DNA from: an uncultured Alphaproteobacteria bacterium
GTDB taxonomy: Bacteria > Pseudomonadota > Alphaproteobacteria > Rhizobiales > Beijerinckiaceae
Direction of reading: 5' to 3'
NCBI GenBank assembly: GCA_963759985.1
Contig: CAVXBI010000002.1
Coordinates: 105,111 to 169,110, forward strand
DNA length: 64,000 nt
The notes below the pieces were generated by a model. That model saw only the letters and a program-made list of their open reading frames with translations. It did not search any database and was not told the DNA's origin. How positions within the stretch are numbered: position 1 is the first letter of the stretch; the number at the start of each line of letters is the position of its first letter. Shown one piece after another: positions 1 to 64,000 of this stretch. A program made the translations under genes and the position numbers.

Positions 1-4
1 AAAC

Positions 5-1348
5 ATGTCGAACAATGCGGCGGTGACGGAGGATGGCGGCGAGATCGGTCGCGCCCAGGCCCTGCAGGCTCAGGCCTGTGGCGTCGCTCCTTCGAGCGAC
101 ATGAATCCGGTGCTGTTGAAGCCGCAAAGCGGCAGAGCGCAGATCATCGTCAAAGGCCGGCTGATCGGCCAGGCGGGCGCGGCCGATTTTCAGGCCACTA
201 AGCCGAAACTCCTCGCACAAGTCCTCGAAAGCTTTGGCCGCCTCAAGACGAAGGCCGATCTTGTCATCGTCGAAGGCGCCGGAAGCGCGTCCGAAGTCAA
301 TCTGCGCTTGGGTGACATCGCCAACATGGGTTTCGCCCGCGCTGCCGATGTGCCGGTGATCCTCATTGGCGACATTGATCGCGGCGGCGTCATCGCCCAG
401 ATCGTCGGTACGAAAGAGGTCATCGCGGCGGAAGATGCGGCGATGATCTCGGGCTTTCTCGTCAATAAGTTTCGCGGTGACCCCGATCTTTTTCTTGAAG
501 CGATGGGCTTCATCGAAAGCCGCACCGGCTGGAGGGCGTTGGGCCTCATCCCTTTTTGTGACGCCGCGGCTGTCTTGCCTGCGGAAGATTCGATGGCGCT
601 CAGCGCCAGGCCGGCGGCTGAGAAGCCGGCAGATCGTGCAGCCATCAAGATTGCCGTCCCGGTCCTGCCGGGGATCGCCAATTTCGATGATCTTGACCCT
701 TTGCGCATGGAGCCTGCCGTCAGCTTGGTCCTGGTGCGCAGCGGCGAATGCCTGCCGGCTGATGCCGACCTTATTCTTCTCATCGGCTCGAAGACGACGA
801 TTGCCGATCTTGCCGCCTTTCGTGCCGAGGGCTGGGATATTGATCTTGCCGCGCATTCGAGGCGCGGCGGCCGCGTCTTCGGCCTTTGCGGCGGCTATCA
901 GATGCTCGGCAAAAGGATCGCCGATCCGCTCGGTCTCGAAGGTCCGCCCCGCGAAGCGCAAGGGCTCGGGCTCCTCGATATCGAAACGGAAATGGCGACC
1001 GAGAAGATTTTGGCGCCGGTCTCCGGTACCGCTGTTGCCGGGGGCACGCCGTTCACCGGCTATGAGATCCATTGCGGGCGCACGTCCGGGGCCGATTGCG
1101 CCCGCCCGCTTCTGCGCTTCGCCGATGGGCGCTACGACGGCGCGGTCTCCGCCGATGGCCGAATCGCCGGCTGCTATGTGCATGGTTTCTTCGGCGGCGA
1201 CGCGCAGCGCCGCACCTTTCTCGCCCGGTTGGGGGCATCGCCGTCCGACGTGGCCTATGCGGAGCGTATCGAGCAAGCGCTCGACGCGGTCGCCGCGCAT
1301 CTCGAGGCGCATGTCGATCTCGACCTTTTGCTCAGCCTCGCGCGATGA
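5..1348 (+). CDS. cobQ: Cobyric acid synthase (5'-truncated by window edge)
   Basis: NMSNN, VEGAGS, DIDRGG, NFDD and [10 protein letters not shown] (glutaminase Cys) motifs; the true start lies upstream of the window. Confidence 0.95.
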
Positions 1349-2336
1349 GGACTGCGAGCCCGGCGAGCACCGCCCAATTCACGAGGCAGGCGCGGTGGTA
1401 GAGCCGCAAGGCGGTGCGGATGTCGCGGGCATCGAGATCGTCGCGGCCTTCGCCGATCCAAAGGTCTTGCCGGCTCCCTCCGCCTTTCTTTTGCGTATAG
1501 ATGCGCGGGCCGCCGAGCCGGAAGGAAAGCGCACCGGCCATGGCCGCTTCGGGCCAGCCGGCGTTGGGGGAGGGATGGCCGCTCGCATCGCGCGCGACGC
1601 AGCGCCAAGCGCCTTCAGTCGAGGCTTCCGGCATGAGCAAGGCTGCAAGGCCGATCCACAGAGCCGCGAGCCGCGCCGCCGGCCAATTGGCGAGATCGTC
1701 GAACTTGGCGGCGGCCAAGCCGAAATCGGCATGGCGCGGCGTCAAATGCCCGATCATGCTGTCGGCCGTGTTGATCGCTTTATAGAGTGCCCCGCCGCAA
1801 AGCCCGAAGATCGCCATCCAAAAAGCCGGCGCGACGACGCCGTCGCAAAAACCTTCAGCGAGGCTTTCGATTGCCGCGCGGGCGATGCCGGCCCGATCGA
1901 GCCCGCTCGTTTCGCGCCCGACGATTTTGCCGACAGCAATTCGCGCCGCTTCGAGGCCTTCATGCTCAAGGGCCGCGGCGACGGCGCGAACATGCTGATC
2001 GAGGCTGCGCTGAGCCAGCAGCGTCGAGGCAAAAAGCGCGAGGATAAGGAGACTGAGCGGCGCCGGCTTCGCTGAGGCAAACACGATCCAGGTCAGCGCT
2101 TGCGCCGGAAGGCCGGCGGCCAGGAGCACCAAGCCGAGCGCGACCAGGCCAAACGACCTCCGCCGCGCCGGGCTTGCCTTGGCGTCGTTGAGATGCGCCT
2201 CTAGGAAAGCGATCAGCCGGCCGATCCAGATGACGGGATGGCCGATCGCTCGCAACAGCATTTCAGGGTAGCCAGCGAGCGCCTCGAGGGCGAGAGCGGT
2301 GGCGGCGAGCGCGGTGGTAAAGGCAAGAACATGCAT
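1332..2336 (-). CDS. cobD: Adenosylcobinamide-phosphate synthase CobD/CbiB
   Basis: GHPVx[27 protein letters not shown] and [15 protein letters not shown] motifs; adjacent to cobQ. Confidence 0.95.
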
Positions 2337-3341
2337 GAAGGTCGGGTGTTAGCCGCGGAAAGCCATGGCGGCAATCTTGCCGAGGCGCGCCGTCTCTTTC
2401 CGCAAGCGCCCGAGCCTTGGCTCGATCTCTCGGCGGCGGCCAATCCGCACGCCTATCCGGTCGATCTCTCAGCTGAGCTTTTTGCGCGGCTGCCGGAAGA
2501 GGCGGAGTTGCGCCGGCTCGAAGAAGCGGCGGCGGAATTTTATGGCGCAGCTGATGCAACGTGGGTTGTCGCCGCGCCAGGGACGCAGGCGCTGATCCAA
2601 TGGCTGCCACAACTCATCCCTTCGCGACACGTAAGGATCTTGGGCTTCACCTACAGCGAACACGCGCGGAGCTGGCGCAATGCAGGCGTGAGCGTTTCGA
2701 TCTGTCAAAGCCTTGAAGACTTGGCGGAGGCGGAGGTCGCGGTTGTCGTCAACCCGAACAATCCGGACGGGCGGCGCGTCGCGGCCAGCGATCTACGCGA
2801 TCTGGCCGCGCGGCTTGGCAGGCGCGGCGGTTTCCTCGTCGTTGACGAGGCTTTCGTCGATTTCCTGCCGCGGGAGGCGAGCCTGGTTTCGGCCATGCCG
2901 TCGGCCGGCGCGATCGTGTTGCGGTCTTTTGGCAAGCCGTTCGGCCTGCCGGGCCTGCGGCTTGGCTTTGCGATCGCCCCGCCGGATCTTGGCGCGAAAC
3001 TGCGCATCGCGCTGGGTCCTTGGCCGGTTTCGAGCGCGGCGATTGCGATCGGCCGCAAGGCTTTCGCGGATCGTGCGTGGCTTGCCCAGATCGGCATGGC
3101 TCTTGTCATCGACGCCTTGAAGCTCGATGCGGTTCTCGCACAGGGAGGCTTTACGGCGGACGGCTGCACGCCGTTGTTTCGTCTGGTCTGGCACCTGGAG
3201 GCCGCCGCGATGTTCGAGCGGCTCGGCAAAGCCGGTATTTGGGCGCGGCGGTTTGCGGAAAGGCCGGAATGGCTGCGGTTTTCGGTGCCGGGCAATGAGG
3301 CCCAGCTAGGCCGTCTCGCCGCCGCGTTGGCCTATTCTTGA
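2331..3341 (+). CDS. cobC: Threonine-phosphate decarboxylase CobC (PLP-dependent)
   Basis: HGGN, VNPNNPDG, VDEAFVDF and LRSFGK motifs; likely start ATG 2331 or GTG 2346. Confidence 0.9.
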   Translation: MHEGRVLAAESHGGNLAEARRLFPQAPEPWLDLSAAANPHAYPVDLSAELFARLPEEAELRRLEEAAAEFYGAADATWVVAAPGTQALIQWLPQLIPSRHVRILGFTYSEHARSWRNAGVSVSICQSLEDLAEAEVAVVVNPNNPDGRRVAASDLRDLAARLGRRGGFLVVDEAFVDFLPREASLVSAMPSAGAIVLRSFGKPFGLPGLRLGFAIAPPDLGAKLRIALGPWPVSSAAIAIGRKAFADRAWLAQIGMALVIDALKLDAVLAQGGFTADGCTPLFRLVWHLEAAAMFERLGKAGIWARRFAERPEWLRFSVPGNEAQLGRLAAALAYS

Positions 3342-3426
3342 TCTCCCGAACCTCGTTCGATATTCCAAACAGAATCGTATACTATCCGGGACAATACCGC
3401 CCATTCCCGGAGAGGCGACGCATCCT

Positions 3427-4044
3427 ATGGGTATCGAAGGTCGCGACAAGATGAAGGCGCTCGAGGCCGGCGCCTTCGCCGTCTCGGGCCAGCTCGGCAA
3501 GACCGTGCAGCGGCTGCGCAAGGCCTATAACCTGTCGCTTTCCGAGCTTTCGGAGCAATCGGGCGTCGCCAAATCGATCATCAGCCAGATCGAGCGCAAC
3601 GAGACCAATCCGACGCTCGCCACGATCTGGCGTCTGGCGCAGGCGCTGGACGTGTCGATCGAGGGCGTGCTGCAGGTCAGCGAGGACGAGCCTTTTCTCG
3701 AAAAGGCCTCGAAGGGCGACACGCCGATCCTCGTCTCCGACGACGGCAAGTGCCATCTCGCGATCATCGGCTGGATCAAGACCGTCGAATGGCTGCAATG
3801 GTACGGGTTTTTCGCCGAGGCGGGCGGCGTGCTCGAATCCGACCCGCATCAGCGCGGCTCGGTCGAATGTCTTTCGGTGACCGACGGCGAGCTCGAGGTC
3901 GAAGTCGGCGGCGTGATCGAACATGCCAAGGCCGGCGAGACCTTGCGCTATCGCTGCGACAGGCCGCACGTCATCCGCAATCTCTCGGAAAAGACCGCCT
4001 CGGCGATGATGGTGTGCATCCTCAAGGCGGCGGCGATGGAATAG
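3427..4044 (+). CDS. XRE-family HTH + cupin transcriptional regulator
   Basis: N-terminal HTH (SLSELSEQSGVAKSIISQIERNETNPTL) and C-terminal cupin (H.GSVECL.V..GEL, YRCDRPH). Confidence 0.9.
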   Translation: MGIEGRDKMKALEAGAFAVSGQLGKTVQRLRKAYNLSLSELSEQSGVAKSIISQIERNETNPTLATIWRLAQALDVSIEGVLQVSEDEPFLEKASKGDTPILVSDDGKCHLAIIGWIKTVEWLQWYGFFAEAGGVLESDPHQRGSVECLSVTDGELEVEVGGVIEHAKAGETLRYRCDRPHVIRNLSEKTASAMMVCILKAAAME

Positions 4045-4050
4045 GGCGCG

Positions 4051-4956
4051 CTAGTGACGTGCGCCTATCGCGTTCTTTCGGCCGAGACGGTATCCGCAGT
4101 GCGGACAGATCGCGTCGGCCGCGTGATGGATCGCCTTTGGATCATGCGCCGCAGGCGCGCCGCTGACGGCATCGTCCTTCGATTTGCCCGAAAGCTCGCG
4201 CCGGAGCTTGAGCTGGTTCAGGAAGCCGACGGTGATCAGACCGGAAAACAAGGCGAGCGTGCCGATACCGATGACCGAGATCGCCCCGCCGAGGATCCGC
4301 CCGGCGACGGTTACCGGCACCATGTCGCCGTAGCCGACGGTGGTAATGGTCTCGATCGCCCACCACATGCCGGCGGGGATCGATGTGAAGACTTCGGGCT
4401 GCGCGGCGCCCTCGATCATATACATGAGCGCGCCGCTGATCGTTAACGTCAGGCATATGACAAAGACGAGCGCGCCGATCGCTTGCGCTTCTTCGACGAG
4501 CACGGCCCAAAGCAGGCCGAAGACAGTCGAGTGACGGGTCAGCTTGAGCATCCGCAACAGACGCAGCAGCCGGATCACCCGGAAATCGCCCGCGCCCAAA
4601 ACGCCGAGCAAGGCCGGCAGGACGGCGATCAGGTCGATGAGCGGGAAGAAGCCGCGCATATAAGCAAGCCGCCCCCAGAAGGGCTGGCGGAATCGGCCGC
4701 CGCTGAGGTCGACGGCGGTCCAGACACGAAGCACATATTCCACCGCGAAGAACGCAGTTGCGCCGGCTTCGATCGCTATGAAAACCGCAGCATACCGAAG
4801 GCGGATCGATTCGACCGACTCCATGATCACCGCGGCGACATTGACGATGATCAGCGTCGCAAGCAGCGCGTTGAAGATCCGGACGGTTCTGGTCTGCGGC
4901 GCGTCATCATCGAAGAGGCTGCTCAGGCGGCGACGCAAGTTACTGCTTTGCAGCAC
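4051..4956 (-). CDS. Voltage-gated potassium channel / ion transporter
   Basis: TTVGYGD selectivity filter, S4-like RVIRLLRLLRMLKL, six hydrophobic segments. Confidence 0.92.
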   Translation of the reverse strand: MLQSSNLRRRLSSLFDDDAPQTRTVRIFNALLATLIIVNVAAVIMESVESIRLRYAAVFIAIEAGATAFFAVEYVLRVWTAVDLSGGRFRQPFWGRLAYMRGFFPLIDLIAVLPALLGVLGAGDFRVIRLLRLLRMLKLTRHSTVFGLLWAVLVEEAQAIGALVFVICLTLTISGALMYMIEGAAQPEVFTSIPAGMWWAIETITTVGYGDMVPVTVAGRILGGAISVIGIGTLALFSGLITVGFLNQLKLRRELSGKSKDDAVSGAPAAHDPKAIHHAADAICPHCGYRLGRKNAIGARH

Positions 4957-5046
4957 GTGGCGCTCTTGTTCAATGGGACGGCCTGAAACCCTAGCTGGGC
5001 AGAATGAAGCAATTTTGACGTAAGGCCCGCGCCGAGCCTGATCCCG

Positions 5047-6028
5047 TCAGCCCCAAAGCGCTGGCGACGGCGGATGAACCAGCGAGCCTTCGTAAAGGAG
5101 CCCGCCCGGGCGATCCTTCGCCAGCAACAACGGCCCGTCGAGATCGACGAATTTTGCTTTGCCGGCCAGCAGCAGGGCAGGGGCAACGCCAAGCGACGTG
5201 CCGACCATGCTGCCGATCATCAGATCATATCCGAGCCGTTCCGCTTCGGCGACGAGGGCGATGGCCGCGGTGAGACCGCCGGCCTTGTCGAGTTTGACGT
5301 TGACCGCCTCGTAACGCCCGCGCAAATCCGCGAGATCGTCCGCCTCATGACACGACTCATCGGCGCAGATCGGGACGGGATGAGCGATCGTCGCCAGCAT
5401 CGCGTCTTCGGCCGCCGGCAAGGGTTGTTCGATGAGCAGGACCCCGTGTTCCGCGCAGGCTTCGAGGTTCGGCATCAAATCCTGCGCCGACCAGGCTTCG
5501 TTTGCATCGACGATGAGTTTTGCATGCGGCGCCGCGGCGCGCACCGCAGCCAATCGTTGCGGATCGCCGGCTCCGCCGAGTTTCAGTTTGAGAAGCGGGC
5601 GGTGAGCGCTGGCCTTCGCCGCCGCGGCCATGGCTTGCGGCGTGCCAAGCGAGATCGTGAAGGCGGTGGTCACAGGGACCGGGGGATCGAGACCTGCGAG
5701 CCTATGGGCAGAAACGCCGCGTCGCTTGGCCTCGAAATCCCACAATGCGCAATCGAGCGCGTTGCGGGCCGCGCCCCGCGGCATCAAATTCTGCAGATCG
5801 GCGTTGCCGGCGCCAGCCTCGATGGCAGATCGAACTGCTTCGATCTGCGCCAGAACGCGTTCGAGGCTTTCCCCATAGCGTGCGTAAGGTACGCATTCGC
5901 CACTCCCGCGGATCCCGACCGATTTCGAGCGTTGCGACAACGACGCTTGCTTGCGTCTTGGCGCCGCGCGAGATGACGAAAGAACCGGCGATGGGAAATT
6001 GTTCGACCGTGACGCTGAGGCGCGGCAT
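5047..6028 (-). CDS. dgcA: L-Ala-D/L-Glu epimerase / N-acetyl-D-Glu racemase (enolase superfamily), apparent +1 frameshift near 5915
   Basis: N-terminus FPIAGSFVISRGAKT in ORF 5702..6028 continues as GECVPYARYGE, KLKLG, VDANE, EQPL and CADES in ORF 5047..5940. Confidence 0.85.
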
Positions 6029-6033
6029 CGCCG

Positions 6034-6858
6034 TCAGTCGGGACTGCTGCTGCTGTCACTGCCGAAGTTTCTATGATGGTGATGCCCATGCCTCGGAGTC
6101 GTGTCGCTTGTGTCCGTTGTGCCTGCGGACGAATCGGTCGAGGCGGTCTCGGCCTGGGGCTGTTTCTTCCCGTTGCCGCCCGAGTCGAATCCGACCTTGA
6201 TCGTGTAACTTTGCGCGAAATTATCGACCGCGGGAACGCTGAGAGGATCGGTCACGAGAGTGAAGGGAGCCTCGGTCTGGCCGTCGGCCACGCTGGTCGG
6301 GACCTGATAGAGCTTGCTGATGACAGGGCTCCCGTCGTTGACGTTGATGATTGCGACACGAATCGGCGCGGGAAAAGCCCCGGGACTTCCGGCCGGCCCA
6401 AGCAGGACTCTGCCTGCGACGCCAACCTTCATGGCGACCTGGCCGCCGCTGACTTGGCAATCGCGCGCCACGTCTTCGATGGAGAATTGATAACGCACGG
6501 TCTCGTTCGATTGCTCGTTCCCCGGCGCATAGACGCGATCGGCGGAAGTGCCATAGAGGATCTGGATTTCGGGGCAGACGATCGGGTCGGTCGGCTTCGG
6601 CTGTTTCGGCAAGGGCTTGAACTCGACGAGCGCCATAAGATTCGAGAGCTTGACCTGCGTGGGGTCGTCGACGTCGAAGCTGCCGGTGTTGCGGCTGCAG
6701 CCGGCAAGCGCGAAAACGGCGGCGATCGCGAAAGGCCAAGCGACGCACAGCGCCCGTTTCAGCCGGGGCGTCGTTCCATCATTCCCGCCAAAATGCGCTT
6801 CCGCGAGAAAAACAATCACCGCAGCACGTCCAACATTTGCTTGAGCATGCCGTTGCAT
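6034..6858 (-). CDS. Conserved hypothetical lipoprotein
   Basis: Lipobox-like FALAGC, CPEI..RDC pattern, low-complexity His-rich tail; start uncertain. Confidence 0.65.
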   Translation of the reverse strand: MQRHAQANVGRAAVIVFLAEAHFGGNDGTTPRLKRALCVAWPFAIAAVFALAGCSRNTGSFDVDDPTQVKLSNLMALVEFKPLPKQPKPTDPIVCPEIQILYGTSADRVYAPGNEQSNETVRYQFSIEDVARDCQVSGGQVAMKVGVAGRVLLGPAGSPGAFPAPIRVAIINVNDGSPVISKLYQVPTSVADGQTEAPFTLVTDPLSVPAVDNFAQSYTIKVGFDSGGNGKKQPQAETASTDSSAGTTDTSDTTPRHGHHHHRNFGSDSSSSPD

Positions 6859-6983
6859 GTCCGGAGGCAATTCCAATCTACGAAACAGGAGTTCAATCGA
6901 CCAACTCTACAGCAGAAATTTGCTCGCGTGCAGTCCCGCGACGGGCGAAGCTCTTTGGTCGCGTTTGGCGCGATTTTTCAAAC

Positions 6984-7526
6984 TCAAGGCAAGGCGTCGA
7001 ACCCTTCCCCAAACCCATTCAGGGCGAGCGGAATGCCGATCCCTTCTTCCGGTGTTTGGAAGATGATGAAGGTCGCATTATGGCCATTCTTCATCTGATT
7101 GATCAGCTTATCCTCCATGACGACCTCGGCGATGCAGCCGGTCGGCAGACAGCGCACGAAGCCGGCGCGGCCGATGTCGGTGTCATCGATCTTCAGCCCG
7201 AGGCCTGAGGGGAGCAACACGCCGAGCGGCGCGATGACCCGCAGCAGACGGCTTTTGCCGTCCGCGGTCTTGAGCACGATCACGACGAGATTGATGTTCG
7301 GCCGGTCTTCCGCCGCGACGCTCTGCAACAGCGCGCATTGTTCATGCACGGCGCCGGGCGGCGTCTCACAGCGTAACTCCCAATCGCCGTGTTTGGCTTT
7401 GACGACGCCTTGTGACGAACCTGAGCTCGCTGCGCCGCACACAAGGAAGGCCGAGAGGCCGAGAATCATTGGAAGCCGGGCGACGAACATGCCGCGGCGA
7501 TGTGCATTTAGGTCTGTCATCCTCAT
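6984..7526 (-). CDS. ialB: Invasion-associated locus B (IalB) family protein
   Basis: HGDWELRC...C, LRVIAPLGVLLPSGLGL, FVRCLPTGC. Confidence 0.85.
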   Translation of the reverse strand: MRMTDLNAHRRGMFVARLPMILGLSAFLVCGAASSGSSQGVVKAKHGDWELRCETPPGAVHEQCALLQSVAAEDRPNINLVVIVLKTADGKSRLLRVIAPLGVLLPSGLGLKIDDTDIGRAGFVRCLPTGCIAEVVMEDKLINQMKNGHNATFIIFQTPEEGIGIPLALNGFGEGFDALP

Positions 7527-7954
7527 TCCCTTGCCGTTGGGCGGCCCGGGCGGGCGCGCCCCTGCGCCCGTTTTCGCTAGGTCGGCAAAGCGCGGCATTT
7601 ATGCCGCAATCGAATCGAGATCGTGACGCAAACCCCAGCATTTCATTAGCCCATTGCAGGCCGGTTGGAAATGCGCACTGCCCTTCAAACGCCAACGCTC
7701 AAGCAGCGCCTTGGTTGGCGTGCCCCGCGCTCCCTTCGATGCCTGCGATGAAATCGACGGCCGCAGGGTCGCTGCACCGCGAAATAGCGGCTTTTGCAAG
7801 GCCTCGCGCGTTTATGCCGCAAGCGGGGGACGGACCAGGCGTGTTGCGCGAAATAAATCTTTGTGGTTTGGAACGAGTTAGCCACGAATTGCTCGGCCGC
7901 CCGAAGCGGAAAGAGAGAACGAATGTGAGCCGTGGCAGGGGAGCGACGAAATTC

Positions 7955-10544
<2,590 letters not shown>

Positions 10545-10696
10545 TGGGAGATCTTGCCCAGCTGCTCATTGAAGACGCCGAGGGCGAAAGGCCAGAACAT
10601 GTCGAGGCGTAAGGTGCGGTCGAGGGATCCGATTTTGTCCCCGCGTGTTTTGCGCCCGGAGCGCGGTCTCGATCACCGTTTTGCGCAAGCCTTGCC

Positions 10697-11638
10697 ATGA
10701 CATTCATCGAGGAAAGCAGCGGGGCAGCCAGGGTCACGGCGATTTCGGCCGCTGGCCCGGGCGATTACATCGCGCTCCTGAAACCGCGGGTGATGTCGCT
10801 CGTCATATTCACGGCGCTCACCGGGCTTTTGCTTTCACCTCAGCACGTCAACATCGTCATCGGCTTTGCTTCGCTTCTGGCGATCGCGATCGGCGCCGGC
10901 GCCTCCGGTGCTCTCAACATGTGGTATGACGCGGACATCGATGCCGTGATGCGCCGCACGCGTCGGCGTCCGATCCCGACCGGCAAGGTGACCGGCCAAG
11001 AGGCTCTGGCCTTCGGGCTGACTTTGGCGGTCTTTGCGGTCCTGACGCTCGGCCTCGTCGCCAATCTGCTCGCCGCTGCACTTCTGGCCTTCACCATCTT
11101 CTTCTACGTCGTGATCTATACGATGTGGCTCAAGCGTTCGACCCCGCAGAACATCGTCATCGGCGGAGCCGCCGGAGCATTGCCGCCGCTTGTCGGCTAT
11201 GTTGCGGCGAGCGGCCAGGTGAGTCTTGCCGCGCTCGTGCTCTTCGCCATCATCTTTGTCTGGACCCCGCCGCATTTTTGGGCTTTGGCGCTGGTGCGCT
11301 CCGCCGAATATGACTGCGCCGGCGTGCCGATGATGCCGAATGTCAAAGGCGCCGACCACACAAGGCTCGAGATCCTCATCTATAGTCTGGTTCTGGCGGT
11401 GCTCGGCGTGTTGCCCTTCATTCTCGGCTTTGCCTCGCTCGTATATGGCTGCCTTAGCGCCGTCCTTGGCGTTGCTTTCGTCGGTTTGGCGCTCAGGGTC
11501 TATCGCGTCCGCAGCGGCGACGCCGCCAACAAAAGCGCCATGCGTCTCTTCGGCTTTTCGATTCTCTATCTCTTTTTGCTGTTCGCCGAACTTTTGTGCG
11601 AGCGCCTGGTCGCGCTTGCCATCGAATTCGCGAGGTGA
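10697..11638 (+). CDS. ctaB: Protoheme IX farnesyltransferase (heme O synthase)
   Basis: [44 protein letters not shown]. Confidence 0.96.
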
Positions 11639-11643
11639 GAGGC

Positions 11644-11811
11644 ATGAACACGGAGCACGAGCCCGAAGGCATCGTCCTCACGTCGGAACAGCTTAAAAGC
11701 CGGCGGCAGCGCAATATCGCCATCGGGCTCGCGGTCGGCTTTCTGGTTCTGCTCTTTTACGCCGTGACGATCGTCAAGGTCGGTCCGGGCGTTCTCAATC
11801 GACCCTTGTGA
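11644..11811 (+). CDS. Small single-TM protein of cox operon (CoxF-like)
   Basis: 55 aa, RRQRNIAIGLAVGFLVLLFYAVTIVK; located between ctaB and ctaG. Confidence 0.8.
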   Translation: MNTEHEPEGIVLTSEQLKSRRQRNIAIGLAVGFLVLLFYAVTIVKVGPGVLNRPL

Positions 11812-11812
11812 T

Positions 11813-12415
11813 ATGGCTGCTTCTCGTAATTCCTCCAGCATACGTTCGGGCCGCGACGCCTGGATCGCCGTTGGCGTCGTGGTGGCATCCCTGTCGATGC
11901 TCGGGCTCTCTTTCGCCGCCGTGCCGCTTTACCGGATTTTCTGCGCCAGAACCGGGTTCGCCGGGACGACGCAGGTCGCCAAAGCAGCGCCCGGCATCAA
12001 AGGCACGCGCATGCTGATCGTGCGCTTCGATGCCAATGTTGCGCCGGGCCTCAATTGGAGCTTTGCGCCGGAGATGGGTCAGGTCAAATTGCTGACGGGC
12101 AAGACCGCGACAGTATTCTTCAAGGTCACCAACCTGTCGGATGCCGAAACGGCGGCACGCGCCGCCTACAACGTCTCGCCCGGACAGATGGGCGCCTATT
12201 TCGACAAGCTCGCCTGTTTCTGTTTTACCGAGCAGCATCTGGGCCCGCATCAGACCGCGGAAATGCCGGTGGTCTTCTTCCTCGATCCGGCGCTCGAACA
12301 TGACGAGACGATGAACGGGATCGATGAGATCACGCTTTCCTATACATTCTATCCACGGCCGGTCGTCACCCCGCTAACAGCGGCGACCGAGAGCGGAAAC
12401 GGGCCACGACTTTGA
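11813..12415 (+). CDS. ctaG: Cytochrome c oxidase assembly protein CtaG/Cox11
   Basis: AAVPLYRIFC..TG, YFDKLACFCF, ITLSYTF. Confidence 0.96.
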   Translation: MAASRNSSSIRSGRDAWIAVGVVVASLSMLGLSFAAVPLYRIFCARTGFAGTTQVAKAAPGIKGTRMLIVRFDANVAPGLNWSFAPEMGQVKLLTGKTATVFFKVTNLSDAETAARAAYNVSPGQMGAYFDKLACFCFTEQHLGPHQTAEMPVVFFLDPALEHDETMNGIDEITLSYTFYPRPVVTPLTAATESGNGPRL

Positions 12416-12523
12416 GGACGATGCGTCGCCTTGACCGAAGGCGGCAAACGGGGCAAACGGCGAGGCAAGCGGGTCTGCGCACCGCTGCCAGAAGGGCCGG
12501 AACTTAGGAGAGGGGACAGACTG

Positions 12524-13387
12524 ATGGCGGAAGCCCACACAAAGCAAAACCACGACTATCACCTCGTCGATCCGAGCCCCTGGCCGATCCTCGGGGCGTT
12601 GGGCGCTTTCATGATGGCCCTTGGCGGCATCATGTGGATGAAGTCCATCGTCCTCTTCGACATGAAACCGGGCAGCTACATTTTCGGCGCCGGCCTCATC
12701 CTGGTTCTCTACGTGATGGCATCCTGGTGGCTCGACGTCATCAAGGAAGCAGAACACGGCGGCCATCACACGCCGGTCGTTGCCATTGGCCTTCGTTACG
12801 GCATGATCTTGTTCATCGCCTCCGAAGTGATGTTCTTCGTTGCTTGGTTCTGGGCGTTTTTCGACGCCAGCCTGTTTTCGGGCGAACAGATCCAATATGC
12901 GCGGGTTGCCTTCACCGGCGGTCATTGGCCGCCGAAGGGCATCGAAGTGCTCGATCCCTGGCATTTTCCGCTGCTTAACACGATCATCCTTTTGACGTCG
13001 GGCACGACGGTCACTTGGGCGCACCACGCTCTGCTGAACAACGACCGCGCCAATCTGAGGAACGGCCTCGTCCTCACAATTCTGCTCGGCATCTCCTTCA
13101 CCTGCATTCAGGCCTACGAATACATCCATGCGCCCTTCAACTTCAAAGGTTCGATCTATGGCTCGACCTTCTTCATGGCGACAGGCTTCCACGGTTTCCA
13201 TGTCATCATCGGAACGATCTTCCTGACAGTCTGCCTGATCCGCGCCGTTGCCGGGCAGTTTACGCCGCAGCGCCATCTCGGCTTCGAGTTCGCCGCTTGG
13301 TATTGGCATTTCGTCGACGTGGTCTGGCTGTTCCTGTTCTCCTGCATCTATGTTTGGGGCTCATGGGGCGCCCCGATGGAGCATTGA
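12524..13387 (+). CDS. coxC: Cytochrome c oxidase subunit III
   Basis: HDYHLVDPSPWP, FIASEVMFF, ATGFHGFHV, AAWYWHFVDVVW; strong SD before ATG 12524. Confidence 0.97.
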   Translation: MAEAHTKQNHDYHLVDPSPWPILGALGAFMMALGGIMWMKSIVLFDMKPGSYIFGAGLILVLYVMASWWLDVIKEAEHGGHHTPVVAIGLRYGMILFIASEVMFFVAWFWAFFDASLFSGEQIQYARVAFTGGHWPPKGIEVLDPWHFPLLNTIILLTSGTTVTWAHHALLNNDRANLRNGLVLTILLGISFTCIQAYEYIHAPFNFKGSIYGSTFFMATGFHGFHVIIGTIFLTVCLIRAVAGQFTPQRHLGFEFAAWYWHFVDVVWLFLFSCIYVWGSWGAPMEH

Positions 13388-13494
13388 AGCATCCGCCAGC
13401 GCGCATCTCGGGAGATTGGCATCTGCGCTCCAATCCTTGGAGCAATCCTCTTTGAGTCGGTCTTGGCCGCGCAATGGAGCCGCGATGCGCGGCA

Positions 13495-13861
13495 GTGACG
13501 AAATCGGCTGTCGACCGCGATTTTGACCGGCCTTGCCGGACGTTGTCCGCGCTGTCACCGCGGTTCCATTTTCTCCGGCTTCCTCGATGTCGCTCCGGCG
13601 TGCAAATCATGCGGGCTGAATTTCGGCTTCGCCGACGCCGGAGACGGTCCCGCCGTTTTCGTGATGTTGTTCGGCGGGTTTCTGGTGGTCGGCGCGGCGC
13701 TCTGGACGGAAGTCGTCTTTGAGCCGCCGTTCTGGGTCTATCTTGTCGTCTTTCTGCCGCTGACGGCGATCGTCTGCGTCGGAATGTTGCGGCCGCTGAA
13801 AGGCCTGTTGATCGCCTTGCAATATCGCAACAAGGCGGAGCAGGGCCGGCTCGAGAGTTGA
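13495..13861 (+). CDS. DUF983-family membrane protein (possible +1 frameshift near 13507)
   Basis: GLAGRCPRC..G, C..CG...ADAGDGPA; typical position after coxC. Confidence 0.8.
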
Positions 13862-13865
13862 ACCT

Positions 13866-14605
13866 TTGGCTTATATCGCCCGACCCGCGCGCAAAAGCCT
13901 CGTCGCGCCGGTCTTGTTTATGCTTGTGGTTGGGGCAATCTTGGTCTCGCTCGGCGTCTGGCAATTGCACCGGCTGGCGTGGAAAGAAGACTCTGATCGC
14001 CGAGATTGCGACGCGCAGCAAAGGGGCGCCGCAGCCGCTGCCGGAACCGTCGGAATGGAACAGTCTGAGACCGGCCGATTATGCTTATCGGCATGTCGAA
14101 TTTGCCGGCCACTATGAGAACGATAAGGAAGCGCTCGTCTTCTATGGCGCTGGCCCGCAGGATCTCGGCCCGGGCTATCTCGTTCTGACCCCGCTGCGCC
14201 TCGACTTCAGGCGCCATCGTCATCGTCAACCGCGGCTTCGTGTCCGACGCGCTCGCGGCGAAATCGGCGCGCGCGGGCGGCGAGATCGAAGGCAAGTCGC
14301 ATGTGGTTGGGCTCATGCGGCCGCCTCAGACGCGCAACCTCTTTACGCCCGCGGACGAGCCCGAGAAAGATCTCTATTTCACCCGCGATCCGACCGCGAT
14401 TGCCGCCCATTTTGGCCTCGCCCACGCGGCACCTTTCGTCGTCGACGCTGACAGTTCGGCGCCGGGCGGCTGGCCGAAAGGTGGCATGACGGAAATCGAT
14501 ATCCCCAACAATCACTTAAGCTACGCGCTGACCTGGTTCGGGCTGGCCGTCGGCCTCTTGGCGGTTTTCATCGCCTATCTTCGCGCTCAGTGGTACGGGG
14601 AATAG
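13866..14605 (+). CDS. surf1: SURF1/Shy1 cytochrome oxidase biogenesis protein, two apparent +1 frameshifts (~13987, ~14207)
   Basis: LGVWQLHRLAWK, GYLVLTPL, VNRGFV and PNNHLSYALTWFGL distributed over three frames. Confidence 0.88.
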
Positions 14606-14756
14606 GTTTGGTCCGCCGCCTGCGCCAAAATTATAGCCTAAGCAACTGATTTTACATCGATAACTTTGAGCCATATGAATTGCGCCAAATTCTGCCCTTT
14701 GGGGCTTTTTGTGCTAAACGAGCGCACAAATTCGGGTTAAAGCCTCAGGATCGAAG

Positions 14757-16173
14757 GTGAAATATATTTCGACACGCGGCGAAGCGCCTTCGCTTTCCTT
14801 CACGGATGCCTTGATCGCCGGTCTTGCCGAGGACGGCGGCCTCTATCTTCCCGAAGCCTATCCGCAACTTTCCGAACCCGAGATCGCGGGCTTCGCCGGG
14901 CGTCCCTATGCTGCCGTAGCGGAAGCCGTGATAGCGCCCTTCGTCGACGGCGCGCTCGATCGCAAGGCACTTCGCGCCGCAATCGAGGTAGCCTATGCGG
15001 GCTTCAATCATCCGGCGGTGACGCCGCTCACCCAGATCGGCGACAATCTCTTTCTCCTCGAACTGTTTCACGGGCCAACGCTCGCCTTCAAAGACCTCGC
15101 GATGCAGCTCCTGAGCCGGCTGATGCGGCAGGTGCTCACGGCACGCGGCAAACGCGCGACCATCTTGGCGGCGACCTCGGGCGATACGGGTGCTGCTGCT
15201 ATCGCAGCTTTCCGCGATATCGCCGAAGTCGATCTCTTCATCCTTTATCCACATGGCCGCATCTCGGATGTCCAGCGCCGGCAGATGACCACGGTTGCAA
15301 CCGACAATGTCCATGTTGTTGCAATCGAGGGTACGTTCGATGATGCCCAGGCGCTCGTGAAGAGGCTTTTCGCCAACAAAAGGCTTCGCGACGAAATTTC
15401 GCTGTCGGGCGTAAACTCGATCAATTGGGCGCGCGTGGTGGCGCAAACTGTCTATTATTTCGTCAGCGCGGTTGCGCTCGGCGCGCCGTACCGGCCGGTC
15501 TCTTTTGCGGTCCCGACAGGCAATTTCGGTGACATTCTGGCCGGATGGATCGCCAAGAAGATGGGGCTGCCCATCGAGAGGCTCGTCATTGCGACCAATG
15601 CCAATGACATTCTTGCCCGCGCGCTCGCAACCGGACGCTACGAGGTCGGGAAAGTTGAGGCCACACAATCGCCCTCAATGGACATTCAGGTATCCTCAAA
15701 CTTCGAACGGCTTCTTTTCGAGGCCTACGGGCGCGACGCGGCGGCCATCCGCCGCCTCATGAGTGCGTTGCAGCAGAGTGGCGGCTTCAGCATCGATCCT
15801 AAGCCGCTTGCCGCGATTCGCGCCGAATTCGACGCGGTGCGGATTGGCGAGGCGGAAACGGGCGAGGAGATCGCGCGGGTGTGGCGCGAGACGCAAAAGT
15901 CTATCGATCCCCACACGGCGGTCGGCGTCGGCGCGGCGCGCACGGCTTTGGCGGCGCGGCCGCATGTTCCGATGATCGTGCTCGGCACGGCACATCCCGC
16001 AAAATTTCCCGTCGCAATCGAACGGGCGACGGGGATCACGCCGAATTCTGCCGGCGCAGCTCGCCGAACTTTCTTCGCGCAAGGAACGGTTTGACGTGCT
16101 GGCCAACGATGAGGCCGGCCTTGAGGCCTATATCCGAAAAAGGGCGGGCGTTTCCAAAAGAGCGGCCTCATGA
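14757..16173 (+). CDS. thrC: Threonine synthase, apparent +1 frameshift near 16047
   Basis: YISTRG, LELFHGPTLAFKD, ATSGDTG, NSINWAR, VPTGNFG; C-terminus LPAQLAELSSRKERFDVL in another frame ends in an ATGA overlap with the next gene. Confidence 0.95.
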
Positions 16174-17432
16174 GCGTCGAGATCACCACGCTGCCCGCCG
16201 GCCTGCGGATCGTCACCGATCGCATGGATCATCTCGAGACAGTGTCGCTCGGGGTTTGGGTCGCCGCCGGCTCGCGGCACGAGCGGCCGCGCGAACGCGG
16301 GCTTTCACATCTTCTGGAACATATGGCGTTCAAGGGGACAAGGCGGCGCTCGGCGCGCGACATCGCCGAGGAGATCGAGACCGCGGGCGGCGATCTCAAT
16401 GCCGCAACGAGCGTTGAGCAGACCGCCTATTATGCGCATGTGCTTGCCGCAGACACCGGTCTGGCGCTTGACATCCTCGCAGATATCTTGACCGAGAGCA
16501 CATTCGACACGCAGGAGCTCGAACGCGAGAAAGGCGTCATCCTGCAGGAGATCAGCGCCGTCGAAGACACGCCCGATGATCTCGTCTTCGATCTCTTCAA
16601 TGCCGCGGCCTTTCCGGAGCAGCCGATCGGCTCGCCGATCCTCGGCACGCCCGAACACGTTCGCGCTTTTGATCGATCGATGATCTCCGCCTATCTCGAA
16701 AGCCATTATCGCAGCGGCGCGACCACCATCGGCGCGGCTGGCGCCGTCGATCATGCCGAGATCGTCGATGCCGCCGCTCGCGCTTTCGCAAATCTTCCGG
16801 GCCATGCGGCCGACAGTATCGTCCCCGCCCGCTATATTGGTGGCGAGAAGCGGGTGAAACGAAGGCTCGAACAGGCCCATATCGTCGTCGGCTTCAAAGG
16901 CCTCGCCTACACGGATTCCGCCTATTACGCGCTGCATGTCTTCGCCAATGCGGTGGGCGGCGGCATGTCGTCGCGACTTTTTCAGGAGGTGCGCGAGAAG
17001 CGCGGCCTTGCATATGCGATCAACGCATTTCACTGGACCTATTCGGATACCGGTCTCTTCGGCTTCTATGCCGCGACGAGTCAGCAGCACGTCGCCGAGC
17101 TGATGCCGGTCGCGCTTGATTGCGTTGCGGCGGCCGCACATGATCTGAGCGATGCTGAAATCCAGCGCGCCAAGGCGCAGATGAAAGTTTCGATTTTGAC
17201 GGCGCTCGAATCGCCGACCGCGCGTGCCGAGCAGATCGCGAGGCAGATGCTGGCCTTCGGCCGCGTGCTGAGTCGCGAGGAAATCATCGAGAAGGTCGAC
17301 TGTCTGTCTGTCGCCGCAATTCGCGACGCGGGCGCCGCGGCGTTGCGCTCGCCGCCGACAGTTGCGGCGATCGGCCCGATCGCTAAAGTCTATTCGCCGG
17401 ACCGCGTCAGCGAGCGGCTCGGTTCACTGTGA
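16170..17432 (+). CDS. M16 family zinc peptidase
   Basis: HLLEHMAFKGT inverzincin motif, LNAATS, GGGMSSRLFQEVREKRGL. Confidence 0.95.
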   Translation: MSVEITTLPAGLRIVTDRMDHLETVSLGVWVAAGSRHERPRERGLSHLLEHMAFKGTRRRSARDIAEEIETAGGDLNAATSVEQTAYYAHVLAADTGLALDILADILTESTFDTQELEREKGVILQEISAVEDTPDDLVFDLFNAAAFPEQPIGSPILGTPEHVRAFDRSMISAYLESHYRSGATTIGAAGAVDHAEIVDAAARAFANLPGHAADSIVPARYIGGEKRVKRRLEQAHIVVGFKGLAYTDSAYYALHVFANAVGGGMSSRLFQEVREKRGLAYAINAFHWTYSDTGLFGFYAATSQQHVAELMPVALDCVAAAAHDLSDAEIQRAKAQMKVSILTALESPTARAEQIARQMLAFGRVLSREEIIEKVDCLSVAAIRDAGAAALRSPPTVAAIGPIAKVYSPDRVSERLGSL

Positions 17433-17444
17433 GGGGAGGACGGC

Positions 17445-18059
17445 TTGGCTCTGTTTCGTCTCGGGCCGCCGAGCGACATCGCGAATTTCGTGCGCGGCGA
17501 AGGGGTGTATCTGCGTCCACCTGAGATACGTGATTACGAAGCCTGGGCCGATTTGCGTGAAAACAGCCGGGCTTTCCTCGTGCCGTGGGAACCGACTTGG
17601 CCTGGGGACGACTTGACCCGCACCGCGTTCCGCCGCAGGCTGCGCCGGCATACGCAGGAGATCGCCGAGGACCAAGCCTATCCATTCCTGATCTTCCGCG
17701 AAAGCGACGATGTGCTGGTCGGCGGACTGACACTCGGGCAGATCAAGCGTGGCGTCGCTCAATCGGCGACTCTCGGGTACTGGATGGGCCTGCCTTTCGC
17801 CGGAAAGGGTCTGATGTCGCGTTCGGTCCGCGCAATGACGGGCTTTGCTTTCACGAGCTTGCGGCTGCATCGAATAGAGGCGGCTTGCTTGCCACACAAC
17901 GAGACGTCGATAAAATTGCTGGAGCGCAATGGTTTCAAAAGGGAAGGGTTGGCCCGCGCCTATCTGCGGATCAACGGGCTCTGGCAAGACCATTTCCTCT
18001 ACGCGCTTCTTGAGACGGACCCGCTCCCTTTGCGGGTCTGCCGGCGTGATCGTGCCTGA
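17445..18059 (+). CDS. RimJ/RimL-like GNAT N-acetyltransferase
   Basis: FLVPWEP, TLGYWMG..FAGKGLM, LHRIEAACLPHN, INGLWQDH. Confidence 0.9.
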   Translation: MALFRLGPPSDIANFVRGEGVYLRPPEIRDYEAWADLRENSRAFLVPWEPTWPGDDLTRTAFRRRLRRHTQEIAEDQAYPFLIFRESDDVLVGGLTLGQIKRGVAQSATLGYWMGLPFAGKGLMSRSVRAMTGFAFTSLRLHRIEAACLPHNETSIKLLERNGFKREGLARAYLRINGLWQDHFLYALLETDPLPLRVCRRDRA

Positions 18060-18069
18060 GCGGAGCACA

Positions 18070-20961
18070 ATGTCGATTTTCCTCGCACGGACCGTCTGGC
18101 GTCGGATATCGCTCGCGCTCATCCTCATCGGGGCAGGCATTGTTCCGGCAAAAGCGATCGAATCGGTGCGCGTGCCGCTCGATGCCGCCGCTATCGATCT
18201 TACCAAGGCGGTCGAGAGCTATGGTTCGCAGGGCGACCGCCTTCTGGTTTCGACGGCGCCCGGCTCCGACGGGATCGTCCGCCGCATCGAGGTGCGGGCG
18301 CGCGAAACCGGAACGCATCCGAACTGGATCGTTTTCGCGCTCACCAATGACACCGATGAGCAGATCGAACGGCTCGTCGTCGCTCCGCACTTTCGTCTCG
18401 TTGGATCTGGCTTGATCTGGCCCGATCTTGGCGCCACGCGCATCTCGGCGATCACCGCGAGCCAGAGCTTTCCACCGGAGCGCGTAGAAAGCGCCGACGC
18501 TGACGTCTTCCGCCTGACGCTCGATCCAGGAACGACGGTGACCTATGTCGCCGAATTGCGTGCCTCCAGCCTGCCGCAGCTCTATCTGTGGGAGCCGGAC
18601 GCCTATAAGGACAAGCTCACGAGCCTCGCCCTCTATAAGGGAATCGTCATCGGCGTCGCCGGATTGCTGGCGCTGTTCCTGACCATCGTCTTCGTCGTCA
18701 AGGGAGCCGTGATTTTTCCCGCCGCCGCGGCGCTTGCCTGGGCCGTGCTCGGCTACGTCTGCATCGACTTCGGCTTCTGGGACAAGATCTTCAATACGTC
18801 CGCGCAGACCGATCGGATCTGGCGCGCCGGCGCGGAGACGGCGCTGGCTGCGACATTGCTCGTCTTTCTTTTCGCCTATCTCAACCTCAACCGATGGCAT
18901 GTGCGCGCTTCGCGCGTGGCCATCGGCTGGCTCCTGTTTCTCGTCGCCCTCATAGGACTCGCGATCTACGACGCGCCGGTCGCGGCCGGCGTTGCGCGCA
19001 TTTCGCTGGCGACCATTGCCGGCGTCGGTTTCATCCTCGTGCTCTATCTGTCGACGCACGGCTATGACCGTGCCGTGATGCTCATCCCGACCTGGTTCCT
19101 GCTGCTCGTCTGGATCGTCGCCGCGGCTTTCACGGTGAATGGTTCGCTCACCAACGACCTCGTCTCGCCGGCGCTCATCGGCGGCCTCGTCCTGATCGTG
19201 ATGCTGATTGGCTTCACCGTCATGCAAAACGCCTTCGCCGGCAGCGGCCTTGTCCATGGCTCCATCAGCGATGCCGAGCGCAAGGCGCTGGCGCTTACCG
19301 GCTGTGGAGACATCATCTTCGACTGGGACGTGCCGTCGGACCGTATTTACGTTAGTCCGGAGGTCGAGATGCAACTCGGTCTCGCCCGCGGCGCGCTCGA
19401 AGGGGCGGCTTCCGCTTGGCTCGACCTTCTTCACCCTTTCGAGCGCGACCGCTACCGCGCCTGTCTCGACACGATGCTCGAACAGCGGCGCGGGCGCATC
19501 AACCAGGAATTCCGCCTGCGCGCCGCCGATGGACATTACTTCTGGTTTCATCTCAAAGCTCGGCCGGTCATCGGCCCGGACGGCGAGGTCATCCGCGTCA
19601 TCGGCACGCTCGCCGACGTGACCGAGCACAAGATGGCCGAGATGCGGCTCCTGCACGACGCCGTCCACGACAACCTGACCGGTCTGCCCAACCGCGAGCT
19701 TTTCTTCGATCGGCTCGAGGCCGCGCTTCATCTCTCCCAGACCGACTCGAATATTCGCCCGACCGTGATCTGCATCGATATAGACAGGTTCAAGCAGATC
19801 AACGAAACGATCGGCTTTTCGGCGGGCAATTCGATTTTGCTGACAATCGCCCGCAGGCTTAGCCGCATCCTTAAGCCGCAAGATTGTTTGACGCGAATCT
19901 GCGACGACCAATTCGCCGCCATCATAGTCTCGGAAATCCAGACCGATCACATCATCACCGTCGCCAATGTGGTGCGGCGCGCGGTCTCGACGCCGGTCAC
20001 TTTCGGCGAGAACGAGGTCCCCTTATCGGCGTCGATCGGCCTCGCTCTCTACGATCAGCAGTTGCACGCCAAGCGGGAAGACATGCTGAACGATGCCGAG
20101 ATCGCGGTTCGCCACGCCAAGCGGATGGGCGGCAACCGTATCGAAGTGTTCCGGCCCTCGATGCGCACGTTGCGTTCCGATCGGGCGACGCTCGAAGCAG
20201 ACTTGCGCCGAGCTCTCGATCGCGGCGAAATGAACATCCTGTTTCAGCCGATCATACGGCTCGAAGACCGTACTGTTGCCGGGTTCGAGGCTCTGCTCAG
20301 ATGGGATCATCCAAGGTTGGGACGGCTCGGCCCCGCAGAGTTCATTCCGGTGGCCGAAGAGACAGGCACCATCATCGATCTCGGCATTTTCGCCGTGGAA
20401 CGCACCGCTCGCGAGCTTGCCGCTTGGCAACGCGCTCTCGATGTCGATCCGCCACTGTTTGCGAGCGTCAACATCTCCTCGCGGCAATTGTTGCGGCACG
20501 ATCTTCTCCAGGACGTGAAGGCGGTGCTCTCGCGCTGGGAGGTGGCGCGCGGAACGCTCAAGCTTGAACTTACCGAAGGCCTCGTGATGGAGAACCCGGA
20601 ATATGCGGCGCAGATGCTCACGCGCATCCGGGAGCTCGGCGCCGGGCTTTCGCTCGATGATTTCGGCACCGGCTATTCGTCGCTGGCCTATCTCCAGCGC
20701 TTCCCCTTCGACACGATCAAGATCGACCGTTCATTCGTTCGCCACAACGGCAAGGGGGCGCGGCCGGTCATCTTGCGCTCCATCGTCAGCTTGGCGCATG
20801 ATCTCGACATGAGCGTCGTCGCGGAGGGCGTGGAGTCGGAGTCCGATGCAATCGAACTCTATCAACTCGGCTGCGAATATGCGCAGGGTTACGCCTTCGG
20901 CCATCCGATGAGCGCGACGGATGCGCGCAAGCTTGTCGGCGCGGCCTCGATTGCGGCGTAA
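18070..20961 (+). CDS. Membrane sensor: periplasmic domain, multi-TM, PAS, degenerate GGDEF, EAL phosphodiesterase
   Basis: HDNLTGLPNR, GGDEF site reads ICDDQ, FEALLRW, LELTE, LDDFGTGYSSL, IKIDRSF, VAEGVE. Confidence 0.92.
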   Translation: MSIFLARTVWRRISLALILIGAGIVPAKAIESVRVPLDAAAIDLTKAVESYGSQGDRLLVSTAPGSDGIVRRIEVRARETGTHPNWIVFALTNDTDEQIERLVVAPHFRLVGSGLIWPDLGATRISAITASQSFPPERVESADADVFRLTLDPGTTVTYVAELRASSLPQLYLWEPDAYKDKLTSLALYKGIVIGVAGLLALFLTIVFVVKGAVIFPAAAALAWAVLGYVCIDFGFWDKIFNTSAQTDRIWRAGAETALAATLLVFLFAYLNLNRWHVRASRVAIGWLLFLVALIGLAIYDAPVAAGVARISLATIAGVGFILVLYLSTHGYDRAVMLIPTWFLLLVWIVAAAFTVNGSLTNDLVSPALIGGLVLIVMLIGFTVMQNAFAGSGLVHGSISDAERKALALTGCGDIIFDWDVPSDRIYVSPEVEMQLGLARGALEGAASAWLDLLHPFERDRYRACLDTMLEQRRGRINQEFRLRAADGHYFWFHLKARPVIGPDGEVIRVIGTLADVTEHKMAEMRLLHDAVHDNLTGLPNRELFFDRLEAALHLSQTDSNIRPTVICIDIDRFKQINETIGFSAGNSILLTIARRLSRILKPQDCLTRICDDQFAAIIVSEIQTDHIITVANVVRRAVSTPVTFGENEVPLSASIGLALYDQQLHAKREDMLNDAEIAVRHAKRMGGNRIEVFRPSMRTLRSDRATLEADLRRALDRGEMNILFQPIIRLEDRTVAGFEALLRWDHPRLGRLGPAEFIPVAEETGTIIDLGIFAVERTARELAAWQRALDVDPPLFASVNISSRQLLRHDLLQDVKAVLSRWEVARGTLKLELTEGLVMENPEYAAQMLTRIRELGAGLSLDDFGTGYSSLAYLQRFPFDTIKIDRSFVRHNGKGARPVILRSIVSLAHDLDMSVVAEGVESESDAIELYQLGCEYAQGYAFGHPMSATDARKLVGAASIAA

Positions 20962-20988
20962 CGCAGTCCTATGATCAAGCGTGGCAGA

Positions 20989-21600
20989 TTAAGCGTGGCC
21001 GGATTGGGCCGACAAAAAGCCCAGATCTATTCCGAGCTTGCGCAGGGCGCGCTCATATTTGGATTCGAGCGGCGTATCGAAGATGAGCGAAGCATCCGCC
21101 GGGCAGGTGAGCCAACCGTTATGCTGCATTTCATCTTCCAACTGGCCCGGCGACCAGCCGGCGTAGCCGAGGGCCAGGACGGCGCGATCCGGGCCGGCGC
21201 CATGCGCGATGGCGCGCAGGATGTCGATGGTGGCGGTCAGCGAAACGCCGGTATCGATCGGCAAAGTTGAATTATCGATATAGAAGTCGTTCGAATGAAG
21301 CACGAAGCCACGTCCGGTCTCCACGGGGCCGCCCTTCAGGACAGGCACGGCGCCAGCCTGGGCCGGCAGCCTTATGGCCTCGTCGGGCGCGATGACCTCG
21401 AGTTGGACCAAAAGCTCCGAAAAATTAAGACTGGGCGCGCGGCGGTTAATGATGATTCCCATCGCGCCCTCGTCGGAATGAGCGCACAGATAGACGACGC
21501 AGCGAGCGAACCGATCATCCGTCATGCCGGGCATGGCGAGCAGCAACTGGCCATCGAAGTAGCCGTTCCCTTTGCCCTTGTAACTCATGCTTGCCATCAT
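20989..21600 (-). CDS. YqgE/AlgH family protein
   Basis: [44 protein letters not shown]. Confidence 0.93.
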
Positions 21601-21734
21601 TCGTGCCGTATTCGGTATAAGTTCAACATGGGTCGCCAAGGGCGAAATTTCAGCGCTCGGTCACGAGACCGAGAAGGAATTTATGGTTGTCCGAAATGAA
21701 TTCACGCAAAACTCGCTCTCCTTGCCAAGATCCT

Positions 21735-22634
21735 ATGTTGGCGCAGCCGCGCCTGTTTGACCATCTTCTTTTTGCGGCCTCTCTCTGCCTGGGGATTGCA
21801 CTCTGCCTTGCCGCGCTCCCTGCGAAGTCCGATCCTTTTGCCAGCCCCTGGTCGGGTCAGGACGGAGATAAGGCGCAAATGCGGCTTATCGCCGCCGGTG
21901 GAGACCAGCGCATCTACAGGGCGGCCGCGGAGATAAAGCTTCCTTCGACCGCCATCACTTATTGGCGCGCGCCTGGCGATGCCGGCGTGCCACCTAAATT
22001 TTCCGTGAACGGATCTGAAAATGTGGCGGCCGCCGAGATTTTCTTTCCGGCCCCGCGCCGCATCGACGAACAGGGCATCGAGGCCTTCGGCTATCAGGGC
22101 GGCGTGGTATTCCCGATCCATATCGCACCGCGGGATGCGCGCGAGCCGGTGCGTCTTCGCCTGACAGTTAATTACGCCGTCTGCGACAACATCTGCCTTC
22201 CCGTGGAAAGCAGCGCGGAGTTGACATTGCCCGAGGCCGCGGCCGGTCCGGAAGACGGTGAAATCGCCGTCGCGGAAGCGCGCGTGCCCTTGCTGCTGAC
22301 GCCAAAAGATATCGCTGAGAAAGTCACCGTTGCGGCGGACGAGAAGGCGACGGTGCCGACTTGGCTGCTGACGTGGAAGGGCGATCTCGCACCGACTGAT
22401 CTTTTTGTCGAAGCGCCCGAGGGCTGGGCCTTCGAGACGCATCGCCGTTCCGACGGATTCTTTTCCATCGTCGCAGTCGAACAGCCTGTCTCCGGTGCAG
22501 AGCCTCGGGTGCCGGTAAGGTTGACGCTGACCGGGTTGCAGAAGGCCTATGACTTTAAGGCCGTGCTTGAAATTCCGAGCAAGGCGGCGGCGTCGCCGGC
22601 GATGCAGGCGACGCCCTCGATCGGAACCAGGTAG
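21735..22634 (+). CDS. Periplasmic DsbD N-terminal-domain protein
   Basis: Signal peptide, TYWRAPGDAGVPP, YAVCDNICLP. Confidence 0.82.
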   Translation: MLAQPRLFDHLLFAASLCLGIALCLAALPAKSDPFASPWSGQDGDKAQMRLIAAGGDQRIYRAAAEIKLPSTAITYWRAPGDAGVPPKFSVNGSENVAAAEIFFPAPRRIDEQGIEAFGYQGGVVFPIHIAPRDAREPVRLRLTVNYAVCDNICLPVESSAELTLPEAAAGPEDGEIAVAEARVPLLLTPKDIAEKVTVAADEKATVPTWLLTWKGDLAPTDLFVEAPEGWAFETHRRSDGFFSIVAVEQPVSGAEPRVPVRLTLTGLQKAYDFKAVLEIPSKAAASPAMQATPSIGTR

Positions 22635-22751
22635 CCGACCGGCAAATTTTCGTAGCTTTGGCGCGGCGCTCACCTTGAGGCGGAAAAATCAGCGACAAAG
22701 ATCGGGGCACGGTGTATCGCGCCAGCGATCTGAAAGAGCGAGGGCCGTGCC

Positions 22752-23411
22752 ATGACAGGAGCGCGTGCAAAGTCTCTGCCTGAGCCGGCAAGTGCGCCCA
22801 ACGCAAGCGAGGCCGCCGCGCAGTTGCAGCAGCTCGCACGGGACGCCGCACATTGCGAGCGCTGCCCGCTTTTTCGGGACGCAACGCAGGTGGTCTTTGG
22901 CGAAGGACCGGTCGGCGCGTTGATCATGCTGGTCGGCGAGCAACCGGGCGATCAGGAAGACCGAGTTGGGCGACCCTTCGTTGGACCCGCCGGCCGCGTC
23001 CTCGATGAGGCCCTGGCGGACGTGGGGCTCGACCGCGCCTCGACTTATGTGACCAATGTGGTGAAGCACTTTAAACACGAGCAGCGTGGCAAACGCCGGC
23101 TCCACAAACATCCGAGCCGCGGCGAGGTGAAAGCCTGCCGTTGGTGGCTCGATTGGGAACTTGCCTTAGTCCGACCAAAGCTCGTGGTCGCACTCGGCGC
23201 CATTGCCGCCCAAGAAATTGTCGGACGGCCGATCGTGCTGGCACGAACGCGCGGCCAAGACCTCACACTCGCCGATGGCCGCCACGTCCTGACAACGATG
23301 CATCCCTCGGCGATTCTGCGCATGCCGGACGACGATGCGCGCCGTCGGGCTTTTGTTGAATTGGTCAATGATCTGCAACAGGCGGTGAGAATTGCTAAGT
23401 CGCTCGACTGA
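22752..23411 (+). CDS. udgX: UdgX-type uracil-DNA binding protein (family 4 UDG)
   Basis: CERC Fe-S ligands, GEQPG, TNVVKHFK, R-loop KRRLH, HPSAIL. Confidence 0.88.
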   Translation: MTGARAKSLPEPASAPNASEAAAQLQQLARDAAHCERCPLFRDATQVVFGEGPVGALIMLVGEQPGDQEDRVGRPFVGPAGRVLDEALADVGLDRASTYVTNVVKHFKHEQRGKRRLHKHPSRGEVKACRWWLDWELALVRPKLVVALGAIAAQEIVGRPIVLARTRGQDLTLADGRHVLTTMHPSAILRMPDDDARRRAFVELVNDLQQAVRIAKSLD

Positions 23412-23477
23412 CTGCCATCGCCTCGCCGGGATGTGCTGGCAGCCGAAACTTGCGTCCCGGCTGCCCAGCTTGAAAAG

Positions 23478-23870
23478 TCAGCGCCGGCCGTGCGAAGCTT
23501 CGCCACCGCGGTGGCCGGCCTCTGCGGCGCGTTGCGGATCATTGGCGAAATTTCCACCGGAGGCTTGGCCGCCTTTTCTGCCGGCCTCCGAAGCGCGTTG
23601 CGGATCATTGGCGAAGTTGCCGCCGGAAGCGTGACCACCCTTTTTCCCGGCTTCCGAGGCGAGCTCATGATCTTGGGAGAAGCTGCGCTTTTCACCGGGC
23701 ACGCTGGCGCCGCCTTTACGGCCGGCCTCGGCGGCCAGTTCGTGGTCTTTCGAGAAGCTGCGCTCGTCGGCTGGAACGCTGGCGCCCCCTTTGCGGGCGA
23801 TCTCACGCTGCTTGTCCTCGTCCATCGAGGCAAATCCACGATTTGAGACAGTACGCTCGTTAGCCATCAT
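23478..23870 (-). CDS. KGG-repeat general stress protein (YciG/Con-10/GsiB-like)
   Basis: RGFASMD..KQREIARKGG followed by four xEAG(R/K/H)(K/R)GG repeats. Confidence 0.92.
   Translation of the reverse strand: MMANERTVSNRGFASMDEDKQREIARKGGASVPADERSFSKDHELAAEAGRKGGASVPGEKRSFSQDHELASEAGKKGGHASGGNFANDPQRASEAGRKGGQASGGNFANDPQRAAEAGHRGGEASHGRR
23500..23790 (-). repeat. Intragenic tandem repeats (2 x ~75 bp, 2 x 66 bp) encoding KGG units
   Basis: gcgttgcggatcattggcgaa recurs at a 66-bp period; RSFSxDHELAxEAG recurs at a 75-bp period. Confidence 0.85.
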
Positions 23871-23930
23871 TGTTCTCCTGATTCTCTTCTATCGATGTGG
23901 AGGATTGCCGAGCGACTCGGCTGTCAGAGC

Positions 23931-23956
23931 AACACCCGGGGTACCCCTGATGTTCC
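23931..23956 (-). promoter_or_regulatory. Probable sigma-EcfG promoter of KGG gene
   Basis: Minus strand GGAAC-N17-TGTT, one mismatch to the GGAAC-N16/17-CGTT consensus. Confidence 0.6.
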
Positions 23957-24229
23957 GATAAAAGATGGGGCAATCTTGTGAAGTTGCCTGAAATTTTGAA
24001 GTTAAATGATGTTAATCTAGGAGAATTGCAAAGTCACAGGCTCGCTTCATTCGTTTATGTAGTTGACTGGCCGTTACTATACTATGAAGCATTCATTTTG
24101 CGTCGGCAGACCCCGACGGATATATTTTGGTCGCGGCCCGAATTCCTCAAATTTCCTTGCGAACAAGCCCACTCATGGCGATGCCGGCAGGAGCGCGGCC
24201 CGCGGGCCGCGCTCCTCCGCTGCGAGCAC

Positions 24230-24735
24230 TCAGGCTGCGGCGCGATTGATGCCGCCTTCGGCCAGATTTCGTGAGATTTTCGTCGGCTTCTTTCTCTTCT
24301 TCGAGATTTTCCTCAAGCAGAGGGATGCAGTCGTCGGCGCCGAGTTCCTTTGCCCACGCAATCAGCGTGCCGTAGCGGGTGATCTCGTAATGTTCCACCG
24401 CCTGCGCGGCGGCGATCAAAGCTGCGTCGAGAACATTCTTGTCCGCCACGTCGCCTGCGACCTCATCTGCTTCCTTGATGATGCCATCGATGGCCGGACA
24501 GGTGACGGTGGCCGCTGCAACGCCGTGCATATTGAACACTTGCTCGACGCGTTCGACGTGATTTTCTGCTCTGCTCGAGATGTGTCTGAAAGCCCTGCTT
24601 CAAGTCGGGCGAGGTCGCCTTCTCGATCATTTTCGGCAATGCGCCGACGATGCGTTTCTCGGCATAATAGATGTCCTTCAGCTGATGCACAAAAAGGTCA
24701 TCCATGTTCCTGATATCTTTGGTGAAGAGACCCAT
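24230..24735 (-). CDS. DUF892 (YciE/YciF) ferritin-like protein, two apparent +1 frameshifts (~24563, ~24268)
   Basis: LKDIYYAEK..ALPKM, AQAVEHYEITRYGTL, LEEEKEAD; removing the extra A bases restores the LAEGGINRAAA end. Confidence 0.88.
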
Positions 24736-24813
24736 GATTTGCTCCTAGGTTAAGGAAAAGACAGCGGGATTCTCTCCGCTCCGCTCAAGGGCGAAGGAAT
24801 GCAGCCGGCAACC

Positions 24814-24838
24814 AACGGCGCGGAAAGAGAGGCGTTCC
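24814..24838 (-). promoter_or_regulatory. sigma-EcfG promoter of DUF892 gene
   Basis: Minus strand GGAAC-N16-CGTT, an exact consensus match. Confidence 0.8.
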
Positions 24839-24998
24839 CCTCAAATCTCAAACTTGCGATCCTGCAGCTGGGCTGCGGAGCCGCCGAAGATTGGTTCAGC
24901 TCAGACGGCCGCTCGTGGGGCCCCGTAAAAGGGGAAGAGGCCCACATTGACGCGCGCGCGCCCCGCCAATAATGACAACGGAAAAGGAGGAAGAGCCC

Positions 24999-25949
24999 GT
25001 GTCAGATAAGCCTTATAATATCGTTTTCCTCGACCGCGCCACGATCGGCGTTCCGGTGCGGGAGCCGAAATTTTCGCATACTTACAAGGAGTATCAGGAG
25101 ACTTCGCCCGATCAGGTCCTCGACCGTCTGGCCGGGGCCGAGATCGCCATCATCAACAAAGTGCCGATGCGCGGGCCGAGCCTCGAAAAGCTGCCGAAAC
25201 TGAAACTCATCGCGGTTGCCGCAACCGGCACCGACTGCATCGACAAGGCCTTTTGCAAGGCGCATGGCATCACGGTCTCGAACATCCGCAACTATGCGGT
25301 GAACACCGTGCCGGAGCATACGCTGTCGCTCATCTTCGCGCTGCGCCGCAGCCTCTTCCCCTACGTCCTCGACGTGCGCCACGGCAAGTGGCAGACGATC
25401 GATCAGTTTTGTTACTTCGATCATCCGATCCACGATATTTCCGGCTCGACGCTCGGCCTCGTCGGATTCGGGGCGCTCGGTAAATCGGTCGCAACGCGCG
25501 CCGAGGCTCTTGGAATGAAGGTGGTCGCGACCGACGTCTTCGATTTTCCCGGCAAGGTCGACCTCGACACGATCCTCGCCCAAAGCGATGTCATTTCGCT
25601 GCACTGTCCGCTTACAGAGACGACGCGCAACTTGATCGGCGCCGCCGAATTCAAGAAAATGAAGAAGGACGCAATTCTCATCAATACGGCGCGGGGCGGA
25701 CTTGTTGACGAGAAAGCCCTGGTCGAAGCGCTGAAGAGCGGCGAGATCGCCGGCGCTGGCTTCGACGTTCTCACCGTCGAGCCGCCGAAGAACGGCAACA
25801 TCCTCCTCGACGCCAAGCTGCCCAATCTGATCATCACCCCGCATGTGGCATGGGCGAGCGTCGAAGCGATGACGGGGCTCGCCAACCAGCTCGTCGACAA
25901 TATCGAGGCCTGGGTCGCGGGTAAGCCACGCAACGTCGTGCTGGAATAG
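24999..25949 (+). CDS. hprA: D-2-hydroxyacid dehydrogenase, hydroxypyruvate reductase (serine cycle)-like
   Basis: VFLDR N-terminus, AVAATGTD, GFGALG, INTARGG, TPHVAW; resembles methylotroph HprA; strong SD before GTG 24999. Confidence 0.72.
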   Translation: MSDKPYNIVFLDRATIGVPVREPKFSHTYKEYQETSPDQVLDRLAGAEIAIINKVPMRGPSLEKLPKLKLIAVAATGTDCIDKAFCKAHGITVSNIRNYAVNTVPEHTLSLIFALRRSLFPYVLDVRHGKWQTIDQFCYFDHPIHDISGSTLGLVGFGALGKSVATRAEALGMKVVATDVFDFPGKVDLDTILAQSDVISLHCPLTETTRNLIGAAEFKKMKKDAILINTARGGLVDEKALVEALKSGEIAGAGFDVLTVEPPKNGNILLDAKLPNLIITPHVAWASVEAMTGLANQLVDNIEAWVAGKPRNVVLE

Positions 25950-26179
25950 CGGCGCTTTACTAAGGCGTGCCTGTAGAGGTTGGAGGTCGATCTGCAGGAC
26001 CGTCGGTCGCCCTCGCGCTGCCCGTGCGCTGAGCTCAAATTCTCATCGTTAAGCGTGGCTGCAACGCAATCCCGCAGGATGGAACGATTCCTCGTCTGTC
26101 GCGTATGCCAAGCTACGGCTATTGGTGAAATCTTCGGGAGCATCGTTGCATCCATCCGGATGCAATCCGGCTCCCTTGC

Positions 26180-26800
26180 TCATGCGAGCTTGTTTTCGAC
26201 GGCGATGCGCACGAGATCGAGGGGCGTACGCGCGCCGAGTTTGCGCTTCAAGATCGCGCAGCTGTTAGCGACAGTCTTGTAGGACACGTTGATCACGCCT
26301 GCGATCTCTCCCATGCTTTTGCCGCTGCGCAGGAGCCGCAGGATCTCGAGCTCGCGCGGATTTAGGCCGCTTAAGAAACCGCCGCGCCGACCGGGGTCGA
26401 GAAAGGCGAGCTTTTGCGCCATCTCCGGCAAGAGGAACGTCTGACCTGCCGCAACGGCCCGGATTGCGCCAACGAACCGAGCCGGGTCTTCGCATTTTCC
26501 GATATAACCCTTCGCGCCGTTTTCGATCGCGCGCGCAGCGAAGATCGGGTCGTCGTTCATCGAGAAGACAATGATGCGCGCCTGCGGATCATATTGCAGA
26601 ATTCGCCGCGTCAGTGAAAAGCCCGACACGCCAGGAAGATTGATATCGATCACCACGACGTCGGGGCGGGTGGCCACATAGTGCTCATAAGCGTCCTCGG
26701 CATCGAGCGCATCATGCACCTCGATGTCACCATAGGGTGAGAGCATGGCCCGGCACCCCGAAATGATGACGGGATGATCGTCGATGACGAGAACTTGCAT
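26180..26800 (-). CDS. NarL/LuxR response regulator, MxcE/MoxX-like
   Basis: VIDDH, DINLPG, SMNDDP, GAKGYIGK, C-terminal LuxR HTH; divergent from HisKA_3 kinase. Confidence 0.88.
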   Translation of the reverse strand: MQVLVIDDHPVIISGCRAMLSPYGDIEVHDALDAEDAYEHYVATRPDVVVIDINLPGVSGFSLTRRILQYDPQARIIVFSMNDDPIFAARAIENGAKGYIGKCEDPARFVGAIRAVAAGQTFLLPEMAQKLAFLDPGRRGGFLSGLNPRELEILRLLRSGKSMGEIAGVINVSYKTVANSCAILKRKLGARTPLDLVRIAVENKLA

Positions 26801-27032
26801 GTCTCTTTGCTCGAGCGGTACGAAGCCTAGTTCCATTCTCTCGGCGTCGCCGGCTCTGTCAATAAGTCTTTGCAATCAAGGAGGTTTATTCGCTTGACGC
26901 GCCGGCCCATGATGACTTGATTGAGACATGTTCCCGGCGACTTTTGGATTTGTTCCCAAACGGGCCTGACTTTGCCGCGGCGCGGGGTGGAAGACAGGCG
27001 GCAAGCTCATTAAAGTCACGCCATCGGAGGCG

Positions 27033-28418
27033 TTGATGATGCGATCTCTTTCCTTGCGGGCGCGCTTGAATTTTTTGCTCGGCGCGCTGCTCTTTCTTTC
27101 CCTCCTGGCCAACATCGCTTTCATCGCTTGGAACGCCGGTCCCCGCGTGCGCTCGGAAAGTGAGTCCGATGCGCGTCTGTCGCGCGAACTCATCGAGACG
27201 GCGCTAGCGAGCTTGCAGGAAACGCCGGACCCCGGCCCACCCTTGCGGCGGTTGCTCGTGGATCTGCAGAACTTGCGCCACGTGCGGATCTTCGTGGCGG
27301 CGAACGAAGCCGAAGCACTATCCATGCCGATTGTGACCTACCTCAATCCGAATGGTCCGCCGCCTTGGTTCGTGCGGCTTTTCGAACCGCGACCGAGCTT
27401 GACGATCGTTCCGGCCACCATCCAGGGCCGGAATTTCGGCGACGTGGTCATCGCCGCCGATCCGACCAACGAGGTGGCTGAAATATGGGCCGAGGTCTGC
27501 TCGATCGTGCTCACGGCCTTCATCTTCGCCGTTTGCATATTGGTGGTCATCCTCATTCTTGTTGGCCGGGCGCTTAAACCGCTGACGGATGTCGGCCATG
27601 CGATCACGCGGCTCGCGAGCGGCGACACCAGCGTAAGCCTGGTGCCGCGCGGGCCGCCGGAGTTCATCGATATTTCCGAAAAGCTCAACGGGCTTGCTGT
27701 CAATCTCGCCACGGTCAACGCGGAGAACACCCGCCTCGTCCAGCAGATCATGAAGGTGCAAGAGGAGGAGCGTGCCCAAATCTCCCGCGATCTGCATGAC
27801 GAAATGGGCCCGCATCTGTTCTGCATCCGCGCCAACGTGAGCGCGCTTTGCGAGAAGATGCCGGATCCGGGCCAGATCAGCCAAACTGTAGTTGCGATCG
27901 GTGAACAGGCCGAGGCAATCCAGACGCTGCTCAGGCGCTTGCTGCAACGCCTGCGGCCCGCCGGGCTCGGCGAGCTCGGGCTCGCCGAAGCTCTGCGCGC
28001 TCTGGTCGGGTCCTGGCGCGCCGCTCATCCTGAAATGCAGATTTCGCTTAGCACGTCGGATGATTTTACTTCGGTCGACGAGAATATCGGCTTGGCGATC
28101 TACCGCGTCATTCAGGAAAGTCTCACCAACGTCTTCCGGCATGCCGGCGCAACCAGCGCCAACGTCAGCGTGGATTACGTAACGATGCGCGATCCTGCGC
28201 TGGCGAATGGAGTGGCGGTTGAAGCGCTGCGGGCGCGGGTCGAGGATAATGGAGTAGGCATGCCGGAGAAGTTCGAAAAAGGCCTGGGATTGACCGGCAT
28301 GAGCGAAAGGGTACGGGCATGCGGCGGTCGCCTCAGCATCGTGCCGCGTGCCGGCAAGGGAACGCTCATCGAAGCCGTTCTACCGCTGAGCCGCGAGGCC
28401 GCTCTTCAATCGGCGTAA
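27033..28418 (+). CDS. HAMP-HisKA_3 sensor kinase, MxcQ/MoxY-like methanol-utilisation regulator
   Basis: SLRARLN..TM..AGPRV, ERAQISRDLHDEMG, QESLTNVFRHA, DNGVG, GLGLTGMSERV. Confidence 0.85.
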   Translation: MMMRSLSLRARLNFLLGALLFLSLLANIAFIAWNAGPRVRSESESDARLSRELIETALASLQETPDPGPPLRRLLVDLQNLRHVRIFVAANEAEALSMPIVTYLNPNGPPPWFVRLFEPRPSLTIVPATIQGRNFGDVVIAADPTNEVAEIWAEVCSIVLTAFIFAVCILVVILILVGRALKPLTDVGHAITRLASGDTSVSLVPRGPPEFIDISEKLNGLAVNLATVNAENTRLVQQIMKVQEEERAQISRDLHDEMGPHLFCIRANVSALCEKMPDPGQISQTVVAIGEQAEAIQTLLRRLLQRLRPAGLGELGLAEALRALVGSWRAAHPEMQISLSTSDDFTSVDENIGLAIYRVIQESLTNVFRHAGATSANVSVDYVTMRDPALANGVAVEALRARVEDNGVGMPEKFEKGLGLTGMSERVRACGGRLSIVPRAGKGTLIEAVLPLSREAALQSA

Positions 28419-28650
28419 AGCTGCACTATCGAGATCAGGGCGCGTGCCAAAGCGGTACCGGTCGCGTATCGTTTGCCCGAAAGGGCCAGGGAGCTTGTCC
28501 CGAGCAGCCGATCGAAAAATCACGCACACGAATGAGCGCAATTCCCGATTTCACTGACCGAATTTGAATTTCTGCCTTCTGCGACGGCGAATTATGCTGA
28601 GCCTCGTTCAGTGGCCTCCCGGCGATGTCTTGCCTGCCGGAGCGAGGGAG

Positions 28651-28965
28651 ATGAGCTTGGCCTCTTTTATCGAAAGAACCTGGGTCACGCTCGAATTCGG
28701 CAATCACGAATATGATCATATCAACGGTTATGATCATGTGGTGAACATCGCAACCGAGGTGGTCCTAGGTTCGGCCGAGCCAGGTTATGATCCTGAAAAA
28801 TTCAAGGCCCTTGTGGAGGAAATCAAACCTTACCTGCGGCGCTATGACAAGGTCAACGTGGTCAGCAAGAGAACCGGTCAGACGGCGAACGAGCGGGTTC
28901 GACAGGCAAACGCCGCCGAGCACCACGTCGAACGTTTGGCATCCAAAGCGAAACAATTTGTGTAG
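28651..28965 (+). CDS. Hypothetical 104-aa protein
   Basis: GAGGGAG SD before ATG 28651, open frame, downstream hairpin; no recognised family. Confidence 0.65.
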   Translation: MSLASFIERTWVTLEFGNHEYDHINGYDHVVNIATEVVLGSAEPGYDPEKFKALVEEIKPYLRRYDKVNVVSKRTGQTANERVRQANAAEHHVERLASKAKQFV

Positions 28966-28970
28966 CGAAA

Positions 28971-28992
28971 GCCTACCTGCGCTCGGGTAGGC
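28971..28992. terminator. Hairpin between convergent genes (possible bidirectional terminator)
   Basis: gcctacc...ggtaggc stem. Confidence 0.45.
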
Positions 28993-29022
28993 CTTCGGGA
29001 CGCCGTGAAGACGGAGCGGTGC

Positions 29023-29427
29023 TTATTTCAAAAGCCGCTCGAGAGCACGTCCGGCTTTGGTTCTCAGCCCCGCGGCGTTAAGAGTGCCATCGCTATTCTT
29101 GTCGGCGGCGCGAAACAATTCTTCGACCATCGCGAGATATTCGTCTTTCGACAGCGTGGTGTCGTGGTCAGGGTTGGCGGCTTTGAACTGCTCCTTGCTC
29201 ATGTGGCCGGCCACTTCTTTCAAGTCGAGGGTCGAATCCTTGTCTTCATCGAGCCTGTCGAATGCGGCACTGGCTGCCGCCTTCACTTCGGCGAGGCTCA
29301 GCGTGCCGTCTTGGTCGGTATCCGCAGAGGTGAGTGCGGAGGCCGCCGCCGCGCTCTGCGGTAAGGCCAATGTGCCGCATGCGAGCGCCAGAAGTGATGT
29401 TGCGATTAGGAGCCGCCAGCGTTTCAC
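29023..29427 (-). CDS. lanM: Lanmodulin (LanM)-like periplasmic four-EF-hand protein
   Basis: Signal peptide; four 12-residue EF loops separated by 12/13/12-aa linkers; C-terminus KAGRALERLLK resembles LanM; SD before GTG 29427. Confidence 0.85.
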   Translation of the reverse strand: MKRWRLLIATSLLALACGTLALPQSAAAASALTSADTDQDGTLSLAEVKAAASAAFDRLDEDKDSTLDLKEVAGHMSKEQFKAANPDHDTTLSKDEYLAMVEELFRAADKNSDGTLNAAGLRTKAGRALERLLK

Positions 29428-29566
29428 GATCCCTCTCCCTCTTGCCGCCGACAATGTGAGAGGCGTTGCTTTGATCGGCCGACTTAGGAGGCATAGGAGG
29501 TTGGAAATGGGCCAGCAATGACAATCATGTCCGAACGGGGCTGCCGTTTCTTCCTGCGCCACTCAC

Positions 29567-30040
29567 CTATCCGCCTGCCGCGCGGTTCAACCGGTCGAGT
29601 GCGCCTTGTAAGATGTAAGCGGCCGCCATGCGATCGACCACTTCGGCGCGTTTGGCGCGCGAAACATCCTGCGCGATCAAGGCGCGGGTGACGGCTGCGG
29701 TCGACAGTCTCTCGTCCCAGAGGACACAGGGAATTGCCGAAAGCTTGCCCAGATTGCGGACGAAGGCGCGCGTCGCCTGGACGCGCGGACCCTCGCTTCC
29801 GTCCATATTGAGGGGGAAGCCGACGACGAAAGCGGCGACATCGAATTCTTTCGCCCGTGCCAGCAATTTTGCTGCATCGCCCGAAAATCTGCTGCGCTCA
29901 AGCGTTTCCAGAGGCGTTGCCAGACGCCGTTCGACGTCGGAAAGCGCAAGGCCGATCGTCTTCGTGCCGAGGTCGATGCCCATCAGTCTCTGCCCCCGGC
30001 CGAGACGCCCGGCCAGATCCTCGATTTGGGCCAGAACCAT
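29567..30040 (-). CDS. ruvX: Holliday junction resolvase-like / pre-16S rRNA nuclease RuvX (YqgF)
   Basis: [46 protein letters not shown]. Confidence 0.95.
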
Positions 30041-30154
30041 TCTCCTGCTTCGTTCAAGTGGTGGCCGGCAGTCGGCGCCAGCCTGAGGACGCCGGGCCTC
30101 TTGCCGCCGCAGGCTTTTCTCGCCATCTTCCCGGCACGCAAGCAGAGGAGCACC

Positions 30155-30850
30155 ATGAACCTCATTTGGCTCGGCCATTCGGCCTTCCGCATCGAGAGCG
30201 GCGCCGCGATCATCCTCATCGATCCGTTTCTGCGCGGCAATCGAAAATTCACGCTCGATTTTGCTGCTATGACCGCCGGCGCCACCCACATCCTTTTGAC
30301 CCACGGCCATGACGATCATGTCGGCGACACCGTCGAAATAGCCAAGGCGACCGGAGCCGAGGTCATTTCCAACTTCGAAGTGTGCATGTATCTCGCCGCG
30401 CAAGGCGTTGCAAAGATCAATCCCGGCAATACCGGTGGGACGATCGCCTGCGGCGATTTCAGCGTGAGCTTTACCCAGGCCTTGCATTCTTCGAGCACGA
30501 TCGTCGACGGCCAATTCATCTATCTCGGAAATCCCATGGGGCTCGTCGTGACGCCGCGCGAGGGGCCGACCCTTTATCATATGGGCGATACCGAGATTTT
30601 CTCGGACATGGGCCTCGTCAACGAGCTTTATCAACCCAAGATCGGACTGGTGCCCGTCGGCGACCGGTTCACCATGGGAGGCAAAACGGCCGCCGAGGCG
30701 GTGCGGCGCTATTTTGGCTTCGATGCCGTGGTGCCCTGTCACTACGGCACGTTCGACCTGCTCGCTCAGGACCCGAGCGAATTCGTCGCCGCCGTGGGCG
30801 CGAAGCCGAAGGTCCTCGTACCGCGGATCGGCGAGAGCCTGGCGTTCTGA
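30155..30850 (+). CDS. Metal-dependent hydrolase (UPF0173, MBL fold)
   Basis: [28 protein letters not shown]. Confidence 0.92.
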
Positions 30851-30947
30851 AAGCCGCGCATGAGGAGGAGAACATAAGCCTCGCATTGCCCCGGCGGACG
30901 GGCGGATGTATAGGCTCGCTCCTGCCTTTCCGAGCCCGAGAGTGCCC

Positions 30948-31235
30948 ATGCCCGTCGATCAGGCGACTGTGCGCCGTATTGCCCATCTTGCCCGCATCAA
31001 ACTCGAAGACGCCGATGTGCCGCATCTGGCCTCCGAGCTCAATGCCATCCTCGCCTTCGTCGAGGAACTGAGTTCGGTCGATGTCGAGGGCGTCGAACCG
31101 ATGACTTCGGTCATGCCGATGCGGATGAAACAGCGGCCCGATGTCGTCACCGAGGGCGATATCGCCGATGAGATCGTCGCCAATGCGCCGGCAACCGAAG
31201 ACCATTATTTCGTCGTGCCGAAGGTCGTGGAATAG
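30948..31235 (+). CDS. gatC: Asp/Glu-tRNA amidotransferase subunit C
   Basis: [25 protein letters not shown]. Confidence 0.95.
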
Positions 31236-31268
31236 GGCGGGCGGCTCCTAATATAAGAGAGTAGCGAT

Positions 31269-32754
31269 TTGACCGATTTGACCGAACTCACCCTTGCCGC
31301 GGCGCGCGATGCCCTGGTGAAGCGGCAAGTCTCCGCCGTCGAGCTCGCAAACGCCCATATCGCGGCAATTGAGGCTGCGCGGGTCCTTAATTGCTTCATC
31401 ACCGAGACGCCGGAGGCAGCGCTTGCCGCAGCGGCCGCGGCGGATGCGCGGCTCAAACGCGGCGAGGCCCGCCCGCTCGAAGGCATCCCGCTCGGCATCA
31501 AGGACCTCTATTGCACCAAGGGCGTGCACGACGACGGCTGCGAGCCACATTCTCGAGAATTTCGTGCCGACTTATGAATCGACTGTCACCGCCAATCTCT
31601 GGCGCGACGGCGCCGTGATGCTCGGCAAGCTCAATCTCGATGAATTCGCAATGGGCTCGTCGAACGAGACCTCGCATTTCGGGCCGGTGATCTCGCCCTG
31701 GCGGCGGCCGGGTTCGAACGTCAAGCTCGTTCCCGGCGGCTCGTCCGGCGGTTCGGCGGCGGCGGTCGCGGCAAGGCTTTGCTTCGGCGCGACGGCGACC
31801 GACACCGGCGGCTCGATCCGCCAGCCTGCCGCCTTCACCGGCACGGTCGGGATCAAGCCGACCTATGGACGCTGTTCGCGCTGGGGCATCGTAGCCTTTG
31901 CCTCTTCGCTCGATCAGGCGGGTCCGATCGCGCGCAATGTGCGCGACGCCGCGATCCTGCTTGCGCTCGATGGCCGGGCATGATCCGAAAGATACGACCT
32001 GCGTCGACCGGCCGGTGCCGGACTACGAGGCGGCGGTCGGCACCTCCATCAAAGGCAAGGTGATCGGCATTCCGAAGGAATATCGGCTCGACGGCATGCC
32101 AGCCGAGATCGAGAAGCTGTGGGGCGAAGGCGTCGCCTGGCTGAGGTCGGCAGGCGCCAAGATCGTCGAGATTTCTTTGCCGCACACGCGCTATGCGCTT
32201 GCCTGCTTATTATATCGTGGCGCCGGCCGAAGCCTCGTCCAATCTCGCCCGCTATGACGGCGTGCGCTATGGGCTGCGCGTTCCCGGCAAGGACGTCATC
32301 GATCTCTACGAGAAGACCCGCGCGGCAGGTTTCGGCAAGGAAGTTCGCCGCCGCATCATGATCGGAACTTACGTGCTCTCGGCCGGCTATTACGATGCCT
32401 ATTACGTGCGCGCGCAGAAAATCAGAACCCTGATCAAGCGCGATTTCGAGACGGCCTTTGGCGCGGGAGTCGATGCGATCCTGACGCCGGCGACGCCGTC
32501 GGCAGCCTTCGGCATTGGGCGAAAAGGGCACGGCCGATCCGGTCGAGATGTATTTGAACGACGTATTCACGGTGACGGTGAACATGGCCGGCTTGCCGGG
32601 GATTGCCGTGCCGGCCGGAACTTCGTCCGAGGGCCTGCCGCTCGCGTTACAACTGATCGGCCGCGCCTTCGACGAAGAAACATTGTTCGCGATCGCCGCG
32701 GCCATCGAGCAGGCAGCGCCGAAGATCGCATTACCCAAGAAATGGTGGGATTAA
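31269..32754 (+). CDS. gatA: Asp/Glu-tRNA amidotransferase subunit A, four apparent +1 frameshifts (~31528, ~31961, ~32200, ~32518)
   Basis: [50 protein letters not shown] and YLNDVFTV across five ORF pieces. Confidence 0.93.
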
Positions 32755-32771
32755 AGTGCCGGAGAGGCCGC

Positions 32772-32817
32772 TTGACGTTCCTCTGTCACAATGTTAATTG
32801 CATTAACATTGTGACAG
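32772..32817 (+). promoter_or_regulatory. sigma70-like promoter overlapped by perfect 16-bp inverted repeat (operator)
   Basis: TTGACG at 32772; ctgtcacaatgttaat-tgc-attaacattgtgacag at 32783-32817; SD follows immediately. Confidence 0.7.
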
Positions 32818-32829
32818 GGAGGCGCGAAG

Positions 32830-33315
32830 ATGGCTGAGGTCGTCAAAGGCCGGCACACGGCGATGCGTTCGCGCTCCTTCGTCGTCTTTGTCATCGGCAT
32901 GCGGATCAATTCCTGGCACAAGGTCGCCCACTGGCTGTCGGTGGCAGCAGCGATGCCCCGGATGTTGCAGGAGCTCGCCAGACAGCCGGAGCTTGGCTAC
33001 CTCGGTGGAAAGGTCTGGTTCGGACGAACGATCGTGGCGGTTCAGTACTGGCGCGACGTCGAGTCGCTCAATGCATACGCCCGCGCCCGCGAGCATGAAC
33101 ATCTTCCGGCCTGGCGGGAGTTCAATCGTGCAATCGGTGGCTCCGGTGACGTTGGTATCTTCCATGAGACCTATCGCGTCGAACCGGGCGCTTACGAGTG
33201 CGTCTATGTGAACATGCCGCGTATCTTGTTCGGCGCGATCGCAGAGCGGATGCCGGCGACGGGTCGGCTGGAAGACGCAGCGGGACGCATGGCAGCGGGT
33301 CGGCCTGCAACTTGA
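32830..33315 (+). CDS. DUF4188 family protein (dehydratase/monooxygenase-like)
   Basis: [39 protein letters not shown]. Confidence 0.85.
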
Positions 33316-33388
33316 ACGCCGGACTTGTCGCATCGCACGGTGCGACCTAGAACGGCGGACAATTCTCGGCGCCACCGCAGAGGCCGCA

Positions 33389-34878
33389 ATGAACACACAT
33401 ACAAATCCGTCCAAGCTCATCAAGGGCGCGACCGGCGACTGGGAGGTCGTGATCGGCATGGAGGTCCATGCCCAGGTCATCTCCAAAGCCAAGCTCTTCT
33501 CTGGCGCCTCGGCCGAATTCGGCGGCGAGCCTAACACGCCATGTCTCGCTGGTCGATGCCGCCATGCCCGGCATGTTGCCGGTCATCAATGCCGAATGCG
33601 TCGCGCAGGCGGTGCGCAGCGGGCTCGGCCTCAAGGCCAAGATCAACCTGCGCTCCCACTTCGACCGCAAGAATTATTTCTATCCGGATCTGCCGCAGGG
33701 CTATCAGATCTCCCAGTACAAGAGTCCGATCGTCGGCGAGGGCGTCGTCATCGTCGACGTATCGCCCGAACGAACGGATCGAGGTCGGCATCGAGCGCCT
33801 TCACCTTGAGCAGGATGCCGGCAAGTCGCTGCATGACCAGTCGGCGACGGAATCCTTCGTCGACCTCAACCGCGCCGGCGTCGCTCTGATGGAGATCGTC
33901 TCAAAGCCGGACATGCGCTCGGCCGAAGAGGCCAAGGCCTATGTCGGCAAGCTCAGGACTATCCTGCGCTATCTCGGCACCTGCGACGGCAATATGGAGC
34001 AGGGCTCGCTGCGCGCCGACGTCAATGTCTCCGTGCGCCGCCCGGGCGAGCCCTGGGCACGCGCTGCGAGATCAAGAACGTCAATTCGATCCGCTTCATC
34101 GGCCAGGCGATCGAGTCCGAAGCGCGCCGCCAGATCGGCGTTCTCGAGGACGGCGGCACGATCGACCAGGAGACGCGGCTCTTCGATCCGGGCCGCGGCG
34201 AGACGCGCTCGATGCGCTCCAAGGAGGAGGCGCACGACTATCGCTATTTCCCCGATCCGGATCTTCTGCCGCTCGAACTCGACCCGGCTTATGTCGACGC
34301 GCTCGCGGCGGCGCTGCCCGGAATTGCCCGACGCCAAGAAGGCCCGTTTCATTACGCACTACGGGCTCGCGGCCTATGATGCCGGCATCCTCGTCGCCGA
34401 TAAGGAGACCGCCGATTATTTCGAAGCTGTCGTCGCCCACGGCGGCAAAAGCCGCGATCCCAAGGTCGTCGCCAATTGGATCATGGGCGACGTTGCGGCC
34501 TATGCCAACTCCGTCGGCCTTTCGGTGCCGCAGACCCATCTGCAGCCGGCGCAGATCGCGGATCTTGTCGATCTCATCGCGGCGGGCACGATCTCGGGAA
34601 AAATCGCCAAGGACCTGCTTCTGATCCTTATCGCGGAAGAGAAGGACGGCGAACCGAGCGCTATCGTCGAGGCGAGGGGAATGAAACAGGTGACGGATCT
34701 CGGCGCCATCGAGGCTGCGGTCGACGCCATCATTGCCGCCAATCCGGACAAGGTCGCGCAAGCGCGAGCCAAGCCTTCGATGCTTGGATGGTTCGTCGGA
34801 CAAGTGATGAAAGAGACAGGCGGCAAGGCCAATCCGCAGGCCGTCAACGATCTCCTGAAGACCAAACTCGGCATCTGA
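33389..34878 (+). CDS. gatB: Asp/Glu-tRNA amidotransferase subunit B, four apparent frameshifts (~33540, ~33770, ~34055, ~34319)
   Basis: [51 protein letters not shown]. Confidence 0.94.
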
Positions 34879-34946
34879 GCGGCCTGCCGAATCATCGCTC
34901 GATTCGCTCGATTTGCGTTTCGAGGCCAGGAGAGGCCTCTCGCGGG

Positions 34947-34967
34947 GGCCTTTCGGCCAATTTTTTT
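34947..34967 (+). terminator. Possible intrinsic terminator after gatB
   Basis: ggcc-tttc-ggcc hairpin followed by aaT7. Confidence 0.4.
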
Positions 34968-35509
34968 CTTGTCCCACAAAATTTTTTTTGGCCACGAGTT
35001 TCCGCGAAAAATCTCTTCAAGGGGCCGCCGTAAACCGTCGATCGAGCTTCGAAGAAACGGCGCAAGCACGGGCTCGCGGCACCGCTCCGATGCTTCGCAT
35101 GCTGAGATCGCGAATGCCGACTGCATCAAGAGAGAGACGCGTGCGATCAATGCAGCTTCATGGTTAACGTTGATAGATGCAAGAAAAACAATGGCTTTAC
35201 GCGACGATCGACAATCGCGTGCCGCATTCGCGCGATCTCTGCGATGATTTTCGCCGGCTTCTTCGAGCTTGCTTGCGCGGCATCGATCATCTTACGGCAG
35301 GCGGTCGATCGGGCCGCGATCATGCCCGCGTACGCATCGCGAAGGCTTCCGTATGAAGCTTCGAAGTGTCTGCCGAAAGCCACGGTCAACGCACGATTCG
35401 CGTTTTTGCACGCACAACCCTCTTGCACGACTGATTAACCGCGCTACGGTAATCACGCCTCTTGTCGGCACAGAACCCACGCCGACAAATTAGCAGAGGG
35501 AACTTGATC

Positions 35510-35767
35510 ATGGTGAAGGCTACCACCAAGCGTAAACCGGCAAAGAAAAGCGGCGCGAAGAAAAGCGGCGCGAAGAAGGCACGTAAGTCCGCCTCGAAGA
35601 AGAGCTCCAAAAAGAGCGCTTCGAAGAAAAGGGCTGGCGTAAGGCACGCGGCAAAAAAGGCTCACCGGACGACGGCGCGCAAATCGCCGGCCAGAAAAAG
35701 AGCCAAGAAGTCCACGCGCAGGGCTGCTCCCCGCGGCCCGATCCCGATGATGCCGGAGTTGGTCTAA
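35510..35767 (+). CDS. Small Lys/Arg-rich histone H1-like protein (85 aa)
   Basis: 22 K + 11 R and one acidic residue; AKK/SKK repeats; GAGGG SD. Confidence 0.75.
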   Translation: MVKATTKRKPAKKSGAKKSGAKKARKSASKKSSKKSASKKRAGVRHAAKKAHRTTARKSPARKRAKKSTRRAAPRGPIPMMPELV

Positions 35768-35783
35768 ACTCATCGAAGGAGGA

Positions 35784-35877
35784 GGACGGAGACGGCCGGT
35801 CTGGCCTTTCATGTGGGGCTTGGCATGAAAGGCTGCATAGGATCCCTATGCTTGCACCGGTTGTCCCGCCTCCGTCC
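35784..35877. ncRNA. Candidate multi-stem structured RNA element
   Basis: 12-bp outer stem, 5-bp inner stem and two internal hairpins (10 bp, 7 bp). Confidence 0.4.
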
Positions 35878-35939
35878 CATTCTTCAGCGGCTGATGATAT
35901 CGCCGGCTGGAGAATCGGAAGCCGCCGCCGATGTCTCGT

Positions 35940-36449
35940 TCACCTTTGTACCAGGCAGGACTGGGCGAAGGCGTACCAGATTTTCTCGGCCGCGCTGCCA
36001 TTGGCCTTCATATTCTGCCATTCAACCGCGCATTCGTGCATGCGGGCGCGCGTGTAGGGCGGAAGGGCCAGAAGTTTGCCGGGCGTCCAGGGCGGGGCTG
36101 ATGCCTCGCCCGAGACTTTTGTTTCCGGCGCTTGAGGCGGAGCCGTAGGGCTGGCGGCTTCGGGCGCGGCAGGAGCCGAAGGCCCGTTTGGCGTTTGAAA
36201 TGGGGCCGCAACGACGGGCACTTCAGGAACGACAAGAGTTGAGGGCCGGACTGGCGGCACGGGCGGTACCGCGCTCACGCCGGACTGAGCTTTTGAGAAA
36301 TCGTCTTGCGCTGAGACCCGAGCCACGCAAGAAACGTTGACTGCCAGGCCAACGAGCAAGGTCAACGCCGCGACGCGCGTTGCGCCCCGATCCGCTCCAC
36401 CGCAAGATTGACGCTCCGTAAGAGTGTTCTGGCGGGAAATCCTATCCAT
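35940..36449 (-). CDS. Hypothetical exported protein with Pro-rich linker and two-Cys C-terminal domain
   Basis: Hydrophobic signal-like segment ending VSA, P/A-rich middle, C..EW..MKA.G....W..F...C. Confidence 0.6.
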   Translation of the reverse strand: MDRISRQNTLTERQSCGGADRGATRVAALTLLVGLAVNVSCVARVSAQDDFSKAQSGVSAVPPVPPVRPSTLVVPEVPVVAAPFQTPNGPSAPAAPEAASPTAPPQAPETKVSGEASAPPWTPGKLLALPPYTRARMHECAVEWQNMKANGSAAEKIWYAFAQSCLVQR

Positions 36450-36579
36450 CCTTTGCCGCTGCGCTCTGCCAATCGACGTTCCGACTGCCTTGCCGACAAT
36501 GCCGAGAACTAAGCCCGCATCATGGCATGAGCCTTGTTCGACAGAGGATTCTCCCGCCGCCTGGCTCGCGGTCCTGGCT

Positions 36580-37509
36580 TCATTGCGGGGGAGGCGTGAT
36601 ACCCAGAACGGCGGCGACGCCAACGACGACGACGCCGAGGGCCAGTTCCAAGCCCACGCTCAGGCGAAGTTTGGCCAATTGCGCCATCTGCTTCGAACCG
36701 GCGGCGCCGAGCCGCGGCATCGCAACGAAGCGATTGAAATAAGCCAAGGCGAGCATCACGGCCACCAGGCCGAGCTTGGTGAGCAGCACCTCGCCATAGG
36801 CGCTATGGAAGAGCTTGGCGCCTGCAATATGAAATGCCGCATTGGCAGTTCCGCTGAGGATAATCAGCGTGACCGCGATCGTCCCCATCAAGGAATAACG
36901 CGACAATATATGAAGGCTCCCCGCGCGCGCCTCCTGCGGCTCGCGAGCCCGCTGCTCGACGAGCGCGAGAAGGAGCGGCGCAAGTCCGCCGACCCAAGCC
37001 GCCGCCGCCAGCATATGAAGGCTGTAACTCACGACCATGAAACCGCCCTCGAGGCTGACGCCGCCTTCCGCTGCATGTCCAAGCCAAGCCTGGCTGATCA
37101 GTAGCAAGCCGCCGATTGCCAGAAAGGCAAAGAATGAATTGCGGTTGCGATAGGGAAGGCAAGCGACCACGACGACGGCCGCAAAGAGCGCCAAGCGGAA
37201 GATGGCGACCGGGCCGAACGGAGTTTCGAAAAAGAAGAGACGGAGATTTTCCGGATCTGCGACGCCGCCGAACCCGTCGGTCATATTGGCCAGGATTCCG
37301 ATGAGCCAGGCGACGCCCGAGAGCGCCGTCAAGGCCGCGGCGATCCGAAGCAGGATCTTCGTGGCGCGGAATGCTTGGGGCAATTCGCCCGGACCGGCCG
37401 AGCTTGCCCCGCGCCCCATGTAGAACCAAAAGAAAGAAGACCCGAGGAGCACGAACTCCGAGCAGAAATGGATCCAACGTGCGACGACGAGGAATTGGAA
37501 TATGCTCAT
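36580..37509 (-). CDS. copD: Copper resistance inner-membrane protein CopD
   Basis: VARWIHF, AWLGHA, LHMLAAAAWVGGL, YGEVLLTKLGL, YFNRF. Confidence 0.93.
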   Translation of the reverse strand: MSIFQFLVVARWIHFCSEFVLLGSSFFWFYMGRGASSAGPGELPQAFRATKILLRIAAALTALSGVAWLIGILANMTDGFGGVADPENLRLFFFETPFGPVAIFRLALFAAVVVVACLPYRNRNSFFAFLAIGGLLLISQAWLGHAAEGGVSLEGGFMVVSYSLHMLAAAAWVGGLAPLLLALVEQRAREPQEARAGSLHILSRYSLMGTIAVTLIILSGTANAAFHIAGAKLFHSAYGEVLLTKLGLVAVMLALAYFNRFVAMPRLGAAGSKQMAQLAKLRLSVGLELALGVVVVGVAAVLGITPPPQ

Positions 37510-37572
37510 GATGGCTTGCGGCGCCTCATTCGGCCGTGGGAAGCTCGGCCGGACCGCGGCCGAGCTTCGATG

Positions 37573-37938
37573 TCAGGGCGCCATGGTGAATTGATAGGTG
37601 CCGGACGTGTGATGTGTGTCGACCGAGACCACGTGCCAGCTCACCTCATAGGTGCCGGGCTTCAGCGGATGGCCGAGCCGCACGATGAGTTCGTTGGGAG
37701 CGCCGAGCGCCGGTTTCGAGATCGGAACCGGGCCGCCGCCCTCAGCCGCGACATGCACGCCTGAGAACGCGAGCACGATATTTTCGGTGTAGGTGAGCTG
37801 CAGTTCAGCCGGCGAGCCGGTGACTGTGCCGCCCACTGCCGGAATGGCGTGATCCAGGAAAGCATGGGCGAAGGCAGGCGTCGCCGCGAGTGCGCAAGCG
37901 AAGGCTGCTGTGATGGAAAGTGTCAGAAGACGTTGCAT
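37573..37938 (-). CDS. copC: Periplasmic copper-binding protein CopC
   Basis: AFA|H mature N-terminal His, YEVSWHVVSVDTHHTSG. Confidence 0.93.
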   Translation of the reverse strand: MQRLLTLSITAAFACALAATPAFAHAFLDHAIPAVGGTVTGSPAELQLTYTENIVLAFSGVHVAAEGGGPVPISKPALGAPNELIVRLGHPLKPGTYEVSWHVVSVDTHHTSGTYQFTMAP

Positions 37939-37949
37939 GCTTGATCTCC

Positions 37950-38912
37950 TCAAAGGGGGCTGGCGCGGGTCGGGGGAGCCCCGAACAGCGGCTTGCCGAT
38001 CGAATCCGGCGCGATGTCGTCGAGGAAGAAGTCAATGATAGCCAAGGCGCCGACATGCCTGCCGCTCGCCTCGTTGATCGGCATCTGCGCCATGACGCCG
38101 ACTTCGAAATATTGTCCGATATAGTAGACCGAAGGGCCGACCACGCCGGTGGTCTCGTAGGGCGAGAACTCGCCTGGCATCGCGGGGCTAATGTTCGACA
38201 CGGGGGTGCTGAAAATGCCTTCGAAGGACGGAATGAGCTTGTTGAAGAATTCGGGCATCTGATGAATGAAAGAGTTCTCATAGAGCAGGCTGTATTGCAG
38301 CGTCGCACCGTAGGTCAGAATGGTGGGATTTAAGCTCTGGTCGGGATTGACGCCGACCGTCGGTATGGAGAAGTCCATCTCGCCGGTGACCGCGAAAGGA
38401 CGCAGCCAGTCCGCTGAAACATCACCGAGGCCCTTGCCGACGAAGACCTTCGACGTGACGGTCGTGAAGGGGGTCGAAGGCAAAGAAGCGCTTTGCGGAC
38501 TGCCGGTATTGCCCCAATCGACGCTCTCTGCCCCGGCGACGATGAATTCATGCTCGGGGTTTTGATAGAAGACGTACTTCGCCTCGGTGTCGATGTTCGA
38601 CCAGCCTGACGCTTCCGGGTTTCTTTGCCAGTCATATTCGTTGCCGATCGAAACCACCAAGTCGGGTGTGATCGTCTTGTCGAATTCCCACCCAAGGGAA
38701 TAGGAGATCGGCCCGGCGGTGCCATCAGGATTGGACGTCGGCAGGTATGTGAACATCGGAAGGACAAGTTCGTCGTTGACCCCCGGATCGTCGATGGTGA
38801 GCGTCGCCGGAAATACGCGGTTGCCGACGATCGTATGGGCGAACGCCGGACTGATGCCGACGAATATCGCGGCGGCTGCGCCTGCCGTGAGAGAAAAAGC
38901 TCGATGAGACAT
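37950..38912 (-). CDS. Uncharacterised exported/outer-membrane beta-rich protein of copper cassette
   Basis: Signal peptide AFA|HTIVGNRVFP, alternating beta-strand patterns; coupled to copC. Confidence 0.75.
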   Translation of the reverse strand: MSHRAFSLTAGAAAAIFVGISPAFAHTIVGNRVFPATLTIDDPGVNDELVLPMFTYLPTSNPDGTAGPISYSLGWEFDKTITPDLVVSIGNEYDWQRNPEASGWSNIDTEAKYVFYQNPEHEFIVAGAESVDWGNTGSPQSASLPSTPFTTVTSKVFVGKGLGDVSADWLRPFAVTGEMDFSIPTVGVNPDQSLNPTILTYGATLQYSLLYENSFIHQMPEFFNKLIPSFEGIFSTPVSNISPAMPGEFSPYETTGVVGPSVYYIGQYFEVGVMAQMPINEASGRHVGALAIIDFFLDDIAPDSIGKPLFGAPPTRASPL

Positions 38913-39071
38913 GGTTGGTCCTCAGCCTGAATCGTGGAGATTGTCGGCCACGAAATCGGCGGGTGCCGAGATCTACGCGCTGAAACGCGTGAACGCACCG
39001 GCCGATTGCGGCCGCGATACGAGCTTCGCTAAGGGCGAAGCCGATCCCTCTGCTCAGACTGAAGGAGGACC
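38913..39071 (-). promoter_or_regulatory. Structured leader with anti-SD/SD pairing (translational switch)
   Basis: GGUCCUC in the Gly-Pro-Pro codons (39065-39071) complements SD GAGGACC (38917-38923) and encloses five hairpins. Confidence 0.6.
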
Positions 39072-39422
39072 GCGCGGTGGCGCGCCGGCGGGAAAGCGGG
39101 CGGCATTGGGCGCAACGAAAGACGCGGGTGTCGCTTTCGACGAAATCGCGACAAAGCTTTGCGGGCTGCCGATCGAAGGCGCCAGGACCATTGCCGCCTG
39201 GCAATGGACCGCACAGAAAGGACAAGCATGATGGGCCGATGCGGGGCCTTGCCCCGGCGCGGACTGATCGCCGCTGCCTGACGTATGGCAGATCGGAAAG
39301 GCGCTTTGCGGGGAGTTTGCGAGCGCCTGATCGAGGGGCGATCCGGCCGTGCAGAGGCCGGCGGCAAAGAGCTGCACATAAAGGCCAAGAATTGCCAGCC
39401 AGGCGGAGATGTGCCGACGCAC
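39054..39422 (-). CDS. DUF2946 family protein (CruR/CutF-like arrest-peptide uORF)
   Basis: N-terminal hydrophobic segment, PICH, HHACPFCAVHC, C-terminal PPRGPP. Confidence 0.85.
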   Translation of the reverse strand: MRRHISAWLAILGLYVQLFAAGLCTAGSPLDQALANSPQSAFPICHTSGSGDQSAPGQGPASAHHACPFCAVHCQAAMVLAPSIGSPQSFVAISSKATPASFVAPNAARFPAGAPPRGPPSV

Positions 39423-39514
39423 ACCTGGCGCGCTAGAGCTGCCAGCGTTCAGAGTCCCCCTCCGCGCATGCGATCGAACACCCCCAGCTCCTTTCGCGCG
39501 CCCACCATATCAGC

Positions 39515-40303
39515 CTATTCCATCTTCACCAACAGGCCGCCTGCGAGAGCTGCGTGGAACAATCGATCAAAGATGACCACCGCGGCGAGAAGATATACGC
39601 CATCCAAAGCAAGGCCGTATCCCAGGCTTGTCCAAGACAATCCGCCTCCGGCCATGACTTGGCGCAGACCCTCGAAGGCATGGGTGGTCGGCAACGCGAG
39701 GGCCAAGGGCTGCAAGGAGCGAGGCAGAGCCGAAAGCGGATAGAAGACGCAGGAGAACGGCATGATCAATCCGGTGATGCTCCAGGTGAAGCTTTGGATC
39801 TTAGTCGTGTAGCGGACGATCAACCCGGTCACGAAAATTCCGACAGCCAGGCCGAAAATAATCAGGACCAGGATGAACGGGAGAAGCGCGGCCAAATAGG
39901 GAAAGAGGTCATAGGAGTAGAAGACGAGGGCGACGAGCGCCGCCACCGCTGTTCCGACAATCGCCTTCAAAAGGTTGATCGCCAGCAGGCCAACGAGATA
40001 TTCGCGCACGGTCAGTGGCGTCGAGAGCAGTCCCATCACGTTGTGCGACCAGACTTCCGTCAGGAAAGAGACAGCCAAGTCGCGCTGGAATGCGCGGAAC
40101 ATGCCCCAAAGAATCGCTCCTCCCAGGAGAAAGCTGATGAGCCCCGGCCGAAGATTGCCGTGACGCGCAAGGAACAGCGTGAGGAAACCCCAGACGATAA
40201 TATCCATCACCGGCCAATAAAGCGTGTCGGTGACGCGTTCGAGATTATGGCGTGCGTCGTAGACGTGCCGCTCGATGACCGCGGCAATTCTATTGAACCT
40301 CAT
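39515..40303 (-). CDS. ABC-2 type exporter permease
   Basis: Six hydrophobic segments, EVWSHN..LLSTPL, PFSCVFYP, PTTHAFEG. Confidence 0.88.
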   Translation of the reverse strand: MRFNRIAAVIERHVYDARHNLERVTDTLYWPVMDIIVWGFLTLFLARHGNLRPGLISFLLGGAILWGMFRAFQRDLAVSFLTEVWSHNVMGLLSTPLTVREYLVGLLAINLLKAIVGTAVAALVALVFYSYDLFPYLAALLPFILVLIIFGLAVGIFVTGLIVRYTTKIQSFTWSITGLIMPFSCVFYPLSALPRSLQPLALALPTTHAFEGLRQVMAGGGLSWTSLGYGLALDGVYLLAAVVIFDRLFHAALAGGLLVKME

Positions 40304-41039
40304 GCGGTTCTCTTTGGCTGGCGCGGATGAAAGCTTCGGAGAGGGCGGGCTCCTTGCGGTCTTCGCGCAGAATCGCGCGGGTGACCTCGGTCGGTCCGCC
40401 CGTGGCAATGACCCGGCCGCGGCGCAGGAAGATGACACGGCTGCACAGTTCTTCCACGTCCGCCATGTTGTGCGAGGTATAGAGGATCGCGGTGCCATGC
40501 CGTCTTTGCAATTGCAGGAGCGCTGCCTTTGCGAGCGTCGCCGCATAGGGGTCGAGTTCGCCCAGCGCCTCATCGAGCAGCAGCAGTTTCGGATCGTTCA
40601 AGAAGGCCTTGCAGAGGCGAACGCGCGCAATCTCGCCAAAAGACAGCTCCAACACCGGCTTTCTTTCGAGCTCTTCGATCCCCAAAAGGCGCAACAAGGC
40701 GCGAATCTTCGCTTTCCGGTCCCGAACGTCATAGAGACGCGCGTAGACCATCAGATTCTCGAAGACCGTGAGACGGTTCGGAAATCCGGCGTAGGGCGAC
40801 GCCATGTTGATCTTGCCGAGTATCTCTTCGCGGTGGCGCTGCAGGGATTTGCCGAACATGCGGATCGCCCCGCTTGTCGGCTCGATCAGACCCAACAACA
40901 TGTGAATCGTCGTGCTCTTGCCGGCTCCGTTTGGCCCGAGGAGACCGACAATTTCGCCTTCGCTCACGCCAAAAGAGACGTCGTCAACCACACGCGACGA
41001 CCCGAAATCCTTCGTCAAATGGTCGACTTCAAGAAACAT
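40290..41039 (-). CDS. ABC exporter ATP-binding protein
   Basis: GPNGAGKST Walker A, LSFGE signature variant, LLLLDE, TSH. Confidence 0.92.
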   Translation of the reverse strand: MFLEVDHLTKDFGSSRVVDDVSFGVSEGEIVGLLGPNGAGKSTTIHMLLGLIEPTSGAIRMFGKSLQRHREEILGKINMASPYAGFPNRLTVFENLMVYARLYDVRDRKAKIRALLRLLGIEELERKPVLELSFGEIARVRLCKAFLNDPKLLLLDEALGELDPYAATLAKAALLQLQRRHGTAILYTSHNMADVEELCSRVIFLRRGRVIATGGPTEVTRAILREDRKEPALSEAFIRASQREPHEVQ

Positions 41040-41121
41040 CGCGACAATCTCGCCGGCACGACCGGCTTTGCGCCCGTTAAGGCTCTAATGTATTCTACGC
41101 TATGTTCTTTCTCCGGCAATA

Positions 41122-41832
41122 GTGAATCCGATGCTGGTCCTCTGCAACGGGATGCCGCGTAGCGCCTCGACATGGTCGTACAATGTCGCCGTGGCTCTGC
41201 TGCGCCTTACTGGCGAGGAGATCCATGGCGGGTACGACGAGAATTTGCACCGCTTCCTGCGCACACTGCCGCCGTCGAGCCTGCATGCGGTCGTCAAATT
41301 GCATTCGCTCGATGGCGCCGGCGTCGGGCTCGCCCAAGTGCATGCGGCGAAAGTCATTTACACGTGGCGCGATTTGGCGGACGCGACCGCATCCTACATG
41401 GTGATGTTCGGCACCGACTTCGATCGCGTTCTCGCGATAATGTCGAGTTCGCTTGACCTCTATCAGCATCATCGACGCAACGGCGCGCTCATTCTCGGCT
41501 ATGAGGCAATCATCCAGCAACCGACGGAATTGGTTGCGGCGGTGGCGAACTATCTGAACCTCGACGCGTCTGAGGGCCGGATCGCCGAGATCGCAGAAGC
41601 CAACTCGCTCGCCAGAATGCGCGACAAGGTCAAAGAAATCGGTTCGCTTGATTATGGCGAACGCCTCATCCGCCACGAGCGCAGCTCTTACGATCCCGAG
41701 ACGCTTCTCAACATCGATCATATTCGCGACGGCGGCACCGGATACGGCGCCAGCCGGCTCAATCAAACTCAGCTCCGTCGTGTCGAGGAATTGCTGCGCG
41801 CCAAGGGGCCCTTGGGGATGACTGAGGGCTAG
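41122..41832 (+). CDS. Sulfotransferase-domain protein
   Basis: 5'-PSB loop GMPRSASTW, RDLAD..AS 3'-PB-like motif. Confidence 0.72.
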   Translation: MNPMLVLCNGMPRSASTWSYNVAVALLRLTGEEIHGGYDENLHRFLRTLPPSSLHAVVKLHSLDGAGVGLAQVHAAKVIYTWRDLADATASYMVMFGTDFDRVLAIMSSSLDLYQHHRRNGALILGYEAIIQQPTELVAAVANYLNLDASEGRIAEIAEANSLARMRDKVKEIGSLDYGERLIRHERSSYDPETLLNIDHIRDGGTGYGASRLNQTQLRRVEELLRAKGPLGMTEG

Positions 41833-41855
41833 GCCGACGCCACCGCAGCCTTCGG

Positions 41856-42134
41856 TCATTTCGGCGTCTGTTCGGCCAGTCGGGCAACGAGCGCGGCCAG
41901 CGCACGGACCTCCTCCGCGAGCCGGTTCTGAGACTTCTCGACCGCGGCTTGGGTCTGTTCTGCCCTTGTGTTCATCCTCTGAATTGCACCCAGCATCTGC
42001 GCCAAGGCGTCGAGGATGGTGCTGTCGTTCAATACGACCGTCTGCAAAATCTCGGACAGTTCATGCTCGGCATCGGAAATATGGTCGAGCCGCGTGAGGA
42101 TTTCGTCGCGATCGCTCATGACATGCTCAGGCAT
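41856..42134 (-). CDS. Small coiled-coil hypothetical protein
   Basis: Heptad-like helical sequence; overlaps the upstream gene end (coupled). Confidence 0.55.
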   Translation of the reverse strand: MPEHVMSDRDEILTRLDHISDAEHELSEILQTVVLNDSTILDALAQMLGAIQRMNTRAEQTQAAVEKSQNRLAEEVRALAALVARLAEQTPK

Positions 42135-43398
42135 GGAGTTCTTCTGCGGGCTGCTTGGGCATAAGCTCTTCGTAAACGAAACTCACGGGCTTGCCGGCGT
42201 CGAGCGAATTCCAGATCCAATCTGCCGTGCCCCGTGCGGAGAAAAGTCCGCCGAGTTCTGCGGCGCGGGCACGAATTTCCAGCTGCACGGAGGGCGACAT
42301 CAGCCACTTTATGGCGTCCAGAACTGCGTCGCGCTCGTAAGGAGCGACCCTGCCAAGTTTGAAGCGGTTGACGAAGCCCGCGGCGCAGGTCTTCTCGCTG
42401 CCGAGCACCAGCATCGGGAGGTGCGACGTGGCCATCAATGTGACCATGCGACTGGGAAGACTGAGCTGCGCAATCGCGCGGACAGTGGCCGGACTTTTGC
42501 CATCCAGCGGATCGGACGGCACTACGGCAAAAGGGTAGCGTTTGAGCACATTTGGAAGATCCATCTCGGCAATAGGGTCGCAGAGGTGAATGCCGTTCTC
42601 GGCCAATGCACCACGATCGAAGATAAGCCCCGAGGGATCCTTCTGGTTACAGTACCAGTCGACTTCGATATTGCTTCCCCGAAAGATCTTCGGCAGCAAC
42701 TCGAGCCAACGCTGTCCCCAAATGTTGCCCAGCAGCGCACACCTGGGCGGGTTTGTGGCGGGCGGCGGAGGCACCGGACGTTTCCGGATGATCTCCTCGG
42801 CGACGACCGGCGGCATGACCCAGAAACGCATGCGATATTTCGTCTGATAGGCTTCGCGCATTTCGGGCGAAATCACCAAGCGAAGCCGCGACTTCGCGAA
42901 GACCTGGTGCATCAACTCGTCCGAGATCCCGTCGGCGCAGACGTTCTTATCGTCCATCACATAGGTGCAGAGCGGCGCGTTGAGAATTTCCTGCGCCGCG
43001 AGCGCGATGGTTGCTTCAGCCGGCGTATAGGGAAAGCAGATGATGTGCCGCACGTTGGCGCCGCCAACGTACCATTTCAGCCACGACATGATCTCGGCGC
43101 GCGCCGATTGCGCCAAGGGAAGACACAACTGAGCTGCGCCGAACTTTTGATCGCTATCATAGAAATTGTTGGCGCGTATCGAAATGATCGAACGCGAATC
43201 GGCAAAGATGCGCAGCAATAATGTTCCCGTTCCATGCTGCGTGTTCACTTCGCAGGCACTGATTACGAGGTCGGCGGGATCGGGCAGTTCGGTCACGTTC
43301 GGAGGGTCGTAAGCTTCGACACCTTCATGCTTGCCGGCCAATACGGCCTGCAGGCGGGCCCGAGCCTTTTCAGCAATGACTAAAGGACTACCTATCAT
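42127..43398 (-). CDS. Putative glycosyltransferase-like (GT-B) protein
   Basis: HGTG, YVMDD, YPFAVVP, SLPSR...LPMLV pattern; follows nucleotide-sugar epimerase. Confidence 0.55.
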   Translation of the reverse strand: MIGSPLVIAEKARARLQAVLAGKHEGVEAYDPPNVTELPDPADLVISACEVNTQHGTGTLLLRIFADSRSIISIRANNFYDSDQKFGAAQLCLPLAQSARAEIMSWLKWYVGGANVRHIICFPYTPAEATIALAAQEILNAPLCTYVMDDKNVCADGISDELMHQVFAKSRLRLVISPEMREAYQTKYRMRFWVMPPVVAEEIIRKRPVPPPPATNPPRCALLGNIWGQRWLELLPKIFRGSNIEVDWYCNQKDPSGLIFDRGALAENGIHLCDPIAEMDLPNVLKRYPFAVVPSDPLDGKSPATVRAIAQLSLPSRMVTLMATSHLPMLVLGSEKTCAAGFVNRFKLGRVAPYERDAVLDAIKWLMSPSVQLEIRARAAELGGLFSARGTADWIWNSLDAGKPVSFVYEELMPKQPAEELHA

Positions 43399-43417
43399 GA
43401 AATATCTTCCCGGTTAG

Positions 43418-44482
43418 TTAGCCTGAGGTGAGTTGAACCAGCTGCGGCTTCATCTCCTGTTGCTGGCGTACGATCGCTTCAATGTTCGAGCGAACGTCGT
43501 ATTGCATTTGCCAATCGGGGAAATGGCTCTTTACCTTGCTTAAATCAGAAATGTAGCAGATGTGATCGCCGATCCGGGCCTTGTCGCTTAGCCGATACTT
43601 GAGCCGGTAGCCCATGGTGTCGAGAATCGCGATCGTTTCGAGGATGGAAAGGCTGTTGGAGCGGCCGCCGCCGAGATTATAAACCTCGCCCCGTCGCGGA
43701 TTTTTGTAGAACTCCCAGAACAGCGACGCCACATCGTCGCAGTGGATCTGGTCGCGCACCTGCTTTCCTTTGTAGCCGAAAATCGTGTATTCGCGGTGCT
43801 GCATCGCACACAAAACGATATAGGTCAGGTAGCCGTGCAACTCGACTGCCGCGTGCAGCGGTCCCGTCAGGCAGCCGCAACGGAAAATGCCGACCGGCAT
43901 GTCGAAATACCGCCCGAACTCCTGCGCGAGCACGTCGGCTGCGACCTTCGAGGCACCGAACAGCGAGTGAAGGCAATTATCGATCGACATGCTTTCATCG
44001 ATGCCATCGAGCCCACCGGCATAATCGTAACGTGTCTCCAGCTCTTGCAACGGCAGGAAATTCGGCCGATCGCCATAGACTTTGTTTGTGCTGGTGAAGC
44101 AAAAGGGGGATTCGGGGCAAAAATCGCGTGCCGCGACGAGCAGGTTCAACGTGCCGACGGCATTGACGTCGAAATCCTCGTAGGGTATCGCCGCCGCCTT
44201 GTCGTGCGACGGTTGCGCTGCGGTATGGATGATGAACTGTGGCCGCTCCGCCTTGAAGACCTCGCGCATGCGCAGTCGGTCGCGAATGTCGGCTGAGAGG
44301 TGACGATAGCGCGGGAACTGCTGCTTGAGATCTTCGACCACCGATGCGGTCGAGCCGGCAGGACCGAAGAACTCGCGCCGCATATCGTTGTCGATGCCGA
44401 TCACGTCCCAACCTCGGGACGCCATCATCTTTACGCACGCGGAACCGATCAGGCCCCCCGAACCCGTTACTATTGCCCTCAT
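43418..44482 (-). CDS. NAD-dependent nucleotide-sugar epimerase/dehydratase (CDP-paratose 2-epimerase-like)
   Basis: GSGGLIG, HTAAQPSH, STNKVYG, GKQVRDQIH, YNLGGG. Confidence 0.9.
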   Translation of the reverse strand: MRAIVTGSGGLIGSACVKMMASRGWDVIGIDNDMRREFFGPAGSTASVVEDLKQQFPRYRHLSADIRDRLRMREVFKAERPQFIIHTAAQPSHDKAAAIPYEDFDVNAVGTLNLLVAARDFCPESPFCFTSTNKVYGDRPNFLPLQELETRYDYAGGLDGIDESMSIDNCLHSLFGASKVAADVLAQEFGRYFDMPVGIFRCGCLTGPLHAAVELHGYLTYIVLCAMQHREYTIFGYKGKQVRDQIHCDDVASLFWEFYKNPRRGEVYNLGGGRSNSLSILETIAILDTMGYRLKYRLSDKARIGDHICYISDLSKVKSHFPDWQMQYDVRSNIEAIVRQQQEMKPQLVQLTSG

Positions 44483-44715
44483 AATCGTCCTTCGCGGCCG
44501 CTCTTGACGAATACTAACTCATAGAGTGGACGCGACCCCCACTTGGACAATCCTACTAAAAACCGAAGGCGCGTCAACGCCGCCACAACGGCTCCATGGC
44601 GCCAAAAATTGGGGGAGATTGAGATCCGCCTACAATCAGAACGCGATCTTACGCCGATATGGATCCGTCGCCGTATCGCATGTCGCGAGTCTTTATCGGG
44701 ACCGGTCCATCGAGG

Positions 44716-45261
44716 TCATGCCTCCAACTCCGCCGGAAGCAACGGGATCAGGTGAACCTCCCGCAGGTAGTTCACAAAACCCACGTGATTTGCAGAGAGA
44801 GTCCTGACGATCTCGTCAAGATCTTCGATCGTGTATCCGATTTTTTCGCCGTCGTCCGCGGCAAATTCGCCGCCGGAAACGGCGGAATCATTGCCCCGCA
44901 CTTTGACGCGGGGAGGGGGTTGAAGGATCCAATCCGGCTAAATCCAGTTCGAATAGCGAACCGCCGTCCATGTGGAATGCGCAATGTCATTTCGCAGCTG
45001 CGTTAGCCCTTGGGGAATTTTCAGGTATTCGCAGACGCGATCATATTGATCGAGCGGGACTGCCCGATGACGAAGCAGATCGAGGAGCGCCTTCCGTTTG
45101 CCTTCAAAGTCGAGGCCACGGGTCAAGAGCATGACCGCGGCATAATCTGAGCCTGCAACCGTGGCGCTGATTTCCAATATAAGCCGCTCATAACCCGCGA
45201 ACCAGTGAATGATGGTTCCGAAGAGCAGCAAATGGCGCTCGGTCAGGCAATCTTCTGGCAT
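44716..45261 (-). pseudogene. HEPN-like (RNDIAH) protein interrupted by one in-frame TAG at 44938-44940
   Basis: ORFs 44938..45261 and 44716..44901 share a frame; strong GGAGG SD; RxxxxH motif. Confidence 0.6.
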
Positions 45262-45318
45262 GTTCCTTCCTCCACGCCAAGGATATCCAAGAAAAGCCGT
45301 GACCGGTTTGCCTGCAAT

Positions 45319-45471
45319 CTATCGCGGCAATTTCTTCTCCCGGGAGCGCCTCTTTTGCTGCACGGGAATTCTCAGGGGAATATGCTGCTTGTCGTTTCCC
45401 GCTACTCTGCCCAGGGCAAGAAAGGAGAGTCCAATCGACAGAGCTAGAGAGAGAAAAGACCCGATCAGCAT
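45319..45471 (-). CDS. Unannotated 50-aa single-TM small protein
   Basis: MLIGSFLSLALSIGLSFLALGRVAGNDKQHIPLRIPVQQKRRSREKKLPR; SD AAGGGAG 8 nt upstream; FixK box upstream. Confidence 0.6.
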   Translation of the reverse strand: MLIGSFLSLALSIGLSFLALGRVAGNDKQHIPLRIPVQQKRRSREKKLPR

Positions 45472-45520
45472 GACGATAACTCCCTTGGCGGCCAAATTGC
45501 CAAATTCCCGCGTGAACGCT

Positions 45521-45534
45521 TTGCGCTATGTCAA
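45521..45534. promoter_or_regulatory. FixK/FNR-type box
   Basis: TTGC-GCTATG-TCAA. Confidence 0.6.
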
Positions 45535-45570
45535 TTCGCGGCAGCACGATCCGCTTCGCCGCTCCGGTTG

Positions 45571-46611
45571 CTAGGCCGCGATGATCACCTTCAGCGCATG
45601 CGTATCCGCCGCGCGCCTGAACGTGTCATAGGCGTCAAGAATCTGATCGAGCTTGAACCGATGCGTGATCAGGCGCGCAGGGTCGATCTTCTTCGACTGC
45701 ACCGTTTTCAGGAGCATGGGTGTCGTAACCGTATCGACCAGCCTTGTCGTAATCTCGATGTTCTGCGACCACAACCACTCCAGATGCAGATCGACCTTGC
45801 GGCCATGCACGCCGATGTTGGCAATAACGCCGCCGGGATCCACGATCTCTTCGCAGAGCTGAAAGGTTGCAGGTATTCCGACAGCTTCGATGGCGGTATC
45901 GACGCCACGTCCGCCGGTCAGCACCTTCACCGCCTCGGCGGCCTTTCCGTCCGCGCTGTTGATCGTATGCGTCGCACCGAACTGACGGGCGAGCCCAAGC
46001 CGATTGTCGTCGAGATCGATCATGATGATCATGGCTGGGGAATAGAATTGTGCCGTCAGCAGCGCCGCGAGCCCGATCGGACCTGTCCCGACGATCGCGA
46101 CCGTCGAGCCCGGCGCGACCTTGCCGTTGAGCACCCCGCATTCGAAGCCGGTGGGCAGGATGTCGCTCAGCATCACCAACGCCTCTTCATCGGCACCTTC
46201 GGGAATATGGTAGAGGCTGGTATCGGCATGCGGCGTGCGGACATATTCCGCTTGGGTTCCATCGATCTCGTTGCCGAGAATCCAGCCGCCGGTCGTGCAA
46301 TGCGAATACATGCCGCGCCGGCAATATTCGCATTTGCCGCAAGAGGTGATGCAGGAGATCAAGACTCTGTCGCCGGTCCGGAACTCGGTCACGCCGGGGC
46401 CGACGGAATCGATGACCCCGACGCCTTCGTGACCGAGGACGCGGCCCGGCGCGCAAGTCGGAACATCGCCCTTCAGGATGTGAAGATCAGTCCCGCAAAT
46501 GGTCGTCTTGACCATCTTCACGATCGCGTCACCGGGGGCCTCAATCTTGGGCTTGGGGCGGTCTTCGAGTGCCGCCTGCTGACCCGGCCCATGGTAAACG
46601 AGCGCTTTCAT
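45571..46611 (-). CDS. Zinc-dependent alcohol dehydrogenase family protein
   Basis: TICGTDLH, GHEGVG, CGKCEYC..C, GTGPIG. Confidence 0.93.
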   Translation of the reverse strand: MKALVYHGPGQQAALEDRPKPKIEAPGDAIVKMVKTTICGTDLHILKGDVPTCAPGRVLGHEGVGVIDSVGPGVTEFRTGDRVLISCITSCGKCEYCRRGMYSHCTTGGWILGNEIDGTQAEYVRTPHADTSLYHIPEGADEEALVMLSDILPTGFECGVLNGKVAPGSTVAIVGTGPIGLAALLTAQFYSPAMIIMIDLDDNRLGLARQFGATHTINSADGKAAEAVKVLTGGRGVDTAIEAVGIPATFQLCEEIVDPGGVIANIGVHGRKVDLHLEWLWSQNIEITTRLVDTVTTPMLLKTVQSKKIDPARLITHRFKLDQILDAYDTFRRAADTHALKVIIAA

Positions 46612-46668
46612 GGCGTTCTCCTGGAATCCAATGCGGCCCGTAGATATGGCGCAAGCCGTCAGCGCGCC

Positions 46669-46682
46669 TTGCGCTCGATCAA
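46669..46682. promoter_or_regulatory. FixK/FNR-type box upstream of adh
   Basis: TTGC-GCTCGA-TCAA. Confidence 0.65.
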
Positions 46683-46796
46683 GTGGGACTTGGCCTGGAA
46701 TCTTCCCCTGAGCATCCTATTCTTCTGCGCTTAGGTTTTCCTGGGTGCTTGCGTTATACTAAATCATACCAATTTCATGCCTCCACCGGACCCGTA

Positions 46797-48677
46797 ATGG
46801 CTGCAGAGACAGGCCCTGATTCCGCTATTCTCGATGAGGACTCTTTACTAGCCATCGAAGCAGCCGGCGTCGGAACTTGGCGATGGGACCTCGCGACGAA
46901 TACCGTGAGCCTTTCAGCCTGTTCGCGCGAATTGATCGCCGCGCCGAACGATTGCATCGATTACCCGGAATTTCTCGCGCGGCTCCATCCCGATGATCGC
47001 GACTTGGTCGATCGTTCGCTTCGCCGGAGCGTCGCATCGGGCGAGCGACACGACGTCGCCTTTCGCCCTTTGCCAGAGGACAACAAAGAGCGTTGGCTGC
47101 GCCTGCGCGGAGGGCTTTTCGCCGATGCGGCACACCCGGTCGGGCTCCGAGGCATCCTGATCGATGTCATTCGGCGAACGGCGGACGAAGCGAATAGCCG
47201 CTTGGCCGCAATCGTTAAGTCGTCCGACGACGCCATTGTCGGGAAAACACTCGAGGGGATCGTCACGGATTGGAACCGCGGTGCCGAGAAAATTTTCGGC
47301 TATTCGGCCGAAGAGATGATCGGCAAATCCATCTCGATCCTCCTGCCGCCCGGGCATGAGAATGAGGAATCTGAAATTCTGGCGCGGCTCAAATCGGGCG
47401 AGCGGGTCGAACATTTCCAAACGCGGCGCCGACGCAAGGATGGCGAGATCATCGATGTGTCGCTGACTGCATCGCCTCTGCGCGATGCTTCCGGGCGCCT
47501 CATCGGGGCATCGAAGGTCGCCCGCGATATCACCGCTGCAAACCGTTCGCAGACCACGCTCGCCGAGCGCGAAGCGCACCTGCGATCCGTCCTTGACACG
47601 GTTCCCGACGCCATGATCGTGATCGACACGCAGGGTATCATGCAGTCGTTCAGCGCTACCGCCGAACGCCTCTTCGGCTATACGGCCGCGCAGGCGATTG
47701 GCGAAAATGTCAAAATCCTCATGCCGTCACCTTATCACGAGCAGCACGACAACTATCTGGGCCGCTATCTTGCGACGGGGGAGCGACGCATCATTGGGCT
47801 CCGCCGGATCGTCGTTGGGCGCCGCAAGGACGGCTCGACCTTTCCCATGGAGCTTTCGGTCGGTGAGATGCGATCCGGCGACCGACGTTTCTTTACCGGT
47901 TTCGTGCGTGACCTGACCGAGCGCCGGCAGACCGAGCAGCGCCTTCATGAATTGCAGAAAGAGCTCATCCACATGTCGCGGTTCACGGCGCTGGGGGAAA
48001 TGGCGTCGACGCTGGCGCATGAGCTCAATCAGCCCCTTACGGCCGTCGCCAATTATCTGAAAGGCGGCCGCCGCCTTCTCGAGGCCGGCCAGAGCAACAA
48101 TATCCCGATGGCGCGCGAGGCTATGGAGCGCGCGGCAGAGCAGGCGCTGCGGGCCGGACAGATCATCCGGCGCCTGCGCGAGTTCGTGGCCCGCGGTGAA
48201 AGCGAGCGGCAGGTCGAGAACCTCGTCAAGCTGATCGAGGAAGCGAGCGCGCTCGCTCTCGTCGGCGTCAAGGAGAGCGGCGTGCGGGTTTCCTTTGCAT
48301 TCGATCCACGCGTGGAATTCGTCCTCGCCGACAGGATTCAGGTCCAGCAGGTGCTGCTCAATCTGATGCGCAATGCCGTCGAGGCGATGCAGGAGATGCC
48401 CAAGCGCGAACTGAATGTCTCGACCCACCAACTTGACAGTGAGACCGTGCGGGTCGACGTGGGCGATACCGGGCCGGGCATCGCTTCCGACATAGCGGAT
48501 CAGCTGTTTCAGCCTTTCATCACGACGAAACGGCACGGCATGGGAGTTGGCTTGTCGATTTCGCGGACGATCATCGAATCGCATGGCGGGCGCCTCTGGG
48601 CCGAGCCAAATGCCGGCGGCGGAACTGTCTTCCGACTGACCCTCAAGACGATCGGGAACCTTGGCGATGGCAACTAG
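46797..48677 (+). CDS. fixL: Oxygen-sensing heme-PAS histidine kinase FixL
   Basis: Multiple PAS domains, [13 protein letters not shown] heme ligand region, [16 protein letters not shown]. Confidence 0.92.
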
Positions 48678-49287
48678 CGCCGTTGTGCATCTGATCGACG
48701 ACGATGAGGGAGTGCGGCAGTCTCTGGCCTTCCTGCTGACGACGGCGGGGCTGGCGGTGCGCGTCTACAAGTCGGGCGTCGCCTTTCTCGCCGCGGTCGA
48801 CAGTCTCCAGCCGGGTTGTGTCGTCAGCGACGTGCGCATGCCGGGGATCGACGGATTGGAACTGCAACGCCGTTTGAAGGAGCTAGGCGTGCATCTGCCG
48901 GTGATTATCATCACCGGCCATGCCGATGTCCCGCTGGCGGTCGAGGCGATGAAGGCAGGTGCCATCGACTTCATCGAAAAGCCCTTCGACGATGAACTGT
49001 TGCTCGGCGCTATCCGGGTGGCGCTCGACCGTTATGACGAGATCGGCCACCGAGACACGGAAGTCGCGCAGATCCATGCAAAGCTGCAGTCACTTTCCGC
49101 CCGCGAGCGAGAAGTACTCGATGGGCTGTTGGCGGGCTATCCGAACAAGACGATTGCCTATGATCTGAAGCTAAGTCCGCGGACGATCGAAGTGCATCGC
49201 GCCAACGTCATGACAAAGATGGGAGCCACCAGCCTCTCCGGCCTTGTGCGCATGGCTCTGCTCGCGAAAGTGCTGCCCGCCCGCTGA
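48667..49287 (+). CDS. fixJ: Response regulator FixJ
   Basis: [38 protein letters not shown]. Confidence 0.95.
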
Positions 49288-49322
49288 CTTTGCCGGACCC
49301 AACGCGGCTCTGCCCCACCTCC

Positions 49323-49336
49323 TTGCGCTACATCAA
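49323..49336. promoter_or_regulatory. FixK/FNR-type box between fixJ and single-domain regulator
   Basis: TTGC-GCTACA-TCAA. Confidence 0.65.
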
Positions 49337-49410
49337 GGTTGAGCAGACCCGATGTCCTTATCATTTTTCCGTGATGCAAGACCGACTGGCTAGTCGGCTG
49401 GAGCGGAGTA

Positions 49411-49806
49411 ATGACCAAGGGACAGGATATCGTTTTGGTCGTCGATGACGATTTGGCCGTGCGCGAATCCCTCAAGTTCGCATTGGAACTCGAGGGGCTG
49501 GCCGTCCGCGCCTTCGGAAGCGGCAATGAATTGTTGGCGCACGCCGATCTGCCGCAGGCGCGCTGCCTCATCCTGGATTACAGGATGCCGGTCATGGACG
49601 GATTCGAGGTTCTCGACCGCTTGGCCGATCGGCATGTTCGGCTTCCGGTCATTCTCATCACCACCGATGCGACGAGCGCAATCCGCCATCGTGCGGCAAC
49701 TCGCGGGGTTCGGCACGTGCTCGAAAAGCCGCTCTCCGACAGCACCCTCGTGGAAAATATTCAAGACATTTTGGGCCGCCAAAAAGGAGCGGCGACTAGA
49801 ATCTGA
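49411..49806 (+). CDS. Single-domain response regulator
   Basis: VVDDD, LDYRMP, VLEKP; lies between fixJ and fixK as in Bradyrhizobium. Confidence 0.88.
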   Translation: MTKGQDIVLVVDDDLAVRESLKFALELEGLAVRAFGSGNELLAHADLPQARCLILDYRMPVMDGFEVLDRLADRHVRLPVILITTDATSAIRHRAATRGVRHVLEKPLSDSTLVENIQDILGRQKGAATRI

Positions 49807-49946
49807 TGCTTTTTCAGTCTGTTGCTGATTTCGGAAGCGACGCCTAAGGCTCGCCTGTTCGTAGAATCCCCTAGGACCTAACTCAATTTTCCGTCGAGGC
49901 CGCGACCCTTACAGAGAGCGAACATTCCTTGCGGTAGGAGGTCTCG

Positions 49947-50651
49947 ATGTCGACACAACTCGCTTACTCGACCGATCGCGCAGCTTCGACGGCCCCGGCT
50001 ATTGTGGCACGAGGCCCTTGGACGAGAACATCGATAGAGGATACGCCGGATCGGGACGGCGGCTTGAGCATGACGGCCGGGCCGGTGCAGCATTTCGGTC
50101 AAGATCAGGAGATTTACGGCGAAGGCGATCCCGCCGGTACCTTCTTTAAGGTCGTGTCGGGTGTTGTGCGCACGTGCAAGTTTCTGAGCGATGGGCGGCG
50201 GCAGATCGATGCCTTCTATATCGCCGGAGATATCTTCGGCTTGGAGGCCGGCGCGGAATACACGCTCTCGGCCGAAGCCGTCTGCGATTGCACCGTCGTT
50301 TCGTATCGCCGGCGCGGCAAGCCGGCCGCGAATGACGAGTCATTTTCACACCAGTTTTTCTCCTACGCGATGCGGAGCCTGGCGCGGGCGCAAGAACATG
50401 CGCTGCTGCTCGGGCGCAGAAGCGCCGTTGAAAAAGTCGCCGCATTCCTCATCGAGTGGGCGGGCTATTCGCCTGACAGCAAGGTCATCAGCTTGGCCAT
50501 GACGCGCCAGGATATCGCCGATTATCTGGGACTCACTATTGAGACGGTGTCACGGACATTGTCGCAACTGGAACGCAACTCCTTCATTGAAGTCGCTGCG
50601 CGCATGATCCGGGTGACCAATCCGACCGCGCTGCGCAATCTCAATTGCTAG
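49947..50651 (+). CDS. fixK: Crp/Fnr regulator FixK (no Fe-S Cys cluster)
   Basis: DGRRQI.AF...GDIFG, DIADYLGLTIETVSR recognition helix. Confidence 0.93.
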   Translation: MSTQLAYSTDRAASTAPAIVARGPWTRTSIEDTPDRDGGLSMTAGPVQHFGQDQEIYGEGDPAGTFFKVVSGVVRTCKFLSDGRRQIDAFYIAGDIFGLEAGAEYTLSAEAVCDCTVVSYRRRGKPAANDESFSHQFFSYAMRSLARAQEHALLLGRRSAVEKVAAFLIEWAGYSPDSKVISLAMTRQDIADYLGLTIETVSRTLSQLERNSFIEVAARMIRVTNPTALRNLNC

Positions 50652-50685
50652 TACCGACGGGAGGCGGACGCTTTAAGGAGGCGAA

Positions 50686-51249
50686 ATGTCAATGGACGTG
50701 ATGCAGGCCATTTACAAGCGGCGGGCGACGCGTGGTTTCACGACCGTGCCCGTCGCGGCGAAGGTGTTGGAAGACCTCGTTGCTGCGGCAATTCAGGCGC
50801 CGAGCGCGGTCAATGCGCAGCCATGGCATTTCACGATAATTCGGAGCCTGGCGCTTCTCGACCGGATATCGGCCGCCGCCAAGGCCTATATGCTGAAGAC
50901 GCTCGATCGGGACTCAGCCCCGAATGAAATTCGCGAGCATCTGGACAATCCGCGCTTTCACATCTTTTATCATGCACCGGCGCTCATCCTGATCTCGGCG
51001 AAGGCCGGCGATTGGGCGATCGAGGACGTTGGGCTCGCCGCGGAGAACCTCATGCTCGCCGCCTGCGCGCAGGGCGTGGGCACGTGCTGGATCGGTTTCG
51101 CCCAGCGCTGGCTGGAGACGGCCGAAGGTCGGCGTGCGATCGAGCTTGATGCAGATTACGTACCGATCGCTCCCATTGTCGTCGGCTACCCGACTGAACC
51201 AGCGCTGCCGGTTCCGCGCAAACCCGCGCTGATACGTTGGCTTGACTGA
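50686..51249 (+). CDS. Nitroreductase family protein
   Basis: IYKRRATR.F, APSAVNAQPWHF, AENLMLAA..GVGTCWIG. Confidence 0.9.
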   Translation: MSMDVMQAIYKRRATRGFTTVPVAAKVLEDLVAAAIQAPSAVNAQPWHFTIIRSLALLDRISAAAKAYMLKTLDRDSAPNEIREHLDNPRFHIFYHAPALILISAKAGDWAIEDVGLAAENLMLAACAQGVGTCWIGFAQRWLETAEGRRAIELDADYVPIAPIVVGYPTEPALPVPRKPALIRWLD

Positions 51250-51314
51250 TCGACACCGAGGCGAGCGGGTAGCTCGTCTTTCGCGCCAAATCCTGCCCCC
51301 CGCAATGCGGGCGC

Positions 51315-52328
51315 CTAGTGGTAACCGATATCGCCTCGGACCTTGCCGCGGAAGACCCAATAGGACCATGCCGTATAAAGCAGGATCACGGGCAGCAGCA
51401 CGAGCGTACCGATAAGCAGGAAATTCTGCGTGCTTTGCGAAGAGGACGCCTGCCAGAGCGTAAGATGATAGGGCACGATCATCGGCCAGAGGCTGATGGC
51501 AATGCCAAGGTAGGACAAGAGAAACAGCAGGACCGCCGCCACGAATGGCGAGCCTTCCGCCTCGCTGTTGAGCGCCCGCCATTCCCAGAAGGCGACGAGC
51601 GCAGTCACGACCGGCACCGGCGCGAGAAAGACGATGTTGGGCCAGCTGAACCAGCGCGTGGCGATCTCATGGTTGGTCAGCGGAGTCCAGATGCTGACGA
51701 TGCCGATTGCGGCGAGGACGCCGATCAGGCACCAGCGCCCCTGCTGCCGGGCGCGCGCCTGCAATTGCCCTTCGGTCTTCAAGATCAGCCAACCGGTGCC
51801 GAGAAGGGCATAGCCGAAAACCAGAGCCACCCCGGTCAGAATCGAGAACGGCGTAAAGCAGTCGAGGGATCCGCCGGTGAAAGCTTGGCCGTCGGTTCGA
51901 AAGCCTTGAATGAAGGCGCCGAGGACAATGCCTTGCGCGAAGGTCGCGATGGCCGAGCCGTAGCAGAAGGCGTGATCCCAGAAAGTGCGATGCTCGGCGT
52001 CGCGAAAACGGAATTCGAAGGCGACGCCACGAAAGATCAGCGCCAACAGCATCAACGCCACCGGAAAATAGACGGCGGGGATGATGATGGCAAAGGCCAA
52101 CGGGAAAGCGGCGAGCAACCCGACGCCGCCGAGGATCAGCCAAGTCTCGTTGCCGTCCCAGACCGGGACGATCGTGCTCATCGCCAAGTTGCGCGATGTC
52201 CGGTCGCCGATGAAGCCATAGAGAATACCGACGCCGAGATCGAACCCGTCGAGCAGGACATAGAGGAAGATGCCGACGCCGAGTATGATCGTCCAGACCG
52301 GTACCAGATCCAAGGTGAACAGGCTCAT
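51315..52328 (-). CDS. cydB: Cytochrome bd ubiquinol oxidase subunit II
   Basis: YVLLDGFDLGVG, PVWDGNETWL, LIFRGVAFEFR, YWVFRGKV. Confidence 0.96.
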   Translation of the reverse strand: MSLFTLDLVPVWTIILGVGIFLYVLLDGFDLGVGILYGFIGDRTSRNLAMSTIVPVWDGNETWLILGGVGLLAAFPLAFAIIIPAVYFPVALMLLALIFRGVAFEFRFRDAEHRTFWDHAFCYGSAIATFAQGIVLGAFIQGFRTDGQAFTGGSLDCFTPFSILTGVALVFGYALLGTGWLILKTEGQLQARARQQGRWCLIGVLAAIGIVSIWTPLTNHEIATRWFSWPNIVFLAPVPVVTALVAFWEWRALNSEAEGSPFVAAVLLFLLSYLGIAISLWPMIVPYHLTLWQASSSQSTQNFLLIGTLVLLPVILLYTAWSYWVFRGKVRGDIGYH

Positions 52329-53734
52329 GGCTGGCCTCCTTCGCTGCTGGGCGCGGCAGGAAGCGCGTAGACGGGCTGCTCTGGTCGACCGCTCTCGATC
52401 GGCTCATCGGGAACGGTCGTGTCCGGGCCGCGCCGCAGGATCCGGGCCATGATGATGAGGCCGGCTGGGAAGATGATGAGATAGACGATGACGTAACCGA
52501 TGAAGGAGAGGAGCACGTCGGCACCGGTCAGCGAGGGCGTTACGGAATCGACGGTGCGCAGCAATCCGTAGACGGTCCAAGGCTGACGCCCGACCTCGGT
52601 CGTCGTCCAGCCGGCAAGCACGGCGATGAATCCCAGGGGCGCGGCAATCTCGCAGACCTTCAGAAAGAGGCGGTTGTCGTAGACCCGCCCGTTTGGCCGC
52701 ATAAGATTGCCGATTGCTACCAGGGCAAGCATCAGAAAGCCGATGCCGACCATGATTCTGAATGTCCAGAAGACGATAGGTGAGTCGGGCCGGTCTTGCG
52801 GCGGGAAGTCGTCCAGACCGTGAATGCTGCCATCCCATGAGTGGGTCAAGATCACACTGCCGAGGTGCGGAATCTCGATCTCGTCGAGCGTCGCCGCGTC
52901 TTTCATATCCGGCCAGCCGAACAAGATAAGCGGCACGCTCCCGCCTGGTTTGGCCCCCCAATAGCCTTCCATCGCGGCGATCTTGGCCGGCTGATATTTG
53001 AGCGTGTTGAGCCCGTGCAGGTCGCCGAGGAAGAATTGCAGCGGGACGAGCACGAGCAGAAGCCACAGCGTCGTTGACAGGATGACCCGGCCTTCCTCGA
53101 GGAATTGGCCGCGCCGGATCAGATAGGCCGCCACGCCCAGCACCACAAATCCTGTCGTTACGTAGAAGGCGCAGACCGTGTGGGTGAGACGATAGGGAAA
53201 GGATGGATTGAAAATGATCTGCCACCAGTCCTTCGGGAAGAAGCGCCCATCGATCAAGGCGTAGCCGGCCGGAGTTTGCATCCAGCTGTTGACCGACAGG
53301 ATCCAGAAGGCGGAGAAGAGCGTGCCGAACGCGACCATGAGCGCGGCAACGAAATGCATCCAAGGCGGAACCAGCCGGCGACCGAAGAGGAGCACGCCGA
53401 GGAAAGTGGCCTCGAGGAAAAAGGCGGTCAGGCCTTCATAGCCGAGCAGTGGAGAAAGCACGTTGGCTGTCGCCAGCGAGAAACGGCTCCAGTTCGTGCC
53501 GAACTGGAACGGCATGACGATGCCGGACACGACGCCCATCCCGAATGCGACAGAAAAGATCCTGATCCAGAAGGTCGAAATTCGGAAATAGACTTCACGC
53601 TTCGTGAAGAAGTGCAGACCCTCCATGAATGCGATAAAGGAGGCGATGCCGATCGTGAAGGCCGGCAGCATGACATGAAAGGCGACGACCCAGACGAATT
53701 GCAATCGCGATAACAGAATCGGGTCGAGAGACAT
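52325..53734 (-). CDS. cydA: Cytochrome bd ubiquinol oxidase subunit I (short Q-loop, CIO-like)
   Basis: SRLQF..FH, GIVMPFQFG, YEGLTAFFLEA, QPAKIAAMEG, EVGRQPW. Confidence 0.96.
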   Translation of the reverse strand: MSLDPILLSRLQFVWVVAFHVMLPAFTIGIASFIAFMEGLHFFTKREVYFRISTFWIRIFSVAFGMGVVSGIVMPFQFGTNWSRFSLATANVLSPLLGYEGLTAFFLEATFLGVLLFGRRLVPPWMHFVAALMVAFGTLFSAFWILSVNSWMQTPAGYALIDGRFFPKDWWQIIFNPSFPYRLTHTVCAFYVTTGFVVLGVAAYLIRRGQFLEEGRVILSTTLWLLLVLVPLQFFLGDLHGLNTLKYQPAKIAAMEGYWGAKPGGSVPLILFGWPDMKDAATLDEIEIPHLGSVILTHSWDGSIHGLDDFPPQDRPDSPIVFWTFRIMVGIGFLMLALVAIGNLMRPNGRVYDNRLFLKVCEIAAPLGFIAVLAGWTTTEVGRQPWTVYGLLRTVDSVTPSLTGADVLLSFIGYVIVYLIIFPAGLIIMARILRRGPDTTVPDEPIESGRPEQPVYALPAAPSSEGGQP

Positions 53735-53789
53735 TATCCCCTCCAAAACGGTCTTTGCCTGCGCCAGCTCGCCACTCCGCGCTCAGGAC

Positions 53790-54209
53790 CTAAGCGGCCT
53801 TTGTCGTAGGGTGAGCATCCTTGTTCTGCCGTTTGATTTCCTCGGCCGTTTGGCGGGCGAATTCATTGAGCTTCTCGCTCATCTCAGTCCATGTTTTGGT
53901 CTGCAGCGAAAGATTTTCGGACAGATTTGCGATGAGACTCGATTCGGCACCAAGCAGATCCTTTGTCGCGCGGACGCGGAGCATTTCGGAAAATGTCCGG
54001 GCCATCTCTTCATTTGCAGCAAGCAAGGTCTTGAGTTGAAGATGCGATGCCTCGCCATAGATCGTCTGCAGGTCGGTGGCCAATTTCTGGAAACGTTTGA
54101 TCTGCTCCGATGCGGCGCCGATTCCGTTAATGTTTGGAATGCCCCACCAAGTCAGTAGGGCATTAACCCGCTTCAGATTGCTGGCAATACTTTCTGCCAT
54201 CTTATCCAT
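53790..54209 (-). CDS. Phasin-like helical hypothetical protein
   Basis: AGGAGG SD, amphipathic helical composition, PHB gene context. Confidence 0.55.
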   Translation of the reverse strand: MDKMAESIASNLKRVNALLTWWGIPNINGIGAASEQIKRFQKLATDLQTIYGEASHLQLKTLLAANEEMARTFSEMLRVRATKDLLGAESSLIANLSENLSLQTKTWTEMSEKLNEFARQTAEEIKRQNKDAHPTTKAA

Positions 54210-54250
54210 CGTTTCCTCCTTCTTGTGTTTATTCCCGCGTAAAATCCCCG

Positions 54251-54974
54251 TCATTCCAGATATTTTCCGCCGTTGATTGAAAGAGTCGTCCCGGTGATGA
54301 AGCCGGCATCATCGGCAACGAGAAAGAGAACGCCACGCGCGATCTCTTCGGGTTTCGCGAGCCGCCTCATCGGTATGCCAGCCACGATGCCGGCGACGAT
54401 ATTCGCGGGAACCGCACGAACCATTGCGGTGTCGGTATATCCCGGAGCGATGGCGTTCACCGTAATCCCGCGTGCAGCGCCTTCAAGCGCGAGCGCCTTG
54501 GTGAACCCAATGATGCCTGCCTTCGCCGCCGAATAGTTCGTCTGGCCGAATTGGCCCGACAGGGCATTGACGGAACTGATGTTGACGATCCTGCCGAAAC
54601 GACGCTCACGCATTCCGCCGATTACGGCATGGGACATGTTGAAACAGCCCCCGAGGTCAACGTCGATCACGCTGCGCCATTGTTCGGGCGTCATCTTGTG
54701 CAAGGTGCTGTCGCGGGTGATGCCGGCGTTGTTGACCAGGATTTCGATCGGTCCCATCTCTTTGACGATCGAGTCGACGCCCTTCTTGACTCGCTTCGAA
54801 GTCGGCCACGTCCCAACTTCGTACCGGAATCTTGGTCTCGCTATTGAAGGCCCTGGCATCTGCGTCATTTCCAAAATAGTTCACGGCGACCGAATAGCCA
54901 GAACTCTTGAGGAGCCTGGCAGTCGCGGCGCCGATGCCGCTGACCCCTCCGGTAATCAAAGCAATCCTGCCCAT
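54251..54974 (-). CDS. phbB: Acetoacetyl-CoA reductase, apparent +1 frameshift near 54790
   Basis: ALITGGVSGIG, VNNAGITRD, GQFGQTNYSAAK, SINGG. Confidence 0.92.
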
Positions 54975-55049
54975 CTTGATCTCTGCGTGAAACCCGCGAC
55001 CAACGTTTGTCTTGCAGTTGATCTTGAAATCCTACCCGCGCGGAAATGC

Positions 55050-55430
55050 CTACGACTGCTTCGAGGCTTGATGCAGCGCTTCGGAATAGATGCCGAAAAG
55101 TTTCCATCCATAGTCCTTGTAGAGGTCGTTGATGTGCCGCATCTGCGTGACCATGCGATCCGTGCGATCATGCAGCTGATCGCAATAAGTGGAAATCGTC
55201 TCGCCCGGGTCTTCTCCGATCTTGACGGGAAACAGTGATTTGGTGGCTTGCTCGGTTTCGAGACGAAGCAACTCTGTCTGGCTCTCCCAGACCGATCGGG
55301 CGGTTTTAACCATGAGTTCGTTGAGCCGTGTGAACAGCGCGACGCCGCGCTCCTGCGCCCCGACGATATTGAATGGAATTTGCGTTTCGGCCGACGAATC
55401 CTTTGCCGCCGTCTGGGTTTTGTCGAGCAT
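55050..55430 (-). CDS. Phasin family protein
   Basis: AGGAG SD, helical phasin-like pattern; divergent from phaC. Confidence 0.65.
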   Translation of the reverse strand: MLDKTQTAAKDSSAETQIPFNIVGAQERGVALFTRLNELMVKTARSVWESQTELLRLETEQATKSLFPVKIGEDPGETISTYCDQLHDRTDRMVTQMRHINDLYKDYGWKLFGIYSEALHQASKQS

Positions 55431-55488
55431 AGTCTCCTCCTGTATTTGGGCTGGAGGCGAAAAAAGACATGCATTAACGGTGGCGGCA

Positions 55489-55502
55489 TTGATCTTGATC
55501 AA
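55489..55502. promoter_or_regulatory. Perfect FixK/FNR box (phasin side)
   Basis: TTGAT-CTTG-ATCAA. Confidence 0.85.
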
Positions 55503-55564
55503 CGCGGTGCCGATAACAACTAAGGTGATAACGGCCAAGGCGTCACGGACTCGCCCTGCTGCGG

Positions 55565-55578
55565 TTGATTGGCATCAA
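55565..55578. promoter_or_regulatory. Perfect FixK/FNR box (phaC side)
   Basis: TTGAT-TGGC-ATCAA. Confidence 0.85.
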
Positions 55579-55692
55579 ATCCACGCTGACGCGATAGTGT
55601 ATTGTTTTTGGCTTAAGCAATGTTGGCTGGCTCTCGCGTTACGCCATTTGCCTCGCCACGACGCTTCCCCTTTTTATATGGGAGTTTTCGCA

Positions 55693-57574
55693 ATGCCGGA
55701 GTTACGCCTTGCCAAACAACGTGTTGGCCTTGATTTCGCGCTCCGAAGCAGGGAGCGTTAGCGCTACGGAGGCTGGCGCGGACTCACCGTCGCGCGATGG
55801 CTCGCACCCGAAGGAGGGTGATTCTGCAAAATCCGGCCTCGTCCATTCGCCCGCGCAAAAGAATCCGGCCCCCAAGTCGGTATCAGCCTGCGCCAAGGAG
55901 GATTCGCTCGATCGGCTTCTGCATGCGCGTGAGGCGCGCTTCACCGGCTCGCTATCGCTGATATCCTTGCGGCTCGCCTTTCTGGATTGGATCCTGCATC
56001 TCGCCAACGCCCCAGGACGGCGCCTCCAGCTGGCCGAGTTCGCGACGCACCAATGGGCGCGGCTCGCCACGCCTACGCAATGGACGAAGCCGCTGCCTGG
56101 AGATCATCGCTTTAGCGACCCCGCATGGTCGTATCCGCCGTTCAATTTCATCGCGCAGTCATTTCTGCTGGGCGAAGAATGGTGGCATGCCGCCACGGCT
56201 AGTCTGCCCGGCGTAACAAAGTCTCACAGCGATGTTGTCGCCTTCACGGCGCGGCAGATTTTCGACGTCTTCGCGCCGTCGAATTTTCCTTGGACCAACC
56301 CCGAAGTGCTGAGAGCGACGAAGGCGCAGCATGGCTGGAATTTCGTGAGGGGCTACCAAAATCTCCTGGAAGATTTGCAGCGCTTGGCGAATGGCCTTCC
56401 GCTTGACGATGACGCGAAAGGCTTCGAGGTCGGAAAAGATGTCGCAGCGACGCCGGGCAAGGTTGTCATGCGCAACGAACTCATGGAGCTGATCCAATAT
56501 CAGCCGACGACAGCCACTGTCCGCCCCGAGCCGATCCTGGTCGTTCCTGCCTGGATCATGAAATATTATATTCTCGACCTTTCGCCGCATAATTCATTTA
56601 TCGGCTATCTGGTCTCGCAGGGCTTCACCGTCTTTTGCATTTCCTGGCGCAATCCCGGCGCTGAGTTGCGCGACATCGGGCTCGAAGATTATAGGCGCCT
56701 CGGGCTTATGGCCGCCCTCGATGCGGTCAGGGCGATTTGCGGCGACCACAAAGTGCATGCTTGCGGCTATTGCCTCGGCGGCACATTGCTCGCCATCGGC
56801 GCTGCCGCCATGGCGCGCGACGGAGACGACCGTCTCGCGAGCGCGACCATGCTTGCGGCGCAGACGGACTTCACGGAAGCCGGCGAGTTGCAGCTTTTCA
56901 CGGACGAAAGCCAGTTGGCATTGCTCGACGACGTGATGTGGCAGCAGGGCTATCTGGACAGCACGCAGATGGCGGGTGCTTTTCAGATGTTGCGACCTAA
57001 CGATCTCATCTGGTCGCGTCTCATCAAGAGCTATTTGTTGGGCGAGCGGGAGCATCCTTTCGACCTGATGGCCTGGAACGCGGACGCGACGCGCATGCCC
57101 TTCCGCATGCATTCCGAATATCTGCACCAAATGTTCCTCAACAACGACCTCGCCGAAGGCCGCTACGAGGTTGAGGGCCAACCGGTTGCGATCTCCGAAA
57201 TCCACGTGCCGATCTTTGCCGTAAGCACCGAGACGGATCACGTCGCGCCCTGGCGCTCGGTCTATAAGATCCACCTGCTCAACCAGGGTGATATAACTTT
57301 TGTGCTCACCTCGGGCGGGCACAACGCCGGGATCGTCAGCGAACCGGGGCACAAGGGTCGGCATTTCCGTATAGCCCATAGGGCGCGACTCGCGCCCTAT
57401 GTCGCGCCGGAAGCTTGGATGGCCACCGCAGCGGAACGCGAGGGCTCCTGGTGGCCGGTTTTGGTTGCCTGGCTGAGCGAACGCTCCGGTGATCCGATCG
57501 CGCCGCCGCCGCTTGGAGCCAAGGCCTATCCCGCCGTCGCCGACGCGCCGGGCACTTATGTGCGCGAGACCTGA
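55693..57574 (+). CDS. phaC: Class I PHA synthase (possible +1 frameshift ~55708 after ATG 55693)
   Basis: GYCLGG lipase box, WIMKYYILDL, WNAD.TRMP, DHVAPW, SGGHNAG. Confidence 0.95.
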
Positions 57575-57589
57575 GCGAGGAAAATTCTG

Positions 57590-59017
57590 ATGGATGCCGC
57601 GACTCCCGCATCGGACGGGATGATCGAGAACCGGACCTTCGATGAGATCGCTATCGGCGAAAGCACCAGCATCTCGCGCAAAGTGACCCAGCAGGACATC
57701 GATCTTTTCGCCGTGATCTCGGGCGACGTCAATCCGGCTCACATGGACCCGGCCTATGCGGCGACCGACATCTTCCACAGGGTGATCGCGCACGGCATGC
57801 TGGGCGCCGGCCTGATCTCCGGCGTTCTTGGTACTAAATTGCCTGGGCCGGGGACGATTTATCTCGGCCAAGATCTCCGTTTCCTGCGCCCGGTCAACAT
57901 TGGCGATACGATCACTGCGACCCTGAAGGTGACGGAAAAGCATCCGGAGAAGGGCGATCTCATCCTCGATTGCCGCTGCACCAACCAAAGCGGCGAACTC
58001 GTTATCAGCGGAACGGCGCATGTGCGAGCTCCGCGCGAGAAGATACGCCGCCCGCGCGTCGAGCTGCCGGATGTGCTTTTGAGCCGGCACGAACAATTCC
58101 GCGCGCTCTTAGCGGCGGCGGCGGGACACGAGCCCCTGCCGACCGCCGTCGCTCATCCTTGCGATGCCAATGCGATTGGCGCGGCAGTTGAAGCGGCGCA
58201 TGCCGGCCTTATCGTGCCGATCCTGGTTGGGCCGAAGGCCAAGATCCTCAAAGCCGCAGAGGCTGCCAAGGTCGATATTTCGGGCTTTCGGCTGGTCGAT
58301 GCGCCGCATAGCGATGCGGCGGCCGCGGCGGCCGTGGCCCTCGTGAAAACGGGCGAGGCGGTCTTGCTGATGAAGGGCTCGCTGCATACCGACGAACTGC
58401 TTCATGCCGTGCTTGCGCCGGAGGCCGGACTGCGCACGGAGCGTCGGCTCAGCCATGTCTATCTGATGGACGTGCCGAGCTATCCGCGTCCTCTGCTCGT
58501 GACCGATGCAGCGGTCAACATCGCCCCAGATCTCGAACAGAAACGCGACATCATCCAGAACGCCATCGACCTTGCCCACGTCATGGGAATCGAATGTCCG
58601 AAGGTTGCGGTGCTCTCGGCGATCGAGACAGTCAATCCGAAGCTGCAATCGACCCTCGATGCCGCGGCGCTCTGCAAGATGGCGGATCGCGGCCAGATCA
58701 CAGGCGCTTTGCTCGATGGACCGCTCGCTTTCGACAACGCGGTCAGTCCGGCGGCCGCTGCGGAGAAGGGGATCGTCTCCAAGGTTGCAGGGCAGGCCGA
58801 TATTCTCATCGTTCCTGACATCGAAGCCGGCAATATGCTCGCCAAACAGCTCACGTTTCTGGCCGGGGCGGATGCAGCCGGCGTCGTTCTTGGCGCGCGG
58901 GTACCGATCATTCTGACGAGCCGCGCAGATGGGGAGCGTACGCGCATGGCCTCTTGCGCCGTCGCGGTGTTGATTGCCAGACGCGCGGCCGCCGCGCGGA
59001 AACCCGTTGGGGCATAA
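57590..59017 (+). CDS. Bifunctional MaoC-type enoyl-CoA hydratase / phosphate acetyl(butyryl)transferase
   Basis: SGDVNPAH, AHGM hydratase motifs; MKGSLHTDEL, TDAAVNI, DGPLAFDNA, EAGNMLAK, ILTSRAD. Confidence 0.93.
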   Translation: MDAATPASDGMIENRTFDEIAIGESTSISRKVTQQDIDLFAVISGDVNPAHMDPAYAATDIFHRVIAHGMLGAGLISGVLGTKLPGPGTIYLGQDLRFLRPVNIGDTITATLKVTEKHPEKGDLILDCRCTNQSGELVISGTAHVRAPREKIRRPRVELPDVLLSRHEQFRALLAAAAGHEPLPTAVAHPCDANAIGAAVEAAHAGLIVPILVGPKAKILKAAEAAKVDISGFRLVDAPHSDAAAAAAVALVKTGEAVLLMKGSLHTDELLHAVLAPEAGLRTERRLSHVYLMDVPSYPRPLLVTDAAVNIAPDLEQKRDIIQNAIDLAHVMGIECPKVAVLSAIETVNPKLQSTLDAAALCKMADRGQITGALLDGPLAFDNAVSPAAAAEKGIVSKVAGQADILIVPDIEAGNMLAKQLTFLAGADAAGVVLGARVPIILTSRADGERTRMASCAVAVLIARRAAAARKPVGA

Positions 59018-59019
59018 GC

Positions 59020-60219
59020 GTGGCGGATGCGGTTCTGACCCTGAATTCAGGCTCGTCGAGCATCAAATTTTCGCTCTTCGAAGTGAGCGGTCTCGATCGC
59101 TTGACTTTCGCGGCTAAGGGCGAGATCGAGGGAATCGGCTCGGCACCGCATTTTTTCGCACGCAATGCGGAAGGCGTGGCACTCGCCGAAAGGCGCTGGC
59201 CGGATCCAAACCAGGACTTCCAGTCGCTTCTTGAAACGGTGATCGATTGGACCGAGACTCATCTCGGTGGCGATCATCTGATCGCCGTTGGTCATCGCGT
59301 GGTGCATGGCGGCCCCGATCATTGCCGACCGGGAAGAGTGACGCCCGAACTCCTCGCGGCGCTCGATCGCCTGACGCCGCTCGCCCCCCTGCACGAGCCG
59401 CATAACGTCGCGCCGATCCGCGCTATCGCCGCGACGCGGCCGAACCTACTCCAAGTTGCCTGTTTCGATACGGCCTTCCATCACACCATGCCGGTCGTTG
59501 CGACCCGCTTTGCGCTGCCACGCGAATATGAGGCGGCCGGGGTGCGCCGCTATGGCTTCCATGGTCTGTCATATGAATATATCGCGGGTCGGCTGCGTAA
59601 TGTCGCTCCGGCCCTTGCCGCAGGGCGGGTTATCGCCGCGCATCTCGGGAACGGCGCGAGCCTTTGCGCCATGCATGCCGGCCGCAGCATCGACACGACA
59701 ATGGGGTTTACGGCGCTTGACGGACTCGTGATGGGAACGCGCTGCGGAAATATCGACCCCGGCGTCATCCTCTATCTCGAAGAAGAACGGGGGATGGCAT
59801 CCAAGCAGATCCAGGACCTTCTTTATCTGAAGTCTGGGCTCCTCGGCGTCTCCGGTGGGATCGCCAGCGACATGCGCACGCTTCTTTTGAGCAGCGATCC
59901 GCGCGCGACCGAAGCCATCGAACTTTTCGTCTATCGAATCGCCCGCGAGATCGGCGCGCTCACGAGCTCGCTCGGCGGCCTCGACGGTCTCGTTTTCACC
60001 GCTGGGATCGGCGAGCATGCGCCGGCGATTCGCGCGGCCGTCTGCCGGCGCCTTGCTTGGCTCGGCGTCGCAATCGACGCGGAAGCAAACGACCGCAACG
60101 CCACACGGATCAGCACCCCGGCGAGCCGCATCGCCGTCCACGTAATCCCGACCAACGAGGAAGCGATGATCGCCCGGCACACGCTCGATACGATCGGCGC
60201 GCCGACGCCGGCGGCATGA
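59020..60219 (+). CDS. ackA: Acetate/propionate family kinase
   Basis: LNSGSSSIK, GHRVVHGG, FDTAFH, RRYGFHGLSY, HLGNGAS, FTAGIGE. Confidence 0.95.
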   Translation: MADAVLTLNSGSSSIKFSLFEVSGLDRLTFAAKGEIEGIGSAPHFFARNAEGVALAERRWPDPNQDFQSLLETVIDWTETHLGGDHLIAVGHRVVHGGPDHCRPGRVTPELLAALDRLTPLAPLHEPHNVAPIRAIAATRPNLLQVACFDTAFHHTMPVVATRFALPREYEAAGVRRYGFHGLSYEYIAGRLRNVAPALAAGRVIAAHLGNGASLCAMHAGRSIDTTMGFTALDGLVMGTRCGNIDPGVILYLEEERGMASKQIQDLLYLKSGLLGVSGGIASDMRTLLLSSDPRATEAIELFVYRIAREIGALTSSLGGLDGLVFTAGIGEHAPAIRAAVCRRLAWLGVAIDAEANDRNATRISTPASRIAVHVIPTNEEAMIARHTLDTIGAPTPAA

Positions 60220-60254
60220 CTAGATCAAGGCACAACCTTTAAGGAATTTCAGAA

Positions 60255-61055
60255 ATGTCGAACGCTATCGAAGTGGCGCAAGCCGCGCCTCTCGTTGATT
60301 TGCGCGGCAAGCGGGGTCTCATCATCGGGATCGCCAATGAGCATAGTATCGCGGCAGGTTGCGCCGAGGCCTTTGCTCGGACCGGTGCGCGGCTCGCGGC
60401 GACCTATCTCGATGCCAAGGCGGAGCCCTTCGTTCGCGCCGTGACCGACCGGCTCGGCTGCGAGCTCGTCCTGCCTTGCGACGTGCGTATCCCGGGACAG
60501 CTTGAGGATGTGTTCGCTGAGATCAAGGCGAAGTGGGGCGGCCTCGACTTTCTTCTGCATTCGATCGCCTTCGCGCCGCGCGAGGATCTGCATGGCCGTG
60601 TGACCGACTGCTCGGCCGCGGGCTTCGACATCGCCATGAATGTCTCCTGCCATTCTTTCATTCGTATGGCCCATCTCGCCGAGCCTTTGATGCCGGGCGG
60701 CGGCTGTCTTCTGGCCGTGACTTTCTATGGGTCGGAGCGGGTCGTCGCGCATTACAATCTCATGGGGCCGGTCAAAGCGGCGCTCGAGAGCAGCATGCGC
60801 TATGTCGCGGCCGAGCTCGGCCCCAAAGGCATCCGGGCGCATGCGATTTCGCCGGGTCCCATCCGGACGCGGGCGGCGAGCGGCATCGAGCAGTTCGACG
60901 AGTTGCTGGAAGAGGCGGCCGCCCACACCCCGGAGCATCATCTGGTCGACATCCAAGACGTCGGCAATCTCGCCGCTTTCCTGGTCAGCGATGCCGCTCG
61001 CAGGATCACAGGCACGGTCATCCCGGTCGATGGAGGGGAACATTTAACCGCCTAG
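60255..61055 (+). CDS. fabI: Enoyl-ACP reductase FabI-like
   Basis: GIANEHSIA, LHSIAFAP, YNLMGPVKAALE, ISPGPIRTRAASG. Confidence 0.9.
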   Translation: MSNAIEVAQAAPLVDLRGKRGLIIGIANEHSIAAGCAEAFARTGARLAATYLDAKAEPFVRAVTDRLGCELVLPCDVRIPGQLEDVFAEIKAKWGGLDFLLHSIAFAPREDLHGRVTDCSAAGFDIAMNVSCHSFIRMAHLAEPLMPGGGCLLAVTFYGSERVVAHYNLMGPVKAALESSMRYVAAELGPKGIRAHAISPGPIRTRAASGIEQFDELLEEAAAHTPEHHLVDIQDVGNLAAFLVSDAARRITGTVIPVDGGEHLTA

Positions 61056-61058
61056 CGG

Positions 61059-61072
61059 TTGATCGGAATCAA
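61059..61072 (+). promoter_or_regulatory. Perfect FixK/FNR box upstream of USP
   Basis: TTGAT-CGGA-ATCAA. Confidence 0.85.
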
Positions 61073-61133
61073 AGCCTCGAACCTTTCCGTCACATATTTC
61101 TGCCTGCAGCTATCGCTCGCGGGAGATCGTGCC

Positions 61134-61964
61134 GTGGCCTTTACGACCTTGATGGTGCGTTTGGAGCTTGGGCATTCGAACGCAAACCTTCTCAAAATCG
61201 TTGGCCATCTTGCGGAACGATTCCGCGCCAATGTCATCGGCATTACCGCCTGCCAGCCGATCGAGACGGCTTACGGCGACAGCTATCTTGCCGGCCCTTT
61301 CGTCGCGCAAGATCGCGACGAGATTGAAAAAGAAATCAAGGCCGCCGAGGTCGAGTTCCGAAGCGCGCTCTGCGCCTGCGCCGGCAATCTCGAATGGCGC
61401 GCGACGGTGACGTTTGCGCCGCTTTCCGAGTATGTGGCGCAGGAGGCGCGCAGCGCGGACCTCCTGATAACCGGAGCGGATTCCGGGCGGCCGTTGTTGG
61501 GCGGCTCAAGATATCTCGACACGGGCGACCTGGTCATAAGGCTGGGGCGGCCCGTCCTGATCGTTCCGGCCGGTGCAAACGAGCTGAAATTGGAGCATGT
61601 CGTCGTCGGATGGAAGGAGACGCGCGAGGCGCGTCGGGCCGCCGCTGACGCCCTGCCGTTTTTGCGAGTTGCCAAGCGGGTGACGGTCGTCGAGATTGCG
61701 GACGAGGAGAATCGGGCCTCGGCTCGCGCCCATCTCGATGACGTCGTGAGTTGGCTCAAGCGACACGATATTTTGGCAAAGCCGCTGGTGTCGGCGGCGA
61801 AGCGCGACGATGCCGGCCAACTTGATGCGATCACCCGGGAATTGCGAGCCGATCTCGTCGTTGCCGGTGCCTATGGTCACAGCCGGATGCGCGAATGGGT
61901 GCTTGGCGGGGTAACGCGCGATCTTCTGCTCTGCGCCGACACGTGTTCACTCGTATCTCACTGA
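61134..61964 (+). CDS. Tandem-domain universal stress protein
   Basis: VVGWKETREARRA..DALP, DLVVAGAYGHSRMREWVLGGVTR. Confidence 0.93.
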   Translation: MAFTTLMVRLELGHSNANLLKIVGHLAERFRANVIGITACQPIETAYGDSYLAGPFVAQDRDEIEKEIKAAEVEFRSALCACAGNLEWRATVTFAPLSEYVAQEARSADLLITGADSGRPLLGGSRYLDTGDLVIRLGRPVLIVPAGANELKLEHVVVGWKETREARRAAADALPFLRVAKRVTVVEIADEENRASARAHLDDVVSWLKRHDILAKPLVSAAKRDDAGQLDAITRELRADLVVAGAYGHSRMREWVLGGVTRDLLLCADTCSLVSH

Positions 61965-62015
61965 AGGATCAGATGATCGGCGCCCGATCCGGCGCGCCTT
62001 GAGGCGGAGGATTGA

Positions 62016-62264
62016 ATGACGGACATCATCGTCAGTGCCGACTTATGGTCGACAGGTATGCTGCCAGAAGGCATCGTGGAAAAGTGGTTTGTCGCCGATG
62101 GAGCCGTCGTCAAGGAGGGCGATCCGGTTGCGCAGGTAAAAATTGAAGATGCGCGCCATGAACTGATCACGCCCGCAGCGGGACGGCTCGTTATCCTGTC
62201 GGTCCCCGATAGTATCGTCGAACCGGACTCCGTGATCGGGCAGGTCTTTCCATTTGCTGCGTGA
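62016..62264 (+). CDS. Stand-alone biotin/lipoyl-fold protein lacking the attachment lysine
   Basis: EGIVEKWFVADG..V..GD, (D/E)K replaced by ED, PAAG. Confidence 0.8.
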   Translation: MTDIIVSADLWSTGMLPEGIVEKWFVADGAVVKEGDPVAQVKIEDARHELITPAAGRLVILSVPDSIVEPDSVIGQVFPFAA

Positions 62265-62285
62265 AGATGTCAGATGGAAATTCGC

Positions 62286-63425
62286 TCAGCTCTTGCCCCG
62301 ATCTGTCGCTGGCGCGAGACCTGCCATCCAGGTGATCAGATTAGCGACCGTCTGGCTGAAGGCCTTGTCGAAGGCTGCGACGATGGCCGATGTGTCTTCT
62401 CCCGTGGTCGGCACAGAAGCGTGGAAGAGCTGCATGCTGGTGACGCGGCCGTCGGCCGTGACGATCTTGGCGGCAAATGCGACATCCGCCGTGGGCGGGG
62501 TGCCTGTGAGCGCGAAATTGCGCAAATCGAGCACAAGCTGGTTGCTTGTTGTCGCGCCCATCGGTTCTGCCATTGTGGTTTGCATCCCGGCGTTCTCGAG
62601 GCTCTCCATGATCTTCGCTTGGATGAGTTTTGGTATGGCGTCGCTCCACTGCGCATCGCCGACCTGCGATAATTGGCCGTCGGCCGAGCGCGAGAGGATC
62701 CGCTGCGTATCGAGTGCGACCACGGCCGTCGGCTCGGCCACGGCGATTTGCCCGTGCAGCGCGGTGGAGGACGGAATGCTCACCGTCAGGTCATAAAGCG
62801 GCTTGGGCTTTTCGGCGGGTCCGCCCCCCGCGAGATGCTCGAGCCCGGCCATGATGGCGTCCATGCGGCCGGAATTGCGCGCCAACGCCCCTGAAAAAGT
62901 CTTCAGATTGTCGATCGTGTCTTTCAGGGACTTCCTGTTTTCCGCCAGGATCTTATCGACGTGCTGCAGAGTTCCGCGCGCGGTCTGAGTCAAGTCCTCG
63001 CCCGCTGCGGCGTCGGCGACAAGGATAGCCGGCACGCCCGGAGAGCTCGACAGCAGGGGAGATGTCGGAGTGCCGCCGCTGAGGGAGATCAGCGCTGTAC
63101 CCATCAGACCCTGGAAGTCGACGTTGACTTTCGTATCGGCGCGTAGCGGAGTGCCTTGCGCAACCGCGATCGTCGCGATGACCTCGCCCGGATTTTTGCT
63201 ATCGAGCCGTAGCCCGGTGACTTCCCCGACGCGGATGCCGTTGAACTGGACGGCAGCGCCCGTCTGCAATCCCGACACGGCGCCCTGGAAGCGGATCTCA
63301 TAGGCATCGCGCTTGCCAATCCCGCTGGTGTTGTTGTTGTTCAGCCAATAGACGAAGACGAAGCCGGCCACGATGGCGACAATCGCGAATAGTCCGACCA
63401 GAATGTAGCGCGCGCTCGTTTCCAT
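62286..63425 (-). CDS. MlaD/MCE protein fused to ABC auxiliary (PqiC-like) domain
   Basis: METSARY.LVG, VSGLQTGAAVQFNGIRVGEV, C-terminal AQWSDAIP...LDLRNF. Confidence 0.88.
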   Translation of the reverse strand: METSARYILVGLFAIVAIVAGFVFVYWLNNNNTSGIGKRDAYEIRFQGAVSGLQTGAAVQFNGIRVGEVTGLRLDSKNPGEVIATIAVAQGTPLRADTKVNVDFQGLMGTALISLSGGTPTSPLLSSSPGVPAILVADAAAGEDLTQTARGTLQHVDKILAENRKSLKDTIDNLKTFSGALARNSGRMDAIMAGLEHLAGGGPAEKPKPLYDLTVSIPSSTALHGQIAVAEPTAVVALDTQRILSRSADGQLSQVGDAQWSDAIPKLIQAKIMESLENAGMQTTMAEPMGATTSNQLVLDLRNFALTGTPPTADVAFAAKIVTADGRVTSMQLFHASVPTTGEDTSAIVAAFDKAFSQTVANLITWMAGLAPATDRGKS

Positions 63426-63435
63426 CGCTTTGCCC

Positions 63436-64000
63436 TCAATGTCCGGACGGGATGGGAAGCCGCTCGGCTCGCGCGCGCTTGCCCTGGAAATAGGATTTCA
63501 CCCATGGATGTTCGCAAGCCAACATGGTCGCCATCGATCCCTCGGCCACGACCTTGCCGTCGGCGAGTGCCGCGATCCGGTCGCAGACCGCATGCAGGCT
63601 GTCGAGGTCGTGGGTGACCATAAAGACGGTCAACCCGAGCGTCTGCTGCAATGTCCTGATCAACGTGTCGATGTCGCCGGCCGCGATTGGATCGAGCCCC
63701 GATGTCGGCTCATCGAGAAAGACGATTTCAGGATCGAGCGCAAGGGCGCGCGCCAAGGCCGCGCGCTTGGTCATGCCGCCGGAGAGTTCGGCGGGATATT
63801 TTTCGGCATCCTCGGCGTTCAGGCCGACCATGCCGAGTTTGGCTTTGGCGACTTCCTCCCGCAGCCTTTCGGAGACGTGAAGGTACTCGCGCATGGGGAA
63901 TTCGATGTTCTGACGCACGGTGAGCGAAGAGAACAGGGCGCCTTGCTGGAACAATATGCCCCAACGGCGCTCGATCGCGCGAATCGTCTCCAACGATGCT
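63436..64000 (-). CDS. MlaF-type ABC ATPase (5'-truncated by window edge)
   Basis: LFQQGALFSSLTV, LSGGMTKR, FLDEPTSGLDP, VTHD. Confidence 0.93.
   Translation of the reverse strand, partial: ASLETIRAIERRWGILFQQGALFSSLTVRQNIEFPMREYLHVSERLREEVAKAKLGMVGLNAEDAEKYPAELSGGMTKRAALARALALDPEIVFLDEPTSGLDPIAAGDIDTLIRTLQQTLGLTVFMVTHDLDSLHAVCDRIAALADGKVVAEGSMATMLACEHPWVKSYFQGKRARAERLPIPSGH

What the first reader, a model, noticed from the sequence alone, without database searches (positions are those of the whole stretch)
29023..29427. Divergent lanmodulin homolog with remodelled EF loops
The loops are DTDQDGTLSLAE, DEDKDSTLDLKE, NPDHDTTLSKDE and DKNSDGTLNAAG, with 12/13/12-aa linkers. This is the short-linker architecture diagnostic of M. 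extorquens LanM. Only EF3 keeps Pro at position 2, which is linked to Ln/Ca selectivity in LanM. Position 9 is Ser in EF1 and EF3, position 6 is Ser/Thr in EF2/EF3, and EF4 lacks Glu12 (GGG, one base from GAG). It may have altered rare-earth versus Ca selectivity or stoichiometry, which is relevant to REE separation.
Basis: partly seen in the sequence, partly recalled or inferred. Interest (0 to 1): 0.8.

Follow-up and report, generated by a model that had tools for sequence, protein, structure and literature searches.

The report
Soil lanmodulin with dead fourth site
This gene encodes an ordinary member of the well-surveyed lanmodulin family of small periplasmic rare-earth-binding proteins; its one unusual trait is a real, strain-specific glutamate-to-glycine change that probably disables the fourth metal site, which is already the weakest one.

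Summary
Window 29023-29427 (minus strand) encodes a 134-aa protein with a signal peptide, the four 12-residue loops as quoted, and 12/13/12-residue linkers.

It is a lanmodulin (LanM):
- It passes NCBI's LanM equivalog model, narrowly (138.4 bits against a cutoff of 135).
- It matches Mex-LanM over its full length (E 2e-25, 52% identity).
- Its AlphaFold model superposes on Nd-bound Mex-LanM (TM 0.94, rmsd 0.9 Å).
- It meets all published family criteria.

"Divergent" overstates the case. It is closer to Mex-LanM than Hans-LanM is. Most of the "remodelled" positions are common among 183 relatives or occur in characterised LanMs. Proline only in EF3 is the joint-commonest pattern, and Ser/Thr at EF3 position 9 is the majority state.

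The exception is Gly12 in EF4. The GGG codon appears in short-read contigs from two soil runs. All related strains and 174 of 183 relatives have Glu there. EF4 is the known weak site, so I predict a three-site LanM.

Two clade members (75% identical) sit directly upstream of a xoxF-type dehydrogenase (Asp-Tyr-Asp (DYD) motif) plus xoxJ. The window itself holds no lanthanide genes.

The family has 696 known orthologs, 621 of them assayed. This is a new member of a known kind, of modest interest.

The parts
29023..29427 (-). lanM coding sequence (134 codons plus TAA stop at 29023-29025; GTG start at 29425-29427)
   Evidence: Translation. NCBIfam NF053806 lanmodulin LanM scores 138.4 bits against a cutoff of 135. 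PDB 8fns/6mi5 E 2e-25. dN/dS is 0.22 against the nearest relative.
29431..29441 (-). Shine-Dalgarno sequence (GAGGGAGAGGG), about 7 nt upstream of the GTG start
   Evidence: Read directly from the sequence.
29344..29427 (-). Predicted Sec signal peptide, residues 1-28 (KRWR, then a hydrophobic core, then AAA|AS). The Cys17 context LALAC is lipobox-like, but only this protein and its nearest relative have it.
   Evidence: Hydropathy profile. It aligns with the AFA|/ASA| cleavage sites of relatives. pLDDT is below 50 for residues 1-25. No signal-peptide predictor was available.
29287..29322 (-). EF1 loop DTDQDGTLSLAE (residues 36-47). Ligand positions D1, D3, D5, T7 and E12 are intact. Position 9 is Ser.
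29215..29250 (-). EF2 loop DEDKDSTLDLKE (residues 60-71). All acidic ligand positions are intact, including D9. Position 6 is Ser.
   Evidence: Ser/Thr at position 6 is shared by clade members P0001-P0008.
29140..29175 (-). EF3 loop NPDHDTTLSKDE (residues 85-96). It holds the only Pro at position 2. N1, T6 and S9 are present, and E12 is invariant in the family.
   Evidence: Positions 1-8 match Hans-LanM EF2 (NPDGDTTL) at 7 of 8 residues.
29068..29103 (-). EF4 loop DKNSDGTLNAAG (residues 109-120). It is degenerate: N3, N9 and G12 leave only two carboxylates.
   Evidence: Hans-LanM EF4 is DANKDGKLTAAE.
29068..29070 (-). GGG codon for Gly120 (EF4 position 12). This is a derived, strain-specific replacement of Glu.
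   Evidence: Identical in contigs of runs X1 and X2. In runs X5, X8, X9 and X10, position 29069 reads T instead of C, giving GAR = Glu. P0001 has GAA. Glu occupies this position in 174 of 183 relatives.
28966..28997 (-). 12-bp hairpin downstream of the lanM stop, in the gap between convergent genes. It is a possible terminator, although the U tract is weak.
   Evidence: strand folding gives dG -25.2 kcal/mol and z -3.2. The consensus terminator scan did not call it.

Best explanation
The gene encodes a genuine lanmodulin (LanM) ortholog from an uncultured soil bacterium.

Proposed mechanism:
1. The precursor is exported by its Sec signal peptide. The roughly 106-residue acidic mature protein sits in the periplasm (inferred).
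2. As in Mex-LanM, it should be largely disordered when metal-free. It should fold into the LanM three-helix bundle when trivalent lanthanides bind the EF loops on its periphery. The fold is predicted here; metal dependence is inferred from the family.
3. EF1, EF2 and EF3 keep the ligand set D/N1, D3, D5, T7 backbone carbonyl and bidentate E12. These should be the three working lanthanide sites.
4. EF4 was already a D-x-N-type weak site like that of Hans-LanM. In this strain it has also lost the bidentate Glu12 (E120G), so it is probably non-binding. The expected stoichiometry is three.
5. The physiological role is that proposed for LanM: periplasmic buffering and shuttling of lanthanides for XoxF-type PQQ dehydrogenases and lanthanide homeostasis. 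This is inferred from the family and from relatives that sit next to xoxF-xoxJ.
6. Hans-type Arg-mediated dimerisation is not expected.
For: Shown:
- Loops and 12/13/12 linkers.
- NCBIfam LanM equivalog score above its cutoff.
- Gap-free, full-length match to Mex-LanM at 52% identity, E 2e-25, and to Hans-LanM and Ancylobacter lacus LanM at E about 2e-16.
- AF2 model with pLDDT above 90 over the mature domain. Foldseek's top four hits are all LanM structures; 8fns gives TM 0.94, rmsd 0.9 Å. The next hit is calmodulin at E 1e-2.
- All three published LanM criteria are met.
- dN/dS of 0.22 against an 88%-identical relative.
- 12/13/12 spacing in 161 of 184 relatives. E12 of EF3 is invariant in 183 of 183.
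- GGG confirmed in two runs, and Glu in all related strains.
- Clade members P0007 and P0005 (75% identical over the mature region) lie directly upstream of a TIGR03075 PQQ methanol/ethanol dehydrogenase. That enzyme carries WDYDG, the extra Asp specific to lanthanide enzymes (PMC11845868), and is followed by a MoxJ/XoxJ-like protein.
- Other relatives sit next to pqqA or to a PQQ-dependent GSDH-type enzyme.
- EF4 is micromolar in Mex-LanM and not La-occupied in Hans-LanM.
- Of the Hans dimer network D85/E91/D93/R100, the equivalents here are D87/S93/D95/E102.
Against: - No metal binding was measured.
- The window's own 64 kb holds no xoxF, PQQ-synthesis, TonB-receptor or lut genes. The rest of the genome is unseen.
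- The NCBIfam score is only 3.4 bits above the cutoff.
- Ser at position 9 in EF1 and EF3 removes a carboxylate that matters in both Mex-LanM (D9 hydrogen-bonds to coordinated waters) and Hans-LanM (E9 is a ligand). It resembles ordinary Ca-binding EF hands.
- Only one Pro remains at position 2.
- The 2026 survey found that some catalogued 'LanMs' look like Ca-type EF proteins with flat rare-earth selectivity.
- No RNA run holds the gene.
Confidence: 0.8

Rival explanations
1. It is an ordinary periplasmic Ca(II)-binding EF-hand protein that shares ancestry and architecture with LanM but lacks strong lanthanide-over-calcium selectivity.
For: - Only one of four loops keeps Pro at position 2.
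- Ser at position 9 of EF1 and EF3 is typical of Ca-binding EF hands.
- It is not next to lanthanide genes in the window.
- The 2026 survey noted catalogued LanMs, without Pro and with Asn3, that look Ca-type and show flat selectivity.
- The NCBIfam score is barely above its cutoff.
Against: - EF1-3 keep D/N1, D3, D5, T7 and E12. They lack the Asn3 and weak-Thr7 features of the Ca-like clusters.
- Hans-LanM has Pro in only one loop and is still lanthanide-selective.
- It is 52% identical to Mex-LanM over the whole length.
- 75%-identical clade members are adjacent to xoxF (DYD motif) and xoxJ.
Confidence: 0.12
2. The GGG codon is a sequencing or assembly error, and the protein is really a standard LanM with Glu12 in EF4.
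For: - The window's consensus is demonstrably imperfect. Six single-base insertions relative to short-read contigs break gatA and gatB.
- Depth in the supporting runs is only about 3-4x.
- Logan contigs drop minority variants.
Against: - Independently assembled contigs from two different samples reproduce GGG, with zero differences over about 410 bases each.
- Contigs of the same runs differ from the window at the gatA/gatB indels, so they are not copies of the window assembly.
Confidence: 0.04
3. The gene is decaying. In this lineage lanM moved away from xoxF, and E120G is the first step of loss of function.
For: - The gene lies between ruvX and an unrelated two-component system, not beside xoxF as in clade members.
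- A family-conserved ligand has been lost.
Against: - The ORF, start codon, SD and signal peptide are intact.
- dN/dS is 0.22.
- The ligands of EF1-3 are untouched.
- The same ruvX-lanM-HK synteny is kept in the 88%-identical relative, which still has Glu12.
- EF4 is the most variable site across the family.
Confidence: 0.04

Closest known systems
Mex-LanM, lanmodulin of Methylorubrum extorquens AM1 (PDB 6MI5, 8FNS)
   Same: - Same length class, signal peptide, four EF loops and 12/13/12 linkers.
- 52% identity without gaps over residues 34-133.
- The predicted three-helix bundle superposes at TM 0.94, rmsd 0.9 Å.
- EF4 is the weak site in both.
   Different: - Mex-LanM has Pro at position 2 and Asp at position 9 in all four loops, and Gly at position 6.
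- Here Pro is only in EF3, position 9 is Ser in EF1 and EF3, and position 6 is Ser in EF2 and Thr in EF3.
- Mex EF4 is NPDNDGTIDARE with Glu12. Here it is DKNSDGTLNAAG without Glu12.
- By my recollection, Mex lanM lies in the lut lanthanide-uptake cluster. Here it lies between ruvX and a NarL-type two-component system.
Hans-LanM, lanmodulin of Hansschlegelia quercus (PDB 8DQ2, 8FNR), and the Ancylobacter lacus La-bound protein (PDB 9PI2)
   Same: - Pro in a single loop.
- Asn at position 1 and Thr at position 6 in a La-binding loop. Hans EF2 is NPDGDTTLESGE; EF3 here is NPDHDTTLSKDE.
- A D-x-N-x-D-G-x-L-x-A-A-type EF4 that is not a good lanthanide site.
   Different: - Only 38-39% identity.
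- Hans uses Glu9 as a bidentate ligand. Here position 9 is Ser, Asp, Ser and Asn in EF1-4.
- The Arg100/Glu91 part of the dimer network is replaced by Glu102/Ser93, so LRE-induced dimerisation is not expected.
- Hans EF4 keeps Glu12.
Uncultured soil/peat clade P0001-P0008 (metagenome-only LanM homologs)
   Same: - 71-88% identity over the mature region.
- Shared loop signatures: DTDxDGTL in EF1, DxDKD[ST]TLD in EF2, non-Gly at position 6 of EF3, and DxNxDGTLNAA in EF4.
- P0001 shares the ruvX-lanM-HK-RR synteny.
   Different: - All eight have Glu at EF4 position 12.
- P0005 and P0007 sit upstream of xoxF-xoxJ rather than next to ruvX.
Calmodulin-type Ca(II) EF-hand proteins
   Same: 12-residue DxDxDG-type loops. 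It hits Pfam EF-hand_1, 5, 6 and 7.
   Different: - EF loops in calmodulin are about 25 residues apart and pair into four-helix lobes.
- Sequence E-values are 1e-3 or worse, and structural TM is about 0.3.

Membership tests
Lanmodulin (LanM), criteria of Mattocks et al. 2023 (PMC10232371) | Four EF-hand motifs in a protein of fewer than 200 residues | tested here: met
   There are four 12-residue loops at residues 36, 60, 85 and 109 in a 134-aa precursor. Caveat: the fourth loop lacks the position-12 Glu, so it is a motif by position and homology and probably not a working site.
Lanmodulin (LanM), criteria of Mattocks et al. 2023 (PMC10232371) | Adjacent EF hands separated by 12-13 residues rather than about 25 | tested here: met
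   The linkers are 12, 13 and 12 residues. The same spacing occurs in 161 of 184 relatives.
Lanmodulin (LanM), criteria of Mattocks et al. 2023 (PMC10232371) | At least one EF hand with Pro at position 2 | tested here: met
   EF3 is N-P-D-H-D-T-T-L-S-K-D-E.
Lanmodulin (LanM) | Score above the curated cutoff of NCBIfam NF053806 (equivalog 'lanmodulin LanM') | tested here: met
   138.4 bits against a cutoff of 135, E 1.4e-40, covering model positions 7-132 of 132. The margin is only 3.4 bits.
Lanmodulin (LanM) | Three-helix-bundle fold with the metal sites on the periphery | tested here: met
   The AF2 model has pLDDT above 90 for residues 31-134. Foldseek gives 8fns TM 0.94/rmsd 0.9 Å and 8dq2 TM 0.86, while calmodulins give TM about 0.3. 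This is a prediction, not an experiment.
Lanmodulin (LanM) | Secreted to the periplasm (N-terminal signal peptide) | tested here: inconclusive
   The N-terminus has a positive n-region, a hydrophobic core and an AAA|AS site that aligns with the AFA|/ASA| sites of relatives. No dedicated predictor was available, and a lipobox-like LALAC is an alternative.
Lanmodulin (LanM) | Picomolar Ln(III) affinity, about 10^8-fold selectivity over Ca(II), and lanthanide-induced disorder-to-order transition | not testable with these tools
   This needs purified protein and CD, fluorescence or ITC titrations.
Lanmodulin (LanM) | Genomic or regulatory association with lanthanide use (xoxF, lut uptake genes). 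This is supportive, not strictly defining. | tested here: inconclusive
   None was found in the 64-kb window. Clade members at 75% identity lie directly upstream of xoxF (DYD) and xoxJ. Other relatives lie beside pqqA or a PQQ enzyme.
Hans-cluster LanM (LRE-dependent dimer) | Conserved Arg100-EF3 hydrogen-bond network (D3, E9 and D11 of EF3 plus Arg six residues after E12) | tested here: not met
   The equivalent residues are D87, S93, D95 and E102, so two of four match and the Arg is replaced by Glu (gap-free alignment; network described). Identity to Hans-LanM is 38%.

The most novel reading that the evidence does not exclude
The metagenome-only soil/peat clade to which this gene belongs might bind rare earths with a selectivity or affinity profile outside the eight clusters described for 621 orthologs. 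Its features are Ser/Thr at position 6 of EF2, non-Gly at position 6 of EF3, Ser at position 9 of EF1 and EF3, and a D-x-N EF4. The natural E120G allele would then be a ready-made three-site variant. Comparing it with its Glu-bearing sister alleles would isolate what EF4 contributes to folding cooperativity and selectivity.
Probability: 0.12. Interest if true: 0.45.

Novelty: new member of a known kind. Interest (0 to 1): 0.27.

Why it matters
LanMs are being developed for aqueous rare-earth separation, so natural loop variants have some practical value. This one adds a sequence from an uncultured soil lineage, plus a natural Glu12-to-Gly knockout of EF4 with closely related Glu-bearing alleles available for comparison.

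The family's natural diversity has already been mined systematically: 696 orthologs catalogued and 621 assayed. That survey found that loop substitutions alone do not determine selectivity. The expected gain is therefore incremental.

The lanM-xoxF-xoxJ arrangement in sister sequences modestly strengthens the physiological link between LanM and lanthanide-dependent dehydrogenases outside the well-studied methylotrophs.

Tried and rejected
- **Genome scan with the single protein.** It found only one locus, a Steroidobacteraceae MAG at 56% identity. The source organism could not be named. An alphaproteobacterial (Hyphomicrobiales-like) origin is only my inference from gene order (cta oxidase cluster, thrC-M16, ruvX-gatCAB, IalB).
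- **Ortholog sequences from the papers.** Searching the supplementary files of the 2023 and 2026 LanM papers found no sequences held. I could not place the protein in their major branches or selectivity clusters.
- **RNA runs.** None was found, so there is no expression evidence.
- **Promoter scan upstream of lanM.** It found nothing.
- **Rfam and tRNA scans of the window.** No hits.
- **Link between the adjacent two-component system and lanM regulation.** I looked for a parallel to MxcQE in M. aquaticum. The pair is a generic NarL/UhpB type by NCBIfam. Its adjacency is conserved only in the 88%-identical relative, not in other clade members. I rejected it as evidence.
- **The longer 179-aa ORF and the antisense 119-aa ORF.** I rejected both in favour of the 134-aa reading, on homology, SD position and signal peptide.
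- **Hans-type dimerisation.** I considered it and rejected it on the Arg100 network test.

Full report
**1. Checking the observation**

Window 29023-29427 on the minus strand translates without interruption to a 134-residue protein. The GTG start at 29425-29427 is preceded by AAGAGGGAGAGGGATC, a strong ribosome-binding site at the right distance. The mechanical ORF list extends the frame to 179 aa. The shorter reading begins with a typical signal peptide: KRWR, a hydrophobic core, then AAA|AS. That site aligns with the cleavage sites of relatives.

They start at residues 36, 60, 85 and 109, with linkers of 12, 13 and 12 residues. Every detail holds: Pro at position 2 only in EF3; Ser9 in EF1 and EF3; Ser6 in EF2 and Thr6 in EF3; and Gly at position 12 of EF4. 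That Gly is encoded by GGG at 29068-29070.

**2. What the protein is**

- Pfam sees only generic EF-hand families.
- NCBIfam's equivalog model NF053806, "lanmodulin LanM", matches end to end. The score is 138.4 bits against a curated cutoff of 135, E 1.4e-40.
- Against all PDB sequences, the four best hits are the four LanM entries. Mex-LanM 8fns/6mi5 gives E about 2e-25. Ancylobacter lacus 9pi2 and Hans-LanM 8dq2 give E about 2e-16. All align without gaps over about 100 residues. The next hits are calmodulins at E 1e-3 or worse.
- In that register, identity is 52% to Mex-LanM, 38% to Hans-LanM and 39% to A. lacus. Mex-LanM and Hans-LanM share about 35%.
- An AlphaFold2 model built on 35 homologs has pLDDT above 90 across the mature domain.
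- In Foldseek against the PDB, the only hits with E below 1e-3 are LanM structures. 8fns gives TM 0.94 normalised to the target, rmsd 0.9 Å. Calmodulins fall to TM about 0.3.

Mattocks et al. 2023 define LanMs by three features: four EF hands, 12-13-residue spacing instead of about 25, and at least one Pro at position 2. They searched with the first two features plus a length under 200 residues. All of these are met here.

**3. How unusual the loops are**

The word-indexed search returned 49 homologs. The exhaustive phmmer search found 529 representatives (50%-identity clusters) at E ≤ 1e-10. I aligned 183 relatives that have all four loops.

| Feature | Count among relatives |
|---|---|
| 12/13/12 linker spacing | 161 of 184 (query included) |
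| Pro at position 2 | EF1 30, EF2 13, EF3 118, EF4 52 |
| Pattern "Pro only in EF3" | 57 of 183, joint commonest with "no Pro at all" (57) |
| EF3 position 9 | Ser 65, Thr 62, Asp 47 |
| EF1 position 9 Ser | 27 |
| EF2 position 6 Ser | 12 |
| EF3 position 6 Thr | 5 |

The two rarer position-6 states are shared by a small clade, P0001-P0008. Its members are 71-88% identical in the mature region and all come from metagenomes.

Several of the "remodelled" states also occur in Hans-LanM, whose EF1-3 are occupied by La in the crystal:
- Hans EF2 is NPDGDTTLESGE. It matches EF3 here at 7 of the first 8 positions, including N1, P2 and T6.
- Hans EF4 is DANKDGKLTAAE, the same D-x-N...AA type as EF4 here.

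The 2026 survey of 621 orthologs also describes clusters without any Pro, and clusters with Lys or Gln at position 6. [quoted passage not shown] The description "divergent, remodelled" is therefore overstated.

**4. The one real peculiarity: Gly12 of EF4**

- Glu at EF4 position 12 is present in 174 of 183 relatives, and in all eight clade members.
- Logan contigs of two soil-metagenome runs cover the codon and match the window with zero differences. These are X1 at 28796-29208 and X2 at 28895-29304.
- Those contigs are not copies of the window assembly. Contigs of the same runs lack single bases that the window carries in gatA and gatB.
- Related strains in three peat runs and one other run all read T instead of C at 29069. 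That gives GAR, which is Glu.
- The 88%-identical relative has GAA.

E120G is therefore real, derived and strain-specific. Depth is only about 3-4x, so a raw-read pile-up would still be worthwhile.

The gene as a whole is under purifying selection, with dN/dS 0.22 against the nearest relative. Losses of the position-12 acid among relatives are concentrated in EF4, whereas E12 of EF3 is invariant. This fits the literature. EF4 binds only with micromolar affinity in Mex-LanM, and it was modelled with Na rather than La in La-Hans-LanM. With N3, N9 and now G12, EF4 retains two carboxylates. I infer that it no longer binds lanthanides, and that the protein is a three-site LanM.

**5. Genomic context**

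The 64-kb window is housekeeping chromosome. It carries the cob genes, the cta cytochrome oxidase cluster, thrC, an M16 peptidase, a GGDEF-EAL protein, UDG, a 2-hydroxyacid dehydrogenase, a NarL-type two-component pair, ruvX, an MBL hydrolase, gatCAB, CopD, cytochrome bd and PhaC. There is no xoxF, PQQ, TonB-receptor or lut gene.

The order MBL-ruvX-lanM-hypothetical-HK-RR is repeated in the 88%-identical relative, but not beyond it. Two clade members at 75% identity, P0007 and P0005, have lanM directly upstream of three things:
- a 608-aa PQQ methanol/ethanol-family dehydrogenase (TIGR03075, 550-564 bits against a cutoff of 480);
- within it, the motif WDYDG, which carries the extra Asp that is conserved in XoxF and absent from MxaF;
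- a MoxJ/XoxJ-like binding protein downstream.

More distant relatives sit beside pqqA or behind a GSDH-type PQQ enzyme with a cytochrome c. This ties the clade to lanthanide and PQQ biology, even though this particular copy has moved.

**6. Mechanism, and which steps are shown**

Shown here:
- the sequence features;
- family membership by curated model;
- the predicted fold;
- purifying selection;
- that the E120G allele is real;
- xoxF adjacency in sister sequences.

Inferred from the family:
- export to the periplasm;
- a lanthanide-triggered disorder-to-order transition;
- tight binding at EF1-3;
- a role as a periplasmic lanthanide buffer or shuttle, as proposed for M. extorquens and M. 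aquaticum LanM.

Also inferred: monomeric behaviour. The Hans dimer network D85/E91/D93/R100 corresponds here to D87/S93/D95/E102.

Open questions are whether Ser9 in EF1 and EF3 lowers affinity or changes intra-lanthanide selectivity, and which selectivity cluster the protein falls in.

**7. Rival explanations**

- **A Ca-type EF-hand protein.** This cannot be excluded without biochemistry. It is disfavoured by the intact D/N1-D3-D5-T7-E12 sets, the 52% identity to Mex-LanM and the xoxF-linked sisters.
- **A sequencing error at GGG.** This is disfavoured by the two independent runs.
- **Gene decay.** This is disfavoured by the intact ORF and the low dN/dS.

**8. Verdict**

This is a bona fide but unremarkable new member of a family that has been catalogued (696 orthologs) and functionally screened (621 orthologs). 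The natural EF4 knockout, together with its Glu-bearing sister alleles, is a small, testable curiosity. Interest is about 0.27.

Noticed in passing
window 31236-34878 (gatA, gatB): gatA and gatB are each split across several reading frames. Short-read contigs of the same population lack one base at 31527, 31964, 32197, 32513, 33537 and 33768, exactly where the frames break. None of these positions is in a homopolymer. The window consensus most likely carries single-base insertion errors here, while the other long genes I looked at read as single uninterrupted ORFs.
   Followed up: partly
L017 1252-4555 and L018 481-3770: In two clade members (75% identical LanM), lanM is followed on the same strand by a xoxF-type PQQ dehydrogenase with the lanthanide-type WDYDG motif. 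A MoxJ/XoxJ-like periplasmic binding protein comes next. This is a compact lanM-xoxF-xoxJ arrangement.
   Followed up: yes
L013 544-1137; L014 8353-10423; L011 7247-11495: More distant LanM homologs sit in three other contexts. One is immediately upstream of pqqA. One is downstream of a GSDH-type PQQ dehydrogenase plus a cytochrome c. One is between a bufferin-type cluster (BufA1/MbnB/HvfC/DoxX) and a transaldolase. NCBIfam's transaldolase model PRK12309 also weakly matches the LanM EF region.
   Followed up: no
proteins P0051, P0097, P0160: These are giant proteins of 1241-1706 aa with signal- or lipoprotein-like N-termini. They carry 40-53 EF-hand loops in strictly alternating spacing, 21/13 or 16/20 residues. 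They are poly-EF-hand arrays distinct from the LanM 12/13/12 module.
   Followed up: partly
L007 9938-11435: A LanM homolog (56% identity, loops at 12/13/12-like spacing) occurs in a MAG labelled Steroidobacteraceae, outside the usual alphaproteobacterial hosts. A 360-aa ORF that looks like a YVTN-type beta-propeller follows it directly; that call is by eye and was not run against a family library.
   Followed up: no
window 26180-28965: A divergent NarL/LuxR response regulator (minus strand) and a HisKA_3 histidine kinase (plus strand) lie next to lanM. They are followed by a small ORF without any family match, which runs convergent to lanM. The arrangement is conserved in the 88%-identical relative only. 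No specific family link to lanthanide regulation was found.
   Followed up: partly
window 29377-29391 (residues 13-17, LALAC): The signal peptide contains a lipobox-like L-A-L-A-C, shared only with the nearest relative P0001. Other clade members have plain AFA/ASA signal-peptidase I sites. A lipoprotein form is therefore possible but not conserved.
   Followed up: no
window 28966-28997: A 12-bp GC-rich hairpin (dG -25 kcal/mol, z -3.2) lies between the convergent stop codons of lanM and the small plus-strand ORF. It is a possible bidirectional terminator without a clear U tract.
   Followed up: partly
L008, L009, L010 (assembly GCA_037975565.1): The same LanM homolog (P0013) and about 20 kb of near-identical flanking genes occur on three different large contigs of one assembly. 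Many neighbouring genes are called at different lengths in the three copies. This suggests an error-rich or unresolved multi-strain assembly.
   Followed up: no

Follow-up and report, generated by a model that had tools for sequence, protein, structure and literature searches.

Copper leader peptides of the DUF2946 type are widespread, and two of them have been studied: CruR, which acts through Rho termination and is copper-off, versus CutF, which acts through unmasking of a Shine-Dalgarno (SD) sequence and is copper-on. In SecM-secA of Escherichia coli, as well as in MifM-yidC2 and VemP-secDF2, an arrest peptide lies near the end of the leader ORF, and the 3' region of the leader forms a helix with the downstream SD. 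The arrested ribosome disrupts this helix, which leads to downstream initiation.

Arrest has been demonstrated for CruR, ApdA, and ApdP (PMC12992588, PMC10951233). Arrest is strongest with the RGPP motif, and in the CruR toeprint Pro3 occupies the P site and Pro4 the A site (PMC12992588); the structure of the arrested state with RAP-tRNA and Pro-tRNA has been solved (PMC10951233). In CruR, the CXXC motif is separated from the RAPP core by 45 ± 2 residues, and a B. japonicum operon with a cruR homologue at its head is induced by copper starvation (PMC9426467). In a survey of uORFs with RAPP or RGPP motifs, copper-related downstream genes are already noted as a class (PMC12992588). Arrest of CutF is proposed to melt a stem-loop that shields the SD (PMC9973294; bioRxiv 10.1101/2025.02.05.636593).

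The leader peptide

The window, the whole stretch of 64,000 nucleotides analyzed here, comes from an uncultured member of the Beijerinckiaceae and contains a uORF whose product matches the DUF2946 domain (Pfam ID PF11162) over residues 7 to 120 of 122 (E = 6.6e-7, 30.5 bits versus a gathering cutoff of 23.7). The features of the locus are listed in Table 1. Orthologues were compared across 79 Beijerinckiaceae loci, with subsets of 72, 73, or 77 loci used in individual tests.

Table 1. Features of the leader, the intergenic region, and the downstream genes, with coordinates in the window
Feature	Coordinates	Strand	Details	Basis
uORF, DUF2946 (CruR-like) leader peptide	39422-39054	minus	122 aa, GTG start, UGA stop	ORF list
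Hydrophobic N-terminal codons	39354..39404	minus	AWLAILGLYVQLFAAGL; aa 7-23, 17 residues, preceded by RRH	read by eye
Candidate copper-binding motif	39201..39233	minus	HHACPFCAVHC, aa 64-74	sequence
Candidate Rho-utilization site	39088..39131	minus	C/U-rich, G-poor, least-structured stretch just 5' of arrest motif	
Arg-Gly-Pro-Pro arrest codons	39063..39074	minus	CGC GGU CCU CCU	sequence
Closing helix, 5' strand	39053..39071	minus	GGUCCUC (39071-39065) and AGUCUGAG (39060-39053, including UGA 39056-39054)	MFE, base pair probabilities
Variable structured interior	38932..39052	minus	hairpin 39046-39016; long stem 39014-38945 enclosing hairpin 38990-38975	MFE
Closing helix, 3' strand	38917..38931	minus	UUCAGGCUGAGGACC, containing SD GAGGA (38923-38919)	MFE, base pair probabilities
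Secreted protein, probable outer-membrane beta-barrel, unnamed family	37950..38912	minus	320 aa, ATG 38912	
CopC, periplasmic copper-binding protein	37573..37953	minus		Pfam PF04234, E = 5e-19; NCBIfam copper_CopC
CopD, inner-membrane copper permease	36580..37509	minus		Pfam PF05425; NCBIfam copper_CopD, E = 1.9e-57

The hydrophobic stretch near the N terminus (aa 7 to 23) is a putative export signal or N-in membrane anchor. The CXXC motif (CPFC, aa 67 to 70, 39224-39213) is found in 73 of the 77 orthologues and lies 46 residues before the Arg of the arrest motif. This distance ranges from 44 to 48 residues among the 73 orthologues and is exactly 46 in 55 of them. The RGPP motif (aa 117 to 120) is part of PPRGPP (aa 115 to 120) and is followed by Ser-Val and the UGA stop codon. 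An R(G/A)PP motif is present in about 75 of the 79 orthologues; it is followed by three residues in 68 of 73 loci, compared with two residues here, and the stop codon is UGA in 68 of 73. [quoted passage not shown]

The uORF shares with CruR (Bp2923) of Bordetella pertussis the DUF2946 domain, the N-terminal export-type segment, and the CXXC motif (PMC9426467). In both, 45 to 46 residues separate CXXC from R(A/G)PP, and the core is located 2 or 3 residues before the stop codon. Both head a copper operon, with a long and structured intergenic region behind them, and have an unstructured, C-rich stretch within the 3' half of the reading frame. Here, this stretch (39131-39088) has a C content of 0.43 to 0.48 versus 0.25 for G, and the unpaired probability within the uORF peaks in it at 0.46 to 0.51; across the loci, the final 90 nt of the uORF contain 0.44 C and 0.29 G. 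The likeness to CruR proposed in a sequence-only reading of this DNA is borne out by the domain match, the CXXC motif, the 46-residue spacing, and the RGPP motif near the C terminus. That reading also correctly listed HHACPFCAVHC and PPRGPP, although PPRGPP is not strictly terminal, being followed by Ser-Val and UGA; the N terminus, which it took for an export signal, is basic and hydrophobic. CruR differs in its RAPP core, encoded by frequent codons, as opposed to RGPP with the rare codons GGU and CCU.

CutF of Rhodobacter capsulatus (cutFOG) is a more distant DUF2946-type leader that has in common with the uORF a Pro-rich C-terminal stall site and action in cis, and its stalling has been proposed to melt an mRNA fold covering the SD of the following gene (PMC9973294). 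CutF differs in its CXXXC and PPP motifs, EF-P dependence, copper-ON polarity, and multicopper oxidase target; the uORF, which ends in PPRGPPSV, contains neither PPP nor CXXXC.

The DUF2946 profile search returned 11 proteins, every one of them from the same type of cassette, and an exhaustive search of representatives yielded 48 clusters of the close family. A tblastn search of plasmids for the wider DUF2946 family found nothing, and a scan of a single metagenome with the most distant member found one locus with another layout (L080).

The downstream genes

Orthologues of the uORF are located directly upstream of the gene for the 320-aa protein in about 75 of the 79 loci. CopC is syntenic in 77 and CopD in 75 of the 79, and the order uORF, intergenic region (141 nt here), 320-aa gene, CopC, CopD is kept in at least 75 of the 79 Beijerinckiaceae loci. 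The cassette is conserved and the genes upstream of it are not, indicating that the uORF heads the operon. Relatives in culture that have the cassette are Methylocapsa acidiphila B2, Methylocapsa polymorpha RX1, Methylocella silvestris, and Rhodoblastus sphagnicola.

The 320-aa protein carries a signal peptide, with the cleavage site between AFA and HTIVG. It has no sequence match in Pfam, NCBIfam, or PDB; 1375 relatives were found. Its AF2 model is all-beta, with a confidence (pLDDT 57.7, pTM 0.55) too low for a firm fold assignment. The Foldseek matches of this model are weak (E = 5e-3 to 3e-2, TM 0.3 to 0.4), and all of them are outer-membrane barrels (FapF, OmpG, and the COG4313 channel). 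The earlier label of an outer-membrane protein is weakly supported by these matches (Foldseek E of at least 5e-3, pLDDT 58).

The first descriptions of CopC and CopD came from copper-resistance operons (PMC7558416), and CopD-type proteins have been linked mostly to uptake (PMC8424229, PMC11923076). The cassette contains no CopA/CopB-type oxidase or efflux gene, and no multicopper oxidase gene (cutO) is found downstream. The targets of CruR are a TonB-dependent transporter and a PepSY_TM protein, whereas those in the window are a putative non-TonB outer-membrane protein, CopC, and CopD. The earlier statement that the target is neither a TonB receptor nor an oxidase is correct as to the genes. 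As a class, the target is not entirely new, CopC having been listed before among genes adjacent to cruR homologues (PMC9426467).

The anti-SD/SD helix

The sequence GGUCCUC (39071-39065) comprises the Gly codon, the first Pro codon, and the first base of the second Pro codon of the arrest motif. All seven bases are complementary to GAGGACC (38923-38917), which is the SD of the 320-aa gene; the GAGGA core of this SD ends 6 nt upstream of the ATG. The complementarity had been noticed from the letters alone, and the two segments pair in the predicted fold, with a base pair probability of about 0.9: in the MFE structure and partition function, 5 of the 7 pairs have probabilities of 0.91 to 0.92 and the remaining two 0.35 and 0.56. 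A neighboring 8-bp helix joins 39060-39053 to 38931-38924 and includes the stop codon. In the partition function, the SD nucleotides are paired with probabilities above 0.9, leaving the AUG free. The folding z-score is -4.65, and none of 200 shuffled sequences was as stable. GGTCCTC occurs 6 times on both strands of the window, with 7.7 occurrences expected by chance; from this count, an SD would have a perfect complement in the 160 nt preceding it with a chance of about 0.01.

By analogy with the CruR toeprint and the ApdA and ApdP structures (PMC12992588, PMC10951233), the P site of a ribosome arrested at RGPP is predicted at 39068-39066 and the A site at 39065-39063. The 5' strand of the helix begins one codon ahead of this P site and reaches +15 nt, counted from the first base in the P site. 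With this placement, it would sit inside the mRNA channel of the stalled ribosome, in agreement with the earlier proposal that such a ribosome would cover the anti-SD.

The same proposal had the stem enclosing a 140-nt domain, and folding does predict a long-range SD-sequestering helix that closes the 141-nt intergenic region and is under selection across the orthologues (see below). The five hairpins drawn inside it fared worse. Each of them can fold alone (-6.2 to -9.9 kcal/mol), and the MFE structure keeps only two as drawn (39041-39023 and 38990-38975); the remaining three fuse into one long stem, 39014-38995 with 38966-38945. Among the orthologues, neither the sequence nor the length of the interior is conserved, the intergenic region ranging from 51 to 187 nt. 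The idea that the five hairpins form a conserved domain or a ligand sensor was rejected on the grounds of this variation and of the different MFE structure.

An Rfam scan of positions 36000-41500 at a permissive E-value gave nothing relevant, indicating that the element does not belong to a described RNA family. A promoter and terminator scan detected neither a sigma-70-like promoter nor an intrinsic terminator between the uORF and the 320-aa gene. A search of public reads found the sequence in soil and peat DNA metagenomes only, and no RNA run contains it.

Conservation and covariation of the helix

Across the loci, the predicted duplex between the 3' end of the uORF and the initiation region has a mean energy of -16.8 kcal/mol, compared with -11.0 kcal/mol in 70 control windows of the same uORF, and the uORF 3' end is the best-pairing window in 37 of 72 loci. 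Cognate strands pair better than permuted ones (-16.8 versus -13.2 kcal/mol; 0 of 10,000 permutations, z = -10). In a fixed-register alignment, 75% of the cells are paired, versus 71.3 ± 0.9% after shuffling, and 49 cells are changed on both sides of a pair, versus 24.8 ± 4.8 after shuffling. Compensatory change is seen at 11 of the 14 helix pairs, and pairing falls to 23 to 45% when the partner strand is slid out of register. In all 17 diverse orthologous regions, the closing helix consists of the uORF tail and the initiation region (z from -1.5 to -5.2). The motif UCAGAYYGAGGA before the start codon of the 320-aa gene is conserved in the orthologues. Consensus folding of the 12 closest orthologues contains only 2 compensatory pairs because these sequences have diverged too little; the signal comes from the wider set. 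The covariation check across homologous cassettes that had been suggested for this locus, with its z of -10 for cognate versus non-cognate strands and 11 of 14 compensatory pairs, supports selection on the closing helix across the orthologues, as judged from their sequences.

The register of the helix varies among loci. In 58 of the 77 loci, 4 or more base pairs are expected between the SD window and the segment running from the Gly codon to stop+3, and no pairing of the uORF end with the SD is predicted in 16 of the 77. The SD pairs with the tail codons and the stop codon in 54 of the 77 loci, so that the usual anti-SD strand consists of the three tail codons plus UGA. The tail in the window has two residues instead of the usual three, so that the register moves onto the Pro codons. 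The claim that the RGPP codons are the anti-SD accordingly holds in the window and in a minority of loci, with 3 bp or more coming from the Gly-Pro-Pro codons in just 14 of the 77, the window included. Pairing with GAGG was considered as an explanation for the strong bias to CCU at the first Pro and was rejected as a simple rule, the bias being equally strong where a strong SD is lacking (Fisher p = 0.33); being unlinked to a strong SD, this bias is not evidence for an anti-SD role of the Pro codons.

A proposed switch and its alternatives

The locus is interpreted as a CruR-type sensor peptide joined to an SD-unmasking helix of the SecM/CutF type, here a long-range one. It probably functions as a cis-acting translational switch at the head of a four-gene copper operon (DUF2946 leader, 320-aa putative outer-membrane protein, CopC, and CopD). 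In the free transcript, the 3'-terminal 19 nt of the leader region (Gly-Pro-Pro-Ser-Val codons and UGA, 39071-39053) are predicted by folding and covariation to pair with 15 nt that include the SD (38931-38917), and the resulting helix would close the 141-nt intergenic region and block initiation. [quoted passage not shown] It would then hold the entire 5' strand, so that the SD strand is freed and a second ribosome might initiate at the 320-aa gene. If the arrest is short or relieved, termination would occur 2 or 3 codons further on, the helix would re-form, and the operon would stay untranslated; the C-rich leader RNA would then be open to Rho, possibly adding polarity. A copper-dependent duration of the arrest might be set by CPFC in the nascent chain, located 46 residues ahead of the arrest point.

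When the mRNA is masked up to +15 from the P site, the cost of opening positions -14 to +3 falls from 13.9 to 7.4 kcal/mol in the window and, on average, from 8.5 to 5.3 kcal/mol over 77 loci (Wilcoxon p = 1e-11). The drop is at least 3 kcal/mol in 40 of the 77 loci, and in 15 of the 77 the cost is not lowered. Part of the SD pairing persists under the mask, with a mean unpaired probability of 0.27 over the loci and 0.10 in the window, where the SD forms a local hairpin with codons 2 to 5 of the 320-aa gene. Thermodynamic folding tends to predict too much pairing in GC-rich RNA.

The least secure step is the polarity. By analogy, arrest with the operon ON at low copper and release with the operon OFF upon copper binding is the more likely arrangement, given the CruR-like motif type and spacing and the link of CopCD to uptake. 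SecM, MifM, and VemP differ in that they respond to the activity of the secretion machinery, whereas the signal here is presumably copper, via the nascent CXXC, and the downstream genes are not the machinery that releases the arrest. CutF has its anti-SD (CUUC) in a local intergenic stem-loop, whereas here the anti-SD is the coding 3' end of the leader and the helix spans 51 to 187 nt. The long-range helix thereby escapes the limit to short intergenic regions that was assumed by the CutF authors. The likeness to CutF extends to the SD-shielding structure within reach of a stalled ribosome and does not extend to CXXXC, PPP, and cutO, which are absent.

The opposite polarity, in which copper binding to the exported nascent peptide prolongs the arrest, turns the operon ON, and makes the cassette a copper tolerance device, has in its favor the RNA layout of an arrest site plus an SD-shielding helix as in cutF-cutO (PMC9973294), the export-type hydrophobic N-terminal segment of the uORF, and the first description of CopC and CopD in copper-resistance operons (PMC7558416). 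It appears quite unlikely: CXXC replaces CXXXC, RGPP replaces PPP, the spacing of 46 residues is that of CruR (PMC9426467), and RAPP/RGPP arrest is refractory to EF-P (PMC12992588), unlike that of CutF. The lack of a CopA/CopB-type oxidase or efflux gene in the cassette and the ties of CopD-type proteins mostly to uptake (PMC8424229, PMC11923076) also argue against it. The helix could instead be an RNA processing or stability element, such as an RNase III site, with the DUF2946 product serving in trans as a periplasmic copper protein. A helix of about 15 bp that closes a structured intergenic region does look like a processing stem, and the uORF is conserved as a protein with a putative export signal. 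However, the 3' strand always carries the SD, the 5' strand always lies within about 15 to 20 nt of an arrest motif, the distance from this motif to the stop codon is nearly fixed, and both CruR and CutF act only in cis, with undetectable products (PMC9426467, PMC9973294), which makes this explanation highly improbable.

A further alternative is that the RGPP arrest only shields a rut site or the polymerase from Rho, as in CruR. Arrest relieved by copper would then lead to intergenic termination, the output would be transcriptional, and the helix would be accessory, e.g., a pause or anti-translation element. All CruR hallmarks are present (CXXC, 46-residue spacing, R(A/G)PP, and a long structured intergenic region; PMC9426467), the C/U-rich unstructured segment 39131-39088 lies just 5' of the arrest motif, like in cruR, the intergenic region is devoid of an intrinsic terminator, and the sole CruR-type member studied uses Rho-dependent termination (PMC9426467). 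Still, this alternative leaves unexplained the covariation of the uORF tail with the SD region and the location of the SD inside the helix in 58 of the 77 loci, and we consider it unlikely. No complementarity or covariation of the uORF 3' end with the SD has been reported for cruR-bfrG, for which Rho-dependent termination is the output that has been demonstrated. The two mechanisms are compatible, Rho polarity being a natural consequence of a masked SD.

A family-wide extension can be put forward as a single, doubtful proposal. It holds that the near-fixed tail of 2 or 3 codons exists because the tail and the stop codon form the anti-initiation strand, which must sit in the channel of the arrested ribosome; that SD unmasking is the primary output and Rho the secondary one in a family of more than 2000 members, operons for TonB transporters included; and that the unusual CGC-GGU-CCU codons of the arrest core provide a second layer of tuning at the RNA or tRNA level.

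Implications

The RAPP/RGPP survey leaves open how arrest is coupled to the downstream gene (PMC12992588), and this family of loci offers a specific, conserved RNA device for such coupling. The cassette family is a concrete, conserved, and testable answer to that question: the anti-SD strand of the long-range helix is supplied by the leader's own coding 3' end and falls within the predicted footprint of the arrested ribosome. On this reading, a CruR-type sensor can be wired to a translational output of the SecM/CutF type, and stall-driven unmasking is compatible with long intergenic regions. The unnamed, widespread family of the 320-aa protein is flagged as a likely copper-related outer-membrane component. 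It adjoins CopCD in methanotroph-related Beijerinckiaceae, where the supply of copper matters for methane oxidation.

Organization of the cassette

The 122-aa DUF2946 upstream ORF (uORF) starts with RRH and a hydrophobic segment of 17 residues, carries HHACPFCAVHC at residues 64 to 74, and ends in ...APPRGPPSV. It is separated by 141 nt from the ORF for a 320-aa protein, which is followed by the genes for CopC and CopD. The sequence-only reading of the uORF motifs, of GGUCCUC, and of GAGGACC as the ribosome-binding site (SD) is correct; the "terminal PPRGPP" is present, but two further residues (SV) precede the stop codon.

Genes of the cassette in the window
Feature	Coordinates	Strand	Basis or position
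uORF, 122 aa, GTG start, UGA stop	39422-39054	-	Pfam DUF2946 match above the curated threshold
320-aa ORF, signal peptide ...AFA/HTIVG	ATG at 38912	-	ORF read; typical signal peptide
CopC	37953-37573	-	downstream of the 320-aa ORF
CopD	37509-36580	-	downstream of CopC

With the 320-aa protein as the query and one genome per species, 79 orthologous loci were collected. All belong to the Beijerinckiaceae or to close relatives (Methylovirgula, Methylocapsa, Methylocella, Rhodoblastus, Beijerinckia, and one Bradyrhizobium), with 40 to 87% identity in this protein. The order uORF, 320-aa gene, CopC, CopD is conserved in at least 75 of the 79 loci, and because the genes upstream of the cassette vary, the uORF is the head of the operon. 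A leader ending in R(G/A)PP is present in approximately 75 of the 79. Its PP is followed by three residues in 68 of 73 loci (two in the window), its stop codon is UGA in 68 of 73, and its CXXC motif lies 44 to 48 residues N-terminal to the Arg (46 in 55 of 73 loci); the CXXC spacing in CruR, the Bordetella pertussis copper leader, is 45 ± 2 (PMC9426467).

The Pro/Ala-rich 227-aa ORF 3' of CopD (35940-36623, minus strand) has no family match, is kept in 5 of the 79 loci, and is probably outside the cassette. In one metagenome-assembled genome (locus L026), the 320-aa protein and a CopC domain are part of a single 452-aa gene call, P0089, which reflects either a genuine fusion or read-through in the annotation. 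An additional metagenome contig, L080 (146-1774), encodes a distant DUF2946-like ORF located after Sco and PCuAC genes. It does not head an operon and has 11 residues after ARGPP, a layout unlike that of the cassette studied here.

The 320-aa protein is a putative outer-membrane barrel: its structural model has low confidence, and the matches to that model are weak but uniformly to outer-membrane barrels. His26 (38835-38837) is the predicted first residue after signal-peptide cleavage (AFA/HTIVGNRVFPATLTIDDPG), and H26-T27-I28-V29-G30 is invariant in 35 sequences. CopC likewise begins its predicted mature form with a histidine, His30 (37864-37866; AFA/HAFLDHA). A copper site of the histidine-brace type at the N-terminus is conceivable. 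Five Methylocella loci (L064, L066, L070, L074, and L077) contain an additional gene for an ~290-aa porin-like beta-barrel (...FTWTGLYVGGQIGYAWG...) between the uORF and the 320-aa gene. Its initiation region (UCAGAUCGAGGA..AUG) is the same as that of the 320-aa gene and its signal peptide, MSYKAS(L/M)ACAGAFAAAA, is almost identical, so that the module looks duplicated or portable.

A helix between the leader end and the initiation region

Nucleotides 39071-39065, GGUCCUC, comprise the Gly codon, the first Pro codon, and base 1 of the second Pro codon; GAGGACC at 38923-38917 is the SD, with its GAGGA core ending 6 bases 5' of the ATG. The two are paired in folds of 38895-39095 or 38905-39085, five of the seven pairs having a probability of 0.91 to 0.92. 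An adjoining second helix of 8 bp (39060-39053 with 38931-38924) takes in the UGA stop. The AUG of the 320-aa gene is unpaired and every SD nucleotide is >0.9 paired. Folding of this region is 4.65 standard deviations more stable than that of dinucleotide shuffles, with thermodynamic predictions on GC-rich RNA being generous. The 7-mer occurs in the window at background frequency (6 found versus 7.7 expected), and the likelihood that a given SD has a fully matching complement no more than 160 nt away is ~1%. On its own, this pairing is suggestive and post hoc; the comparative evidence is decisive.

Five independent tests show that the leader 3' end and the translation-initiation region (TIR) of the 320-aa gene form a selected helix. 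Over 72 loci, the duplex between the segment from the Arg codon to stop+6 and positions -26 to +3 has a mean energy of -16.8 kcal/mol, compared with -11.0 kcal/mol for 70 control segments of the same length from the same uORF, and the real segment ranks best of all in 37 of the 72. Permuting the strands among loci yields -13.2 ± 0.36 kcal/mol (z = -10; 0 of 10,000 permutations), and the only possible source of the advantage of cognate strands is co-variation of both. A fixed-register alignment of 38 loci set the stop codon and 12 bases 5' of it against UCA and 11 bases 3'. Paired cells amount to 75.4% versus 71.3 ± 0.9 after shuffling, and 49 cells are changed on both sides versus 24.8 ± 4.8, the signal being carried by ten columns, since the other four (UGA:UCA plus one pair) had to match for admission and are uninformative. 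Compensatory change is seen at 11 of the 14 pairs, a second such analysis gave a similar result, and sliding the partner strand by 1 to 3 columns lowers pairing to 23 to 45%.

The closing helix is predicted in all 17 diverse orthologous regions folded (z between -1.5 and -5.2). A 13-nt segment containing the SD is expected to form 4 or more base pairs with the region between the Gly codon and stop+3 in 58 of 77 loci. Pairing between the uORF end and the SD is not predicted in 16 of the 77, in part perhaps because some orthologue start codons were assigned by rule. These comparisons cover the DNA of cassette-bearing loci.

The codons that face the SD vary. Its usual partner is the tail codons plus the stop codon, e.g., AUC CUG AUC UGA with UCAGAUCGAGGA, which give at least 3 bp in 54 of 77 loci. 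The earlier proposal that the RGPP codons are the anti-SD holds for the window and 13 other loci (14 of 77, including L003, L015, L016, L017, and L079, at least 3 bp from Gly-Pro-Pro codons) but not for this usual arrangement. The helix in the window is shifted onto CCU CCU because its tail is one codon shorter. In a second register there, CUUC at the Pro/Ser codon boundary pairs with GAGG; this pairing runs directly into the stop-codon helix and represents the consensus among the closest relatives. The safe statement is that the anti-TIR strand is the whole leader 3' end, from the arrest codons to just beyond the stop.

A pyrimidine motif, UCUCC or UCUCUC (38936-38941 in the window, minus strand), is conserved at ~10 nt before the UCAG in the 3' strand. 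It could lengthen the closing helix by pairing with the purine-rich bases that directly follow the uORF stop, or it could act as an alternative SD partner.

Codon bias in the arrest core

Synonymous constraint in the arrest core (39063-39074 in the window) is real. In the window and its orthologous loci, the first Pro codon is CCU in 48 of 77 cases (62%; 24 of 48 after dereplication), against a background of 9 to 11% and 6 to 9% at two other conserved prolines of the same leader. The Gly codon is GGU in 22 of 63 loci (35%; background, 8%) and the Arg codon is CGC in 71 of 77 (92%; background, 33%). This bias shows no association with a strong SD (Fisher p = 0.33) and therefore does not count as support for the Pro codons as anti-SD. 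It could reflect the alternative CCUCC register or a tRNA/decoding effect on arrest. That the bias extends to the whole family is not obvious, since the RAPP of B. pertussis CruR is said to be encoded by frequent codons (PMC9426467).

The Ala-Pro-Pro-Arg codons that directly precede the Gly codon form a small GC hairpin, GCGCG....CGCGC (39072-39085, minus strand). Many orthologues have a matching predicted hairpin, CCGC...GCGG, which may be related to the near-invariant CGC of the Arg codon.

Relation to known systems

The leader has every sequence feature tested for membership in the CruR-type DUF2946 group, whereas those specific to CutF of Rhodobacter capsulatus (CXXXC, PPP, and a multicopper oxidase) are absent. 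Mechanistically, the proposed RNA device belongs to the SecM/CutF type. Roy et al. list CopC among the neighbours of cruR homologues (PMC9426467), and Ozturk et al. regard stem-loop unfolding as possibly general, though confined to short intergenic regions (PMC9973294). The literature searched contains no description of a CruR-type sensor with its own last codons and stop as the anti-SD strand, combined with a long-range helix over a variable insert of 51 to 187 nt, in front of a cassette for a non-TonB putative outer-membrane protein, CopC, and CopD.

Predicted arrest geometry and the proposed switch

By the toeprint rule, the mRNA held by a ribosome extends ~15 nt downstream from the first base of the P site. 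From the P site predicted at 39068-39066, this distance leads to 39053, the exact end of the helix 5' strand. The placement is based on the structures of the arrest peptides ApdA and ApdP (PMC10951233) and the CruR toeprint (PMC12992588); RGPP is the strongest arrest core tested (PMC12992588). Leaving the ribosome-covered stretch out of folding lowers the cost of opening -14 to +3 from 13.9 to 7.4 kcal/mol in the window and from a mean of 8.5 to 5.3 kcal/mol over 77 loci (p = 1e-11). The drop is at least 3 kcal/mol in 40 of the 77, and 15 show no gain. Opening is incomplete, as the freed SD of the window is predicted in a weaker local hairpin with codons 2 to 5 of the 320-aa gene.

What the folding and comparative data show is the helix, the fact that it is conserved, and where it lies with respect to the arrest motif. 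Arrest at RGPP would expose the SD and let a ribosome initiate at the 320-aa gene; if there is no arrest, termination would follow 2 to 3 codons on and the helix would re-form. By analogy, the nascent CPFC would set the duration of arrest in response to copper.

Directly 5' of the arrest motif, 39131-39088 (minus strand) is C/U-rich and G-poor and is predicted to be unpaired with a higher probability than any other part of the uORF. It resembles the C-rich, unstructured "bubble" to which the rut site of cruR was mapped. Rho-dependent polarity may accordingly reinforce the OFF state or, under a rival reading, be the main output.

For the translational switch, polarity is the weakest step. CopC/CopD modules are linked mainly to uptake (PMC8424229, PMC11923076, and PMC7558416), and a Bradyrhizobium japonicum operon with a cruR homologue at its head is stated to be induced by copper starvation (PMC9426467). 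Together with the CruR-like motif and spacing, these links make it more likely that the cassette would be ON at low copper and OFF on copper binding.

Follow-up and report, generated by a model that had tools for sequence, protein, structure and literature searches.

Gene content and regulatory sites of the locus

Four genes on the plus strand of the window (the whole 64,000-nucleotide stretch of DNA that was analysed), separated by gaps of 15, 2 and 35 nt, form a genuine operon encoding a PHA synthase (PhaC), a PhaJ/MaoC::Ptb-like fusion protein, an AckA-family kinase and a FabI-like reductase (Table 1). The first-pass annotation had reported a phaC-maoC/pta-ackA-fabI cluster, and all four genes were recovered, co-directional, tightly packed and with matching domains or profiles. 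Of the span given for it, 55693-61055, the end coordinate was correct but the start was not, since the ATG at that position lies in another reading frame, which is closed by a stop 22 codons on; phaC itself opens at TTG 55709, with GGAG 6 nt 5' of the start codon. The maximal open reading frame of ackA starts at 58954, which is probably too early, and the GTG at 59020, 2 nt past the fusion-gene stop, was preferred as the most likely start. PhaC scored 552 bits against TIGR01838, under the cut-off of 622.65, and was 44% identical to the third PhaC of the genome (contig C1); its lipase box GYCLGG and residues Cys355, Asp510 and His538 are kept across 52 homologues. The kinase scored 484.5 against NF005462 (cut-off 486).

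Table 1. Genes and putative regulatory sites of the operon region, with positions in the window
Feature	Position	Strand	Evidence or remark
Zn-dependent alcohol dehydrogenase family gene	45571..46611	-	degenerate FixK-like box 46669-46682
fixL-like PAS histidine kinase, fixJ-like REC-LuxR regulator, fixK-like Crp regulator	46683..50651	+	domain architectures
cydBA, cytochrome bd oxidase, downstream in divergent unit	51315..53746	-	PF01654 7e-152, PF02322 4e-94
second, weaker phasin-like gene	53790..54254	-	Phasin_2 E 0.066 only
phaB-like acetoacetyl-CoA reductase	54251..54974	-	TIGR01829 286 bits for C-terminal part
phasin-like gene, divergent from phaC	55050..55430	-	Phasin_2 E 2e-4, 21.8 bits, below gathering score
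FixK/FNR-type box 1, TTGATCTTGATCAA	55489..55502	.	perfect TTGAT-N4-ATCAA, divergent promoter region
FixK/FNR-type box 2, TTGATTGGCATCAA	55565..55578	.	perfect TTGAT-N4-ATCAA, ~140 nt 5' of phaC
phaC, class I-like PHA synthase, second low-oxygen type	55709..57574	+	PhaC_N, PHBC_N, Abhydrolase_1 domains
PhaJ/MaoC (residues ~10-165)::Ptb-like phosphotransacylase (residues ~165-470) fusion	57590..59017	+	NF006045 757 bits, cut-off 282
AckA-family acyl kinase, PRK07058 subfamily	59020..60219	+	PF00871 E 3e-112
FabI-family enoyl-thioester reductase, predicted CoA- not ACP-dependent	60255..61055	+	NF005717 421 bits, cut-off 337
FixK box 3, TTGATCGGAATCAA	61059..61072	.	directly 3' of fabI stop, before USP gene
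universal-stress-protein-like (USP) gene, own FixK box	61152..61964	+	weak Usp match, ATG 61152

The operon sits in a FixLJ-FixK island, with fixLJ-fixK 5-9 kb away; the fixK-like Crp protein has the E--SR motif and lacks the N-terminal Cys cluster. Only three perfect TTGAT-N4-ATCAA sites occur in the 64 kb window (55489, 55565 and 61059), and the sole sigma-70-like promoter match in the region overlaps box 2. Paired boxes were found in a similar position in close relatives (loci L012, L013 and L049) and in this genome's second copy (OWN5), and FNR/FixK-type boxes were present at the first gene of 32 of 75 loci where about 4 were expected. These boxes, together with published work that places like gene sets in a low-oxygen regulon (R. 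sphaeroides) or finds them induced at low oxygen (B. cenocepacia), give good support to the hypoxic control suggested by the first-pass annotation. The Zn-dependent alcohol dehydrogenase gene (Zn-ADH), previously described as FixK-boxed, does carry a box (TTGCGCTCGATCAA) about 58 nt 5' of its start, but this is degenerate and not perfect. Paralogues of the USP-like gene were located on contigs C2, C5, C4 and C1.

The phasin-like gene divergent from phaC was found in the same position at 11 loci, and the second phasin-like gene has a homologue on the C5 island. A single surplus base at 54786, pinpointed by comparison with the intact copy on C5 and absent from short-read contigs of two runs, splits the phaB-like frame of the window. 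With phaB and a pair of phasin-like genes adjoining the boxes, formation of PHB as an electron sink is suggested at least as strongly as its degradation.

Linkage in other genomes and a second copy

Linkage was scored at 82 loci containing the fusion gene, drawn from Alpha- and Gammaproteobacteria and a Binataceae MAG. The fusion gene was followed by ackA at 75 of these loci, was preceded by phaC at 52 and was accompanied by fabI at 33, co-occurrences which show that the linkage is not due to chance. An accessory component, fabI was missing from about 60% of the loci; phaC without fabI was seen at 19/82. A phosphoketolase gene adjoined the fusion-ackA pair at 18/82 loci, 13 of which lacked both phaC and fabI in the stretch examined, and the substrate at phosphoketolase-linked loci is presumably acetyl-phosphate. 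The cluster had been called widespread in rhizobia; widespread it is, but this understated its range, as the module has spread across Proteobacteria by horizontal transfer. In this genome the whole unit, including the FabI-like gene, is duplicated on contig C5, where it lies beside phaB-phaA, a phosphoketolase and a PhaZ.

Predicted substrates of the operon enzymes

The catalytic Tyr-x6-Lys motif of the FabI-like protein (Tyr156, Lys163) is intact and the NCBIfam family whose cut-off it passed is named 'enoyl-ACP reductase FabI', both of which would be expected of an ordinary enoyl-ACP reductase isozyme serving low-oxygen fatty-acid synthesis and placed in the operon incidentally. We regard such a role as very improbable. 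The three residues of E. coli FabI that dock ACP, K201, R204 and K205 (role cited in PMC6916556), are replaced here by E, D and E, reversing the charge at each position, and Leu at position 195 is replaced by Arg. Asp204 and Arg195 were each found in 33/33 linked copies, and the genome already holds two housekeeping FabIs, which retain L195 and R204. An even sample of 301 genomes, drawn independently, gave R195 with D/E204 in 23/23 proteins of this type, and ackA, the fusion gene or phaC lay within 1.5 kb of 14 of the 23. Proteins with this signature form a clade, set off by a branch with an SH-aLRT of 99, whose tree does not follow taxonomy and whose members accompany ackA and the fusion gene even in distantly related groups. 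The enzyme is predicted to act on CoA esters and not in fatty-acid synthesis; with acidic side chains at the ACP site, ACP is an unlikely substrate carrier, although this does not prove that CoA is used. An ACP-specific FabI-like enzyme had been named beforehand as a point against the pathway, and as far as sequence can tell the absence of the basic docking patch speaks in favour of the pathway.

The MaoC half of the fusion protein is PhaJ-like, keeps the catalytic Asp and His and retains the Ser62/Leu65/Val130 pocket of the C4-C6-specific Aeromonas enzyme 1IQ6; its PDB matches were 5CPG (1e-38) and 1IQ6 (1e-29). The transacylase half matched phosphate butyryltransferase 7VG9 with an E value of 1e-70, as against about 1e-12 for any Pta. 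The short-chain hydratase pocket, the Ptb-like half and the loss of ACP docking in the reductase support a probable C4-CoA chemistry.

Every catalytic residue is kept in the kinase, together with three of the four acetate-pocket residues (Val93, Leu122 and Phe179). The sole pocket change, P232A, is subfamily-wide and independent of the presence of fabI; it belongs to a set of subfamily-specific changes with N124Q/E, T182L and H184Y. The kinase is an acetate/propionate-family enzyme. Neither a butyrate kinase nor a crotonyl-CoA carboxylase/reductase (Ccr) was found in the genome.

Possible function and comparison with known systems

Our best explanation, offered tentatively and with slightly less than even confidence, is that the four genes make up an operon of the known 'second phaC / phaJ-pta / ackA / fabI' type, controlled by FixLJ-FixK at low oxygen, in which formation of acid and ATP works as proposed. 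It would serve substrate-level ATP formation and redox balance under hypoxia, with a plausible butyrate branch. When respiration is limited, the Ptb-like domain would turn short acyl-CoA esters into acyl-phosphates, from which the AckA-family kinase would form free acid and ATP, so that acetyl-CoA would yield acetate. (R)-3-Hydroxybutyryl-CoA, supplied by PhaA/PhaB or from stored PHB, could be dehydrated to crotonyl-CoA by the fused PhaJ domain and reduced with NADH to butyryl-CoA by the FabI-like enzyme acting on the CoA ester, and the butyryl-CoA would then give ATP and excreted butyrate. PhaC, PhaB and the phasin-like proteins would maintain a PHB pool as alternative electron sink or as source, and a possible redox-balanced sum is 2 hydroxybutyryl-CoA to 2 acetate, 1 butyrate and 3 ATP. 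Butyrate excretion, the way the flux runs and the substrates assigned to transacylase, kinase and reductase are inferences only. For the chain of MaoC, FabI-like enzyme, Ptb and kinase that had been put forward, the hydratase pocket, the Ptb-likeness and the lost ACP patch fit, but the kinase keeps an acetate-type pocket.

Several observations speak against a dedicated butyrate route: three of four acetate-pocket residues in the kinase, phosphoketolase at 18/82 loci, fabI at only 33/82, co-located phasin-like genes and phaB, and a genome devoid of butyrate kinase. Also counting against the proposal, a genome-scale model of Methylocystis parvus disallowed PHB fermentation (PMC6554988), and Summers 1999, as cited in PMC8231600, reported the S. 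meliloti relatives to be a phosphotransacetylase and an acetate kinase.

The operon may instead concern acetate only, which we consider rather unlikely. The Pta-like domain and AckA would interconvert acetyl-CoA, acetyl-phosphate and acetate with no butyrate formed, yielding ATP by overflow or passing phosphoketolase-derived acetyl-phosphate to acetyl-CoA; PhaB and PhaC would deposit PHB as a low-oxygen electron sink, and the hydratase and FabI-like enzyme would only trim (R)-3-hydroxyacyl-CoA and enoyl-CoA pools. The phosphoketolase linkage and the kinase pocket agree with this, as do the phasin-like, phaB and phaC genes around the FixK boxes, the fact that this operon type is the genome's sole Pta-Ack pair type, and the reading given in the lxa (PMC3721108) and Burkholderia (PMC8231600) papers. 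It leaves unexplained, however, the fusion of a short-chain (R)-hydratase to the transacylase at every locus, the Ptb-like nature of that transacylase and the association of the kinase with a FabI clade stripped of its ACP patch. In a genome that lacks Ccr, moreover, no other outlet for crotonyl-CoA is evident.

Uptake of external acetate, butyrate or 3-hydroxybutyrate, activated by the kinase, converted to the CoA ester by the transacylase and polymerized by PhaC, would resemble the engineered Buk-Ptb-PhaC route. In its favour are the reversibility of the reactions, the place of phaC at the head of the operon, the proposal of the Burkholderia review (PMC8231600) that acetate is stored as PHA and the mention in the lxa paper (PMC3721108) of acetate feeding into PHA. 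We nevertheless find such a direction distinctly improbable: the genome has a separate AMP-forming acetyl-CoA synthetase, so that the operon is not needed for acetate activation, ATP spent on storage is costly under limited respiration, a FabI-type reductase runs to the saturated ester and is useless for making 3-hydroxyacyl-CoA from butyrate, and the linked alternative ATPase operons and USPs fit energy conservation better. Thiolysis of PHB to (R)-3-hydroxybutyryl-CoA, followed by 3-hydroxybutyryl-phosphate and then 3-hydroxybutyrate plus ATP, would be redox neutral, the hydratase merely equilibrating crotonyl-CoA. Such a route would account for the loci with phaC and no fabI and for the hydratase-transacylase fusion as consecutive steps, and several near-active-site kinase residues are unlike those of acetate kinases. 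It is highly improbable in our judgement, as by our own estimate its energetics are marginal (one ester bond per ATP), no sign of this kinase family using hydroxyacyl-phosphates was found in this analysis, and the FabI-like enzyme, present in both copies, would be left unused.

The gene order of this low-oxygen operon is already known from the Burkholderia group D pha clusters and lxa locus, from S. meliloti orfA-pta-ackA-fabI and from R. sphaeroides RSP1254-1257. New here are the reversed ACP-docking charge and Arg195 of the FabI-like clade, the short-chain PhaJ pocket kept by the hydratase half of the fusion and the Ptb-like character of its transacylase half. As described in PMC8231600, the group D clusters of Burkholderia sensu lato share phaC, the phaJ-pta fusion, ackA and fabI, adjoined by phaB or adh, and also spread by horizontal transfer; the present operon differs in its FixLJ-FixK context and its host, a small soil alphaproteobacterium related to Methylovirgula. 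The review takes these clusters to broaden the supply of PHA substrates and proposes neither butyrate nor a CoA-dependent FabI.

The lxa locus of B. cenocepacia J2315, in the main text passages of PMC3721108, contains phaB, phaC, a phosphate acetyl/butyryl transferase, acetate kinase, Zn-ADH, a nitroreductase and several USPs behind FNR-type motifs, and the window has the same gene classes. Expression of its phaB, phaC, pta/ptb, ackA and Zn-ADH genes rose 75- to 242-fold when oxygen was low, and the locus, tested as a whole and not by enzyme, was needed for anoxic persistence of an aerobe. Unlike the operon here, it is a 50-gene island and not a single phaC-to-fabI unit, and no FabI is named among the induced genes in those passages. 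In Rhodobacter (Cereibacter) sphaeroides, RSP1257-RSP1254 (phbC, enoyl reductase, phosphate acetyltransferase and acetate kinase) are likewise under an FNR-family regulator, being listed in the experimentally determined FnrL regulon (PMC2908626 Table S2), but the gene order differs and FnrL senses oxygen, whereas here FixK stands under FixLJ. In Sinorhizobium meliloti pta-ackA-fabI form one transcript (Summers, Denton and McDermott 1999, cited in PMC8231600), and a FabI-like homologue of about 59% identity occurs on Sinorhizobium megaplasmid/chromid records; control, however, is by PhoB and phosphate stress, not oxygen, and the gene at the head of that operon, for which the review gives 2-24% identity to PhaC, is no genuine PhaC.

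The overall chemistry proposed, from acetoacetyl-CoA through hydroxybutyryl-CoA, crotonyl-CoA, butyryl-CoA and butyryl-phosphate to butyrate plus ATP, is that of the clostridial pathway (Thl-Hbd-Crt-Bcd/Etf-Ptb-Buk), and the homology to Ptb is real. Compared with that pathway, the operon would proceed through an (R)- and not an (S)-hydroxy intermediate, with a hot-dog hydratase in place of crotonase, a FabI-family SDR in place of Bcd/Etf or a Ter-type crotonyl-CoA reductase, and an AckA-family kinase in place of Buk.

Gene order and predicted low-oxygen control of the operon

The phaC, fusion, kinase and FabI-like genes follow one another on the plus strand, and their coordinates are collected with those of the neighbouring features in the table. 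The first-pass annotation had placed the start of phaC at 55693, but the ATG found there is out of frame; the reading frame of phaC begins at TTG 55709, preceded by a GGAG. The most likely start of the kinase is a GTG 2 nt past the stop codon of the fusion gene, and with these two starts the intergenic gaps are 15, 2 and 35 nt. A terminator scan revealed no convincing terminator inside the operon, the matches being no more numerous than in shuffled sequence. A search of plasmid DNA with the window returned only distant relatives of 71–76% identity, by which a known plasmid was ruled out.

Features of the operon and its flanks in the window
Feature	Position	Strand	Remarks
Degenerate box	45521		precedes small ORF region
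Degenerate box	46669		precedes Zn-ADH/fixL divergent region
Degenerate box	49323		precedes fixK
phaB-like acetoacetyl-CoA reductase	54251-54974	-	frame split by one extra base at 54786
Phasin-like gene	55050-55430	leftward from boxes	Phasin_2 just below threshold
Perfect boxes	55489, 55565		divergent region upstream of phaC, at promoter distance
phaC	55709-57574	+	PhaC_N, PHBC_N, alpha/beta-hydrolase domains
MaoC hot-dog::PTA_PTB fusion, 475 residues	57590-59017	+	NF006045, 757 bits
Acetate/propionate-family kinase	likely start 59020	+	PF00871, 3e-112
FabI-like SDR	60255-61055	+	NF005717, 421 bits (cut-off 337); PF13561, 1.5e-83
Perfect box	61059		directly 3' of fabI, ahead of USP-like gene
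Small stand-alone biotinyl/lipoyl-fold protein	62016-62264		behind USP gene; Biotin_lipoyl, 3.9e-07

The three perfect TTGAT-N4-ATCAA boxes are the only ones in the 64-kb window, which also encodes a FixK-like Crp regulator and FixL- and FixJ-like proteins. An FNR-type cysteine cluster is missing from the FixK-like protein, whose recognition motif is E--SR, and this combination agrees with a putative FixLJ-FixK island. The operon is predicted to be under FixK/FNR low-oxygen control; regulon membership or induction is known for like gene sets elsewhere. A strict FNR/FixK box (TTGA-N6-TCAA) was present at the first gene in 32 of the 75 evaluable fusion-gene loci, whereas the loci's own box density would lead one to expect about 4. 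The degenerate boxes, TTGCGC-N4-(A/G)TCAA, form a second class beside the perfect ones. The small biotinyl/lipoyl-fold protein behind the USP gene had already been seen in the first pass.

Leftward from the boxes the order is the phasin-like gene, the phaB-like gene, a second weak phasin-like gene and cydAB, followed farther left by a nitroreductase gene, the FixK-like regulator, the FixJ- and FixL-like genes and a Zn-dependent dehydrogenase gene with a degenerate box. An ORF at 54956–55432 upstream of phaC was rejected as an Arg-rich shadow frame, the real gene there being the phasin-like one. The extra base that splits the phaB-like frame was absent from short-read contigs of two soil metagenome runs (about 3x depth each), so the split most likely arose in assembly, with phaB intact; a phaB pseudogene was rejected on the same two assemblies.

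Substrate signatures of the encoded enzymes

The hydratase half of the fusion protein matched PF01575 at 4.9e-23 and aligned gaplessly with the (R)-specific hydratases 1IQ6 and 5CPG, and its catalytic Asp and His are kept (GDVNPAH). It has Ser, Leu and Val at the positions aligned to Ser62, Leu65 and Val130 of the Aeromonas caviae hydratase, residues which we take from the mutagenesis literature to close the acyl pocket of C4–C6-specific PhaJ. The transacylase half matched a Ptb of solved structure (7VG9) at 1.4e-70, the best Pta match being only about 1e-12, and scored 325 bits with TIGR02706, which is below the curated Ptb equivalog cut-off of 410.5, against 64 bits with TIGR00651. This half is therefore nearer to the Ptb than to the Pta branch. 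The protein passes NF006045 and the PRK11890 subfamily, named phosphate acetyltransferase by NCBI.

The catalytic residues Asn7, Arg91, His123, Asp148, His180, His208, Asn211 and Arg241 (numbering of the Methanosarcina thermophila enzyme) are all kept in the window kinase and are conserved in 68–74 of the 74 kinases encoded beside a fusion gene. Among the acetate-pocket residues Val93, Leu122 and Phe179 are kept and Pro232 is replaced by Ala, as in 69 of these 74 kinases, and the changes N124Q/E, T182L and H184Y near the active site are subfamily-specific and occur in nearly all of them. Since these changes are present with or without fabI in the locus, they are not markers of butyrate use; P232A was rejected as such a marker because it is subfamily-wide and occurs also in phosphoketolase loci without fabI. 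With the butyrate kinase model TIGR02707 the window kinase scored 38 bits against a cut-off of 289, and it is not a Buk.

The operon PhaC contains PF07167 (2.7e-57) and PF00561 domains, a GYCLGG lipase box and a Cys355, Asp510, His538 triad that is conserved in 52 homologues. Its best NCBIfam match was the class I model TIGR01838 at 552.1 bits, below the cut-off of 622.65, and it is 44% identical to a third PhaC of the same genome, encoded on contig C1. It is a divergent, second-type PhaC.

Tyr156 and Lys163 of the Tyr-x6-Lys motif are invariant in the FabI-like proteins. Alignment to E. coli FabI needs no gaps and shows that Lys201, Arg204 and Lys205, which have been implicated in ACP docking (PMC6916556), are replaced by Glu, Asp and Glu, and Leu195 by Arg. 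Asp204 and Arg195 were found in all 33 FabI-like copies linked to a fusion gene, and both housekeeping FabIs of the genome retain Leu195 and Arg204. As an independent check, an even sample of 301 genomes of the phylum was searched with the family model, and the matches formed two groups, one above 400 bits and one, of housekeeping enzymes, near 330–345 bits. Arg195 together with Asp or Glu at 204 was present in 23/23 members of the higher-scoring group, 14 of which are encoded no more than 1.5 kb from ackA, the fusion gene or phaC, while the housekeeping FabIs keep Arg or Lys at 204. A quick maximum-likelihood tree parted the two groups by a branch with an SH-aLRT of 99, and the branching within the linked clade disagrees with taxonomy. 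An ACP-specific FabI-like enzyme would have spoken against the first-pass annotation; the sequence points the other way, as an acidic patch at the docking site of an acidic ACP argues strongly against an ACP-dependent enzyme. The clade with the reversed patch and Arg195 should prefer crotonyl-CoA over crotonyl-ACP. A literature search for a paper on any member of this clade found none, and a study of S. meliloti FabI was confined to the two chromosomal enzymes (PMC11616126).

Distribution of the module and the second copy in the genome

A scan of one genome per species gave about 570 fusion loci, and in the 80 loci that were retrieved the fusion protein is 68–94% identical. The hosts are Alpha- and Gammaproteobacteria, among them Beijerinckiaceae, Acetobacteraceae, Bradyrhizobium, sphingomonads, Caulobacteraceae and Rhodanobacteraceae, together with a Binataceae MAG. 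Over 82 loci, comprising these 80 and the two copies of the genome under study, ackA lies downstream of the fusion gene in 75 and phaC upstream of it in 52, and a FabI-like gene accompanies it in 33, a phosphoketolase gene in 18 and an alternative F-type ATPase operon in about 14; P-type ATPases and PAS-kinase/Crp pairs are also recurrent. The partner counts and the box enrichment across loci indicate a real and mobile module of modular make-up, in which the fusion gene and the kinase gene form the core and phaC and fabI are frequently added. The FabI-like tree groups Bradyrhizobium with Rhodobacteraceae and Lysobacterales with Methylovirgula, and from this mixing of taxa the module seems to have been transferred horizontally more than once.

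Loci of the Rhodanobacter type, among others, have a phosphoketolase gene and a complete alternative F-type ATPase operon behind fusion-ackA, often with a P-type ATPase; phosphoketolase/ATPase genes accompany fusion-ackA, for example, in three loci from other genomes (L069:11164-13587, L070:13208-14677, L043:12284-12991). One possible reading is that ATP from substrate-level phosphorylation may energise the membrane at the ATPase-linked loci.

The genome (3.1 Mb, 5 contigs, 93% complete) has Methylovirgula-like soil MAGs as its closest relatives, and the whole operon is duplicated on its contig C5, with identities to the window copy of 64% for phaC, 85% for the fusion, 77% for the kinase and 86% for the FabI-like protein. 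The C5 copy lies in a second hypoxia-type island (about 48.7–78 kb) with two FNR-type boxes, two phaB, phaA, a phasin-like gene, USPs, a phosphoketolase gene and a PhaZ depolymerase gene. The phosphoketolase (C5 66683-68996) matched as two overlapping pieces meeting near 67419-67426, a pattern that points to a frameshift or to a further single-base error of the assembly. The match to a third PhaZ-type depolymerase, at C1 673303-674470, is fragmented into two to three parts and contains a stop; the gene is either broken or mis-assembled.

The only Pta/Ack genes of the genome are those of the two operon copies, and an AMP-forming acetyl-CoA synthetase is encoded as well. Neither a crotonyl-CoA carboxylase/reductase nor a butyrate kinase was found in the genome. 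Two further FabI paralogues, at 44–47% identity, look like housekeeping enzymes.

Metabolic readings and comparison with known systems

The best-supported reading is that the module serves low-oxygen substrate-level phosphorylation and redox balance around the acetyl-CoA/hydroxybutyryl-CoA/PHB node. Three lines of evidence make its acetyl branch almost certain: linkage to phosphoketolase, the pocket residues and the activities reported for Pta/Ack. The putative butyrate branch, which would be accessory across the family, is supported by four independent sequence features, namely the predicted short-chain PhaJ domain, the Ptb-like domain, the putative CoA-type FabI clade and the lack of another evident crotonyl-CoA consumer. 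We tentatively favor a branched model, at close to but short of an even chance, in which the module would yield acetate and ATP and would also convert hydroxybutyryl-CoA through crotonyl-CoA and butyryl-CoA to butyrate and ATP. A model in which acetate is the only acid made and PHB is the sink is a less probable alternative; it shares the evidence for the acetyl branch and leaves aside the four features listed for butyrate. The probability that remains is divided among uptake, a direct hydroxyacid route and a true ACP-dependent reductase, the last being the reading that the acidic docking patch opposes.

Under the branched model the direction of flux may vary with conditions, PHB and butyrate acting as electron sinks under carbon excess and PHB being dismutated to acetate and butyrate under anoxic starvation. 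We also considered a more far-reaching and rather doubtful proposal, in which the operon with PhaA, PhaB and a thiolytic depolymerase would form a self-contained anoxic fermentation of the cell's own PHB and the PRK07533 'FabI' clade would comprise unrecognised NADH-dependent crotonyl-CoA reductases no longer in fatty-acid synthesis. Once oxygen is exhausted, this obligately respiring, methylotroph-related soil bacterium would then convert 2 hydroxybutyryl units to 2 acetate and 1 butyrate with up to 3 ATP. Fermentation of stored PHB for maintenance ATP was reportedly proposed for Methylocystis by Vecherskaya in 2009. For Methylocystis parvus, PHB fermentation has been proposed, yet a genome-scale model did not permit it (PMC6554988).

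These readings bear on how strict aerobes outlast anoxic spells in waterlogged soil, peat, root nodules and infected lungs. Should the FabI signature hold, the name 'enoyl-ACP reductase' is wrong for a protein of many genomes, an anaerobic ATP source is missing from the metabolic models of these bacteria, and engineered butyrate or butanol pathways could draw on an oxygen-independent reductase.

The operon described in the first pass is real and its interpretation was right in outline; as a gene cluster it is not new, as the identical gene order, including the PhaJ::Pta fusion, has already been described in Burkholderia sensu lato (PMC8231600). What is new is the sharpened and cheap biochemical prediction on the FabI-like clade; the cluster itself is known. 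The Burkholderia review likens it to the PhoB-controlled ORF-pta-ack-fabI operon of S. meliloti (PMC8231600). Operons of this type belong to low-oxygen regulons, or are induced by low oxygen, in several bacteria, and phaC2 of B. diazoefficiens is a FixK2 target (PMC10888616). The lxa locus of B. cenocepacia (PMC3721108) is induced by low oxygen, supports anoxic survival and contains phaB, phaC, a phosphate acetyl/butyryl transferase, an acetate kinase, a Zn-ADH, a nitroreductase and USPs, and its authors were undecided whether the acyl-phosphate enzymes ferment or feed PHA. The window and the lxa locus have in common phaB, phaC, an acyl transferase, an AckA-family kinase, a Zn-ADH, a nitroreductase and a USP-like gene.
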